DNA of 48,124 bases, from assembly GCA_963663965.2 (NCBI GenBank), contig CAXXFK010000014.1:1-48124 (forward strand), read 5' to 3'. This document shows positions 1-48,124 of this stretch, in pieces. A program made the translations under genes and the position numbers. Source of the DNA: Sedimentisphaerales bacterium. Lineage in GTDB: Bacteria > Planctomycetota > Phycisphaerae > Sedimentisphaerales > SM23-30. Under the pieces are notes generated by a model, which ran no database searches, was not told the origin of the DNA, and was given only the letters and a program-made list of their open reading frames with translations. Numbering within the stretch: position 1 is the first letter of the stretch; every line of letters begins with the position of its first letter.

Positions 1-586
1 CGCCCGGACTCCGCGGTAACGACCTGCGCGTTTAAAATCCGCAATTTCACTGGCCAGCGAACTGGCCTCCTTGACCAGACTGCGAACCTGATCGTCCAGA
101 TCACCCTGAATCTGGCGTAGATCACCACGCAATTCCCGGATAAAATTGGTTAGATTGGCGCCAGACTGAACCACCACATTACGCGCCGCCATATCCTGCG
201 GATTGCTTTGCAGCGCCGACCAGGCGCCAAAAAAACTCGTTCAGTTTGGTGGACATATCCTGCTCGGTCAGTTCATTAAAGGCCGATTCCACCCGCGCCA
301 TGGCCTGCTGCTGAACCTGATACGATTCGGAATCGCTGACCGCCGACCAGATCCGTTCGTTGAGCGCTTCGTCCGCAGCCCGTTTGATATCATATAACGT
401 GACTCCGGTGCCGGAATATTTACCCGGCGCTACTTCATAACCCTGTGTCGGAGCCAAATGGACCCGCTGCCGGGAATAACCCGGCGTCGCCGCGTTGGCA
501 ATATTATTGCCAGTCACCGTCAACGCCGTTTGCGTTGCGGTCAGCGCGGTGCGACCTATTTGCAATGCTCCGTTTATCAGTGCCAT
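1..586 (-). CDS. flgK: Flagellar hook-associated protein FlgK, N-terminal part, running off the left edge; two apparent +1 frameshifts
   Basis: N-terminus has TGNNIANAATPGYSRQRV. Removing one T at the A7 run (~229-235) continues the frame as FFGAWSALQSNPQDMAARNVV. Removing one more base near 34-37 gives EIADLNAQVVTAESG. Confidence 0.9.
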
Positions 587-650
587 GTAGGGTTCCTTAT
601 CGAAATAAATTTGGTTTGAACGTTTGTCGTATTTTCATATGTCTCACCAG

Positions 651-1154
651 TCAGGCGATCGCGTCCACCAATCGGTTTTGCTCCAGTAACGTTTTTTTGC
701 CGGCCCGTCCATAGAGGCCGATATCTTTGCCGGCCTTTGCGATAATCTGGAAGATGTGGTCGACATGCCCCAGTATTTTTTTCGACGCGATCTGGTTAAT
801 ACGATTCAATCGCTGAACATCCCCGGTTGCCTCCATCAACAACGATACCATCGCCAGAATCCGGCTTTGGAACGCGCCGCCCACCACCCGGGCCAGTTCA
901 CGCGCGGTTGCCAGCCGGCCGGTCCGCGCCGGCATATACAGTTTCATGGCATCACGGATCGCGCTGGTGCGCCGGACGGCATTGGCCGCCAGATTCTCCA
1001 TCGATTGCTGTTCGCGCGTCGCCAGCGCATCCAGGAGCTCCAGATCGCGCTGACGCATCGCATCCAGTTTCTGCTGCAGAATCTGCGTCAGATCACGGTG
1101 CAATTGCAGATCCGTCTGCATGACCTCAATCAGTTTTTCGATGGGATTGTTCAT
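651..1154 (-). CDS. flgN: Flagellar export chaperone FlgN
   Basis: Helical ~167 aa protein between flgJ and flgK, with LNRINQ and YGRAG motifs. The ATG at 1154 overlaps the upstream stop (ATGA); 1166 is an alternative start. Confidence 0.75.
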   Translation of the reverse strand: MNNPIEKLIEVMQTDLQLHRDLTQILQQKLDAMRQRDLELLDALATREQQSMENLAANAVRRTSAIRDAMKLYMPARTGRLATARELARVVGGAFQSRILAMVSLLMEATGDVQRLNRINQIASKKILGHVDHIFQIIAKAGKDIGLYGRAGKKTLLEQNRLVDAIA

Positions 1155-1530
1155 ACGGTTCGCCATGTTTTATTGGCCAGTGATTCGGTGATTTGGCGTC
1201 GGGCGGCCTGCCCGGCGCGATCCAGTTCAATGATGGCCGCGTTCGCGGAAGACGGTGTCTCACGGCCTGACAATTTTTGTACCAGAATATCCGCCAGGGG
1301 CGCGTCGCCGGTACTCGACATCCGTTTGATCAATTCCGCGTCCAGTTGCCGGATAAAAGTCTGGCCGCCCGGACCGGTTCCCAAACAGCGAATGATTCTG
1401 GGACTCGCGCACCTGACGCAGCATGGTGCCGTAAAAGACCTGATTCACCAGTTCGCTGGCTGACTGGCGCAAGGCGTCGGATTGCGTTTGATGGGCAACC
1501 CGGTAATGTGTTGGATCCAAAGTTAATCAT
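1151..1530 (-). CDS. flgJ: Short FlgJ-type rod-binding protein without a muramidase domain; two apparent +1 frameshifts
   Basis: Fragments in three frames join to give LRQSASELVNQVFYGTMLRQVRES...LFGTGPGGQTFIRQLDAELIKRMS, the Rod-binding domain pattern. It lies directly downstream of flgI. Confidence 0.7.
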
Positions 1531-1536
1531 TCTGTT

Positions 1537-2670
1537 CTATTCCTGACGGATTATGCGAGCTCGAAGCGCCGAGGCGTCTTCCAGGGCATAAATCACTTTG
1601 ATTTTCTTTTCAATCGGGATATTCAACTGGTCCAGCGCGTCGATCAGGTCGTTGATCTGGGCCGAATTTTTTTCGGCTGATATCGAATTGGGACCAGGAA
1701 GAATCCCGGATTACCGGCTGGTTGGGTTGCGGAACCGGTTCAGGATCGACAATCCGGATCGCCATGCCATCCACTGTGACCACACAGGGCGCAATATCGA
1801 CATTGGCGGTAATGGCGATCGTGCCGGCCTTTTCGTTAATCACAATCGTCGCTTCCGGCGGGGGAATTTCCACCACCAGATTCATAATCCGGGCGATATA
1901 GTTGGCGTAATTCTTCATTTGCGAGGTTGGAATCGTCAACCCGGACGGTACGGGGATCGATCACCATGGCCGAACGCTGCATCATCAGCGCTTCCTCTTC
2001 AACCATGTCCACTCCCGGTATCGTATTCATATCTTCAATCACCATCGCCACCGCGTCAGCCGTGCGCCAACTGGATTGCGCTTCGTCAATAACCAGGTCA
2101 AAAAAACGTGCGTTTGCCAATTTCATCCTGGCTGACAAAATGATTGAAGAAGTCATATTCGATATCGGCGCCGGATTTCACCTGGCCATGAGTGGGATGG
2201 GCATTGTCCGGGATCGAAATGGGACCCTGCGCCCAGGCGTAAACCCGGTCATCTTTGATATTGGTGCTTTGCAGCGGGGTGGGTAACAACATACCACCGG
2301 CCAGACTGGACGCCTTGCCGGGACTGGAGACCGTGACATCGATTTGATCGCCGCTGCGCACCCCATTGCGGTTCAAGCGAGCCGTAATCATCACAATAGC
2401 CACATTTTTAGCGTTTTTCAGATCCTCCAGACCGGCCGGCGGATTGCCCAGCTTTTGCAATAAGGTGAGCATTGGCCGCGCCGTTATCAATACATCGCCG
2501 CCATCGCCCGTTCCGTTCAAACCCACCACCAGGCCCCATCCCATCAGGGTATTTTCCCGTTCACCCAGCGGCCGGGCAATATCACGGATACGGGTCAGTG
2601 CGCCGGCGGGTTGCGTCGTCAGCAACACCGTCAGTATGATTGTCAGAGCTATGGTAATGACTTTCTTCAT
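1537..2670 (-). CDS. flgI: Flagellar P-ring protein FlgI; three apparent +1 frameshifts (~2100-2130, ~1940, ~1670)
   Basis: Contains RIRDIA..GERENTLMGWGLVVGLNGTGD, KNVAIVMITA, ASSLAGGMLL and IVINEKAGTIAI. The restored C-terminus INDLIDALDQLNIP..ALRARIIRQE ends at TAG 1537-1539. Confidence 0.9.
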
Positions 2671-2682
2671 AGTGCTCGCCCG

Positions 2683-3438
2683 TTAAAAAGGATTTAACCA
2701 GTCCAGAAACGAATGAATCCAACTGCGTTTGGTAGCGTCTCGCGCCATGCCTTCATGCTGCTTCTGGATCCGCAGATCGGCTATCTGCGATGAAATAATC
2801 GTATTGGCCACCGAAACATCCTTGCTGCGGCAGATACCCGTCAGGGTAATGATGGTGGTTTCATCATCGGTGATCACCGTGTGACGCGCTTCCAGACACA
2901 GGTTGCCATTGGGATAAACATCCACCACTTCCGCTTGAATCCGCGCCATCAGACTGTCTTTGCGTGACACATCACCCTTTCCTTCGAAATCGCGCGTCGC
3001 CGAGCCGCCAATGGCCAGATCACCGCTGCGTTGAGGCGCCGGCCGCAGATCGCCGCCGGTCAGTTTGATCCAGTCGGTCAGTTTGAAATCGACCTTTCCA
3101 TCCCGCTCGGTTTTGGAGTCAGCCTTGGAGGAATGGCTGCTCACCTCATTCACCTGGATCGTAATCAGATCGTGTACCCGGAATCCTTTGGGCGAGGGCT
3201 CTTCCACCGCGGTCCAGGAGGCTTCGATGATCGGCGTATAGGCTTGAGTGACATTGCCGGTCTCTTCGGTAGCCAGTCCGGTCATCTCTGCGGCCTGATT
3301 GGTTTTGGCCCGCATTATTTTCTGCTGGAACTCCTGTTCTCCGCGCAAATACATGCTGCTGTTCTGATCGGTTGCGGCCATCGCGCCCGGCGCAACAGCC
3401 ATGACAATCATGATGACAATCGGCCAATCGTGTTTCAT
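2683..3438 (-). CDS. flgH: Flagellar L-ring protein FlgH
   Basis: Contains FRVHDLITIQVNE, AEVVDVYPNGNL, LTGICRSKDV..NTIISSQIADL and a WLNPF C-terminus. Confidence 0.92.
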   Translation of the reverse strand: MKHDWPIVIMIVMAVAPGAMAATDQNSSMYLRGEQEFQQKIMRAKTNQAAEMTGLATEETGNVTQAYTPIIEASWTAVEEPSPKGFRVHDLITIQVNEVSSHSSKADSKTERDGKVDFKLTDWIKLTGGDLRPAPQRSGDLAIGGSATRDFEGKGDVSRKDSLMARIQAEVVDVYPNGNLCLEARHTVITDDETTIITLTGICRSKDVSVANTIISSQIADLRIQKQHEGMARDATKRSWIHSFLDWLNPF

Positions 3439-4517
3439 CGTTGATCCCTGCCTTTCTCTGCGCTGGCCAGTTGCGTTTCGCCACTGTCAGACAAAACCTC
3501 GACTATTCCAGGCGCCTGTACCCGGCAGCGCAGTGTATTTGAACTGTTTTTCACCTGTACCGAAATAATATCATCCTGGGCGCCGTCACTTTGCGCCTTG
3601 CCCTGCAAGGTAATGCGAATCCCTTTGTAATCATTGAGAATATCAACCGCGTCATTACGATGCACGACAACGAGTTTTTTGAGCATCCAGGGCATGACGG
3701 TCTCATGCGCCTTCAATGGCCGGCACAATTCCTTGCCAATCACTTCGTCCAGCCGGCTCATTCCGCACCGGCTCGAATCATCCAGGGTCTGGGCCACCAG
3801 TTTGACATCTTCTTTGGTGATCACCTGACCGGGCACTAATGGCCGAATCACCACAATCGTTTCGCAGACTAGCCGCACATCGCTGCTGATCCGCACCCGC
3901 TCAAAGCCGCGCCCGGATTCGGTCAACGGGCAATTATCAATAATATCGAAACGAAGAGTACCCAGGTTAACCGGCCCCAGCGGCTTGATCATAAAACGTT
4001 TCGCGTCCGCGGCCTGTTCCAGAAATCCCTCTTCCCGACAGTCATACTCGATTAACAGGCGGCCACGGTCCAGGCCCGTTGCCGAAGCGATATAATCGGA
4101 AAGCTGATCCGCCACGGTTCGACCGACCGGTGTTGGAATCGGCGCCACCTTAACCGGTTCAGGCCGGGGAGCCGCTTTCAGATCAAACCGCAGTTGACAG
4201 GCCCGCGCGCCGAAAATATCTACCGAAATCGGATTAATGCCCGCTGCCGCCAGCGCCCGGCTGATTTCAAACACCCCGATGCTGGCCGCGGAGTTTTCTT
4301 CTCCGGCCTGCGTCAATACCAAAGTCGATAACCGTTCACAAAATGCCTTATCTTCATGCTGAATCATGACGACATCACCCAGGCACACCACCGGACGGGT
4401 GAGCGCCGCTTCCGACCGGATCCGCAGCACACAACGCGAACCCGACGGTTGCGCGACCGCCAGGATTGTCATTCCCAGGATCGCCAGCATGGATGGTCGT
4501 AAAATTTTTTGATTCAT
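3435..4517 (-). CDS. flgA: Flagellar basal body P-ring formation chaperone FlgA (SAF domain)
   Basis: Signal peptide, VCLGDV, SAF-like RPLVPGQVITKEDV, and GKAQSDGAQDDIISVQ. It sits between flgG and flgH. Confidence 0.85.
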   Translation of the reverse strand: MNQKILRPSMLAILGMTILAVAQPSGSRCVLRIRSEAALTRPVVCLGDVVMIQHEDKAFCERLSTLVLTQAGEENSAASIGVFEISRALAAAGINPISVDIFGARACQLRFDLKAAPRPEPVKVAPIPTPVGRTVADQLSDYIASATGLDRGRLLIEYDCREEGFLEQAADAKRFMIKPLGPVNLGTLRFDIIDNCPLTESGRGFERVRISSDVRLVCETIVVIRPLVPGQVITKEDVKLVAQTLDDSSRCGMSRLDEVIGKELCRPLKAHETVMPWMLKKLVVVHRNDAVDILNDYKGIRITLQGKAQSDGAQDDIISVQVKNSSNTLRCRVQAPGIVEVLSDSGETQLASAEKGRDQR

Positions 4518-4562
4518 TGGATTACGCCTTATGAGTGATTACTCATGATCGCTGTTTAAGCC

Positions 4563-5363
4563 TTATCGTCCCAGCCGGCCAACGGTTTGCATCACTTCAT
4601 TGGCCGCCTGGATGGTTTGTGAATTTAATTCGAAATTCCGCTGGGTCCGGATCAAACCCACCAGTTCCTTAACCGGATCCACATTACTGGCTTCCAGAAA
4701 ACCCTGTAACAACCCCCCAAAACCCGGATCGCGCGGGAAGCCTTCAACCGCAGGACCGCTGGCTTCGGTTTCCGTCAGCAGGTTGCCGCCTTCCTGACTC
4801 AACCCATGAGGATTGGGAAATTTATAAATGGATATCTGGCCGACTTCCTGCTCCACCCCGTCCACGACCGCCATCACCCGGCCATCCGACTGGATGGTGA
4901 CATCGCTGTAATCGACCGGCAGGGTGATTTGCGGCTGCATATAAAATCCGTCCGTTGTGGCCATCACCAGGTTGCCGTCGCGATCGGCGATAAACCGGCC
5001 GTCCCGGGTATACGCTTCGCCGTTACCGATACTGTCGAAAGACTGGACCTTGAAGAACCCTTCTCCTTGAATCATAATATCCAGCTCCCGGCCGGTCTCC
5101 TCCGGCGAGCCGGTTCGCATGTCCAGTTGACTGCTGGAAACGCGCGTCCCCAGCCCGACAAACAAACCCGTGCTGGTAATCTGCCCCAGGCTGTTCAGCG
5201 AGCCGGGCTGACGCCGGACTTCATAAAACAGATCTTCAAAATTCACCCGCGATCCTTTAAACCCCGTCGTGCCGGTATTGGCAATATTATTGGCGATGAC
5301 ATCCAGTTTGGTGTCCATCGCCTGCATACCGGTTGCTGCTGAATGTAGTGCTGTGATTGCCAT
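4563..5363 (-). CDS. flgG: Flagellar basal-body rod protein FlgG
   Basis: Contains ALHSAATGM..LDVIANNIAN..TTGFK..FEDLFY, YTRDG and GFLEASNVDPVKEL. The likely start is ATG 5363, after a GAGG RBS. Confidence 0.95.
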   Translation of the reverse strand: MAITALHSAATGMQAMDTKLDVIANNIANTGTTGFKGSRVNFEDLFYEVRRQPGSLNSLGQITSTGLFVGLGTRVSSSQLDMRTGSPEETGRELDIMIQGEGFFKVQSFDSIGNGEAYTRDGRFIADRDGNLVMATTDGFYMQPQITLPVDYSDVTIQSDGRVMAVVDGVEQEVGQISIYKFPNPHGLSQEGGNLLTETEASGPAVEGFPRDPGFGGLLQGFLEASNVDPVKELVGLIRTQRNFELNSQTIQAANEVMQTVGRLGR

Positions 5364-5382
5364 CTGGGGTTCCTCTGGTTTT

Positions 5383-6138
5383 TTATCCACTGATCATGCC
5401 CAGCCGGGTGGCCGCCTGGCTGAGCGTCTGACTTTGTATCTGCAACAGGTTTAAATTACTTTCCAGCATGCGCTGGGTTCGGATCATGGCCGTCAGTTCT
5501 GAAACCGGATTGATGCCCGATTCCTCCAGATATTGCTGCATGATCCGGGATTCAACCGGATGTGGCTGGACACCATCGGCCATAAAACGGTTACTGCCGG
5601 TTTTGATCAGATTGTCCTTACGATCAAAATCGACTATGGCCAGACGGGCAATGTCTTCGCCTGCCTGGCTGATTAATCCGGTCGCGTCGATGTGAGTGTC
5701 CAGTTGACGATCCAGTTTGATCGTCTGGCCGTCTTCATCCAGAATCGGCAGATGATCATCCAGCGTTACCAACTGGCCCGAATCATCAATGCTTAACCGG
5801 CCGTCTCGTGTATAGAGAGTCTGGTCGCCTTGTGCTATCTGGAAAAATCCGTTACCCGATATGGCAAGGTCATAAACCCCGCCAGTTTGCTTAAGAGAAG
5901 CGGCCGTAAAATCCGTATAGGTCGGCAGCGCAAAAAGGCCACCGCCCATGTTTTCCAACAGGTCGGTGGTATATCGTCTGCCGCCGTCTTCTTCGGCCTG
6001 GGTGGGGCGCGCGGTAAACATGGCCAGGTCGCGCTTGAAAGCGACCGTGTCAACATTGGCCAGATTATTCGCTACTACGTCCAAACGGTAGGAATTGGCC
6101 ATCGCGCCTGCTGCTGATGCGTACATTCCATAGTTCAT
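5383..6138 (-). CDS. flgF: Flagellar basal-body rod protein FlgF
   Basis: Contains GMYASAAGA..LDVVANNLANVDTVAFKRD, DLAISGNGFF, YTRDG and LEESGINPVSEL. It lies immediately upstream of flgG. Confidence 0.88.
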   Translation of the reverse strand: MNYGMYASAAGAMANSYRLDVVANNLANVDTVAFKRDLAMFTARPTQAEEDGGRRYTTDLLENMGGGLFALPTYTDFTAASLKQTGGVYDLAISGNGFFQIAQGDQTLYTRDGRLSIDDSGQLVTLDDHLPILDEDGQTIKLDRQLDTHIDATGLISQAGEDIARLAIVDFDRKDNLIKTGSNRFMADGVQPHPVESRIMQQYLEESGINPVSELTAMIRTQRMLESNLNLLQIQSQTLSQAATRLGMISG

Positions 6139-6153
6139 TATGCTTATCCTAAG

Positions 6154-6357
6154 CTATTGTGCCGAGTTCTCCGCCTCGACGGCAATCTGCGGATCCTGAG
6201 CCTGTAGAAACATGTGTCGCGCCACAGCCATCCGGGCTGCTTCCTGAATTCGTCCGGCCAGATCACTGCCGGCCAGGTTATTCAGTATTGAATCGATGCG
6301 CTGTTCGACATCCGTGTCGAAAAAGGCATCTGCTAACATGTTTCGTTCGATGAACAT
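6154..6357 (-). CDS. Small hypothetical protein (67 aa), first gene of the flagellar operon
   Basis: GAGGA RBS upstream of the ATG. It is co-oriented with flgF, 15 bp away, and downstream of the sigma54 site. Confidence 0.6.
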   Translation of the reverse strand: MFIERNMLADAFFDTDVEQRIDSILNNLAGSDLAGRIQEAARMAVARHMFLQAQDPQIAVEAENSAQ

Positions 6358-6444
6358 TCCGTTGTTCCTCAGGCTCCATAAAATTCAGCAACGCTCCACG
6401 TTACTTGAACGGTACAATCCTGCAAATTCACTTGATCAACTGTA

Positions 6445-6460
6445 TGCAACCAGCATGCCA
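6445..6460 (-). promoter_or_regulatory. Sigma54 (-24/-12) promoter of the flagellar operon
   Basis: Minus strand reads TGGCAT-GCTGG-TTGCA against the consensus TGGCAC-N5-TTGCW. Confidence 0.85.
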
Positions 6461-6677
6461 TACGACCGATAAATAAATATTTTATTGGACCTTATGAGAT
6501 TTTCCTTCATCATAATATTACATATCTTATTTAATTATAATATTTTACAAGTTTTAATGTCGCGAATGTTCCGACCACTGTTTTGATTATTAATTTCAAA
6601 ATAATCTGAAAACTATACTTTATATGATAATACGGGCGCAAAAAGTTCTTGGATAAATCATTGGCAAACCGGCTTAA

Positions 6678-6698
6678 AATGCGCAGATCTTGCGCATT
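6678..6698. promoter_or_regulatory. Palindrome, candidate enhancer (bEBP binding site) for the sigma54 promoter
   Basis: Perfect 8-bp inverted repeat AATGCGCA-gatct-TGCGCATT, about 220 bp upstream of -24, with AT-rich DNA between. Confidence 0.5.
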
Positions 6699-6838
6699 AA
6701 AATCAACTTTCTCATATCCAGCACCTCGCTGGGCATACCAAAATATATTCCCTAAATTTTTATCGACTTCCTCTTTTCAAAATTCACAGGTTTGTATATA
6801 ATGCATATTCCTTTTATCTATCTGGCAAAATAAGATTG

Positions 6839-6856
6839 ATCTGTTTTGATGCCAGA
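6839..6856. promoter_or_regulatory. Candidate operator, copy 1 of the ATCTGG-N-AT-N-ATGCCAGA motif
   Basis: ATCTGTTTTGATGCCAGA is 15/18 identical to 15403-15420. An extra half-site ATCTGGCA lies at 6820-6827. Confidence 0.5.
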
Positions 6857-6862
6857 AAAAAC

Positions 6863-6891
6863 TTGACTTTGTGACCCGATTCATCTAATCT
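6863..6891 (+). promoter_or_regulatory. Sigma70-type promoter
   Basis: TTGACT-17 bp-TAATCT, about 150 bp upstream of the 7045 start. Confidence 0.5.
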
Positions 6892-7044
6892 TCATATTTA
6901 ATGTGCTCAAAAGGACTTGAGCATCCACTTTACTGTAAGTGACCTACCCCAGGGATGGATGGCCTGCAATCATGGTAGTGGCCCACCGCCGCAGCGGTGC
7001 CATTCGCACACCTTTTAGACCTTTTCTTGAAAAGGAGTTAAGCT

Positions 7045-7914
7045 TTGAGTACCCTAACCAAAGTATTTGCGTTGCTCATCTCCGCACTGGCAATTTTCCT
7101 TTGCGGTGTGGTCTCTACATTTCTGATGACGGCCGAAGATTATAAAGCTTACGCTGAAAGCTGGAAAACCAAAGCCGAAGCGGCGGCTCTCCAGGCGGTC
7201 GCGGCAGAAGAGCGGCTTAACAATTTCAAAGGTGAACAGGAAATTATTGCCGAAGGGTTGCGAAATAATATTTCAACCCTACAGAGCCTTTATAACGAAC
7301 GCACCCGGCAGTGGAATGATGCCATGGAAGCCGGCAAGCAAGAGGCTGCCCGCGCCGCAACCGCGGTACAAACCATGGCCGCTCTGCAGACGACTGTCGA
7401 AAATATGCAAAGCTCCATCAAAGACCTGTGGGACGCCCACAATGTCCTGATCGCCGACAAGCGTAAAGCGGAAGTCGCCAAAGCCGATGCCGAGCATAAG
7501 CTGAATCTGTCCAGCGCCAAAAATGAACTGCTGGAAGACACCCGCCGGCTGCATGTCGAAAAAATTGCTGAACTGGAAAACACCATTGTCGACCTGAACC
7601 AGCAGCTGGAAAAATTCAAAGTGGCCTCCAGCGACTTCACTTCAACCAACCAGGTCAGCCTGACGCCGATCGATTCCGGTGGCGTTCCAATCCGTGGCGA
7701 AATTATCGATATCCGCGATGACAAAGCGGCGATTTCTGTTGGCAGTTCTTCCGGGGTTCGCAAAAACATGCGTTTCTGGATTACGCGTGGCGATAAATTC
7801 CTGGGTAAATTACAAATTCTAATGGTTGAAGCCGACGAAGCCGTTGGCCGGCTCGACAACCTTCAAGGCGTTATTGTCGTGGGCGATTCGGTCACTACCG
7901 GATTCGACTATTAA
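7045..7914 (+). CDS. Membrane-anchored coiled-coil protein with a C-terminal beta domain (FlgT C-terminal-like)
   Basis: AAGGAG RBS with TTG start. N-terminal TM helix, ~170 aa coiled coil, then GEIIDIRDDKAAISVGSSSGVRKNMRFWITRGDKFLGKLQI. Confidence 0.85.
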   Translation: MSTLTKVFALLISALAIFLCGVVSTFLMTAEDYKAYAESWKTKAEAAALQAVAAEERLNNFKGEQEIIAEGLRNNISTLQSLYNERTRQWNDAMEAGKQEAARAATAVQTMAALQTTVENMQSSIKDLWDAHNVLIADKRKAEVAKADAEHKLNLSSAKNELLEDTRRLHVEKIAELENTIVDLNQQLEKFKVASSDFTSTNQVSLTPIDSGGVPIRGEIIDIRDDKAAISVGSSSGVRKNMRFWITRGDKFLGKLQILMVEADEAVGRLDNLQGVIVVGDSVTTGFDY

Positions 7915-7941
7915 TCATCCAACCATCAGGAAGTAGCAATC

Positions 7942-8112
7942 ATGGCAAAAGCAAATAAAGCACAACCGAAATCAAAGGCCAAAACCAGTCGGACACCCGG
8001 TTTTGAAAGCGATGTGTATACCGCCCTGCTCGGCCTGACTTTCCTGATCATGGCCGCCACTACGGTATGGGCCTGCCTGCAGAAAATCAACCTGTACGAA
8101 AAACTCTTTTAG
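7942..8112 (+). CDS. Small single-pass membrane protein (56 aa), absent from the ORF track
   Basis: MAKANKAQPKSKAKTSRTPGFESDVYTALLGLTFLIMAATTVWACLQKINLYEKLF. It has an AGGAAG RBS and is followed by a terminator. Confidence 0.8.
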   Translation: MAKANKAQPKSKAKTSRTPGFESDVYTALLGLTFLIMAATTVWACLQKINLYEKLF

Positions 8113-8139
8113 TACCCAACTCTATATCCTGAAAAAAAT

Positions 8140-8178
8140 AAGCCTGATAAGCATTATTGCTTGTCGGGCTTTTCTTTT
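8140..8178 (+). terminator. Rho-independent terminator
   Basis: AAGCCTGATAAGCA-ttat-TGCTTGTCGGGCTT stem followed by a T-rich tail. Confidence 0.8.
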
Positions 8179-8435
8179 ACCATCACACTCTCAACACTTC
8201 CCAGTTCTCGTTCAACACCCATATGTTTATATCGCCTTTATTTGCAATGCGTTATATAACAAAACGCCGTTGGTAAGTCTGTTTTAATAGCCAATGAACA
8301 TTGACAGATCGCTGCGCGGTTTGTGATATCAGGATTTTTGCCACCACGCCCTTCCCAAAAAGTAATTTTCCGGATATAATTGTTTGTTTGTGTCCAGACC
8401 CGGACAGTCAGACCCCAGGCAAATGGAGACCGGCA

Positions 8436-11267
8436 TTGCAGCAGGAGAATTCCAGTTTAAAATATATCCGTATTCACGGCGCCCGCGAACATAACCTTAA
8501 AGATATCGACGTGGCGATTCCCCGCGACCAGGTTGTAGTGGTTACCGGATTGAGCGGATCAGGCAAGAGTTCACTGGCCTTTGATACGATCTACGCGGAA
8601 GGCCAGCGGAAATACGTCGAATCGCTTTCGGCTTACGCCCGCCAGTTTCTCGACCAGATGCAAAAACCGGAAGTCGAAAGCATTGAAGGGCTGCCTCCCA
8701 CGATTGCCATCGAACAGCGCAGCGGCGGCCGCAATCCGCGTTCGACCGTCGCGACCACTACTGAAATTTACGATTATCTTCGCCTGCTCTTCGCCCGTAT
8801 CGGCCTGCCCCACTGTTGTCATTGCGGCAAAGAAATCCAGAGTCAGCATGCTGAGCAGATCGTGGATGCCCTTTTAAAAGAAGCCGGCAAACGGTTTCAG
8901 GTCTGCGCGCCGGTCATCCGCGGTCAGAAAGGGGAACATCAGGATGTATTGCGCCGCGTTCAGAGAGACGGTTTTGTCCGGGTGCGAATTGACGGGACCA
9001 TTTACGAACTCAAAGACGATGAACTGCCGGTTCTGGGAAAAAATAAAAAACACGATATCGAAGCGGTGATCGACCGGCTGGTTATTAAAGATGGAATTCG
9101 ATCCCGACTGGCGGATTCGATCGAATTGGCGCTGAAACTGGGTAATGGTCTGGTATTGATACTCAAACAGTCTCCCGATACCGCCAGAAATGACCATTGG
9201 GAGGAAGTGTTCTACAGCGAGAAATATGCCTGTCTGGACCATCCCGAAAGCGCCTTAACCGAGTTGTCACCCCGCTGCTTCAGCTTTAACAGCCCCTATG
9301 GCGCCTGCCCCGAATGCCACGGTCTGGGTACCATTCAGGAATTCGATGAAGAATTGATAGTGCCGGATGACACCCTGTCACTGGCGGATGGCGCAGTGGA
9401 TGCCTGGCGCTCCAGCGGTAAGCGAATGAACATTTATTATAACCGGCTGCTGCGCGATTTCTGCAAATACCACCGGATCAGCTATGATACTCCCTATTGC
9501 AACATCTCGGCATCGGTGCGAAATATGCTCATGCACGGCTGGGAAGATGACTACGGCTATTCCGCTTTCGAAGGCGTCATCCCCAATCTGACCCGCCGTT
9601 ACCATAATACCGATAGCGAATACGTGAAAACCCGCCTGCACGGCTTTATGTCCGAACAGCCCTGTCAAGTTTGTCACGGAGCCCGCTTACGGCCCGAATC
9701 CCTGGCGGTTACGGTTCAAGGCCTTAATATTCACCAGGTAACCACCCTGACTATTGAAGCGGCGCGTCAATTTTTCGAAGAGATGACCTTCAGTCCGGAA
9801 CATGAAATCATTGCCCGGCCGATCCTCAAAGAATTACGCAGCCGGCTGGAGTTTATGACCAACGTCGGCCTCAGCTACCTGACACTCAACCGGATGAGCG
9901 GCACCCTTTCCGGCGGCGAAGCCCAGCGGATTCGGCTGGCCACCCAGGTGGGCTCGGCGCTGGTCGGCGTCTGCTATGTCCTCGACGAACCCTCCATTGG
10001 CCTGCACCAGCGCGATAATCAGAAACTGATTGCCACCATGCGCAAGCTCTGCGAAACGGGAAATACCGTACTGGTGGTCGAACACGATGAAGATACCATG
10101 ATGGCCGCAGATCATATCATTGACGTAGGCCCGGGCGCCGGACGCTATGGCGGCGAAATCGTCGCCCAGGGCAAAGTGAAAGATATCATCGCGGAACCAA
10201 GATCCATCACCGGCAAATTCCTTTCCGGCGAGCGAAAAATCGAACTGCCGGAAAAACGCCGGAAGGCCAACCTCAAACTGGGCCTGACCATCAAAAAAGC
10301 GTCACATAATAATCTGAAAGATGTTGATGTCATCTTTCCGCTGAATACGTTCACCTGTGTCACCGGCGTCAGCGGTTCCGGTAAAAGTTCACTGGTTCGC
10401 CAGACCCTCCTGCCGGCCCTGCAGCGCAAACTCGGCGGCAGCAAAGACAAACCCGGGGCTCACAAAAGCGTGGTCGGCATCAACCGGATCGATAAAGTCA
10501 TCGAAATCGACCAAAGCCCCATTGGCCGCACGCCCCGCAGTAATCCGGCCACCTATACCGGGGTTTTCGACCTGATCCGCGCCCACTTCGCCAAGACCCG
10601 CGACGCCCGCATCCGCGGCTATACCCCCGGACGGTTCAGCTTTAATGTCAAGGGCGGCCGTTGTGAAGCCTGTCAGGGCCAGGGCACCAAGCGGATTGAA
10701 ATGCATTTTCTGCCGGATGTCTATGTCGAATGCGAAGTTTGTGGTGGAACACGTTATAATAAGGAAACCCTCGAAATCCGTTACCGGGGTATGAATATCG
10801 CCGACGTTTTAAACATGTCGGTTCAGGACGCGCTCAGTTTCTTCGATAACTATCCCAAGATCAAACAGATGCTTAAGACCCTTTACGAAGTAGGATTGGG
10901 TTATATCCACCTGGGGCAGGCCTCCACCACTCTTTCCGGCGGTGAAGCCCAGCGCGTCAAACTGGCCAGTGAACTGGGCCGCAATACCATCGGCCATACC
11001 CTTTATATTCTGGACGAACCCACCACCGGCTTGCACCTGGCCGATATCCAGCATCTGCTCAATGTCTTGAATCGACTGGTTGACAAAGGCAATACGGTTA
11101 TCGTGATCGAACACAACCTCGACGTCATTAAAATCGCCGACCATATTATCGATCTGGGGCCTGAAGGCGGTGAACACGGCGGCGAGATCATCGCTGCCGG
11201 CACCCCCGAAGAAGTCGCCCAAATCGAACTAAGCTACACTGGCCAGTATTTGCGCTATAAGCTTTAA
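8436..11267 (+). CDS. uvrA: Excinuclease ABC subunit UvrA
   Basis: Contains GAREHNLK, two Walker A motifs ([18 protein letters not shown]), two LSGGEAQR signatures and zinc fingers. The likely start is TTG 8436, after GGAGA. Confidence 0.98.
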
Positions 11268-11294
11268 ACTATCTGTCCATAAACGCCAGCGCGT

Positions 11295-11324
11295 AAAAAA
11301 ACCGCCGAATGCAGTATCCGGCGG
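11295..11324 (-). terminator. Terminator between the convergent uvrA and oxidoreductase genes
   Basis: Minus strand reads CCGCCGGATAC-TGCATTCGGCGG followed by T7. Confidence 0.65.
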
Positions 11325-11363
11325 ATCGATTGCTCAGAATATTAAAGGATCGGTTATCCGCGC

Positions 11364-12719
11364 TTAACCCCGGGTTGGATCAAGCGGCCAGCCGTCACGG
11401 TAGATCTTACTCAAATATTTATTGGCATCGGGGAAATTAGTAAACTCCCGTTTCTCGGCATCCCAGAGTAATTTGCGCCGGTCGAGTTGTTCACGAAACT
11501 CGCGCCGCAAGGCAATATTGCCCATCACCACCACTTGCGTCAGCAACGAGGCAAACTGGAAATTAGATCCGGCCGCCGGCCCGCCGCGACAGGCTGCCGC
11601 CCATTCCTTGTAATGCCCGATCGAAAGCGGCAGAGTGGCAGGCGGCAACTTGATCGATTTGCGTTTTTCTTCGGGTATAATAACGCCATTTAATATCTCG
11701 CCGTCATCTCCCACATACAAGGTGCCATTGGTGCCCAGTTGGCGCCCTTCTTCCAGCAGATCCGGCCGTGGTGGACGCAAGCCGCCATCATACCAGGTCA
11801 GCGCCACTTCCGGCATATCGCCCCGGGCCGGGAATTCATATCGAACGATCGACGCGACCGGATAGGTCTCGTCGTTCACGGTTGACGACACTGCCGAAAC
11901 ACTGGTTGGATGCCCCAATTTTAGCGCTCGGAAAATTGAATCCATGGAATGACACCCGATATCGCCCAGCGCCCCGGTACCAAAATCCCACCAGCCACGC
12001 CAGACAAACGGATGATAAGCCGGGTGATAAGGCCGGTAGGGCGCGCCCCCGATAAAGCCATCCCAGAACAAACCTTCCGGAACCGCCGGGGTGTCACCGG
12101 GCCGGGCCACGCCCTGGGGCCAGTAGATCTCGTTATAACCGCGGGCCGGACGGTCGGTCCAGACATGAACTTCACGCACCGGTCCAATCACTTGGGCTGC
12201 CATCATTTCCTGAATACGACGGGTCTCTTCCGACGCCTGGCCCTGATTCCCCATCTGGGTGGCCACACCCTTCTCCGCCGCGATCTTCCCAACCTGCCAG
12301 GCTTCATTCACACTGTGAGTCAATGGCTTTTCACAATAAACATTCAAATTCTTGCGCATCGCGGCGATCGACACCGTCGCGTGCATGTGGTCTGGCGTCG
12401 CGATAATCACCCCGTCCAGATCAGTTTCTTTTTCCAGCATCTCCCGGTAATCTTTATAGCGGCGGGCCTGGGGATACAGTTCAAAAGCCCGCCTGGCTTT
12501 GTTCCAGTCAATATCGCAAAGCGCGGCAAAATGCTCATCCTGATACTGGCTGATGTCATGATAACCCTGGCCGCCAATGCCAACCCCGGCCAGATTCAGT
12601 TTTTCACTGGGTGGGGTCTGGCCCTGTCCCAGAACATGGCGAGGTACGATTGATACGGTCGCAGCCGCCAGCGCGGCCTGTCCAATGAATTCCCGTCTGG
12701 TTAATTTTGTCTGTTTCAT
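11364..12719 (-). CDS. Tat-exported Gfo/Idh/MocA family oxidoreductase
   Basis: Twin-arginine signal TRREFI, GVGIGGQG, ATPDHMH, YCEKPL, and WRGWWDFGTGALGDIGCH. Confidence 0.92.
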   Translation of the reverse strand: MKQTKLTRREFIGQAALAAATVSIVPRHVLGQGQTPPSEKLNLAGVGIGGQGYHDISQYQDEHFAALCDIDWNKARRAFELYPQARRYKDYREMLEKETDLDGVIIATPDHMHATVSIAAMRKNLNVYCEKPLTHSVNEAWQVGKIAAEKGVATQMGNQGQASEETRRIQEMMAAQVIGPVREVHVWTDRPARGYNEIYWPQGVARPGDTPAVPEGLFWDGFIGGAPYRPYHPAYHPFVWRGWWDFGTGALGDIGCHSMDSIFRALKLGHPTSVSAVSSTVNDETYPVASIVRYEFPARGDMPEVALTWYDGGLRPPRPDLLEEGRQLGTNGTLYVGDDGEILNGVIIPEEKRKSIKLPPATLPLSIGHYKEWAAACRGGPAAGSNFQFASLLTQVVVMGNIALRREFREQLDRRKLLWDAEKREFTNFPDANKYLSKIYRDGWPLDPTRG

Positions 12720-12730
12720 AATGCCCCCTG

Positions 12731-14041
12731 TTAAGACGCGATTGGATTAGGATGGTCTAAAATTTCATAAGAGATCGGTCGCAGATGCTCCAGACCCGGC
12801 AGTTGACGCCGCCCCAGGATAGCCTCGTATTCGGCGTGACTTTCCAGGTAATTCTGTTGGAGGATCTGGCCGTGAGCACGCAGATAACTGGGTGTTCGCC
12901 CATCGTTATGGGCACACTTGACTCGCAGACAGATTTTGTCCCCGGTCACCCTTTCGATCACTTTTTCCACCAGGTTTTCAAAGCCGTTGCCGGAATGGGC
13001 TGAAATGCCGACCGTTTCGGGATAAATGGTCCGGAACGACTCAAACTGAGACACCGCTCCCGGCATATCTATTTTGTTCGCCACCAGAATGATGTCTTTA
13101 TGATGACAACCCAGTTCATCCAGGACCTGGTTGACCGCTTCAACCTGGCGATAGGCCAGTGGATGAGAAATATCCACCACATGCAGGAGCAGATCGGCAT
13201 GAATCGCTTCTTCCAGGGTCGCCCGGAATGATGCGATCAAATGATGCGGCAAATCCCGAACAAATCCAACCGTATCGCTCAGCAGCACATACAGATCTTT
13301 ATCCAGATTCCAGCGTGCCGTCTTGGTATCCAGTGTCGCAAACAATTGATCCGCAGCATAAGCGCTAGAACCGGTCGCGGTATTTAATAACGTGCTTTTG
13401 CCGGCATTGGTATATCCAACCAGAGACACGGTGTAATGTTGATGGCGAGATCGAACCTGACGTGTCTTGCGCGTATCGATATCCCGGATCAATCGGGTCA
13501 ATGCCGCGATCCGCTTGTTCACCAGCCGCCGGTCGATTTCCAGCTGACTTTCGCCGGTGCCGCGCGTGCCCACCCCTCCGGTCGCGGCGCCGGCAGTAAC
13601 GGTATCCAGGTGACCCCACATGCGGGTCAGACGTGGATAGGTATATTCCAGCTGCGCCAGTTCGACCTGCATGCGGGCCTCTGCCGAACTGGCCCGGGTC
13701 GCGAAAATATCAAGAATCAATTCGCTTCGGTCGATCACTTTGACTTTGACAATTTCTTCCAGTTCGCGGATCTGAGCCGGACTCAAGTCGTTATCGAAAA
13801 TAACAACATTCACTCCCAACCGTTCAACCACTTCGGCAATTTCCTGAGCTTTACCCTTGCCAACATATAACGGCGGATGAATTTTATGACGCTTCTGTTT
13901 GACATAACCGACAGGGGTAACCTGAGCCGCTTCGATCAACGAGGACAACTCGTTCAAAGACTCATCCGGACTGACCTCGTTGCCGGGCAGTTCGACATGG
14001 ACCATTAAGGCCTTTTCATATGGTGCGTCTTGCTTAACCAA
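12731..14041 (-). CDS. hflX: Ribosome-splitting GTPase HflX
   Basis: Contains LILDIFATRA, QVELAQLEY..PRL, GYTNAGKST, LFATLD, DTVGFV and NKID. Confidence 0.97.
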   Translation of the reverse strand: MVKQDAPYEKALMVHVELPGNEVSPDESLNELSSLIEAAQVTPVGYVKQKRHKIHPPLYVGKGKAQEIAEVVERLGVNVVIFDNDLSPAQIRELEEIVKVKVIDRSELILDIFATRASSAEARMQVELAQLEYTYPRLTRMWGHLDTVTAGAATGGVGTRGTGESQLEIDRRLVNKRIAALTRLIRDIDTRKTRQVRSRHQHYTVSLVGYTNAGKSTLLNTATGSSAYAADQLFATLDTKTARWNLDKDLYVLLSDTVGFVRDLPHHLIASFRATLEEAIHADLLLHVVDISHPLAYRQVEAVNQVLDELGCHHKDIILVANKIDMPGAVSQFESFRTIYPETVGISAHSGNGFENLVEKVIERVTGDKICLRVKCAHNDGRTPSYLRAHGQILQQNYLESHAEYEAILGRRQLPGLEHLRPISYEILDHPNPIAS

Positions 14042-14191
14042 GGTTTTGCGGGCTATTATCCTCTTTTCGCTCTGCTGGATATTCTACATTGTTAACAAAC
14101 AATGGTTTACGCTTGTTTTGATTAATGGCTTTCTATCGAAATTATAATCAGTTTTCTCAATATGTCAAATCGGATAAATCCTGATGGCGCT

Positions 14192-14575
14192 TTACTTGCT
14201 GAGCAGTTCGCGCGCGGCGTTGGTGAGTTTTTCCATACGAAACGGTTTGTTCAGATAGCAATCAACGCCTAATGTCTCAGCATAAGCCTTATGCCGGGTA
14301 CCGGGATTCGCCGTTATCATTATAACCGGTGGCTTGCCTTCTTCCTTGCGGATCGAACGGATTTTTTCGAGTACCAGAAAGCCACTGCGGCCTGGCAACA
14401 TCTGATCAAGAATCAATAGATCGGGGGTTTCTTCCTGAATCGCATCGACAGCATCATTGCCATTCCCTACCTTGATGACTCGCGCGCCCAGATCGGATAA
14501 TGCCGCCTCAATGGCCACTTGGATATCCTTGTCATCATCAACTATCAAAATTAATTTGTCTTCAAAATCGCCCAT
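14192..14575 (-). CDS. Single-domain response regulator (receiver)
   Basis: Contains LIVDDD, LLILDQMLP (phospho-acceptor Asp), MITA and KPF. Confidence 0.92.
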   Translation of the reverse strand: MGDFEDKLILIVDDDKDIQVAIEAALSDLGARVIKVGNGNDAVDAIQEETPDLLILDQMLPGRSGFLVLEKIRSIRKEEGKPPVIMITANPGTRHKAYAETLGVDCYLNKPFRMEKLTNAARELLSK

Positions 14576-14734
14576 ATTAACTTTACCTTTCTTGCGGAGT
14601 GATCTTGCTCTCTATCACCAGGCTGGCCGTCTGGGCACGCCTGTAACAGGCAGTTTAACCGGTAACAAAAGTTTTGTCAAGATGTTATGATTCACCTCTC
14701 CCGGTATTCCTCACACAGCAATCGTTATAATTAA

Positions 14735-14762
14735 TACAGATAGTCGTTGAAAGTACCGATAA
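14735..14762 (+). promoter_or_regulatory. Candidate sigma28 (FliA) promoter upstream of the fliN-like gene
   Basis: TACAG-15 bp-ACCGATAA, resembling the FliA -35 (TAAAG) and -10 (GCCGATAA) boxes. Confidence 0.5.
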
Positions 14763-14837
14763 TATAAGTTATAAACGATCCATAAGCTAATTTAATCTTT
14801 ATATTATCCTAATTGTTTTAATCGCATTAAGTTAAAT

Positions 14838-15239
14838 ATGCCAGAATCCGATCAGGTACAATCAGACAATCCCGGCTTATCCGCCAATTCAGCAGACAAT
14901 AACCTGGAAACCGCTTTGGAAGACGATCAGGAAATCCGGGAATCTGCTGATTCCATCGACCATGTTCCAGATGACCAGGAACGATTGGATCGGATATTGA
15001 AAATCAGGATGCCGGTGATTGTCCGAATTGCCGAGCGCAGGATGACGATTGAGAACATTCTCAAACTTTCCATTGGCAGTATCATTCAGTTCGATAAAGA
15101 TGCCTATCAGATGATCGACCTGATGATTAATAACAGCGTGATCGGACTGGGCCAGCCAGTAAAAATTGGCGAGAACTTCGGTATCAAAATAATCCAGATC
15201 GGCGATATTACCAATACGATCAAGAGCCTTGGAAAATAA
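14838..15239 (+). CDS. fliN: FliM/FliN C-terminal (SPOA) domain flagellar switch protein
   Basis: ILKIRMPVIVRIA..ILKLSIGSIIQFDK..IDLMINNSVIGLGQPVKIGENFGIKI. Confidence 0.8.
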   Translation: MPESDQVQSDNPGLSANSADNNLETALEDDQEIRESADSIDHVPDDQERLDRILKIRMPVIVRIAERRMTIENILKLSIGSIIQFDKDAYQMIDLMINNSVIGLGQPVKIGENFGIKIIQIGDITNTIKSLGK

Positions 15240-15402
15240 TCCTCTTCAAACCCAGATCACTTCCTGCGCTATTTTTATTTAACTATTTAACATTAAACAT
15301 CTTATAACATTTCTCCTTATTGCACTCTCTAACTATCTTTATAACAAACCCATCCGCTCGAGATGTCTAATTCGCTTGATCCATGGATATTATTTTATTG
15401 AG

Positions 15403-15421
15403 ATCTGGTATCATGCCAGAT
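15403..15421. promoter_or_regulatory. Candidate operator, copy 2 (near-perfect 19-bp palindrome)
   Basis: ATCTGGTAT-C-ATGCCAGAT has one mismatch between arms and matches 6839-6856. Confidence 0.55.
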
Positions 15422-15467
15422 ATTCGATAAATTTCATACGATTACCCATACCTGTCACGGAATTTGG

Positions 15468-15496
15468 TTGACGCCATACAGAATTTTTGCGATACT
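15468..15496 (+). promoter_or_regulatory. Sigma70-type promoter
   Basis: TTGACG-17 bp-GATACT upstream of the 15611 gene. Confidence 0.55.
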
Positions 15497-15610
15497 CTCT
15501 ATTCTGACGATAGCCTGCCAATTTGCTCAGTATGGCCCCCTCCCGGCTTGCTGCCGATCCGATTCCTCTGAGCCCTATTATTGACATACCCTATATATAG
15601 GAGATAACAA

Positions 15611-17080
15611 ATGGCTGCTCCGAGAGCCTCTGCTGAATCCGGTAACGCAACATTATACGTTATGATCGTTTTTATTGTCCTATTCCTGGTTGCGGCGGTT
15701 TTTGCCGTCATGATGTACATGGACAACGAAAAGTACCTGAAAGATGCCCAGCAGGCCCAGGAACGGCTGCGCTTGATAGGTAACGATCAGGAAATTAACG
15801 CTTTACAATCGCTGGCCGATTCTCAACGTTCCGTCTTGCGTCGCCTGGATGCGGATATCAAAACCGTTGCGACCCTTGTGGGAGGCCCTGAAATGGAATC
15901 GGTGGCTCTGGGGAACGCTTCCCGAATGATTGGCGATATGCAGGCGGCCGCATTTAACAAAGCTCAATCGATTCAGCAGATGAACGATCAGGATCTCAAT
16001 ACTGCCGCCATCTTTACGGACGCTACGCCGGAAAATGGCCTGATTAATCTGATTGACGCGCTGATCACCCAGGTGCAAACCGCCAAAACCGTCAAGGATC
16101 AGATCAAAACCCAGCTCACTCAGGAAATCGATCGACAGAAACAGCAGATAGACGGGCTCAACGCCAAAGTCGCGGAATTAAACCAGAATATCAATAAACT
16201 GAGCCAGGCGGCATCAGATTATCGCAACGCCATGGAGACCGAAGTGGCCCGACTCAGCGGTGATTTTGCCACCCTCACTCAGCGTAAAGATGGCGAATAC
16301 CAAAATCTGGAAAAAGAAAACCAGACCCTCATGCAGGATTACAAGCGTCTGGAAGAAGCCTATAATGATTTTTCAACCCGTATGAAAGAGCTGGAAGAAG
16401 TCCTTGGCTCCCAGCGTCCCAGACCTGACATGGAAATGGAAGCGTTGCAGCCGGATGGCTTGATCGTTTCGGTGGTGCCGGAAGATGAACTGACTTATAT
16501 CAACCTCTCCCGCAACGATCGGATCTATCGCGGTCTGACCTTCAGTGTTTATGACAGTTTCCAGGAATTCCCACGCACCGGCAAGGGCAAGGGCATGATC
16601 GAAGTCATTGAAGTCATGGATACCATCTCAAAATGCCGGATTACCGAATATGATGCAACCAATCCAATCCTCAAGGGAGATATCATTGCCAATCTGTTCT
16701 GGGACAAAAACAAAGATTACAAATTCTGTGTGACGGGGGATTTTGATTTTAATCGTGACGGAACGATTGATGCTGATGGACGGGACCGGATCATTGCCCT
16801 GATCGCCGCCAATGAGGTGTGGAAAGGTAAAATCGTCAACGATGTCACCGTGGATACCGATTTCATGGTCATTGGTCTTGAACCGGCTGAACCGGCTGTT
16901 CCGGTCGCCAATGAGTTCGGTGAAGTTTCCGAAACCGCGCGCCAGGCGTACGAAAAAGCCCTGATGACGCGGGACAGGTACAATATCAACCTTCAGAATG
17001 CCAAAGCGCTTGGAGTACCCACTTTCAATACCGATCGATTCTATTATTTTATCGGGTATACTCCCGGGCAGGAACGTTGA
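15611..17080 (+). CDS. Membrane-anchored coiled-coil protein with an FlgT-C-like beta domain and a BRCT-like C-terminus
   Basis: AGGAGA RBS, TM helix at aa ~14-36, long coiled coil, DGLIVSV..TYINLSRNDRIYRGLTFSVYD..KGMIEV, then GKIVNDVTVDTDFMVIG..AKALGVP (BRCT-like). Confidence 0.85.
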   Translation: MAAPRASAESGNATLYVMIVFIVLFLVAAVFAVMMYMDNEKYLKDAQQAQERLRLIGNDQEINALQSLADSQRSVLRRLDADIKTVATLVGGPEMESVALGNASRMIGDMQAAAFNKAQSIQQMNDQDLNTAAIFTDATPENGLINLIDALITQVQTAKTVKDQIKTQLTQEIDRQKQQIDGLNAKVAELNQNINKLSQAASDYRNAMETEVARLSGDFATLTQRKDGEYQNLEKENQTLMQDYKRLEEAYNDFSTRMKELEEVLGSQRPRPDMEMEALQPDGLIVSVVPEDELTYINLSRNDRIYRGLTFSVYDSFQEFPRTGKGKGMIEVIEVMDTISKCRITEYDATNPILKGDIIANLFWDKNKDYKFCVTGDFDFNRDGTIDADGRDRIIALIAANEVWKGKIVNDVTVDTDFMVIGLEPAEPAVPVANEFGEVSETARQAYEKALMTRDRYNINLQNAKALGVPTFNTDRFYYFIGYTPGQER

Positions 17081-17107
17081 GTTCCAGCTTATACCAGTAA
17101 CGGACAC

Positions 17108-17142
17108 AACGCACCGGAACAATTGCCCGGTGCGTTTTTTTT
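17108..17142 (+). terminator. Rho-independent terminator between convergent genes
   Basis: AACGCACCGG-aacaattgc-CCGGTGCGTT followed by a T-run. Confidence 0.85.
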
Positions 17143-18913
17143 ATATCTGATAATCCACAATGTAGCGCTTCGATTGCAGCAGGTCATGCACCCGCCCAAG
17201 GCTCTCCAGATCCACATAATCAATCCGCAAATCGGGCTGCCGTTGCACATAGCGGCTCTCACCCACATGAATCACCAACAATTCATTGGGCTGGTTCAGC
17301 GTCTCAATCAATTCCAGTTCATAATCATCCAGATCCGTCACAGTGGTAATAAAGATCACTCCCGCGTCAGTAAACAGGTGCGCGATCTCTCCCAGCCGCC
17401 GCAGGAATTCATCACGCTGCAGGGTATCTTTCATATCCGAATCGATCCCGGCCAGGGTATTGGACATGCCCAGGTAATACACCACCCGGCCGCAATGAAA
17501 AAGATACTCTTCCAGCGCCTTGCCCAGTTGCTGTTTGCGCATTCCGGCCTCACCGGTGATCATGACCACCACCGAACGCTGATTATAACGATTGGCGCGC
17601 GTTGACGGAGTCAGGGCCGAACGGGTCCATGCTTGTTCACGCTTGTGTACATGGTCCTGCGCCAGTGAATTGCTGGTCGATGCCGCGGACAGTACCACCC
17701 CGCCACCGGCGATTTCATAGTTATCGATAATCACAAACCGGCCGGTCTGGGCAATAATGCTCGCTTCATCACAGGCGATCGGCCGCAACGACTCCAGTGT
17801 CACCTCGGCTACATCATGGCGCTCGATCTGGGTCCGGTTCTGACTGGTCTTCAACTCCGATGCGTCCAGCACATTGAAAATCTCCGTCAGCCACACCGAT
17901 ACGCTGGCATTCGCAATCTTCATCTTGTATTGTTTGTTCATGACCATCGGCTGCGAACTCAACCAGAACAGATTCGCTTTCAATTGTGTCGTAATGGTCG
18001 CCGGTTCCTGATCCACCTTGCACATAATCTCACCCGGCTTGATATAAATCTGGGTCTCCAACGTAATTCCGATGGACTGACCGGCATGGGCGCTTTGCGG
18101 CGGAGGCACATTGAATCCCTCGATTGAAGCAATTCTTGAACGTTTACGGGATGGCAAAAAGATAACTTCATCGCCAACGGCGACCGATCCGGTTTCAATG
18201 CGACCGGACACGATCCGCCGGTCATCGTTGTTCGCAGTAAACTTATAGATATCCTGCACGGGAAAACGCAAAGCCTTGTCAATGCGCATCGGTTCCTTTT
18301 CAAATCGATCCAGTATCTCCAGTACCGATGATCCGCCGTACCAGCCCATCCGCTCGGAAGGACCGGTTATTAAATCGCCCCCTCGCGCACTGATTGGAAT
18401 AAATGCTGCCGGCGCAATGTGAATCTGGCTCAAAAACTGGCCGTATTCGGTTTTGATCCGCTCATAAACCTCTTGATCGTAATCCACCAGGTCCATCTTG
18501 TTGATACACACCGCCAACTGCCGGATTCCCAGCATACTCACCATATAGCCATGCCGGCGTGAATTCTCCTGAATCCCCTCTTTGGCATCGATAATTAACA
18601 ATCCTGCCTCAGCCCGCGCCGCACCGGAAATCATATTCTTCAAAAACTCAATATGACCCGGTGCGTCGATAATAATGTATTCCCTTTTATTCGACCGAAA
18701 GAAACAGCGTGCCGAATCGATGGTAATACCCTGGGCCTGTTCATCTTTTAACGCGTCCAGCAGAAAGGCATACTCAAACGGCCTGGCATGCCGCACGCAT
18801 TGGGCCTTGACCGATTCCAGCTTGCCTTCGGGCAGTGAATGGGTATCCGCCAGTAACCGGCCAATCACCGTACTCTTGCCGTGATCGACATGGCCAATCA
18901 CCACAATATTCAT
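17141..18913 (-). CDS. cysN: Sulfate adenylyltransferase large subunit with a degenerate APS-kinase domain (CysNC-like)
   Basis: Contains [24 protein letters not shown] and NKMD. The C-terminal CysC-like domain has an altered P-loop (GEAGMRKQ). The true start may be upstream. Confidence 0.93.
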
Positions 18914-19048
18914 CTGCTCACGTGTTTGCCCCGTTGTTGCTTTTTCCGTTGCTGAAGTTTTTATTGGATTCTCGAAAGCACTATCCTCATAAAAAAATAT
19001 GTTTCATACCGGTTATTATAACCGGCGCTTCCTGCCGGAAAACCAGTC

Positions 19049-19930
19049 TTACATATAGCCATCCCGGCGTAGTGTCTCCAATCCCTGCCCATCTTCTTTG
19101 TCCTGTTCGCGCCCCGAACGTTCGGCAATATTGGCCAGTTGCCCACTTCTTAACTCATTGATAATATCCCGGACATTTTTTGATTTCGATGGAATCGCCC
19201 CGGTACAGGGCGCGCAACCCAGCGAGCGATATCGCATCCCATTGCCCTGATCAAAATACAAATCGATAATAGGAATATTCTCCCGATCGATATACTCCCA
19301 GATATTCAATTCCGTCCAGTCCAGTAACGGATGAATCCGCACATGAGTTCCCGGGGCAAAGTCGGTTTTGAACTGGTTCCATAGTTCCGGGGGCTGATCA
19401 CCCACATCCCAGTCATTATCTTTATCGCGCGGCGAAAAATATCGCTCTTTCGAACGGCTGCCTTCTTCATCGCTGCGTACTCCGACAATCACACCGGTAA
19501 ATGGTTCGCCGCCGGTAGTACGGTCATATTCTCCGGTCTGATGGTTCAAAACCCAGCGCGGCCACTCACCCGACAAGGTATGTTTCAACGCCTCACTCTT
19601 TAATGCCTTGCAGCATTGCAGCCGGGTCAGCTTGCCCTCCGGGAAAGTCTGTTTGTTCTTGAGCGCTTCTTCATTACGCCCGAACATCATATTCAATTTC
19701 CACTCACGGGCGACCCGGTCTCGATAGTCGATCATCGCCGGGATTTTATAACTGGTATCGATATGAAGTAGCGGAATCGGCACATGACCAAAAAAAGCCT
19801 TGCGCGCCAGCCACAATAAGACCGTGCTATCCTTACCAATCGACCAGAGCATCGCCAGTTGCTTGAACTCGCGATAGGCCTCACGTAATATGTAAACGCT
19901 TTGGGCTTCCAATTGATCCAGTTGGTCCAT
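19049..19930 (-). CDS. cysD: Sulfate adenylyltransferase small subunit CysD
   Basis: Contains [35 protein letters not shown] and RYRSLGC. Confidence 0.96.
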
Positions 19931-20679
19931 TATTCCACTCCTTTTCTGGCAACCAGCTGGCCACTAATCAGATGCAGTCCGCACTCTTTGTGTTGCGGTT
20001 CCTCCCACCACCACCGACCCGCCCGGACATCTTCTCCTTTTTTAACCGGCCGGGTACAGGGCGCGCAGCCGATGCTGGGATACCCCTGATCGTGCAGGGG
20101 ATTATACGGCACTTCATGCTGGCGAATATAATCCCAGACCTGCTCAGTCGTCCAGTCCGCCAATGGATTGAATTTTACCAGTTGATTCTGTCGGTCCCAC
20201 TCTATTTTTTCCAACTCACCGCGGGTCAGGGCCTGGTCACGCCGTTGTCCGGTAATCCAGGCGCCCAGCGTTTTGAGTTTGCGTTGCAAAGGGGCGACTT
20301 TGCGAATATGGCAACAGCATTTCCGTAATTCGATACTCTGGTAAAATGGATTGGGCCCATGCTCGTTAACCAGCGCTTCAACGGCCGACGCATCAGGAAA
20401 TAACATTTCAATCTGGATATGATAATGACGATTGGTCTTATCAATCGTATCGTAGGTCAGATTATGTAAACGCCCGGTATCCAGGGTAAACACGGATGGG
20501 CCGGACGTCAAGCCGCATAACATATCCGTGAGCACTTGATCTTCCGCCTGCAGACTGCTGGCCAGGGCTATCCGACCGCCAAACCACTCCAATGCGAGCC
20601 TTAAAACCTCCTCCGCGTTCTGGTTTTTCACCTGTTCGTTAAGCGCAGGGATATCCGATTCTTTGATCATTGTTGCCAT
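19930..20679 (-). CDS. cysH: APS reductase ([4Fe-4S] CysH family)
   Basis: Contains [32 protein letters not shown] and ECGLH. Confidence 0.95.
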
Positions 20680-20698
20680 GTTTTATTTCTTTTCTCCT

Positions 20699-20926
20699 TT
20701 AAATCTGATACTCCGGTGGATGCATCTTGCCATATGGAATCTTCAACCAGGCCCGCTCATGAAAATAATAAGCCGCCAGCTTGATCATTGTATCAACAAC
20801 GCCAATCGTCGCGGCCAACTCCAACTTGCCGGTTAGTACCAGAGCAATCAGTGTCGTAATCGTAAATGCGACCAATCGCCAGGTCAGTGATTTCAAAATA
20901 GTACGGGCATGTGTTTCCAAAGGCAT
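20699..20926 (-). CDS. DUF2061-like small membrane protein
   Basis: ETHARTILKSLTWR ... YYFHERAW pattern with two TM helices. Confidence 0.85.
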   Translation of the reverse strand: MPLETHARTILKSLTWRLVAFTITTLIALVLTGKLELAATIGVVDTMIKLAAYYFHERAWLKIPYGKMHPPEYQI

Positions 20927-20948
20927 ACCTCGCAAAAGTCTGCGACAT

Positions 20949-21395
20949 TTAAATGCTATAATTCAAGGCATACTCCTGTTGCGGGCTGGCACAGGCAACC
21001 AGATCATAAAATGTAAAGGACTCAAATACGCCTGTTAACGCCTCGGCGGCCCGATCCCACATCTGATAAAATACACAATTTGTTTCCAGCGGACAGCGGG
21101 ATTCAGTCAGATGCGATTGACAACTTACCGGCCGAATCGGGCCATCCACAAAGGTAATAATCTTACCTGCTGTCAACTCTCTGGGATCGACCGTTAAATA
21201 ATAACCACCCTGTGACCCCCGCCGCGAATCCACAAACCCACCATGCTTCAATTCATTTAAAATCACCTCAAGAAAACGAACCGGAATAGCCTGTGCCTCT
21301 GCAATGGCCGCGATACGGACCGGCTGCTGATCGTTCTGACGAGCTAATTCAAAAACTGCACGCAAAGCATATTGACATTTTTGAGTGATATTCAT
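20949..21395 (-). CDS. Rrf2-family transcriptional regulator (CymR/IscR-like, three Cys)
   Basis: YALRAVFELA..IAEAQAIPVRFLEVIL..SRRGSQGGYYL, a C-x8-C-x5-C motif, and the C-terminus NYSI. Confidence 0.95.
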   Translation of the reverse strand: MNITQKCQYALRAVFELARQNDQQPVRIAAIAEAQAIPVRFLEVILNELKHGGFVDSRRGSQGGYYLTVDPRELTAGKIITFVDGPIRPVSCQSHLTESRCPLETNCVFYQMWDRAAEALTGVFESFTFYDLVACASPQQEYALNYSI

Positions 21396-21410
21396 GATTC
21401 ACCTGATTTA

Positions 21411-21460
21411 ATCTTGACTATTTCTATCGAGATAATAGTATATCTAATATGAGATTTCAA
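21411..21460. promoter_or_regulatory. Rrf2-type operator overlapping the divergent promoters
   Basis: Inverted repeat ATCTTGA-ctatttcta-TCGAGAT (21411-21433) resembles IscR/CymR boxes. The adjacent minus-strand promoter is TTGAAA-17-TATTAT (21432-21460). Confidence 0.65.
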
Positions 21461-21543
21461 TACATTTTAAAATTTTATTCCAAACAAAGCCAATTAGTCT
21501 TATAAGATATTTACTTTAAAACACTTATAACACATTTCCTTGT

Positions 21544-21843
21544 ATGACTTTCCGCAAGACCCACCATAACCAGAAGATCCTGAAAGCCTTTATTACCACT
21601 TTCTGCCGGGTAAAACATGGCAATTCCGATTCATTATGTAAAGATTGCCTGGATCTCCTGAACTATGGCCTGAACCGACTCCAACACTGCCCATTGGATC
21701 CCAAACCCAAATGCAAAAACTGCCCAGTTCATTGTTATATGCCTCAGTACCGTGAAAAAATCAAAGAAGTCATGAAGTTTTCCGGCATATACTATGTCAA
21801 ACGCGGCCGGCTCGATTGGCTGATCCGATATTTCTTAAGCTAA
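21544..21843 (+). CDS. YgbA-like (nitrous oxide-stimulated promoter family) Cys-rich protein
   Basis: FCRVKH..LCKDC..RLQHCP..KPKCKNCPVHCY..REKIKEVMKFSG. Confidence 0.85.
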   Translation: MTFRKTHHNQKILKAFITTFCRVKHGNSDSLCKDCLDLLNYGLNRLQHCPLDPKPKCKNCPVHCYMPQYREKIKEVMKFSGIYYVKRGRLDWLIRYFLS

Positions 21844-21860
21844 TATCATGGAGCATCGAC

Positions 21861-24800
21861 ATGCAGCATAAAATGGATTTTGATAAACACACCGCCGAAG
21901 AAAAAGTCAAACAGGCCGGTTTGACTCTCGATTTTGATGAAATTGCCCGCAAAGGCAGTATGTCAAGCGAAGAGGTGCTTATCGCCAAGTGGTATGGCAT
22001 TTATCGATCGCGCCAGAAAGGCGACCATATGGCCCGGATCGTCATTCCCGGTGGTGTTATCCCATCCGAACATGCCCGCGCCATCGACCGGCTCGCTGAA
22101 ACATATGCCAAGGGCAAAATCTCCATGACCACCCGCCAGGCCGCCCAGTACCATCGCCTGCAACTCGAAGACCTGCCCAGCCTCCTCCGCGATCTCAAAA
22201 AAGAAGGCCTGACCACCTTTCATGGTTGTGGTGATGTCACCCGAAATGTGGCAGCCTGCCCGTGGGCCTCCATCTGCCCCCACCGCCGTATTGATGTATT
22301 GCCCTACGCCCAGCAAACCGCCCAGCTACTCAGCGCCAGTCGCGATCTGGATAACCTGCCCCGAAAATTCAAGATCACCTTCTCAGGCTGCCAGGCCGGT
22401 TGCGGCCAGCCCTATATCAACTGCGTCGGCGCCATCGCCATTCAGAAAACAGACCACCAGGGCCAAACCCAGACCGGTTTCCGGGTCGTCATCGGCGGCG
22501 GTATGGGATGGAAACCATTTGCCGCCCAGGAAGTCTACTCCTTTGTTCCCGCCGAAGATATTGCCCGCGTCTGTCGAGCGATTGGAATTCTATTCCGGGA
22601 TCATGGCGACCGTACCAGTCGCAGACATGCCCGCCTCAAATTTGTCGTGGCCCGCCATGGCATTGAAAAATGCCGTACCCTTCTCAATGAAATCTGCCGA
22701 CAGGAAGGTCTCGACCTATCCCGTTTCGAATCCGAACCCATTCAGGACAACGGCCCGGCCATCCCGCCCAAACCGCTGCAAGCCATCCATCCACGTGATG
22801 ACCAAGGCATGGCGATTCAGCGGATACGGATACCCAAAGGCGAACTGACCGCCCAGGCCTTCGCCCGGATCGCCGATCTGGCCGACCTCTACGCGGACAA
22901 ACACGTGTACAGCACCAACCGCCAGAATCTGGAACTGCATGGCATCAATCCGGATCGCATCTCTCTACTGCAAGCGGAACTGGCCGACGCCGGACTGGCA
23001 TTTGATGGCTTTGAAGAACTGCGCGACATCGTCAGTTGCGTCGGTACTACCTACTGCCCGCTGGCCGTCACCCGGACCCATGACCTTTTTGATCGGCTGC
23101 AGGAAATTGTTAATGACAAGAAATATGCGGCCATTCGCAACAAAGTACTCATTAATATTACCGGATGCCCGAACTCCTGCGCCCAGTATTATATCGCCGA
23201 TATCGGTTTTCGCGGCCTGAGGATTCGCGAACAATCCGGTTCCGTCGAAGCGTATGAAGTCCGCATTGGGGGTGACCAGCAAATCTTCGGTCAGATCGTC
23301 GGCAATTTCAAAGTAGACGACTGCCTGACGGTCACCAGAACTATTCTTGACACCTTCTTACAGGAATGCCGGACCCGCGACTGGACCAGTCTCGCCCGGC
23401 AAATCCAGACCGAAGGCATTGAAAAATATTTGCAGAAAGTCGGCGCGCTGAATATCGTTTACGACAAAGCACCCGCCCTGAATGAATACCAATCTCCCAT
23501 TGGCCCGCAATCCGGCCCGGCCGATTTTAAAGTCATCGCCAAGGACATCCCCTGCCAGACCGCCTGTCCGGCTCATACGAATGTTCCGGAATATATCCGC
23601 CTGATTGAAAATGGCCAACTCGAACAAGCCCACTTGATCAATCAGGAAGACAATGTCCTGCCCGGTGTTCTGGGCCGCATCTGCACCCATCCCTGTCAAA
23701 CCGATTGCCGGCATCAGTGGACCAACACCCAGGGCCCGGTCCGCATCTGTTATCTCAAACGATCCGCGGCCGATGGCAAACCCGTCCCCAGCCGGCCGCT
23801 GCCGGCCTGGTTTGATGCTACCGGCAAATCGGTTGCCATTATTGGCGGCGGTCCGGCCGGTCTGGCGGCCGCACGCGAACTGAAACGTTACGGCCATTCT
23901 GTCACACTCTTTGAACGCGAACAGCAACTCGGTGGCCAGGTTCGCACAGGCGTACCCCGCTTTCGTCTGCCGGCGGCAGTGCTCGATGAGGATATCAACG
24001 CGATTATTGACAGCGGAATCGAGATCAAAACCCAAACGAATATCGACACCACTCAATTGCTTGCACTCATCCAGCAATTTGATGCCGTCCTGCTCGCTGC
24101 CGGTGCCAATATCCCGCGCCAGTTAAAGATGGAAGGACTCAGCGATTCCATTGGCATTGAGGGCCTGACCTTTATGCGCTGCTATAATCTGGGTCATCCA
24201 CTTACTGTCGGAAATAAAGTGGTGGTTATTGGCGGCGGCTTTACCGCGGTTGATTGCGCCCGCTCGGCCCGGCGGCTGGCGCCCGATGCCAATATCACCA
24301 TTATGTATCGCCGCGGCGTGGCCCAGATGGCCGCAACTGAAGAAGAAGTGCATGAACTGAAAACCGAAGGAGTGCAGATCGAAACGCTGGTAACCCCTCT
24401 GCGCGTACAGACCGACTCTGGCACGTTGAAATCGGTGACTTTCGTCCGTAACCGGCTGGGTGATCCGGACTCCTCCGGTAAACCGGCTTTTATCCCCATC
24501 CCCGATAGCGAATTTACTATCCCTTGTGATACCCTGATCTACGCCATCGGCCAGTCTGCCGATTCCTCCATTCTGGGACCGGATATCCAGCCTGCCGAAG
24601 GCCGGCACACCACCCATCCCACCCTTTTCCTCGCCGGCGATTACGCCCTGGGCAATGGCGATGTCATCCATGCCGTCGCCGATGGCAAACAGGCCGCCGA
24701 TTTGATCGACACCTACCTGACTGGTCAACAACGTCGTCTGAACCTTGTCCAGGTCCAGCAAGCCCAATCAACCGGCCGGGTACGCGAATTCGACCTGATC

Positions 24801-25190
24801 GAACCCACCGAAATGCCCGTTCTCCGCCTTGATCAACGCCAGGGCGACAACGAAGTAGAACTTGGTTACACCCAACAGCAAAGTCAACAGCACGCCCGGC
24901 GCTGCTACTATTGCAATCACAAATTCGAAATTGACCAGGACCTGTGCATCCATTGCGACTGGTGCATCAAAGTCATGCCGCGCCAGTGTATCAAACGCGT
25001 GGAGCGGGTACAGACCGATCCGGACGGCTACGTTACCTCCGCCAGTGAAGTCAGTGCCGAAAACCCGGAACAGGCCACCTATATCTGGATCGACAGCAAT
25101 GAATGCATCCGCTGCGGCAACTGTTATCAAATCTGCCCCACCGGCGCCATCTCATTACGCAAAGCGGATCTCAATTGTCAGTGTCAATAA
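21861..25190 (+). CDS. Sulfite/nitrite reductase hemoprotein fused to a GltD/DsrL-like FAD-NAD(P)H oxidoreductase and a C-terminal ferredoxin
   Basis: SiR part: WYGIYRSRQ, TTRQ, RNVAAC, LPRKFKI, TNRQN, CVGTTYC, GCPNSC. GltD part: PCQTACP, GRICTHPCQTDC, GGGPAG, GGGFTAVD, YRRG. C-terminus: RCYYC, CIHCDWC, CIRCGNCYQICP. GGAG RBS before ATG 21861. Confidence 0.92.
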   Translation: MQHKMDFDKHTAEEKVKQAGLTLDFDEIARKGSMSSEEVLIAKWYGIYRSRQKGDHMARIVIPGGVIPSEHARAIDRLAETYAKGKISMTTRQAAQYHRLQLEDLPSLLRDLKKEGLTTFHGCGDVTRNVAACPWASICPHRRIDVLPYAQQTAQLLSASRDLDNLPRKFKITFSGCQAGCGQPYINCVGAIAIQKTDHQGQTQTGFRVVIGGGMGWKPFAAQEVYSFVPAEDIARVCRAIGILFRDHGDRTSRRHARLKFVVARHGIEKCRTLLNEICRQEGLDLSRFESEPIQDNGPAIPPKPLQAIHPRDDQGMAIQRIRIPKGELTAQAFARIADLADLYADKHVYSTNRQNLELHGINPDRISLLQAELADAGLAFDGFEELRDIVSCVGTTYCPLAVTRTHDLFDRLQEIVNDKKYAAIRNKVLINITGCPNSCAQYYIADIGFRGLRIREQSGSVEAYEVRIGGDQQIFGQIVGNFKVDDCLTVTRTILDTFLQECRTRDWTSLARQIQTEGIEKYLQKVGALNIVYDKAPALNEYQSPIGPQSGPADFKVIAKDIPCQTACPAHTNVPEYIRLIENGQLEQAHLINQEDNVLPGVLGRICTHPCQTDCRHQWTNTQGPVRICYLKRSAADGKPVPSRPLPAWFDATGKSVAIIGGGPAGLAAARELKRYGHSVTLFEREQQLGGQVRTGVPRFRLPAAVLDEDINAIIDSGIEIKTQTNIDTTQLLALIQQFDAVLLAAGANIPRQLKMEGLSDSIGIEGLTFMRCYNLGHPLTVGNKVVVIGGGFTAVDCARSARRLAPDANITIMYRRGVAQMAATEEEVHELKTEGVQIETLVTPLRVQTDSGTLKSVTFVRNRLGDPDSSGKPAFIPIPDSEFTIPCDTLIYAIGQSADSSILGPDIQPAEGRHTTHPTLFLAGDYALGNGDVIHAVADGKQAADLIDTYLTGQQRRLNLVQVQQAQSTGRVREFDLIEPTEMPVLRLDQRQGDNEVELGYTQQQSQQHARRCYYCNHKFEIDQDLCIHCDWCIKVMPRQCIKRVERVQTDPDGYVTSASEVSAENPEQATYIWIDSNECIRCGNCYQICPTGAISLRKADLNCQCQ

Positions 25191-25270
25191 AAACGACCGG
25201 CCCCTGTTTAAAAAGCCAGTCGTTCAATCTCATTATTTCGTTCGGCCGGAAAGCCTCCGGTACGAACCTG

Positions 25271-25681
25271 TTATTTCTTATAGACTGATTCCGGATCGTA
25301 AACCTTTTCAGCCACAAATTCCAGATCCTGCCCACCCGCTTTGACCCGGCGATAAAAACAGGATTGATACCCCACGTGGCACTGACCCTGATCGACCGTT
25401 ACTTTCAAAATCAGACAATCCTGATCGCAGTCGACCAGGATCTCCTGAACTTTCTGCACATGGCCGGATTCTTCGCCCTTACGCCAGAGTTTCTGGCGTG
25501 AACGGCTGTAATAGACCGCGTTGCCGCTGCGGACCGTTTCGGCCAGCGCTTCATCATTCATAAACGCCACCATCAAAACCTGCCCGGTCTGGGCATCCTG
25601 GGCAATCGCCGGAATCAAGCCATCCGCGCTGAATTTCGGGGTAAACGTTAAACCAGTTTCAATTTCTTTTGATGCTGCCAT
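25271..25681 (-). CDS. hisI: Phosphoribosyl-AMP cyclohydrolase
   Basis: Contains GLIPAIAQD, YYSRSRQKLWRKGEESG, DCDQD and CHVGYQSCF. Confidence 0.96.
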   Translation of the reverse strand: MAASKEIETGLTFTPKFSADGLIPAIAQDAQTGQVLMVAFMNDEALAETVRSGNAVYYSRSRQKLWRKGEESGHVQKVQEILVDCDQDCLILKVTVDQGQCHVGYQSCFYRRVKAGGQDLEFVAEKVYDPESVYKK

Positions 25682-25897
25682 AGGTTCTCCTTCATTCGGA
25701 TTAGTACCGAATCAATTAACTGGTCAATACCACAATAATCTCTTTAGAAATCCTTCATAACGCCTGAAACATGAATCATACTCGAATCAATATTTCAAAC
25801 TATCAGGATAACAGAGTCAGTCATGGCCGGTTTGGACAATGGCGACTCGACAGTATGTGACAGGTGCTACCAGTTTAAGCCAGTTTTAAAAGGGGAA

Positions 25898-25926
25898 TTT
25901 ATATCAGGTTTCACCAGTGATGTCAA
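25898..25926 (-). promoter_or_regulatory. Sigma70 promoter for hisI
   Basis: TTGACA-17 bp-TATAAA on the minus strand. Confidence 0.7.
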
Positions 25927-26173
25927 TGGCATTTCCCGGAGCTTATCCATTAACGTCCGATAAAACCTCCATTTCAAAATGTTTGCAACTTTTTTATATT
26001 TTACACGATATTAAATATATTCGTTACCCCGGCTATTCCGGCGATCAGAGTCGCTTTCTGTTCCGATAATGGCATTGCCGCTCCCTGGATGACTGGCAAA
26101 TTCCTGATATTGACAGAAACATACTCTCAGGTCCGAATATTTTTTGTTTTCCTCTGGAAATCAGGAAATCGAG

Positions 26174-26201
26174 TTTAGTAGGTTAGTTAACCGGCCGATT
26201 T
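26174..26201 (+). promoter_or_regulatory. Candidate sigma28 promoter for the PilZ/kinase operon
   Basis: TTTAG-15 bp-GCCGATTT, the same spacing as the site before the fliN-like gene. Confidence 0.35.
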
Positions 26202-26304
26202 ATGAAATGATATCTGTATTTTCCGCTCCGGCCAATATCCCGTCGTACTATGCCGGACCATACCAATATCAGAACCTGTTTGTCGATTAAGCGACACAAT
26301 CAAC

Positions 26305-27540
26305 ATGGACTTGAAATTACTAGAACATGAACTCAGAAAATGCTCGCTGGCTGAACTTCGCCAGGTGGATGATCTGATTACCTCGTTGATGGAGCAACTC
26401 TACAACGAGGACGGTTCCACCCCGGCGGGAACACGTCAGAAACGACAGGAAGATCGCTTCAATCTGAATCTGGTTGGCACTCTGACTCGCATCACCGACC
26501 TGAAACCCGGCCAGCGCATCGAATTCAGTGTCGCGATTCAGGATATGTCGCGTAGCGGTATGCGTCTGCATATCTGTGACAGCTTTATTCCATCGCGCAT
26601 CGTTCGAATCGTTTTTTCCAGTCTGAATGGGAAAATTAAAGACCGGTTTCTGGAAGTCGTCCGTATTCGCCGCCTGACAGGCAAAAATGGCACCTGGCTC
26701 GAACTGGGCTGCCGGGCGATCGAAACCAACCGGGCCATGCAGATCCGCCGGCAGGAGGATCGTGTCCGGAAACTTCAGCACGACCTGGCCAATCGTCCCG
26801 GCACACTCGTTCAGGTCATCGGGCTCGAACACGATCCGGTATGCCGCACAGTCTGTGACCTGCTCAAAAACCGCAACTATAATATCCAGCGGATGGACAG
26901 TATCCGGCGCGCTTTCCAGAGCGCGCGCAAAACCATGGCCCAACTGGCCATCATCTGCCATGGCTCCGCGCTCAGCCAGGACGCCGTCCTGCTTAAATCC
27001 CTCACCGATATACCCGAGCAACTCGCGACCCTGGCCATTATTCGTAATAAATCGGAATCCGCCTGCCTGCTCGAAGCGGGGCTGGATGAATGCCTGCTCG
27101 AAAATGATATCGACGAATTTTTCTATTACTCGCTCGAACGGGCGATCATCGGTCATATCACCCGAGCCCAGCGTGAAAACTGGCAGGAGTTTCCCAATGT
27201 GCTGATTATCACTCAGGACCGCGCCAAAGCCGGTATGCTGGAATACACCCTCACCCGCACCCAATGCAAACCCTATATAGTGGGCGCCCTGGGGGATTCG
27301 GGCAACCTGAACTTTCCTGTCGATATCGTTGTGGCCGATTTTGATCCAAAAGACTCTTTGCCTTTTATTACGATTAAGAACCGTTTCGAAAACATTCCTG
27401 TCATCGCCGTCTGTCAGGATGCCGAACACGGCCGGCAAGCCATCATGGCCGGCGCCGACAATTATGTGAATATGCCTGCCGCTCAACGTGAACTGGAAAT
27501 TGTGATTAATACCGCCCGAAAAACCCACCAGACTCACTAG
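26305..27540 (+). CDS. PilZ-domain protein with two degenerate receiver-like domains
   Basis: RQEDR (RxxxR) and DMSRSG (DxSxxG) c-di-GMP motifs. Later segments CLLEAGLDECL and AIMAGADNYV resemble receiver-domain ends. Confidence 0.8.
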   Translation: MDLKLLEHELRKCSLAELRQVDDLITSLMEQLYNEDGSTPAGTRQKRQEDRFNLNLVGTLTRITDLKPGQRIEFSVAIQDMSRSGMRLHICDSFIPSRIVRIVFSSLNGKIKDRFLEVVRIRRLTGKNGTWLELGCRAIETNRAMQIRRQEDRVRKLQHDLANRPGTLVQVIGLEHDPVCRTVCDLLKNRNYNIQRMDSIRRAFQSARKTMAQLAIICHGSALSQDAVLLKSLTDIPEQLATLAIIRNKSESACLLEAGLDECLLENDIDEFFYYSLERAIIGHITRAQRENWQEFPNVLIITQDRAKAGMLEYTLTRTQCKPYIVGALGDSGNLNFPVDIVVADFDPKDSLPFITIKNRFENIPVIAVCQDAEHGRQAIMAGADNYVNMPAAQRELEIVINTARKTHQTH

Positions 27541-27584
27541 TCTGCCTGAACAGATTACTCATTGGATAATGCGAATACAAAGCC

Positions 27585-29657
27585 ATGGATGAAAATAGAG
27601 AATCGATGACCAATAACCTGGAAAAACAAAATCAGCCCAACCCGGTCAATGAAGTAGCGGCGTTGATTGCCGATCACGAACCCGTTTTACTGGGACTGCC
27701 CATTCGGTTGGCGCTGGTCCACCCCAACCTCACGATTTGCTGGGCCAGTCCCGCCCTGATTCGAGACCTGGAACACGGTCCGGATGACATCATCGGTAAG
27801 TATATCGCCGCGGTTGCCGGGTGTGAAGATTATCATATTAATGGACCCGGTCAATCGAATTGTTGCCGGAACTGCCAATTCTGTCTCTCCCTGCAAAAAG
27901 TCTTTGCTGACGGCTATCCCATCTGGGATCGGGAAACGATCCTGGCCGGCTGCCACCGGCTCAAATGGATCCAGTTCAGCATTTCCAGGCTGGAACTGGC
28001 CGGAAAACCGTTCGCGGCGATTTCCTTCACTGACATCACCGCGGATAAAAACAAGATCCATTACCTCGAACAACTCCAGAACCAGCTCAACGATACCAAC
28101 CGGCAACTCCAGGAATCCCTGGAACAAAACCGGATCATGGCAGCCCAGTCGCTTCAGGCCAGCAAAACCAAAAGCCAGTTTCTGGCCAATATGAGTCACG
28201 AAATTCGCACCCCGCTCAACGGTATGCTGGGGTTCTGTGAACTGCTGATCAATGAATCGCTCAATGAAACCCAACTGGACTACGTCCAGACGATACAGAG
28301 CTGCGGCCAGAACCTGATGCAGGTCGTCAACGACATCCTTGACCTGACCCGGATCGAAGCCGGTAAAATCCAGATCAAGATTGAGTCTTGTAAACTGAAA
28401 AAACTCTTCAATGAAATCCTTCAGATGTTCAAGCCGCGCGCGGATGAAAAGAATATCAGCTTTGAAATTAACATCATGCCCAATGTCCCGGATGAAATCC
28501 GGACGGATACCGGACGGCTGCGCCAGTGCCTGATCAATGTGATCGGCAACGCCCTCAAGTTTACCGATGGCGGATCGGTCCGGATCGACGTCCTGCCCGA
28601 AGGGGAACAGTCCATTCGTATCGATGTGACCGATACCGGAATCGGCATCCAGGTGGACAAACAGGAGCTGATCTTCGACCTGTTTACCCAGGCGGATGAA
28701 AGCTTTACCCGTCGCTACGATGGCGCCGGACTTGGCCTGGCGATTACTCGCCAGTTGCTGGACCTTATCGGCGGCCGTATCTCCCTGCGCAGCGCGGTGG
28801 GAACAGGTTCAACCTTTACGTTAATTGTACCCTCTCATAAACCGCAAAATCAGCATGAGGCACACCGGCCCACGCGACGCAGCCCGATCCATCATCATGA
28901 TCCGCATCACCAATTAAAAGGCCGGGTTCTGGTGGTCGAAGACAACGTCCACAACTTGCGCCTGCTGTCAATACTGCTGCGGCGCCTTAACCTCGATGTC
29001 ACCACCGCGACCAATGGCCAGCAGGTACTCAACATGGTTCAGAACGACAGTTGGGATCTGATTCTCATGGATATGGAATTACCGGTCATGAGCGGATTCG
29101 AAGCGGTGACCCTTTTACGCCAACAGGGTGTCACCACACCGATTGTCGCCCTGACGGCTCATGCCATGGCGGGTGATCGCCAGCGCTGTTTGAATGCCGG
29201 GTGCGATAACTACCTCACCAAACCGCTCAAACAGGACGCGCTCTACCAGCTGCTCCTGAAATATCTGGCCGAGTCAATTCATGGCCAGGCCGAATCCCGA
29301 AATCCAGTTACCCCATTGCCCTCACCGCATTCCCAGACATCCGAACAGATTATCTCGACCCTGGCCGATGATGCCGATCTGGCCTGCATCGCCCAGATGT
29401 TCCTTAATTCCCTGCCGGATATGATTGAAAAAATCCAGGCGTACGCCGACAGCTCTTGCCTGGATGACCTGATAAAAGTCGCTCACGATCTGAAAGGCTC
29501 CAGCGGTAATGCCGGCTTTGAACCACTTTATCACAAAGGTCTGGCTCTCGAAAACGCCGCTAAAATCGGCGCCTTCAAACAAATCAATTCATTACTGGAC
29601 GATATCCGCTCGATGATGCCTCACCTTTCCGCGACCAGAGACCAGGAACCGATATAG
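27585..29657 (+). CDS. Cytoplasmic hybrid sensor histidine kinase (PAS-like, HisKA, HATPase, REC, Hpt)
   Basis: Contains FLANMSHEIRTPLNG, NALKFT, DTGIGI, GAGLGL, DLILMDMELP and AHDLKGSSG. Confidence 0.95.
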   Translation: MDENRESMTNNLEKQNQPNPVNEVAALIADHEPVLLGLPIRLALVHPNLTICWASPALIRDLEHGPDDIIGKYIAAVAGCEDYHINGPGQSNCCRNCQFCLSLQKVFADGYPIWDRETILAGCHRLKWIQFSISRLELAGKPFAAISFTDITADKNKIHYLEQLQNQLNDTNRQLQESLEQNRIMAAQSLQASKTKSQFLANMSHEIRTPLNGMLGFCELLINESLNETQLDYVQTIQSCGQNLMQVVNDILDLTRIEAGKIQIKIESCKLKKLFNEILQMFKPRADEKNISFEINIMPNVPDEIRTDTGRLRQCLINVIGNALKFTDGGSVRIDVLPEGEQSIRIDVTDTGIGIQVDKQELIFDLFTQADESFTRRYDGAGLGLAITRQLLDLIGGRISLRSAVGTGSTFTLIVPSHKPQNQHEAHRPTRRSPIHHHDPHHQLKGRVLVVEDNVHNLRLLSILLRRLNLDVTTATNGQQVLNMVQNDSWDLILMDMELPVMSGFEAVTLLRQQGVTTPIVALTAHAMAGDRQRCLNAGCDNYLTKPLKQDALYQLLLKYLAESIHGQAESRNPVTPLPSPHSQTSEQIISTLADDADLACIAQMFLNSLPDMIEKIQAYADSSCLDDLIKVAHDLKGSSGNAGFEPLYHKGLALENAAKIGAFKQINSLLDDIRSMMPHLSATRDQEPI

Positions 29658-29665
29658 TTTCCGTA

Positions 29666-30991
29666 TCAGTCCCCGATTTCAAACCGCATCTCAAAACGTT
29701 CACAACGGCTCTGAAAGGCGTCCTGATAATCATGCCCCGCGATCAACAACGCCCCTGCGGTCAACTCCTGTTCCCCGCTGCGCTTAAGCGGCAACACCTG
29801 TCCGGCAAAATCATCATGACCAAATAACATTGGCCCGGCTGCGATCAACTTTTTCTCCACGGCATCATAGACCCACGCCGAATTCAATATCGTATCGCCG
29901 GTCGCGGAATCCCTGCCCGGATCGTTCTCGCCCCCGGCCAGTAAAATATACCGGCCGCGCAATGGCGCGTAGGTCTCAAACAAATCCACGGCCACGATAT
30001 CTGACGCGCCATCCTGTGAAATTCCATTTGAACTCGGATCCAGTTCCGGCCCAAAGCGTATCGTGTCATTCACCGGATCGTAAAGCCAGGTATGCCGCAC
30101 ACATCGGTTATTATATACCAGTTGCCCGCCGGCCAGCAACACCGTCCCGTCATATAACAACACGGCTGCCTGATCGTCATAAACCGATTCCAGCTTCGCG
30201 CTCATCAGCTGGAATGCCTCTGTTTCGGGATCAAATATTTCAATACTTCGGGCACGACCCCCAATTAACGCGACCCGGCCATCCGCCAATCTTGCTGCAC
30301 AATGCGAATCCCGCCTGGCATGCTGTGGCATCGCTACTGGCCGGATCCGAAAACCGGTGGATTCGTTTGGATCCCGTTCAATGATCTCTGCGGTTTTTTC
30401 ACCACCAGTGATCAAAATCCGACCGTCCGCTAAACCCGTTAAACGCGGTGAAGTCCGGCCGGTCGCCATCGAACCGATATCCAGACACGTCACCCCTTCT
30501 CCCGCCATCATGTCCATTGCCGGATTCCATAGCTCGACTCGCTTCAAGGTGGACCGTTCATGCCCCAACCCCCCGGCCACCAACACCAGATTCGTTCTGG
30601 GCACCCGGACCGCGCCATGCCATAACCGCGCGTGATTTAATACCGCCTTCGAAACAGTCCAGCGGTCCCTCCCGGGATCATAAACCCAGATCTGACTTGA
30701 AGCCGCCGGCAACATGCCAAATAACTTGTTATATCCACCCACTACGACAATCCGGCCATCCGTCAACCGCGTCGCGCTATGCGCCGCCAGCGGCCCGCCC
30801 AGGCTGGCGCTCTCTACAAAACGATAGCCTGATCCCTCGTTATTACCCAGGCAAATTCCAGTCAACAGTAAAACGTTACAGATTGTCGAAATATATCGCA
30901 AAATATTTATCACTGAATATCCGGATACGCAATAATTTCCTTGATCGATATAACGCCTTTCGGCTCGATGTGCCTTTCCAGACAAACTCAA
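29666..30991 (-). CDS. Kelch-repeat beta-propeller protein, probably secreted
   Basis: Repeated H-x-A-x-x-L-x-DG-x-V-L-x-x-GG...E-x-F/Y-DP units. The true start may be GTG 30913, before a hydrophobic signal. Confidence 0.85.
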   Translation of the reverse strand: MSLSGKAHRAERRYIDQGNYCVSGYSVINILRYISTICNVLLLTGICLGNNEGSGYRFVESASLGGPLAAHSATRLTDGRIVVVGGYNKLFGMLPAASSQIWVYDPGRDRWTVSKAVLNHARLWHGAVRVPRTNLVLVAGGLGHERSTLKRVELWNPAMDMMAGEGVTCLDIGSMATGRTSPRLTGLADGRILITGGEKTAEIIERDPNESTGFRIRPVAMPQHARRDSHCAARLADGRVALIGGRARSIEIFDPETEAFQLMSAKLESVYDDQAAVLLYDGTVLLAGGQLVYNNRCVRHTWLYDPVNDTIRFGPELDPSSNGISQDGASDIVAVDLFETYAPLRGRYILLAGGENDPGRDSATGDTILNSAWVYDAVEKKLIAAGPMLFGHDDFAGQVLPLKRSGEQELTAGALLIAGHDYQDAFQSRCERFEMRFEIGD

Positions 30992-31542
30992 TATCTCCTT
31001 CTATTGCTGCGTGGCGGCCTTCTTTTTTCTTTCAGACTGAATCCAAACCACTTTTTTAATCCTTCGATTACTCGATACACGATCGGACAGGTAAAGGTCC
31101 GTCCAATCATAGACAACGTACGATAACTAAAGTCAGATTCATATAAATAGGGATAATCCCGGCATTCGGCGGGCCGGTCTTCATAGACAGTACACCGGTT
31201 ATCTTTCAGAAACGGGCACGGACAGATTTTCATTTGCAGGTTCTCCGGTTCCTCTTCATCCGGTACCAGATAACATTCTCGAAATTCTGCAACGGTCATG
31301 CCTGCCCGCCCGGCTAGTCGAACCTGCTCCTCATCCGTCATGCCAGGCCGCAACTCCCGGCAGCACCGGCCACAGTCCTGACAATCAATTTCCGCCCAGA
31401 CCTCATTGGTTAGCTGGCCTACCAGGCGATCCAGTTCTTCATCCGATATCCGGTCCTGAAACTTCAGAAAAGATCGGAACTCCATATTCTCAGCTTCTTT
31501 ACGGCGCGCCTTCTTGGTCAGATCAGCATATTTGTCCATCAC
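30988..31542 (-). CDS. YkgJ-family cysteine-cluster protein
   Basis: CQDCGRCC ... CPFLKDNRCTVYEDRPAECRDYP. Confidence 0.9.
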   Translation of the reverse strand: MMDKYADLTKKARRKEAENMEFRSFLKFQDRISDEELDRLVGQLTNEVWAEIDCQDCGRCCRELRPGMTDEEQVRLAGRAGMTVAEFRECYLVPDEEEPENLQMKICPCPFLKDNRCTVYEDRPAECRDYPYLYESDFSYRTLSMIGRTFTCPIVYRVIEGLKKWFGFSLKEKRRPPRSNRRRY

Positions 31543-31665
31543 AAAGTCCCTTAAATGGCCAGATTATCATATTCAAGGCCAATCATTATCCCAGATTAAA
31601 CTTGATATTCAAGCGATTTTCACAATAATGAACCGGTCAAAAACAGAACAAATAATGGAGGTATT

Positions 31666-31920
31666 ATGATCGCTTTCAAAGATTTCGCTCCCCAGATCAC
31701 CAGAAAAGGGTTCTTCAAAAATCATTTTCAGTCCATGCAGGACGCCCTCGCCGAAGCCAACCACTGGATCAATTCCCATCAGGTCCAGATCCTCAACGTG
31801 GAAACTGTCGTCCTGCCCGAAATCTGGCGCGAAGAGGGCACCACCGATCCCGAACTCACCACCAGCGGCGATATGATGAACTCCTGGTACCAGTTCATCC
31901 GCGTCTGGTATCGACAGTAA
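31666..31920 (+). CDS. Small hypothetical protein (84 aa)
   Basis: Strong GGAGG RBS and host-like codon usage. Confidence 0.8.
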   Translation: MIAFKDFAPQITRKGFFKNHFQSMQDALAEANHWINSHQVQILNVETVVLPEIWREEGTTDPELTTSGDMMNSWYQFIRVWYRQ

Positions 31921-31949
31921 TTTATACTCCTTTATTCAGGTTCATTATC

Positions 31950-32330
31950 ATGTCTTCATACAATAAATGTATCACTATATTCAGCTTACTATTACTAACA
32001 GTTACAGGCTGCTCAAATTTACACAAAGTTTCTGCCGGAAAATTCGTGGCTATTCTTGAACGATCTAAAGCCTCTATGGGTAATACCTTTCCAGATTATG
32101 CCTATATCATTGGTACTACACCTGATCGAGTTTATCTGGAATATCGACCGGGCCTGACAATCTTTGAACCTGCCACTCGGGTCTACTGGACATCTCTGGC
32201 AGATATTCCTGATAATATTCGGACAAAAATTTTAAATCAGAAAACTGATTCTTTTTATTTACTTGATCCTAAAATGATCAATTCTAACCAGATACGTATC
32301 CCGACAAATGCAATACCAGATATGAAATAA
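31950..32330 (+). CDS. Putative lipoprotein, AT-rich
   Basis: Hydrophobic signal ending in a VTGC lipobox. Confidence 0.7.
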   Translation: MSSYNKCITIFSLLLLTVTGCSNLHKVSAGKFVAILERSKASMGNTFPDYAYIIGTTPDRVYLEYRPGLTIFEPATRVYWTSLADIPDNIRTKILNQKTDSFYLLDPKMINSNQIRIPTNAIPDMK

Positions 32331-32339
32331 CATCCAGTT

Positions 32340-33083
32340 ATGAAACTTTATATTACAATCCTTCTCATTCTTGGCTCGATCATACTGGGATATTCATTCA
32401 CTCTCAATCCCTTCAAAGACGAAAAATTATTCTTGGAAAAATACCAAGGGCTTACCTTCGGGCAAACTGAAGCATATTTTAAACTTTATGAGGAATCACT
32501 CACATCCAAATATCGAATTCAAGATATTGGCCTGACTACGATTACTTTCCCGCTGTTTTTTCTGCTTTTATACAAAACGGGGCGCGGCAAAATCTCCACA
32601 CCACGTTCTAGACAAGGTTTTATCTTATTAGCGCTGGCCCTGCCGTGCCTGTCAACTTTGGGATTTGTCTTCGACATCAATCAGATGTGCTGGCGCCATG
32701 AGTATCCACACTGGGCAGACTCCATAGGACTTCCCTTAATGGAAGTACCTGTTTGGTTTATAATATCATTGATCTGGTCACTTTTACATCTCTTTATTTT
32801 AAGAAGAATCAAAATTGCAGCCGTACCGCTCAAGTCAGCTTTCCAATCGAACCTGAATCCCTGGCTGGCAATCCTGTCTGGCCTGACTCTTCTGCTGACA
32901 CTATTCAATATTTATCTTGGTGAGTACTGGTACGCCATCCCGTTAGCGCTATGGTTATACTATTATTTATCTCTGGGCGCAGTCAAATGTGTAGCAGACC
33001 AGAACGTAATGCTTGTCCCCATTGGTTACATATCATGGCCGCCCCCTGTATTAAAACCCGGTCAAGACCCTGAATCCCGCTAA
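32340..33083 (+). CDS. Hypothetical multi-pass membrane protein, AT-rich
   Basis: About six hydrophobic segments, 9 bp after the previous stop. Confidence 0.75.
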   Translation: MKLYITILLILGSIILGYSFTLNPFKDEKLFLEKYQGLTFGQTEAYFKLYEESLTSKYRIQDIGLTTITFPLFFLLLYKTGRGKISTPRSRQGFILLALALPCLSTLGFVFDINQMCWRHEYPHWADSIGLPLMEVPVWFIISLIWSLLHLFILRRIKIAAVPLKSAFQSNLNPWLAILSGLTLLLTLFNIYLGEYWYAIPLALWLYYYLSLGAVKCVADQNVMLVPIGYISWPPPVLKPGQDPESR

Positions 33084-33162
33084 AAATATCCTTGCTATCC
33101 ATCTTCGCTCAGTTAAAATCAAGCCTCGTGTTTCGAGATAACAATCATAAGGAGTATAAACC

Positions 33163-33948
33163 ATGATAAGACTGATCCAGTTGCTTGTTGTGTTACTGCC
33201 GGTCGCCCTGATCGCTGGCGCTATCATCTTTATCGTTAAACTGCTCAAAGGCCGCACCGCGAATTCCCAGTCCGGTTCTGCCGAAGCCGAAACCGAATTT
33301 TCTGACGAAGAATACGAACAATTCGGTCAGGCCAGACAGGAAGCGCTCGAACGTATCCTGGGCCCCATGCACAACATGGTTGGCCATGCCGTCATCCCCT
33401 ATTACCTCGGCGGCAACGTCCACATGTACTACTTCCCCAACGGGATCCCCGGTACCGGCTTTGCCACCATGGAACTCATTCAGCCCGACGGTTCCGGCCC
33501 TTTGCCCGGTGATATGGGCGCCTATGAACTGGTCGCCTTCACCAAACTGCCCATCAGCGCCGGCGCGGACGCCGATCTGGCCATCTCCGGCGGCGCCCAG
33601 TCCGAAAAGAAACCTCAAACCCCCTATCAGAAAATTGAACGCCGCATTTGCAGTATTTTCACCAGTATCGCTAACTACTCCAGCCAGGCGGTTCTCAATC
33701 CTGGCGAAACCTGCGAAATCCCCAGCGGCGAAAACCAACCAAACATCTGCCTCATATTCGATGAATATGCCCCTGACAACATTCCCTTCGAAATCGACGG
33801 CGAACGCTTCGGCCTCCTGCTCTGCCTGGAAATCTTCCCCGAAGAAATGAACTACGCCCGTGAAAATGGCCCCGACGCACTCCTCGAAAAACTCAAACGC
33901 GCCGGCCACTACCCCTACAGTGACCTGGATCGCACCCCGGTCTGTTAA
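33163..33948 (+). CDS. Suppressor-of-fused (SUFU)-like protein with an N-terminal membrane anchor
   Basis: AAGGAG RBS, FATMEL..YELVAFT, LNPGETCEIP, and LEIFPEEMNYARENGPDALLEKL..YPYSDLDR. Confidence 0.75.
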   Translation: MIRLIQLLVVLLPVALIAGAIIFIVKLLKGRTANSQSGSAEAETEFSDEEYEQFGQARQEALERILGPMHNMVGHAVIPYYLGGNVHMYYFPNGIPGTGFATMELIQPDGSGPLPGDMGAYELVAFTKLPISAGADADLAISGGAQSEKKPQTPYQKIERRICSIFTSIANYSSQAVLNPGETCEIPSGENQPNICLIFDEYAPDNIPFEIDGERFGLLLCLEIFPEEMNYARENGPDALLEKLKRAGHYPYSDLDRTPVC

Positions 33949-33961
33949 TCGCACTAACAAT

Positions 33962-33996
33962 AAACGATCCCAATACGAAAATTGGGATCGTTTTTT
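33962..33996. terminator. Terminator between the convergent SUFU and GH78 genes
   Basis: Perfect 13-bp stem AAACGATCCCAAT-acgaaa-ATTGGGATCGTTT with a T tail. Confidence 0.85.
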
Positions 33997-36178
33997 ATTC
34001 ACACACAATCACATGCATCCCAGAACTGATCGGATCGATAAACCGTGATCCGTTTTCATGCTGTATCGTCGCTGCGGCGTCATCTAACCTCACCGAATCC
34101 AATCCAATACAGTTCCGGGGTATCACCAGGCGCGCCGTCATATTCACCGGAATAGCCAGCTCAAAAATACATTTCTCCGACTGTTTATCCATCGCCACCG
34201 CGACTGCTCCGCGTATTGTCGGAATCCGCGCCTCAAACCGGCTCAGCGACGCCGGCTGCGGCGCGATCAACGCCTTGGCAAAACCCGGTTCCAGCGGCCG
34301 CAAACCCACCACGAATCGCGGAATGATATTCGCCGGGGCCGCACCCCAGGCATGATTCCAGTCCAGGTTCGGCTTGTATTGGATGCCCCATGCTTCCATG
34401 CTGATCGTCGAGCCCTCCCGCATCATATTTACCCAGCCTCTGGTTCCGTCCGAGGTCATCAGCGCCAGCGCCGCCGCCTCTTCGCCCGACAGATACAACG
34501 CCTCCAGCAGATACTGGGCCCCGTACACACTGCATGCCATCCCTTTCGACACGACAAAATCAACCACCTCGCCCCGCCGCGCCTCCGGTACCAGTCCAAA
34601 TGCCAGCGCCCACATATTGGCATGCAGGGAGGAATGCGTTGTCCCTTCGCCATCGACATACAATCCGGTCTGGCTATTGAAACAAACCGACTGAAACGCC
34701 TGATAGACCACAGACGCATCCTGCGCGAACTGCTCCGCGTCGCTCGTCCGGCCCAGCACACCGGCAATCTTTCCCATCAGGTTCAGGGTATGATAATAAA
34801 ACGCGTTCACCACCGTATTCACCGGCTTAAATACATACCCATCCCGCTCTCCACTCGGCCAGTCCACAATATCACGCAGGTCGCCGGTACTCAACAACCC
34901 ATCCTCCCGAGCGTACTGGGCCAGCAGTTTATCATCCTTTAATGTATCGTAATGCTCGGCCAGCGATTCGCTGTTGCCCGTATACAGATAATCCGCCCAG
35001 GCCATCATGATCGAATGCTGCTTCCATTCCGTCGGCCAGGTCGCGTGCGACAACAGATATTCATGCGAATACCGCGCCAGGCTGAATTCCCGGTCCACAC
35101 TGTAGTGACACAACTGGTTAATATAAGCATCCGCTTCATACGGCTTGCGTTCACGGTCGCCATCCACATACACCCCGCAGAAACTGGTCGGCTTGATGCT
35201 GTAACGACACAATTCCCATACCTCGTTCAGCGTCTGGTTATCGCAAACAAACGCCGCGCCGTCATCATCAAATGGATAATGAACCGAAATCTGCCGAATA
35301 TCGGCCGGGGTTACCGTATATGGGCAGTTCACCAGTTCCACATACCGAAATGGCGCGATCCGGCCAAACTCCGCCGGTATCGCGATCCCCGTCGTCGTGC
35401 CCGGCGGATGAATCTCATAATCGGTCGAGCCATCCATCGTAACAGCCGTCTGGTAATAACGGATCGTTCCACCCGGATTGCGATCCACCCCATCGCCACT
35501 CAGTTTCTCGCCAAAGTGAACCGTTACCGTCTCACCCGTCGCCTGACTGCCCGCCGTCAGCCGTACCAACGTCGAATCGGCAGTCCCCATCCGTAACAGT
35601 TCATGCGGCGGCCGCCAGCGGATATATCCAAACGCGTCCCGGCCGAAATCGACCAGCCAACGCCCCTCTTCGATCTTCGTCACACTCACCGGCGCCACAT
35701 CACTGGTCTGCTGCTTATAGCGCGCGGTACTGTAGCCCGACAATGAACTTCCCGTCTTGAATGTCTGGGCAGCCGACCACGCCGAAACCTCATCCTGTTT
35801 GTCCCAGGTTCGTACCCGCCAGACATACGAGCTATTCACGCTTAACGCCGCGCCGCCATAAACCACATTGATTGAATTCGCACTGACCACCTTGCCGCTG
35901 TCCCACCGGTTCGGATTATCCTGCTCCAGTAAACTTCCATCCGTCGCCACCTGAATCTGATAAGCCGTCTGGTCATTCCCCTTGATCTCCGCATTCACAA
36001 TCCAGCCAAACTCAGGCCGCGCGTCCCCTATCGTCGTTAACTCAGGCATCGCCAGCAATTCACACAGCAATCCCGTGGGCGCCGGACCAGCACTGCAAAT
36101 ACCCGCCGGCATCCCGGCCAACAGGATCATCCAGATCGCTTTGATGACCGTCTTCTTGCACAAACCACTAATTTCCAT
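33995..36178 (-). CDS. Secreted alpha-L-rhamnosidase-like glycoside hydrolase (GH78)
   Basis: Signal peptide, Fn3-like QTAYQIQVA..WDSGKV, LVDFGRDAFG, YVDGDRER, DIVDWP and DWNHAWGAAP. The likely start is ATG 36178. Confidence 0.9.
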   Translation of the reverse strand: MEISGLCKKTVIKAIWMILLAGMPAGICSAGPAPTGLLCELLAMPELTTIGDARPEFGWIVNAEIKGNDQTAYQIQVATDGSLLEQDNPNRWDSGKVVSANSINVVYGGAALSVNSSYVWRVRTWDKQDEVSAWSAAQTFKTGSSLSGYSTARYKQQTSDVAPVSVTKIEEGRWLVDFGRDAFGYIRWRPPHELLRMGTADSTLVRLTAGSQATGETVTVHFGEKLSGDGVDRNPGGTIRYYQTAVTMDGSTDYEIHPPGTTTGIAIPAEFGRIAPFRYVELVNCPYTVTPADIRQISVHYPFDDDGAAFVCDNQTLNEVWELCRYSIKPTSFCGVYVDGDRERKPYEADAYINQLCHYSVDREFSLARYSHEYLLSHATWPTEWKQHSIMMAWADYLYTGNSESLAEHYDTLKDDKLLAQYAREDGLLSTGDLRDIVDWPSGERDGYVFKPVNTVVNAFYYHTLNLMGKIAGVLGRTSDAEQFAQDASVVYQAFQSVCFNSQTGLYVDGEGTTHSSLHANMWALAFGLVPEARRGEVVDFVVSKGMACSVYGAQYLLEALYLSGEEAAALALMTSDGTRGWVNMMREGSTISMEAWGIQYKPNLDWNHAWGAAPANIIPRFVVGLRPLEPGFAKALIAPQPASLSRFEARIPTIRGAVAVAMDKQSEKCIFELAIPVNMTARLVIPRNCIGLDSVRLDDAAATIQHENGSRFIDPISSGMHVIVCE

Positions 36179-36192
36179 AATGCAACCTCTCT

Positions 36193-38157
36193 CTAAAGGA
36201 TAACTGGATATAAGCCATCGTTTAACCACTCAGCACACAACAGCGAAAAATCAATCAGATCGATCTGACCATCCGGCTGCCCTGCCCCGCCCGTCAGATC
36301 ATAGCGCGTATCCGCGCTTAAATAGGATACCGCAAACAGAGCCAGATCGTAAAGATCAATCTGACAATCCGGTTCGCCCTCCGGTCCCGTCTGGTCACAT
36401 CGTTCGCAATAGTGCTGTATACATGACCTCAAACCCGAAAAGCCAAACCGCAAATCTCCCATCTGTTCGGCTGTCAATGCGTAATTGTAAATCCGCACAT
36501 CATCGATAGCCCCGTCGAATCGATCAGCCCCCTCCCCGGCATGACCTATACTCAAATACGCCTCTGTCTGGGTCGCCAGCGGCCACGCTACCTCCCCCTG
36601 TAACGCCCCATCCAGATAAAGCCTGACGTTTTCCCCATCAAAAACCGTGCAGATATGCTGCCACCGGCCATCAGACCTTAAACCATCGGCCACTGTCAGC
36701 GCTGATCCATTATCCGAAGTCATCACAAAATCATCCCGGCCCTCCATGCCCGGCTGCCAGTTGGCCCAGTAGGATATCGTATAGCCCCCGGTATATTGTG
36801 CCGGTGCGATCGGGCCCAACTGCGCCCAGCCGCCTGCCGCGCCGATCAAAGCGGCCCCATTCCCAGCGCCATCTGCCCCGGCGACAAAGGCCGCGCTGCC
36901 GCCAATAATCGCATCATGCCCTCCCATAATATCGCGGTAATGACTCCCATCAAAATCCTCCTGATCCATGGTCCAGTGCGCCCATAATCCCTTCACCGTT
37001 AATACCGCCGCTTGGGATATTGCCGGGCCGGCAATATTGATCACCTCGGCATAATAACTCCCGCCATCGGCCATCGTTACCGCCGCCAGAGTCAGCGTCG
37101 TGCGATAACGCTTCAAAACCGAGTCATATTCCAGCCTCATCGAGACGTTTGCATCCGAAGAGTTGAGTTCAACCTCTCCCTCTTCTGTCTGCTTATACCA
37201 CTGGACGATTGGATACGTCAGACTGGTAAATTCAACCTCAAAACTGGCCGCTTCTGCCTCTTCCCGAATCTGGTCAGCCGGATGAGATACCACATTCGGC
37301 ATATCCGGACTTAAACCAAATATCATTTCGCCCGCCGCGCGCGCAACCCGGCTGATACGCACCTCGTCAATAAAACCTTCAAAGTTTTCCGTAAAGCCAT
37401 TACCCGCCCGCAATTCGTTACCCACACAGAAAAAGACATTCACATTATTCGCAAAATCCTCACCCTGTGTCATGCCAATCAGATTCGCCTCGGTCACCCC
37501 CGAATTCAGCTTCGTCCAGTACAACCGCAAACTGCCGGCATCGCTCGCGTCGCCGTTATAAGTCACCGCCACATGATACCATTTTCCTGCCGCATAGGCA
37601 TTCGCCCCGCTGGTAGGTATCGGCACAATCAGATCACCCCCGCCCATGATATTGGCCCATTCCAGGTTACCCCCGGTATTAATCCGAAACTGCCAGGCCC
37701 GCGCCGCCGCCGAGATCCCGCTATCGGCACAGATAATCTCCATATGATTCGGGATCGACCCCGGCCCCACCATTGGCATAATAATCGCCTCGAATGTAAA
37801 CGCCCCGTCGCTGCCGATAAAGTTTGTTATCGGTAAAGCGCCCGGATACGCCCCGGTCGAGGTATAAGGCCCGCCCCCCGTCACTCCGTCATAGGTATTC
37901 AACGCCCGGTCAAACCCTGAAATCGAAATCCCGTTCGTGGCCGCGCCGTCATATAACGATAAATGCGCCGGATCGGCCGTAACCGCATCGGTTCCATCCC
38001 CGTCAAAATGATACAAATGCAGAGTGTCGGCATCGACCTCATAAGGCATAAAATCCGCCGCCTGAGCCATCAAACCAGCCAGCAAACTAATACTGAAAAT
38101 AATACAAATTGAATGGTTTTTTAAGGTATGCAAATGGAACCTCTCTTTATTCTCCAA
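36193..38157 (-). CDS. Secreted LamG + Ig + LamG protein with a C-terminal dockerin-like tag
   Basis: TLHLYHFD..FTFEA..WYHVAVTY..FEGFIDEVRIS, an Ig domain, a second LamG (FDGAIDDVRIYNYAL), then PDCQIDLYDL..DGQIDLIDF..EWL. Confidence 0.88.
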   Translation of the reverse strand: MENKERFHLHTLKNHSICIIFSISLLAGLMAQAADFMPYEVDADTLHLYHFDGDGTDAVTADPAHLSLYDGAATNGISISGFDRALNTYDGVTGGGPYTSTGAYPGALPITNFIGSDGAFTFEAIIMPMVGPGSIPNHMEIICADSGISAAARAWQFRINTGGNLEWANIMGGGDLIVPIPTSGANAYAAGKWYHVAVTYNGDASDAGSLRLYWTKLNSGVTEANLIGMTQGEDFANNVNVFFCVGNELRAGNGFTENFEGFIDEVRISRVARAAGEMIFGLSPDMPNVVSHPADQIREEAEAASFEVEFTSLTYPIVQWYKQTEEGEVELNSSDANVSMRLEYDSVLKRYRTTLTLAAVTMADGGSYYAEVINIAGPAISQAAVLTVKGLWAHWTMDQEDFDGSHYRDIMGGHDAIIGGSAAFVAGADGAGNGAALIGAAGGWAQLGPIAPAQYTGGYTISYWANWQPGMEGRDDFVMTSDNGSALTVADGLRSDGRWQHICTVFDGENVRLYLDGALQGEVAWPLATQTEAYLSIGHAGEGADRFDGAIDDVRIYNYALTAEQMGDLRFGFSGLRSCIQHYCERCDQTGPEGEPDCQIDLYDLALFAVSYLSADTRYDLTGGAGQPDGQIDLIDFSLLCAEWLNDGLYPVIL

Positions 38158-38174
38158 ACGATGAAAACTAAATA

Positions 38175-38212
38175 AAAAAACCGGCTGAAAAGGCGCTCCC
38201 TTCCCAGCCGGT
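38175..38212 (-). terminator. Terminator after the PEP-CTERM LamG gene
   Basis: Minus strand reads ACCGGCTGGGAAGG..CCTTTTCAGCCGGT followed by a T-run. Confidence 0.75.
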
Positions 38213-38224
38213 GATTCATTTCAA

Positions 38225-39037
38225 TTACTTCTTTCTGCGAATCAATAAAGATCCAACCCCCAGCAACAGCATCGTGGCCGGTTCCGGTACAACATACATA
38301 TCGGCCGCATCACGGGCAATACTGCTGATTCGAACTTCATCGATCAGACCTTCAAAGTTCTCATTACCATAACCGCTGTTAACACGCAGCTCATTGCCAA
38401 TGCAGAAACGGGTCATATCCGCAGCGTCCATATCGACCGCCATCGAAAAGGATCCTACTTCCTGAGCGGCCTCAGCAGTGCCAACCTCAGTCCAGTACAA
38501 CTTCAGATTATCAGCATCACCGGCGTTACCATTATAAGTAACGGCGGCATGATACCATTTGCCGGCTTCATACACAATGCTCGCATCGAAAGCCGGATGC
38601 GCGCCTGACAACTGCTGGAACCGCAGTTGAGTCCCGTTGTTCTGAATCCGGAACTGGAATCCCCGGTCATCCGCGCCGCCATCGTTTTCCCCACAGATAA
38701 TTTCCATGTGGGTAAACAGGCCGATTGGCCCCATGTCCGGCCGTACCAGCGCTTCAAACGTGAATGCACCGTCAGTTCCCGTCAGGCTTGAAATCGCCAC
38801 GGTGTTCAGATCATCACTGGCATAGGGGCCTGTCGCAACCGAGGTGCCATCGTACGTATTCAATACCCCGCCGCTGATCGTGGCGCCATTGTAAACCGAG
38901 ACATTCAATGATCCCGCCGAGTCCGTGCCATCCGCGTCGAAATGGTATAAATGCAAGGTTGAGGAATCCACCTCATATGCGCCGGATACCAATCCGACAG
39001 ACAAACATAAAATTAATAACACCAACAACTGCTTCAT
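38225..39037 (-). CDS. LamG-domain PEP-CTERM surface protein
   Basis: Signal peptide, LamG motifs, and the C-terminus VPEPATMLLLGVGSLLIRRKK. Confidence 0.92.
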   Translation of the reverse strand: MKQLLVLLILCLSVGLVSGAYEVDSSTLHLYHFDADGTDSAGSLNVSVYNGATISGGVLNTYDGTSVATGPYASDDLNTVAISSLTGTDGAFTFEALVRPDMGPIGLFTHMEIICGENDGGADDRGFQFRIQNNGTQLRFQQLSGAHPAFDASIVYEAGKWYHAAVTYNGNAGDADNLKLYWTEVGTAEAAQEVGSFSMAVDMDAADMTRFCIGNELRVNSGYGNENFEGLIDEVRISSIARDAADMYVVPEPATMLLLGVGSLLIRRKK

Positions 39038-39651
39038 CTTCGCATCTCCTGTTATTTTAAGAAATATTTACACCCGCAGGAAACATTCCAGCGGCCAATT
39101 CAGAGTTTTTCCTTCATACAATCGCTCTGTATATAAATAGAATATTCTCCCACAGACACACTCTACTATTTAAAAAACGTACCCCCCCCGAAAATTGGTA
39201 GCAAAAAATCCGATTTTCAGTAAATAATTTAATGCCATTATATCGGACAAAATAGATAGTTCATCGGTTTCATTACCTTAACCAATGCAATGATAATGTA
39301 TTACAACTCCTGTACTGTCCTATAACCGCTGGTTATCCCCTGCTATATTCCCAAGTTAAATCAAACACGCCAATCTTTCCCCTTTTAACTATATTGCCCA
39401 TCCCGCCAATAGTCAACGATTCTGGTTTATCAGGACTGGATTATTAAACAAAATAGATTTGTCTTTGGTGACATTTCGGATCATAATTTACATAAATATC
39501 CAATTTCGGATCGAATGTTATGCTTTTCCAAACCAGACAGAGATTGACAGCGTGACAGATACCAGACTTGGCCTCTTAAACCATGATGAATAGATCACAA
39601 ATGTGATTGTAATAATAACCTGTTACAACTATTTAGAAAGGCTGGTGTTAA

Positions 39652-40515
39652 ATGTTGACGAGACGTTATGTGATGTGCACGGTGTGTCTGGTGCTGTTAG
39701 TCACTGCCGGAATCGGCCTGGCCGGTTCAAAAATCGACGGCTGGGTCATCGATGATTTTGAAAGCTATAGCTCCACGGCAGATATGAAAGCCTCAGGATT
39801 CGGAACCGGCGGCCCCTGGTGGATTCTGCAGGAATTACAGGTCGCTCTCGGGATGATTACCATTCCCCCTGGTACCAATCTCAGTATCGAACTGGTTCAG
39901 GATCCCAACGCCTATGTGGCTAACGGAACCCCGGATGATCCCAACAATCCCGGCCAGGGCGTCGAAATCCATTATGATATTACCTCGGGAATATCGTGCG
40001 ATCTGTTTCGATTCACCAATACCATGGGGATACCCTATGATCTCATCGCCACCGGGATGCCGGCGCCGCTGGATTACCTGCCGATTGCCGATTTTACCCA
40101 ATATGACAAACTCTCTTTTAAGGTGATGAATTTACCCGGCAATGACCAGGGCAATACGAACAATTTCACCGTCGCTTTAGTCGGTCCGGATACCAAAGCG
40201 ATCGGTAACTATCGTTGGTCCACCGAAGATGGAAATTGTTTTGAATACCCCGAGAATGTCTGGATGATTGTGGAACTCGACCTGAAAAACGGTATGGAAC
40301 CGGGCGATTCCAGTTTCGGGCCCGATATGGTCTCGGGCATCACCCTGGGAACCTACGACCGTGGCGGGACATATGTCACCTATATCATCGATGATATTAT
40401 GTTATCTAACCAATCCGTACCCTGCCCAGACTACTCACCGGCCGACGTCAATCTGGATTGCAGCGTCAATCTGGAAGACCTGATGGCGCTAACCTTAGAC
40501 TGGCTGAGTTTATAA
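39652..40515 (+). CDS. Secreted protein with a carbohydrate-binding-like fold and a dockerin-like tag
   Basis: Signal peptide, IDDFESY...DFTQYDKLSF...YIIDDIML, and PADVNLDCSVNLEDL..DWL. Confidence 0.85.
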   Translation: MLTRRYVMCTVCLVLLVTAGIGLAGSKIDGWVIDDFESYSSTADMKASGFGTGGPWWILQELQVALGMITIPPGTNLSIELVQDPNAYVANGTPDDPNNPGQGVEIHYDITSGISCDLFRFTNTMGIPYDLIATGMPAPLDYLPIADFTQYDKLSFKVMNLPGNDQGNTNNFTVALVGPDTKAIGNYRWSTEDGNCFEYPENVWMIVELDLKNGMEPGDSSFGPDMVSGITLGTYDRGGTYVTYIIDDIMLSNQSVPCPDYSPADVNLDCSVNLEDLMALTLDWLSL

Positions 40516-40680
40516 CAGTGTGATTTTAACAGAATGTAATTTCATAAAATGGCCGGACGACTCATCCCGTTCCGGCCTGTCCTCTGTTTGAATTCTTAAA
40601 TATTCACTCAAATATTATTTATGTTTCATAAAGCCTGGATTAATAACCTTACAATCTTGTTTTTTTCAATATTTGAACTA

Positions 40681-40797
40681 AGAGTGCCTGATAAAATGAT
40701 TTTTTCTAGCGAGGCGAGCGAAAAAGTTGTCGGCAAAGTCGCAGCAGACAACTTTTGCAGCCGGTCGCATTAGAAAACTTATTTTATGAGGGAATCT
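40681..40797. repeat. Palindromic MITE/REP-like element, copy 1
   Basis: Imperfect ~27-bp terminal IRs (AGAGTGCCTGATAAAATGATTTTTTCTA / TAGAAAACTTATTTTATGAGGGAATCT) and a perfect inner IR (AAAAGTTGTC / GACAACTTTT). Confidence 0.8.
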
Positions 40798-40912
40798 AAA
40801 CCTCAAACAAAAATTGATTAGTTTTCTTTTTGACTAAATAATATCTTTTTGATATATTGAATGCTCGGTTATTTGAAATATCATTTTATTAAATTTTGCG
40901 AGGAGGCAAAAA

Positions 40913-41707
40913 ATGAAAAAATGGCAGTTTTTGTTGGTCGTATTAGTTGCTCTATCTGGTCTGTCGCATGCTGCTATGGTAGGTTTTTCTCCGGTAGAAG
41001 GCTACACGACTGACAATTTACAGGGTCAGCCTGGTAGCGGTAGTGTCTGGAATTGTACAGAGAATAACAGTCTCTATATCTTTCGGGTAAAGACTGAAAC
41101 AACTAACGCCCATACAGATTATCTGAATATTGCTCTGTCCTATGTTCACGGTACCGGCGATGACAATATTATTGACTATGCGACAAAACGCATGGAACCT
41201 GTTACTGGCTCTTTCAGCGCTGGTTACTGTTTTTACTATACTGCCTATGCCCATAATATCGGTGACGAAACCTGTATCGCTCTGGGTCAATCAAACGACT
41301 CCAATTGGGGCGTTTATCTTGGCGCCAATAAAACCAGTGCAGGATCCCTCGCCTATCATGATGGTAACGGCTGGAACGAAATCGTAACTGGATTACGTAC
41401 TCAAAAATGGTATTCCGTTATAATCAATGGCAATACGGATACCGGATTATTCGACCTGACGATTTATCAGGAGGATCTCATGGACAACCAGAATGCTACT
41501 GCCGGATTACTGGCAGAAGCCATAGGTTTGAGTTTCCGTGATAATCCGGATACCTTGGCGTACGTCATGCTTACGAACTTGGGATCCACTCAGGATACCG
41601 GGGGTTATAATCATCTCTATGACGATCTTTATCTGATACCTGAACCCGCCACGCTGACCATTTTTGGAGTGGGCGCATTGCTGATATTACGTCGTCGTTC
41701 ATCATAA
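40913..41707 (+). CDS. PEP-CTERM surface protein, AT-rich
   Basis: GAGGAGG RBS, signal peptide, and the C-terminus IPEPATLTIFGVGALLILRRRSS. Confidence 0.92.
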   Translation: MKKWQFLLVVLVALSGLSHAAMVGFSPVEGYTTDNLQGQPGSGSVWNCTENNSLYIFRVKTETTNAHTDYLNIALSYVHGTGDDNIIDYATKRMEPVTGSFSAGYCFYYTAYAHNIGDETCIALGQSNDSNWGVYLGANKTSAGSLAYHDGNGWNEIVTGLRTQKWYSVIINGNTDTGLFDLTIYQEDLMDNQNATAGLLAEAIGLSFRDNPDTLAYVMLTNLGSTQDTGGYNHLYDDLYLIPEPATLTIFGVGALLILRRRSS

Positions 41708-41757
41708 CGACAGAAGATTGCTTTCCATTAACAATCCTCTAACTCTGCTCCCAACTC

Positions 41758-41960
41758 AGAGTGCCTGGCAAAATGATTTTTGTAGCGAGACCGGGCGAAA
41801 AAGTGGTCAACAAGGTCGAAGTTCCGCTTCAGGCGGGCGGCAGGGATCAATCACCCGCTGGCATTCCTTTTATGGGGAGGCGAGGAAGTTTGGTCCCGAG
41901 ATCCTAGCGGACAACTTTTACAGCCGGTTCAAGTAGAAAACTCATTTTGTTATGGGTTCA
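41758..41960. repeat. Palindromic MITE/REP-like element, copy 2, with an ~85 bp insertion in the loop
   Basis: AGAGTGCCTGGCAAAATGATTTTTGTAGCGAG..GCGAAAAAGTGGTC ... GACAACTTTTACAGCCGG..TAGAAAACTCATTTTGT aligns with copy 1 in the same orientation. Confidence 0.8.
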
Positions 41961-42281
41961 AAGTAATGGAGTAAACGGCATGATGTCTAGTCAGAGATAG
42001 TAAACTGCCATGAGTCGTATCTGGATTTCCATGACCCTTATAATGCACTCCTACCGTTTTCTTCATTGCTCATTCTTTATTGCATACCCAATTGGCTGAT
42101 AACAGAAAACAAGAAACATAATCCAGCAGCTTCTGGGCCGACCATTTATTATCAGGGCATTACTTTACCAAATTCCCCATATCCCTATTTTTATATTGGT
42201 GATACCAGTCCGATAGGTTAAATTAAATGATGATATCCGGCCAGGTTGGCCGGGCGAGCCTGCATACTGGAGGTTTCTATC

Positions 42282-42551
42282 ATGGCCAAGGCACATGTTG
42301 ATCCCGATGAACTCAAACGGTTCGCGCGCGATCTCAACCGCTTCAACAACGATCTGGAAGGCCTCATGGGCGGCCTGCACCTCAAGCTGATGAATCTGGA
42401 AAAAACCTGGCAGGATCAGGAACAGCGTAAATTTTCCGCTGAATTTGAACTCACCATGAAAACCCTTGCCAGATTCCTCGATGTCAGCCGTCAGCATGTC
42501 GCGTTTCTGGTAAAAAAATCCCGCCATATCGAAGAATACCTCGGTCAATAG
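42282..42551 (+). CDS. WXG100 (ESAT-6-like) family protein, 89 aa
   Basis: GGAGG RBS, AHVDPDELKRFARDL N-terminus, central W-Q-D turn, and helix-turn-helix size. Confidence 0.88.
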   Translation: MAKAHVDPDELKRFARDLNRFNNDLEGLMGGLHLKLMNLEKTWQDQEQRKFSAEFELTMKTLARFLDVSRQHVAFLVKKSRHIEEYLGQ

Positions 42552-42560
42552 GAGCCCATC

Positions 42561-43157
42561 ATGTCAAGAATGGCCAAAGTTGGTTCGATTCAGGACTTAA
42601 TGGACTTCCGCGCTTCGCTGGCCAAGTTCATCCAGGCCGCCTCCGCCACCCTGGATGAGTCGCTCGGCGAGATCCGCCGCATCGAAAACTGGCTCAAGAA
42701 CGAACAGCCCGCCTACTGGAAAAAAAAGGAAATGTTCCTGACCGATAAAGTCACCCAGATCCGCCAGGATCTCAGCCGCAAACAGCAGCTGGATAGCGTC
42801 GGTCCGGTCCAGTCCCGTAAATCCTATGTCGACGAAAAACAGGCCCTCGAAAAAGCCAGACGCCTCCTGGAAGAAACTCAGGAAAAACTCAAAAATACCA
42901 AACGCTGGTCGGTGATTGTCGAACGCGAAGCCTCGATCTATCGCGGCATGACCAATGACCTGCGTGATATGCTCGAAGTCAAACTGCCCAACGCCCGGGC
43001 CCAGCTGGATAATATGGTCATGGCGCTCGAAGCCTATGCCGCCGTTGCCGAAGAGGAGGACCAGACCGGACCGGCGATGGTCTTCGATGAGGAACTTGAA
43101 TCGGATCAGCCGGATGACCAGTCAGAAAAAGAACCCAAACCGAAGGAGAAATCCTGA
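42561..43157 (+). CDS. Helical coiled-coil protein with an acidic tail (T7SS-like locus)
   Basis: AGGAG RBS, all-helical sequence with WL..EQPAYW, translationally coupled to the next gene. Confidence 0.85.
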   Translation: MSRMAKVGSIQDLMDFRASLAKFIQAASATLDESLGEIRRIENWLKNEQPAYWKKKEMFLTDKVTQIRQDLSRKQQLDSVGPVQSRKSYVDEKQALEKARRLLEETQEKLKNTKRWSVIVEREASIYRGMTNDLRDMLEVKLPNARAQLDNMVMALEAYAAVAEEEDQTGPAMVFDEELESDQPDDQSEKEPKPKEKS

Positions 43158-43369
43158 TGGCAATCAGCGGCAGCCACGCACGATTGAAAAAAGCCATGAC
43201 CGAACTCATGGTTCACTGGCACAATCTCCGGGGTTCCTGGCGCGACGCCAAGGCCGATGAGTTTGAAAAAACGGTTCTCGATCCGCTCCAGGCCCAGGTC
43301 CGCAAAGTGCAAACCGCCATGGAACAGATCGACTCGATCCTGAACAGCGCCCAGCACGATTGTGAATAA
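43157..43369 (+). CDS. Short WXG100-like helical hairpin protein (70 aa)
   Basis: AAGGAG RBS and TGATG overlap. The W-R-D-x-x-x-x-x-F motif (SWRDAKADEF) parallels TWQDQEQRKF in the first gene. Confidence 0.8.
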   Translation: MAISGSHARLKKAMTELMVHWHNLRGSWRDAKADEFEKTVLDPLQAQVRKVQTAMEQIDSILNSAQHDCE

Positions 43370-43445
43370 AATGATTGTCTGCTATCGGCCAGCCGATATG
43401 TGTAAAGAAGCAAACTGAGCACAATATTTTAAATGTAAGTAATTT

Positions 43446-46400
43446 ATGAGACTATCCAGCCCTGAACCTATCGATAATAATAATCTGAATACTCCACAGG
43501 ATCGGTTTAATGAATACCTGGCGGATCAACCGGATCCGTTAGGGGATGATTATCATGTTTTGCTCCATGCCGGCCTGCGTGAACTGGCCCGTCTGGCCGC
43601 CCCGGTCGTCGATCCTATTACCAGCGAAATCGAATCCCAATGGCAGGCCGACAGCAAAACCGCCCGTGAAAAACATGAAAAACTCAGTACGGCAGCCCAG
43701 GCGGAATACCACCAGCGTATCGCCTCAATCGAATCGGAGAAACGTCAGGCGCTGGAAAAACATGCCCGCCACTACGACCAGCATCGACGCCAACTGACTG
43801 ATCATGCCGAAGATGAACTCGAAACCCTGGAATCCCAGGCCAAAGCCCAACTACGCGACGCCGCCCAGGATCGGGATTATGAACTGATGACCGCCGATAC
43901 GGTCGCCAGGGAATCCCTGGCCAAAGCGCGGCATGACCATAATGTCTTTACTGAACAAATTATCCCCCAGGCTCGTGAACTGATGGACAGCCTGGAAAGC
44001 CGGGCCAACGCCCTGTTCCAGAAATACCGGCCTCTCGTCGGTAAGAGGATCACCTCTGAGCCATCTGCCACGCCAACAGACCATAACGAACCTCCTGCCC
44101 CGACTCCCGCTGAACCGGAAGATGCCGCGGCAGTATTCCGCGCCCAGCGCGAAGAAGCCGGCGCACAGATCGAAAAACTCGACCGGATGGTCCTGCCCCG
44201 GTTATTTGTCGGGCTCTGGCCCTGGCTGCTGCCCCTGCTGATCTCGGGATTGGCTGTTGGCGCGGCCTGGGCGCTCGAATTCCTGCAAATCCTGAATATC
44301 CCGCCCTTTAAAACCGGCGGCCCGATCTTCGGGATCATCGCCTTTGTTCTCGTGATGGGCTTGGGAATCCTGCTGCGTAAAAAAGCCGTCCAATCCATTC
44401 GCAAAATTTATCTTCCGCTGCAAATCCAGCTGCAACAGGCTCATCGCGCGATGGAACTGCACATCGATCGAACCGAAAATGAATACCAGCGTATCTTCGT
44501 CAGTATCAAAACCAAACGGGATGAGACCGTGGCACACCACACTGCCCGGTTCGATGAAATCAGAAAAAAACTGAGCGAAGATCTCCATAATCATAAAACA
44601 AAAATTCAACATAAACTGAAAGAAGCCCTTGAAAAAATCGAACAGCAGCATCGCCAGGCGACCGCCGAAATCGAACAACGCTCTCAAGCCGGTTTGAAAC
44701 ACGCTGAAACGGATATGGGACAAAAACGCATCGAATTAAAAAAACAATTCGAAACGGAAACCGCTGATCAAAAAATCAAGTATGATCTCGCCTACCAGAA
44801 ATTGTCCGAACGCTGGCAGAACGGCCTGGATCGAATCGTGGCCCTGCTGGATCGGATCGACAGCCTGCACGATACCGTCCGTCAATCCTGGGATGATCCC
44901 AACTGGCCCGACTGGATGCCCGATACCACCAGTACGGGGGTTATCCGCTTCGGCGAATTCCACCCGGATTGGAACGCGCTTTCTCAATCTGTCATGACGC
45001 GTATGACGGTCGATCCCCGCTGCCTTGCCGCGCCGGCCGTTCCTGCAGTATTGGATTTCCCCGATCATGGCTGTCTGTTATTCGAATACCGCCGCGAAGG
45101 CCGCGATCTGGCCATGTCCGCGCTCAAAGCCGCCGTTGCCCGCCTGGCAGTCTCCCTGCCGCCGGGCCGGGCCCGCTTTACCCTGATCGATCCGGTGGGC
45201 CTGGGTGAAAACTTCGCCGGTTTTATGCATCTGGCTGACTACGAAGAAGCCCTGATCGGTGGCCGCATCTGGACCGAGCCGCAACAGATCCAGCAGCAGC
45301 TCAGCGACCTGACCGGACACATGGAAAACGTCATCCAGAAATACCTCCGCAACGAATACGAAACCATCGATGAATACAACCGCCAGGCCGGCGAACTGGC
45401 CGAGCCCTACCGCTTCCTGATCATCGCCGATTTCCCCGCCAAGATCAGCGAAGAAGCCGCCCGACGGCTCAGCAGTATTATCGCCAGTGGCCCCCGTTGC
45501 GGGGTCTTTACCCTGATCGCCTGCGACAGCCGCGAAAAACTGCCCGAAGGTGTTCGCCTCGAAGATATCGAAGCCCATAGCCTGGTCATCCGTCATAAAG
45601 ATGACAATTTCGTTTACAACCATGCGGTTCTGGGCGCTATCCCGCTGAGCCTGGATCAGGCGCCCAGAGATGAACTGCTGACTGACCTCATGCAAAAAGT
45701 CGGACGCGGGGCGCGCGAAACCAACCGGGTCGAAGTCCCCTTCCAGTCCATTGCACCGGCTGCCGATCGCATGTGGTCATTGCATAGTAACAAAATCCTC
45801 ACCGTTCCGGTCGGACGCACCGGCGCCACGCGCCGCCAGCAGTTTACCCTCGGCAAAGGCGTCGCCCAGCACGCCCTGATCGGTGGTAAAACCGGTTCCG
45901 GTAAATCCACCCTGCTGCATGTATTAATTACCAATCTGGCCCTGTGGTATAGCCCGGACGAAGTCGAAATGTACCTGATCGACTTCAAAAAAGGCGTTGA
46001 GTTCAAAACCTACGTCACCCACGCCCTGCCCCATGCCCGGGCCGTCGCGATCGAAAGCGACCGCGAATTCGGTTTGAGTATCCTGCGCCAGATCGAAGCT
46101 GAGATGACCCGCCGCGGTGAAATGTTCCGTCGCGCCGGTGTCCAGGACCTCGCCGGCTGGCGCGAAGAATCTAAACAATCCATGCCCCGCATTTTATTAA
46201 TTGTGGATGAATTCCAGGTCTTCTTCAGTGAAGATGACAAACTGGCCCAGGATGCCGCCCTGCTCCTCGAACAACTGGTTCGCCAGGGCCGCGCTTTCGG
46301 CATCCATGTCGTCCTCGGCTCCCAGACCCTCGCCGGTACCTCCGGTCTCGCTCGCGGTACACTCGGCCAGATCGCCGTGCGTGTCGCCCTGCAATGTTCT

Positions 46401-47471
46401 GAAATGGACTCCCAACTGATTCTCGATGACAACAATACCGCCGCCCGTCTGCTGGGCCGTCCCGGCGAGGCGATCTATAACGATGCCGGTGGTCTGATCC
46501 AGGGCAACAGCCCCTTCCAGGTCTCCTGGCTGGATGATGACCAGCGCGATGACTATCTCAGCGAAGTCAATCGGCGCTATCAGCAAACCGGCAAACCGCC
46601 TCGCTCCATGATTGTCTTCGAAGGCAATATCCCTTCCGACATCCGCAAGAACCGACCTCTGGCCGAGTCTCTCCACACCACTCCACCGCAGATGCCGCTG
46701 ACGTCTCAAGCCTGGATCGGCGATCCGGTCGCGATCAAAGAACCCACCGCCGTCACCTTCCAGCGTCACAGTGGCTCCAATGCCATGATCGTCGGTCAAC
46801 GGGATGAATCCGTTCTGGCCATGCTCGCCGCCATGCAGCTATCCCTGGCCGCCCAGTATCCCACAAAATCCGTCAGTTTTTATGTCTTCGACGGGATGCC
46901 GGCCGATTCCAACCTGGCCGGCCAACTCCAAGCCATCGGCCAGTATATCCCCCGTTCCATCACTCATGTGGAATGGCGCGACGTCGAATCCACGATCGCT
47001 GAAATCGCCGGCGAAGTCGCCCGTCGCCAAGAAAAGGACCAGTTTGACGCCCCGGCTATTTTCATCATGATCTACGGCATGCAGCGCTACCGCATGCTGC
47101 GCAAAGCCGACGATGACTTCAGCTTCTCTATGGACGATGGGCCCAAACCGGCCAAGCCGGATAAACAGTTCGCCGAAATCCTGCGTGAAGGCCCCGCCGT
47201 TGGTGTCCACACCATTATCTGGTCCGATACCATGGCTACCCTCGAACGGACCTTTGACCGAAATTCCATGCGTGAATTTGACAACCGGATCCTCTTCCAG
47301 CTCAGCGCCTCCGACTCCAGCAATCTGATCGACACCCCTGCCGCCAATCAGCTCGGCCAGCATCGCGCCCTGCTCTACAGCGAAGAACACGGCACAATCG
47401 AAAAATTCCGCCCCTATGCGATTCCCCCCCTCGACTGGCTCAAAGACGCCTTTAAACCAGTCGGATCTTAA
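43446..47471 (+). CDS. FtsK/SpoIIIE-family ATPase (EccC/EssC-like) with coiled coils and two TM helices
   Basis: Walker A GGKTGSGKS (45882-45908), LIDFKKGVEF, Walker B LLIVDEFQ and RQGRAFGIH. Degenerate ATPase repeats flank it (LIDPVGLG..LIIADFP..SGPRCGV and EGPAVGVH). Confidence 0.92.
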   Translation: MRLSSPEPIDNNNLNTPQDRFNEYLADQPDPLGDDYHVLLHAGLRELARLAAPVVDPITSEIESQWQADSKTAREKHEKLSTAAQAEYHQRIASIESEKRQALEKHARHYDQHRRQLTDHAEDELETLESQAKAQLRDAAQDRDYELMTADTVARESLAKARHDHNVFTEQIIPQARELMDSLESRANALFQKYRPLVGKRITSEPSATPTDHNEPPAPTPAEPEDAAAVFRAQREEAGAQIEKLDRMVLPRLFVGLWPWLLPLLISGLAVGAAWALEFLQILNIPPFKTGGPIFGIIAFVLVMGLGILLRKKAVQSIRKIYLPLQIQLQQAHRAMELHIDRTENEYQRIFVSIKTKRDETVAHHTARFDEIRKKLSEDLHNHKTKIQHKLKEALEKIEQQHRQATAEIEQRSQAGLKHAETDMGQKRIELKKQFETETADQKIKYDLAYQKLSERWQNGLDRIVALLDRIDSLHDTVRQSWDDPNWPDWMPDTTSTGVIRFGEFHPDWNALSQSVMTRMTVDPRCLAAPAVPAVLDFPDHGCLLFEYRREGRDLAMSALKAAVARLAVSLPPGRARFTLIDPVGLGENFAGFMHLADYEEALIGGRIWTEPQQIQQQLSDLTGHMENVIQKYLRNEYETIDEYNRQAGELAEPYRFLIIADFPAKISEEAARRLSSIIASGPRCGVFTLIACDSREKLPEGVRLEDIEAHSLVIRHKDDNFVYNHAVLGAIPLSLDQAPRDELLTDLMQKVGRGARETNRVEVPFQSIAPAADRMWSLHSNKILTVPVGRTGATRRQQFTLGKGVAQHALIGGKTGSGKSTLLHVLITNLALWYSPDEVEMYLIDFKKGVEFKTYVTHALPHARAVAIESDREFGLSILRQIEAEMTRRGEMFRRAGVQDLAGWREESKQSMPRILLIVDEFQVFFSEDDKLAQDAALLLEQLVRQGRAFGIHVVLGSQTLAGTSGLARGTLGQIAVRVALQCSEMDSQLILDDNNTAARLLGRPGEAIYNDAGGLIQGNSPFQVSWLDDDQRDDYLSEVNRRYQQTGKPPRSMIVFEGNIPSDIRKNRPLAESLHTTPPQMPLTSQAWIGDPVAIKEPTAVTFQRHSGSNAMIVGQRDESVLAMLAAMQLSLAAQYPTKSVSFYVFDGMPADSNLAGQLQAIGQYIPRSITHVEWRDVESTIAEIAGEVARRQEKDQFDAPAIFIMIYGMQRYRMLRKADDDFSFSMDDGPKPAKPDKQFAEILREGPAVGVHTIIWSDTMATLERTFDRNSMREFDNRILFQLSASDSSNLIDTPAANQLGQHRALLYSEEHGTIEKFRPYAIPPLDWLKDAFKPVGS

Positions 47472-47498
47472 AAGATGGTCTCAGAACATAAGGCATCT

Positions 47499-48124
47499 TC
47501 AGTTGCTGGCGACCACTTCAATCGGAATCGCCGGTAGAAATCCAGCCGAAGTCCGCCGTTTGGGCCCGGTCGGCTTGCCTTCTTTATCTTTCGGCACATA
47601 ATAGGTAAACGCCTCGACAATCACGTTGTCCTTAAACCCATCGCTCATGCTGTCCTTGTCGGCAACCAGCTCAAACGCGAATCCCTCCGGCACGACTTTA
47701 TAACCTGCCAGCGCCAAACCCTCTGGCGCGTCTCTCAGCTCCAATTCCATATCTTTCAGCGCGTCCCGTTTATACGTTTTCATCAACACCTGCGCGCGCC
47801 CACCCATCGGCACCTGAATCGGGCAATCCCCCAGCAATGCCACTGCCGGTGTACTCCATTTCTGATTGACAATTGTCGCCAGCATATTCTGCGTCGGCAC
47901 CAGATGACGGTACAAAAACGCCCTGCATGGTATCTTCCGCGGCGCGGGCCATCCGCACCGTCTCTTTGCCATCCACCTGACAGCGCCCCACAATCTCCAC
48001 GGCAATAGGCCCGGTCTTTTCGGCGGCGCCTTCGCCGGGGCCTTTAACGTCATTCGCACACAATCGCAGCCCGCCGGCACCACATTGCCCTCCAGTTCAA
48101 AACCGGCCATGGTGTCTTTCAAGC
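47499..48124 (-). CDS. C-terminal end of a large hypothetical protein (possibly PPC/peptidase-associated planctomycete type); truncated at the right edge with apparent compensating frameshifts
   Basis: Two frames join to VRMTLKAP...PIAVEIVGRCQVDGKETVRMARAAEDTMQAFLYRHLVP...GFLPAIPIEVV. Confidence 0.65.
   Translation of the reverse strand, partial: LKDTMAGFELEGNVVPAGCDCVRMTLKAPAKAPPKRPGLLPWRLWGAVRWMAKRRCGWPAPRKIPCRAFLYRHLVPTQNMLATIVNQKWSTPAVALLGDCPIQVPMGGRAQVLMKTYKRDALKDMELELRDAPEGLALAGYKVVPEGFAFELVADKDSMSDGFKDNVIVEAFTYYVPKDKEGKPTGPKRRTSAGFLPAIPIEVVASN

Follow-up and report, generated by a model that had tools for sequence, protein, structure and literature searches.

A conserved four-gene cassette of WXG100-type hairpins and an FtsK-related ATPase, possibly a minimal type VII-like translocator, in a diderm planctomycete

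The window (the whole stretch of 48,124 nucleotides from a Sedimentisphaerales bacterium that was analysed) was found to possess an intact cassette of four co-oriented genes in the order A-B-C-ATPase (42282–47471, plus strand). By analogy with type VII secretion, there is about an even chance that it encodes a stripped-down, type VII-like machine that sits in the inner membrane and exports proteins to the periplasm. The products of 89, 198, 70 and 1341 aa agree with those given in a preliminary description of this DNA. The gaps A-B, B-C and C-ATPase are 9, −1 and 76 nt, respectively, with the ATG of gene C overlapping the stop codon of gene B. The features are as follows.

Gene A, 42282–42551, plus strand: 89 aa, EsxA/HP0062-like WXG100-family hairpin with a W-x-D turn (W43/D45) and an invariant C-terminal Y86
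Gene B, 42561–43157, plus strand: 198-aa carrier with a conserved 168-aa helical hairpin (42561–43064) and a 30-aa acidic low-complexity tail
Gene C, 43157–43369, plus strand: 70-aa truncated W-x-D hairpin (W28-R-D), predicted partner of B
ATPase gene, 43446–47471, plus strand: 1341-aa FtsK/HerA-superfamily ATPase
Predicted transmembrane hairpin, 44202–44375, plus strand: residues ~253–310, loop of ~8 residues, no periplasmic domain
First NTPase-fold domain, 45024–45584, plus strand: residues ~527–713, degenerate, no Walker A (domain HMM, motif columns)
Middle ATPase domain, 45804–46538, plus strand: residues ~787–1031, intact, with Walker A GKTGSGKS (814–821), Walker B D921-E922 and R946
C-terminal NTPase-fold domain, 46710–47429, plus strand: residues ~1089–1328, degenerate (domain HMM, motif columns)

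Conservation and genomic surroundings of the cassette

Of 101 related loci with all four genes visible, 100 have the identical order A-B-C-ATPase, so the cassette is not a chance arrangement. The neighbourhood survey, a check proposed in the preliminary description, identified no fifth conserved gene across 180 loci, the best other cluster occurring at 17 of them. The cassette was found in 35 of 301 genomes of the phylum, and 33 of the 35 ATPase-bearing genomes also hold B, always as one match. In two single-contig genomes the cassette genes lie megabases apart with all four still kept; the four genes are single-copy and co-retained even where scattered round the chromosome, which points to functional coupling. 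Two genomes have an ATPase without a membrane segment and lack B, with a separate hydrophobic gene (~120 aa) between A and the ATPase. The tree for planctomycete-type loci (54 rows) mostly tracks the names of the hosts, with 14 label changes compared with 33.9 after shuffling, and the planctomycete cassettes look mostly inherited and single-copy. A contig profile scan for the ATPase succeeded when based on an alignment, whereas the single sequence found none. Scanning for promoters and terminators gave counts at chance level (2 vs. 3.7; 9 vs. 7.2). No relative of A was confirmed on viral contigs; a 10-kb unannotated "phage" record carries a 28% match to the ATPase.

The upstream neighbours are PEP-CTERM/LamG proteins and the downstream neighbour is a convergent ORF. 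No immunity gene was found within the cassette, in line with the earlier remark that a toxin-immunity pair is missing. The host is diderm, as had been proposed, since FlgH and FlgI are encoded in the window and a BamA-like Omp85 on another contig. Searches of the 94.6% complete genome returned no match to EssB or LXG (the search control rang in B. subtilis) or to EccB (control in Corynebacterium). At the level of the locus, no gene for EccD/EsaB, EccE, MycP, EssA or EsaA adjoins the cassette or is conserved at related loci, which bears out the earlier statement that no accessory type VII gene is adjacent.

The hairpin proteins A and C and the carrier B

With 28.3 bits, protein A passes the Pfam WXG100 cut-off of 27.3, while its 26.9 bits on TIGR03930 fall below the cut-off of 44.85; C scored 16.5 bits on Pfam WXG100, which is below cut-off. 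For both, the best solved match was Helicobacter pylori HP0062 (E = 3.5e-5 for A in the PDB sequence search and 2.6e-4 for C), a helix hairpin with a W-R-D turn which forms an antiparallel dimer and whose gene is clustered with an FtsK-domain gene (PDB 3FX7/2GTS; PMC3397514). The W-x-D motifs reported earlier were located as W43-Q-D in A and W28-R-D in C, and are found in 70 of 70 aligned members of A and 78 of 78 of C, with W43, D45 and Y86 of A being invariant. Judged by sequence, A and C are relatives of HP0062 and WXG100 proteins, as had been suggested. A is single-copy in the genome and averages 65% per-column identity across the phylum.

The strict WXG100 superfamily, as Poulsen is said to have defined it in 2014, has a central W-x-G motif and a C-terminal HxxxD/ExxhxxxH export pattern. 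A and C carry W-x-D instead, as HP0062 does. The C-terminus of A has a conserved A-x-x-I-E-E-Y-L helix which fits the first part of this pattern, B has an invariant Y159 and C has neither. Profile similarity is weak (hhalign 8% for A-B and 39% for C-A), and none of the three small proteins contains a hydrophobic segment (maximum 0.77).

Protein B, previously called a helical partner, is predicted to be a long helical hairpin (AlphaFold2, helices 10–80 and 90–167, pLDDT 93.7), and its relatives suggest more than a partner, namely a variable cargo position. No Pfam family was found above cut-off for B, with none recurring among 74 members, and PDB sequence and fold searches gave generic coiled coils only. 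These fold matches do not assign B to LXG, PPE or ESCRT-III, ESCRT-III chains appearing at ranks 42–44 among ties. B has 3257 cluster representatives at E ≤ 1e-3. The tail ranges from 0 to >200 aa; among 130 complete relatives the tail is 100 aa or shorter in 95 and Imm33-like in 33, and among long representatives (n = 79) the C-terminus is Imm33-like in 59 and a phosphodiesterase in one. Longer forms of B were not found by single-protein or alignment search, but the latter missed known Imm33-like fusions of ~350 aa, so neither blank carries weight. The ESM Atlas gave only Planctomycetota clusters without names and one Imm33-like cluster at 0.84. Within the host genome there is no match to the Imm33-tail HMM and no second copy of B, and B itself has no cargo domain. 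A Helicobacter plasmid locus carries a WHH nuclease and an SMI1/KNR4 gene at the position of B. At the sequence level B resembles the nuclease carriers only weakly (hhalign probability 24% for Caballeronia and 0.35% for Helicobacter), and it is mainly by its place in the gene order that B would be a variable cargo slot, nuclease-fused in distant relatives and, in planctomycete-type loci, ending either in a disordered tail or in a domain like Imm33.

Complex modelling, also proposed earlier, covered A, B and C and predicted that C docks on B (score 0.82 vs. 0.54 for the best control), the score mark being reached by 116 of 157 solved pairs and 2 of 215 mismatched pairs. In the model C packs on residues 2–49 and 109–152 of B, with runs agreeing in ≥95% of contacts and a partner pLDDT of ≥90. 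The high score may in part come from a resemblance to four-helix bundles of known structure. By analogy, C would be a Lap/PE-like partner of B, the LXG-Lap rod having an architecture like that predicted for B-C (PMC10801868).

Architecture and relationships of the ATPase

The ATPase consists of a long coiled coil, a predicted two-helix membrane hairpin, another long coiled coil and three tandem NTPase-fold domains. The hairpin was called from hydropathy and a structure model, with Kyte-Doolittle windows starting at residues 253 and 292 (scores 1.97 and 2.51) and a helix-loop-helix in the model at this point. The motif G[KR]TGSGKS was present in 72 of 72 aligned rows, 70 of which have exactly one Walker A, and D921, E922 and R946 are invariant. 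The ATPase has at least 8000 homologues, every one of the 8000 candidates that were scored lying at E ≤ 1e-30. The C-terminal domain is a candidate substrate-binding domain by analogy with EccC.

The protein scored 119.5 bits on Pfam FtsK_SpoIIIE, and the earlier description of an FtsK/EccC-like membrane ATPase is supported in that it is a multi-domain ATPase of the EccC/EssC kind. Profile scores were 133 bits for EssC, 115 for EccCa and 113 for EccCb vs. 30.5 for FtsK (NCBIfam FtsK cut-off 1566). PDB sequence matches (EccC E = 6.7e-38 vs. FtsK 2e-13) and fold matches (EccC 1e-29, EssC 4e-19, FtsK 5e-10, TcpA 1e-8) likewise favour EccC/EssC over FtsK; the repeated domains inflate all of these whole-protein scores. 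A quick tree was built from 91 domain rows of 37 proteins, among which EssC is represented once and no reference is labelled T7SSc-j. In it the active domain makes up a clade separate from the first-domain group of EccC/EssC (94). It also lies outside the 9-row FtsK/SpoIIIE/TcpA group; membership of a DNA-translocating or conjugative FtsK clade, which the preliminary description said would refute its idea, was not seen. It groups with Helicobacter/Caballeronia-type ATPases (22-row clade, SH-aLRT 98), and the tree joins this clade to the FtsK/TcpA side rather than to EccC/EssC at 88 (not starred). With the same HMM, three domains were counted in the window ATPase compared with three clear and a weak fourth in EccC/EssC controls. 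Its own clade and three NTPase domains, not four, suggest a system which is type VII-like in its predicted working, yet not one of T7SSa-j; the earlier idea of a stripped-down W-x-D variant of type VII secretion is partly supported.

Comparison with known systems and possible function

The cassette shares with T7SSa (ESX; EccC) and T7SSb-j (EssC/TsxC) of Actinomycetota and Bacillota a membrane-bound multi-domain FtsK-type ATPase (membrane-bound here by hydropathy and model) encoded alongside a WXG100 hairpin (PMC11217815, PMC10801868). The carrier and small helical partners of those systems form a rod, as is predicted here for B-C (PMC10801868). However, T7SSa-j ATPases have four C-terminal NTPase domains (PMC11217815), and these systems have accessory components of their own (EccB/D/E and MycP; EssA/B and EsaA/B; Tsx proteins) (PMC11217815, PMC10801868). 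The window cassette has three domains, W-x-D rather than W-x-G, an LPS-type diderm host, an ATPase clade separate from EccC/EssC and no accessory gene found, the 94.6% complete genome giving no EccB as in T7SSa and no EssB or LXG substrate as in T7SSb.

Comparative genomics has already brought to light a stripped-down cousin of type VII secretion. Zhang et al. 2012 (PMC3482391, Table 1 footnote 6) listed mobile T7SS versions with a "solo WXG + distinct YueA-like ATPase", naming planctomycetes, and the window cassette is the same system, with three domains of which the middle is active, adjacent WXG-type A and C, and the corresponding ATPase grouping. That footnote is a single sentence, and in the text covered neither genes B and C nor a membrane hairpin nor fusions to Imm33-like domains are mentioned. 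The systems are described there as mobile, whereas the planctomycete versions here appear mostly inherited and single-copy. Bell et al. 2024 (PMC11090510), citing Anantharaman et al. 2012, described membrane-less, nuclease-carrying versions in defence loci as CoCoNuT extensions, reported the module stand-alone in other genomes and considered a different mechanism likely for membrane-less loci. Common to both are a three-domain ATPase with an N-terminal coiled coil and only the central domain active, and two WXG100-type proteins with a coiled-coil carrier gene between them; loci L053 and L253 fit this description. The loci of Bell et al. have an ATPase without membrane helices, a carrier fused to a restriction-like nuclease, an extra small gene next to it and defence superoperons. 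In contrast, the window cassette has two hydrophobic helices, a 30-aa tail without nuclease, no extra gene and no defence or CoCoNuT/TerY-P-type neighbours. Planctomycete loci may already be among those given in Supplementary file 1 of PMC11090510. The Helicobacter plasmid locus differs in its shorter ATPase (823 aa, no membrane helices) and its WHH nuclease-SMI1/KNR4 pair, and the Helicobacter, Caballeronia and G463 relatives all have nuclease-type cargo and no hydrophobic segment >1.71 in ATPase or cassette genes. No experimental study of the module was found in a literature search with most subscription journals outside its reach, so the earlier view that such loci are known only bioinformatically stands, with planctomycetes already named and defence-linked versions detailed (PMC3482391, PMC11090510). 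Added here are B as a putative cargo slot, the C-B docking model, single-copy co-retention, the lack of a fifth gene among the surveyed loci and the separate ATPase clade.

As an exporter, the ATPase would be anchored by its two-helix hairpin, with a long coiled-coil stalk holding it on the cytoplasmic side, and would oligomerise, as a hexamer going by its family. ATP would be hydrolysed in the middle domain only, and four-helix bundles would be recognised. A would be an EsxA-like core substrate or activator, a homodimer by analogy with HP0062; C would clamp the long B hairpin into a rod, as Lap/PE proteins do for LXG/PPE carriers, and a C-terminal fusion of B would be cargo. In this host the slot holds no cargo, just the acidic tail of 30 aa, and the product would be either the bundle or a molecule bound to it. 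Without a linked partner for the outer membrane, export would end in the periplasm. Counted against export are the failure to find EssB, EccB, LXG or a fifth gene, which would leave one two-helix ATPase to form the channel, the membrane-less nuclease-bearing relatives, the active domain not being placed as sister to EccC/EssC, the host's lack of a cargo domain and the weak homology of B to the nuclease carriers.

It is possible, if rather unlikely, that the cassette is an intracellular conflict or stress device, whose ATPase would bind the helical bundle and pull it apart without leaving the cytoplasm. Where relatives bear a nuclease, such unfolding would free or switch on that nuclease upon phage infection, with planctomycetes keeping a membrane-tethered, nuclease-free sensor or decoy. 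The Caballeronia neighbourhood, with vWA/PP2C/kinase, CARF-nuclease (897 bits) and MkoA-like helicase genes and the same layout in G463, points in this direction, such loci being described as CoCoNuT extensions (PMC11090510), and Imm33-like tails are immunity-type domains. However, planctomycete-type loci have no nuclease or linked defence gene, and their single copy and mostly host-like tree (14 vs. 33.9 label changes) are unlike typical mobile defence systems. The PADLOC check for defence genes, suggested earlier, gave only generic ATPase-domain matches for the window proteins; SspH, mad8, HerA, ZorA and LeoBC were rejected as generic ATPase or coiled-coil matches.

A fuller version of the exporter reading, speculative and on balance unlikely, is an LPS-diderm type VII-type exporter with one membrane protein, whose swappable cargo slot was domesticated by planctomycetes; the toxin of mobile relatives would have been replaced by nothing or by an Imm33-like domain, sending defensive cargo to the periplasm.

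A membrane-remodelling or pore module, in which the hairpins, especially B, would polymerise on or insert into membrane and be assembled or recycled by the ATPase as part of planctomycete envelope biology, seems improbable. B is a plain predicted hairpin with ~70-residue arms, the very long ATPase stalk ends in a hydrophobic hairpin, some Esx proteins form pores (PMC7810871), and retention is housekeeping-like in some families (10 of 15 genomes of family f8). Against this, all three small proteins lack a hydrophobic segment, the fold matches are generic with ESCRT-III only among ties at ranks 42–44, and presence in only 35 of 301 genomes argues against a core cell-biology function. An FtsK/TcpA-like DNA translocase or conjugative coupling protein with incidental helical neighbours is very improbable: "FtsK" is the most frequent database name among the matches listed and the quick tree joins the clade to that side, but the genome has a separate canonical FtsK grouping with SpoIIIE/FtsK, the three tandem domains differ from the single motor domain of the FtsK/TcpA layout, no conserved relaxase, VirB4 or integrase lies nearby, and linkage to W-x-D hairpins is tight. 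That the genes are the functionless remains of a mobile toxin cassette which has lost its toxin is hardly credible, as the empty cargo slot here and in most relatives is countered by invariant catalytic residues, the 65% identity of A and co-retention after scattering.

The natural series of membrane-less loci with nuclease, anchored loci with empty or Imm33-like cargo and loci with a split anchor can separate the export and intracellular-defence models. If export is true, type VII secretion would be extended to Gram-negative bacteria, with a four-gene system for asking whether an EccC/EssC-type ATPase alone forms the channel; if the domesticated exporter is true, the cassette would provide a minimal parts list for type VII export. 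If there is no export, it would represent a new use of ESAT-6-like hairpins.

Anatomy of the cassette and its host

The preliminary description of four co-oriented genes at 42282..47471 was confirmed, all ORFs being intact, tightly packed and on the plus strand, with a G+C content similar to that of the remaining window:

42282-42551, plus strand: gene A, 89 aa, intact ORF
42561-43157, plus strand: gene B, 198 aa, intact ORF
43157-43369, plus strand: gene C, 70 aa, intact ORF
43446-47471, plus strand: FtsK-type ATPase gene, 1341 aa, intact ORF

The window represents one entire contig of a 7.24 Mb assembly, in which A, B and C are each single-copy. Searches of this 94.6% complete genome for EssB, EccB and LXG gave no match, in agreement with the earlier remark that no accessory T7SS gene is adjacent. 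A diderm envelope, also proposed previously, is supported by FlgH, FlgI and an Omp85 protein. The flgI gene (window:1598-2670, minus strand) is broken into at least two fragments that do not share a frame (Pfam positions 1-164 and 203-275), with homopolymer runs nearby; these breaks are probably assembly indels, and caution is therefore needed when reading other broken genes of this assembly. A further FlgI-domain match occurs in a 576-aa frame on a separate contig (G000:C11:41627-42322, minus strand). Upstream of the cassette (window:33995-41707) is a secreted-protein cluster comprising a rhamnosidase-like glycoside hydrolase, LamG/Ig-domain proteins and two PEP-CTERM proteins, which is not kept beside the cassette in relatives.

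Small proteins and ATPase

Of the suggested pair of WXG100-like proteins, A scored above the Pfam WXG100 cut-off (28.3 vs 27.3 bits) and C fell below it (16.5 bits); B gave no family match. The best solved sequence match of both A (E 3.5e-5) and C (E 2.6e-4) is Helicobacter pylori HP0062, described in the excerpted source as a W-R-D hairpin dimer without assigned function, whose gene is clustered with an FtsK-domain gene (PMC3397514). The turn is W-x-D in all 70 A members and all 78 C members, these being drawn from ATPase-selected loci, and an invariant tyrosine closes the conserved part of A and likewise of B. According to extracts from Poulsen et al. (PMC3935865), WXG100 proteins are found almost only in Gram-positive phyla, a result of W-x-G having been demanded in the search.

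AlphaFold2 modeled B (residues 1-168) as a single long hairpin (pLDDT 93.7), for which fold searches returned generic coiled coils as the sole matches. In the three-chain model, C lies along B residues 2-49 and 109-152, with A contacted only at residues 3 and 86-87. The predicted docking of C on B scored 0.82, compared with 0.54 for the best control, in which C was kept and B replaced; the docking mark is reached by 116 of 157 solved pairs and 2 of 215 mismatched pairs. At least 95% of contacts agreed between runs, with partner pLDDT of at least 90. The models thus support binding of C to B, although the docking pass may reflect resemblance to solved four-helix bundles. The layout resembles the LXG-Lap rod and PE-PPE dimers, as far as these are covered in the portion of PMC10801868 available.

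The ATPase carries a hydrophobic hairpin of two helices (windows starting at residues 253 and 292), a predicted membrane anchor flanked by coiled coils on both sides, and three NTPase-fold domains, the middle of which alone has the Walker A, Walker B and arginine motifs; exactly one Walker A was present in 70 of 72 aligned rows. EccC/EssC rank above FtsK and TcpA in profile, PDB-sequence and fold searches, all with scores far under curated cut-offs and inflated by repeated domains. In a quick tree (91 domain rows, 37 proteins), the active domain was placed in a clade of its own (98) that also holds ATPases of Helicobacter, Caballeronia, two Rhodococcus and Deinococcus plasmids. This clade is separate from the EccC/EssC first-domain group (94). 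With respect to DNA-translocating FtsK clades, the active domain is outside the FtsK/SpoIIIE/TcpA group (86) but joined to it at 88, which may count against reading the ATPase simply as an EccC orthologue. Canonical FtsK is encoded by a separate gene in the genome. The cassette would work like a type VII module yet falls outside T7SSa-j by their membership tests; ATPases of those classes have four NTPase domains in the excerpts of PMC11217815, whereas that of the window has three.

Distribution and inheritance

Named ATPase relatives belong to Planctomycetota, and two Sedimentisphaerales records are among the nearest named rows in the ATPase tree, pointing to a probable planctomycete host of the Phycisphaerae type. 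Of 301 phylum genomes, 35 matched the ATPase (E<=1e-60) and 36 matched B (E<=1e-3; 34 strong, 2 marginal), B always giving one match. The two are coupled, with B also present in 33 of the 35 ATPase-bearing genomes. The two exceptions (G008 and G176; L156:5083-11671 and L157:7042-13569) have a differing cassette, in which A is accompanied by a hydrophobic gene of ~120 aa and an ATPase that lacks membrane helices; adjoining B and C were not found. An overlapping protein of ~980 aa, which has 2-3 hydrophobic segments and gave no PADLOC match, also belongs to this cassette. In the phylum of one Verrucomicrobiota-titled record, 9 of 251 genomes gave a match to A (7 strong).

Among 180 loci (20 + 80 + 80 best matches, non-independent and many clipped by contig ends), gene order was kept in 100 of the 101 with all four genes visible. 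No fifth conserved neighbour was detected, any other neighbour occurring in at most 17 of these 180 loci. In one family of phylum genomes (f8) the operon is dispersed, yet all four genes are retained: G043 has the ATPase at 5.92 Mb, A at 2.50 Mb and B-C at 4.30 Mb, and in G156 the four lie at 0.23, 0.71, 2.66 and 1.94 Mb. The ATPase tree fitted submitter-given host names with 14 changes, compared with a mean of 33.9 and minimum of 29 in 500 shuffles (54 rows, 7 labels), several rows being discordant. As kin are not independent, this is read as mostly vertical descent with some transfer and not as evidence of co-evolution. One genome (G091) has an extra ATPase copy with no A, B or C nearby (L158:6660-11006). 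The ATPase of L127, titled Klebsiella sp. MAG, clusters with two Verrucomicrobiota-titled records (99), and its title or bin is probably wrong.

The cassette is real and conserved, and its kind has already been noted in print (Zhang et al., 2012). Our literature search, which included partial texts, found no report of the membrane-anchored toxin-free planctomycete form, Imm33-like cargo or retention after scattering, nor any experimental study of the module; the available portions of PMC3113570 and PMC6952346 held nothing further on it.

Proposed cargo slot of B and proposed function

The C-terminal tail of B is variable. Among 130 complete genes it spans 0-30 aa in 34, 31-100 in 61, 101-150 in 2 and more than 150 in 33, and all 33 of the longest match a profile built from Pfam-confirmed tails with the immunity-type Imm33-like domain. 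The 79 B representatives of at least 255 aa among the best 150 clusters comprise 59 Imm33-like (55 above cut-off), 19 without family and one phosphodiesterase fusion. The latter (P0268, 674 aa) joins the B hairpin to a type I phosphodiesterase/nucleotide pyrophosphatase domain, a single case that could be a mis-called fusion. By eye, a second C-terminal domain of ~60 aa without Pfam family follows the linker in P0129, P0209, P0223, P0232, P0253, P0262, P0273 and L196:1204-2205. The linker of 59 of the 150 representatives contains a short [SAG]-M-x-R motif, which is missing from the window B. B and C are separated by no more than 150 nt in 116 of 124 loci and by 359 nt at the most, leaving no room between them for the usual immunity gene.

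On the Helicobacter plasmid, a distant locus, the gene after A encodes a fusion of a helical protein with a WHH nuclease and is followed by SMI1/KNR4. In Caballeronia and G463, likewise distant, it encodes a helical protein with a restriction-like tail, unmatched in Pfam, whose nuclease identity follows the excerpts of Bell et al. (PMC11090510). Homology of these carriers to B is weak; a Rhodococcus protein scores 27 bits. Two of the nuclease-bearing cassettes sit among vWA/PP2C/kinase and helicase genes, with a CARF-nuclease gene in Caballeronia. Elsewhere, a related ATPase adjoins genes annotated as Hsp70-family, TPR and GrpE (Rhodococcus plasmid, L136:2352-10969), and a 628-aa gene is Hsp70/actin-like by eye with no Pfam match (Helicobacter plasmid, L052:2465-6743). 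The same excerpts of Bell et al. (2024) describe a membrane-less form that combines two WXG100 proteins with a fusion of coiled coil and nuclease, citing Anantharaman et al. (2012) for stand-alone copies.

No clear membrane segment is present in the three nuclease-bearing cassettes, and this want of an anchor in the closest toxin-bearing relatives favours the main rival, an intracellular release or sensing machine, which we consider rather unlikely for the window. A role in membrane remodelling is improbable, DNA translocation by the ATPase markedly more so, and a relic is the least credible of the four. We infer export by analogy with type VII systems, and the reading we favour, with chances evenly poised, is that of an ATP-driven exporter at the inner membrane. 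The ATPase would drive four-helix bundles across the inner membrane, with A as an EsxA-like core substrate, C as a clamp on the carrier B and the tail of B as the cargo, the destination of which would be the periplasm.
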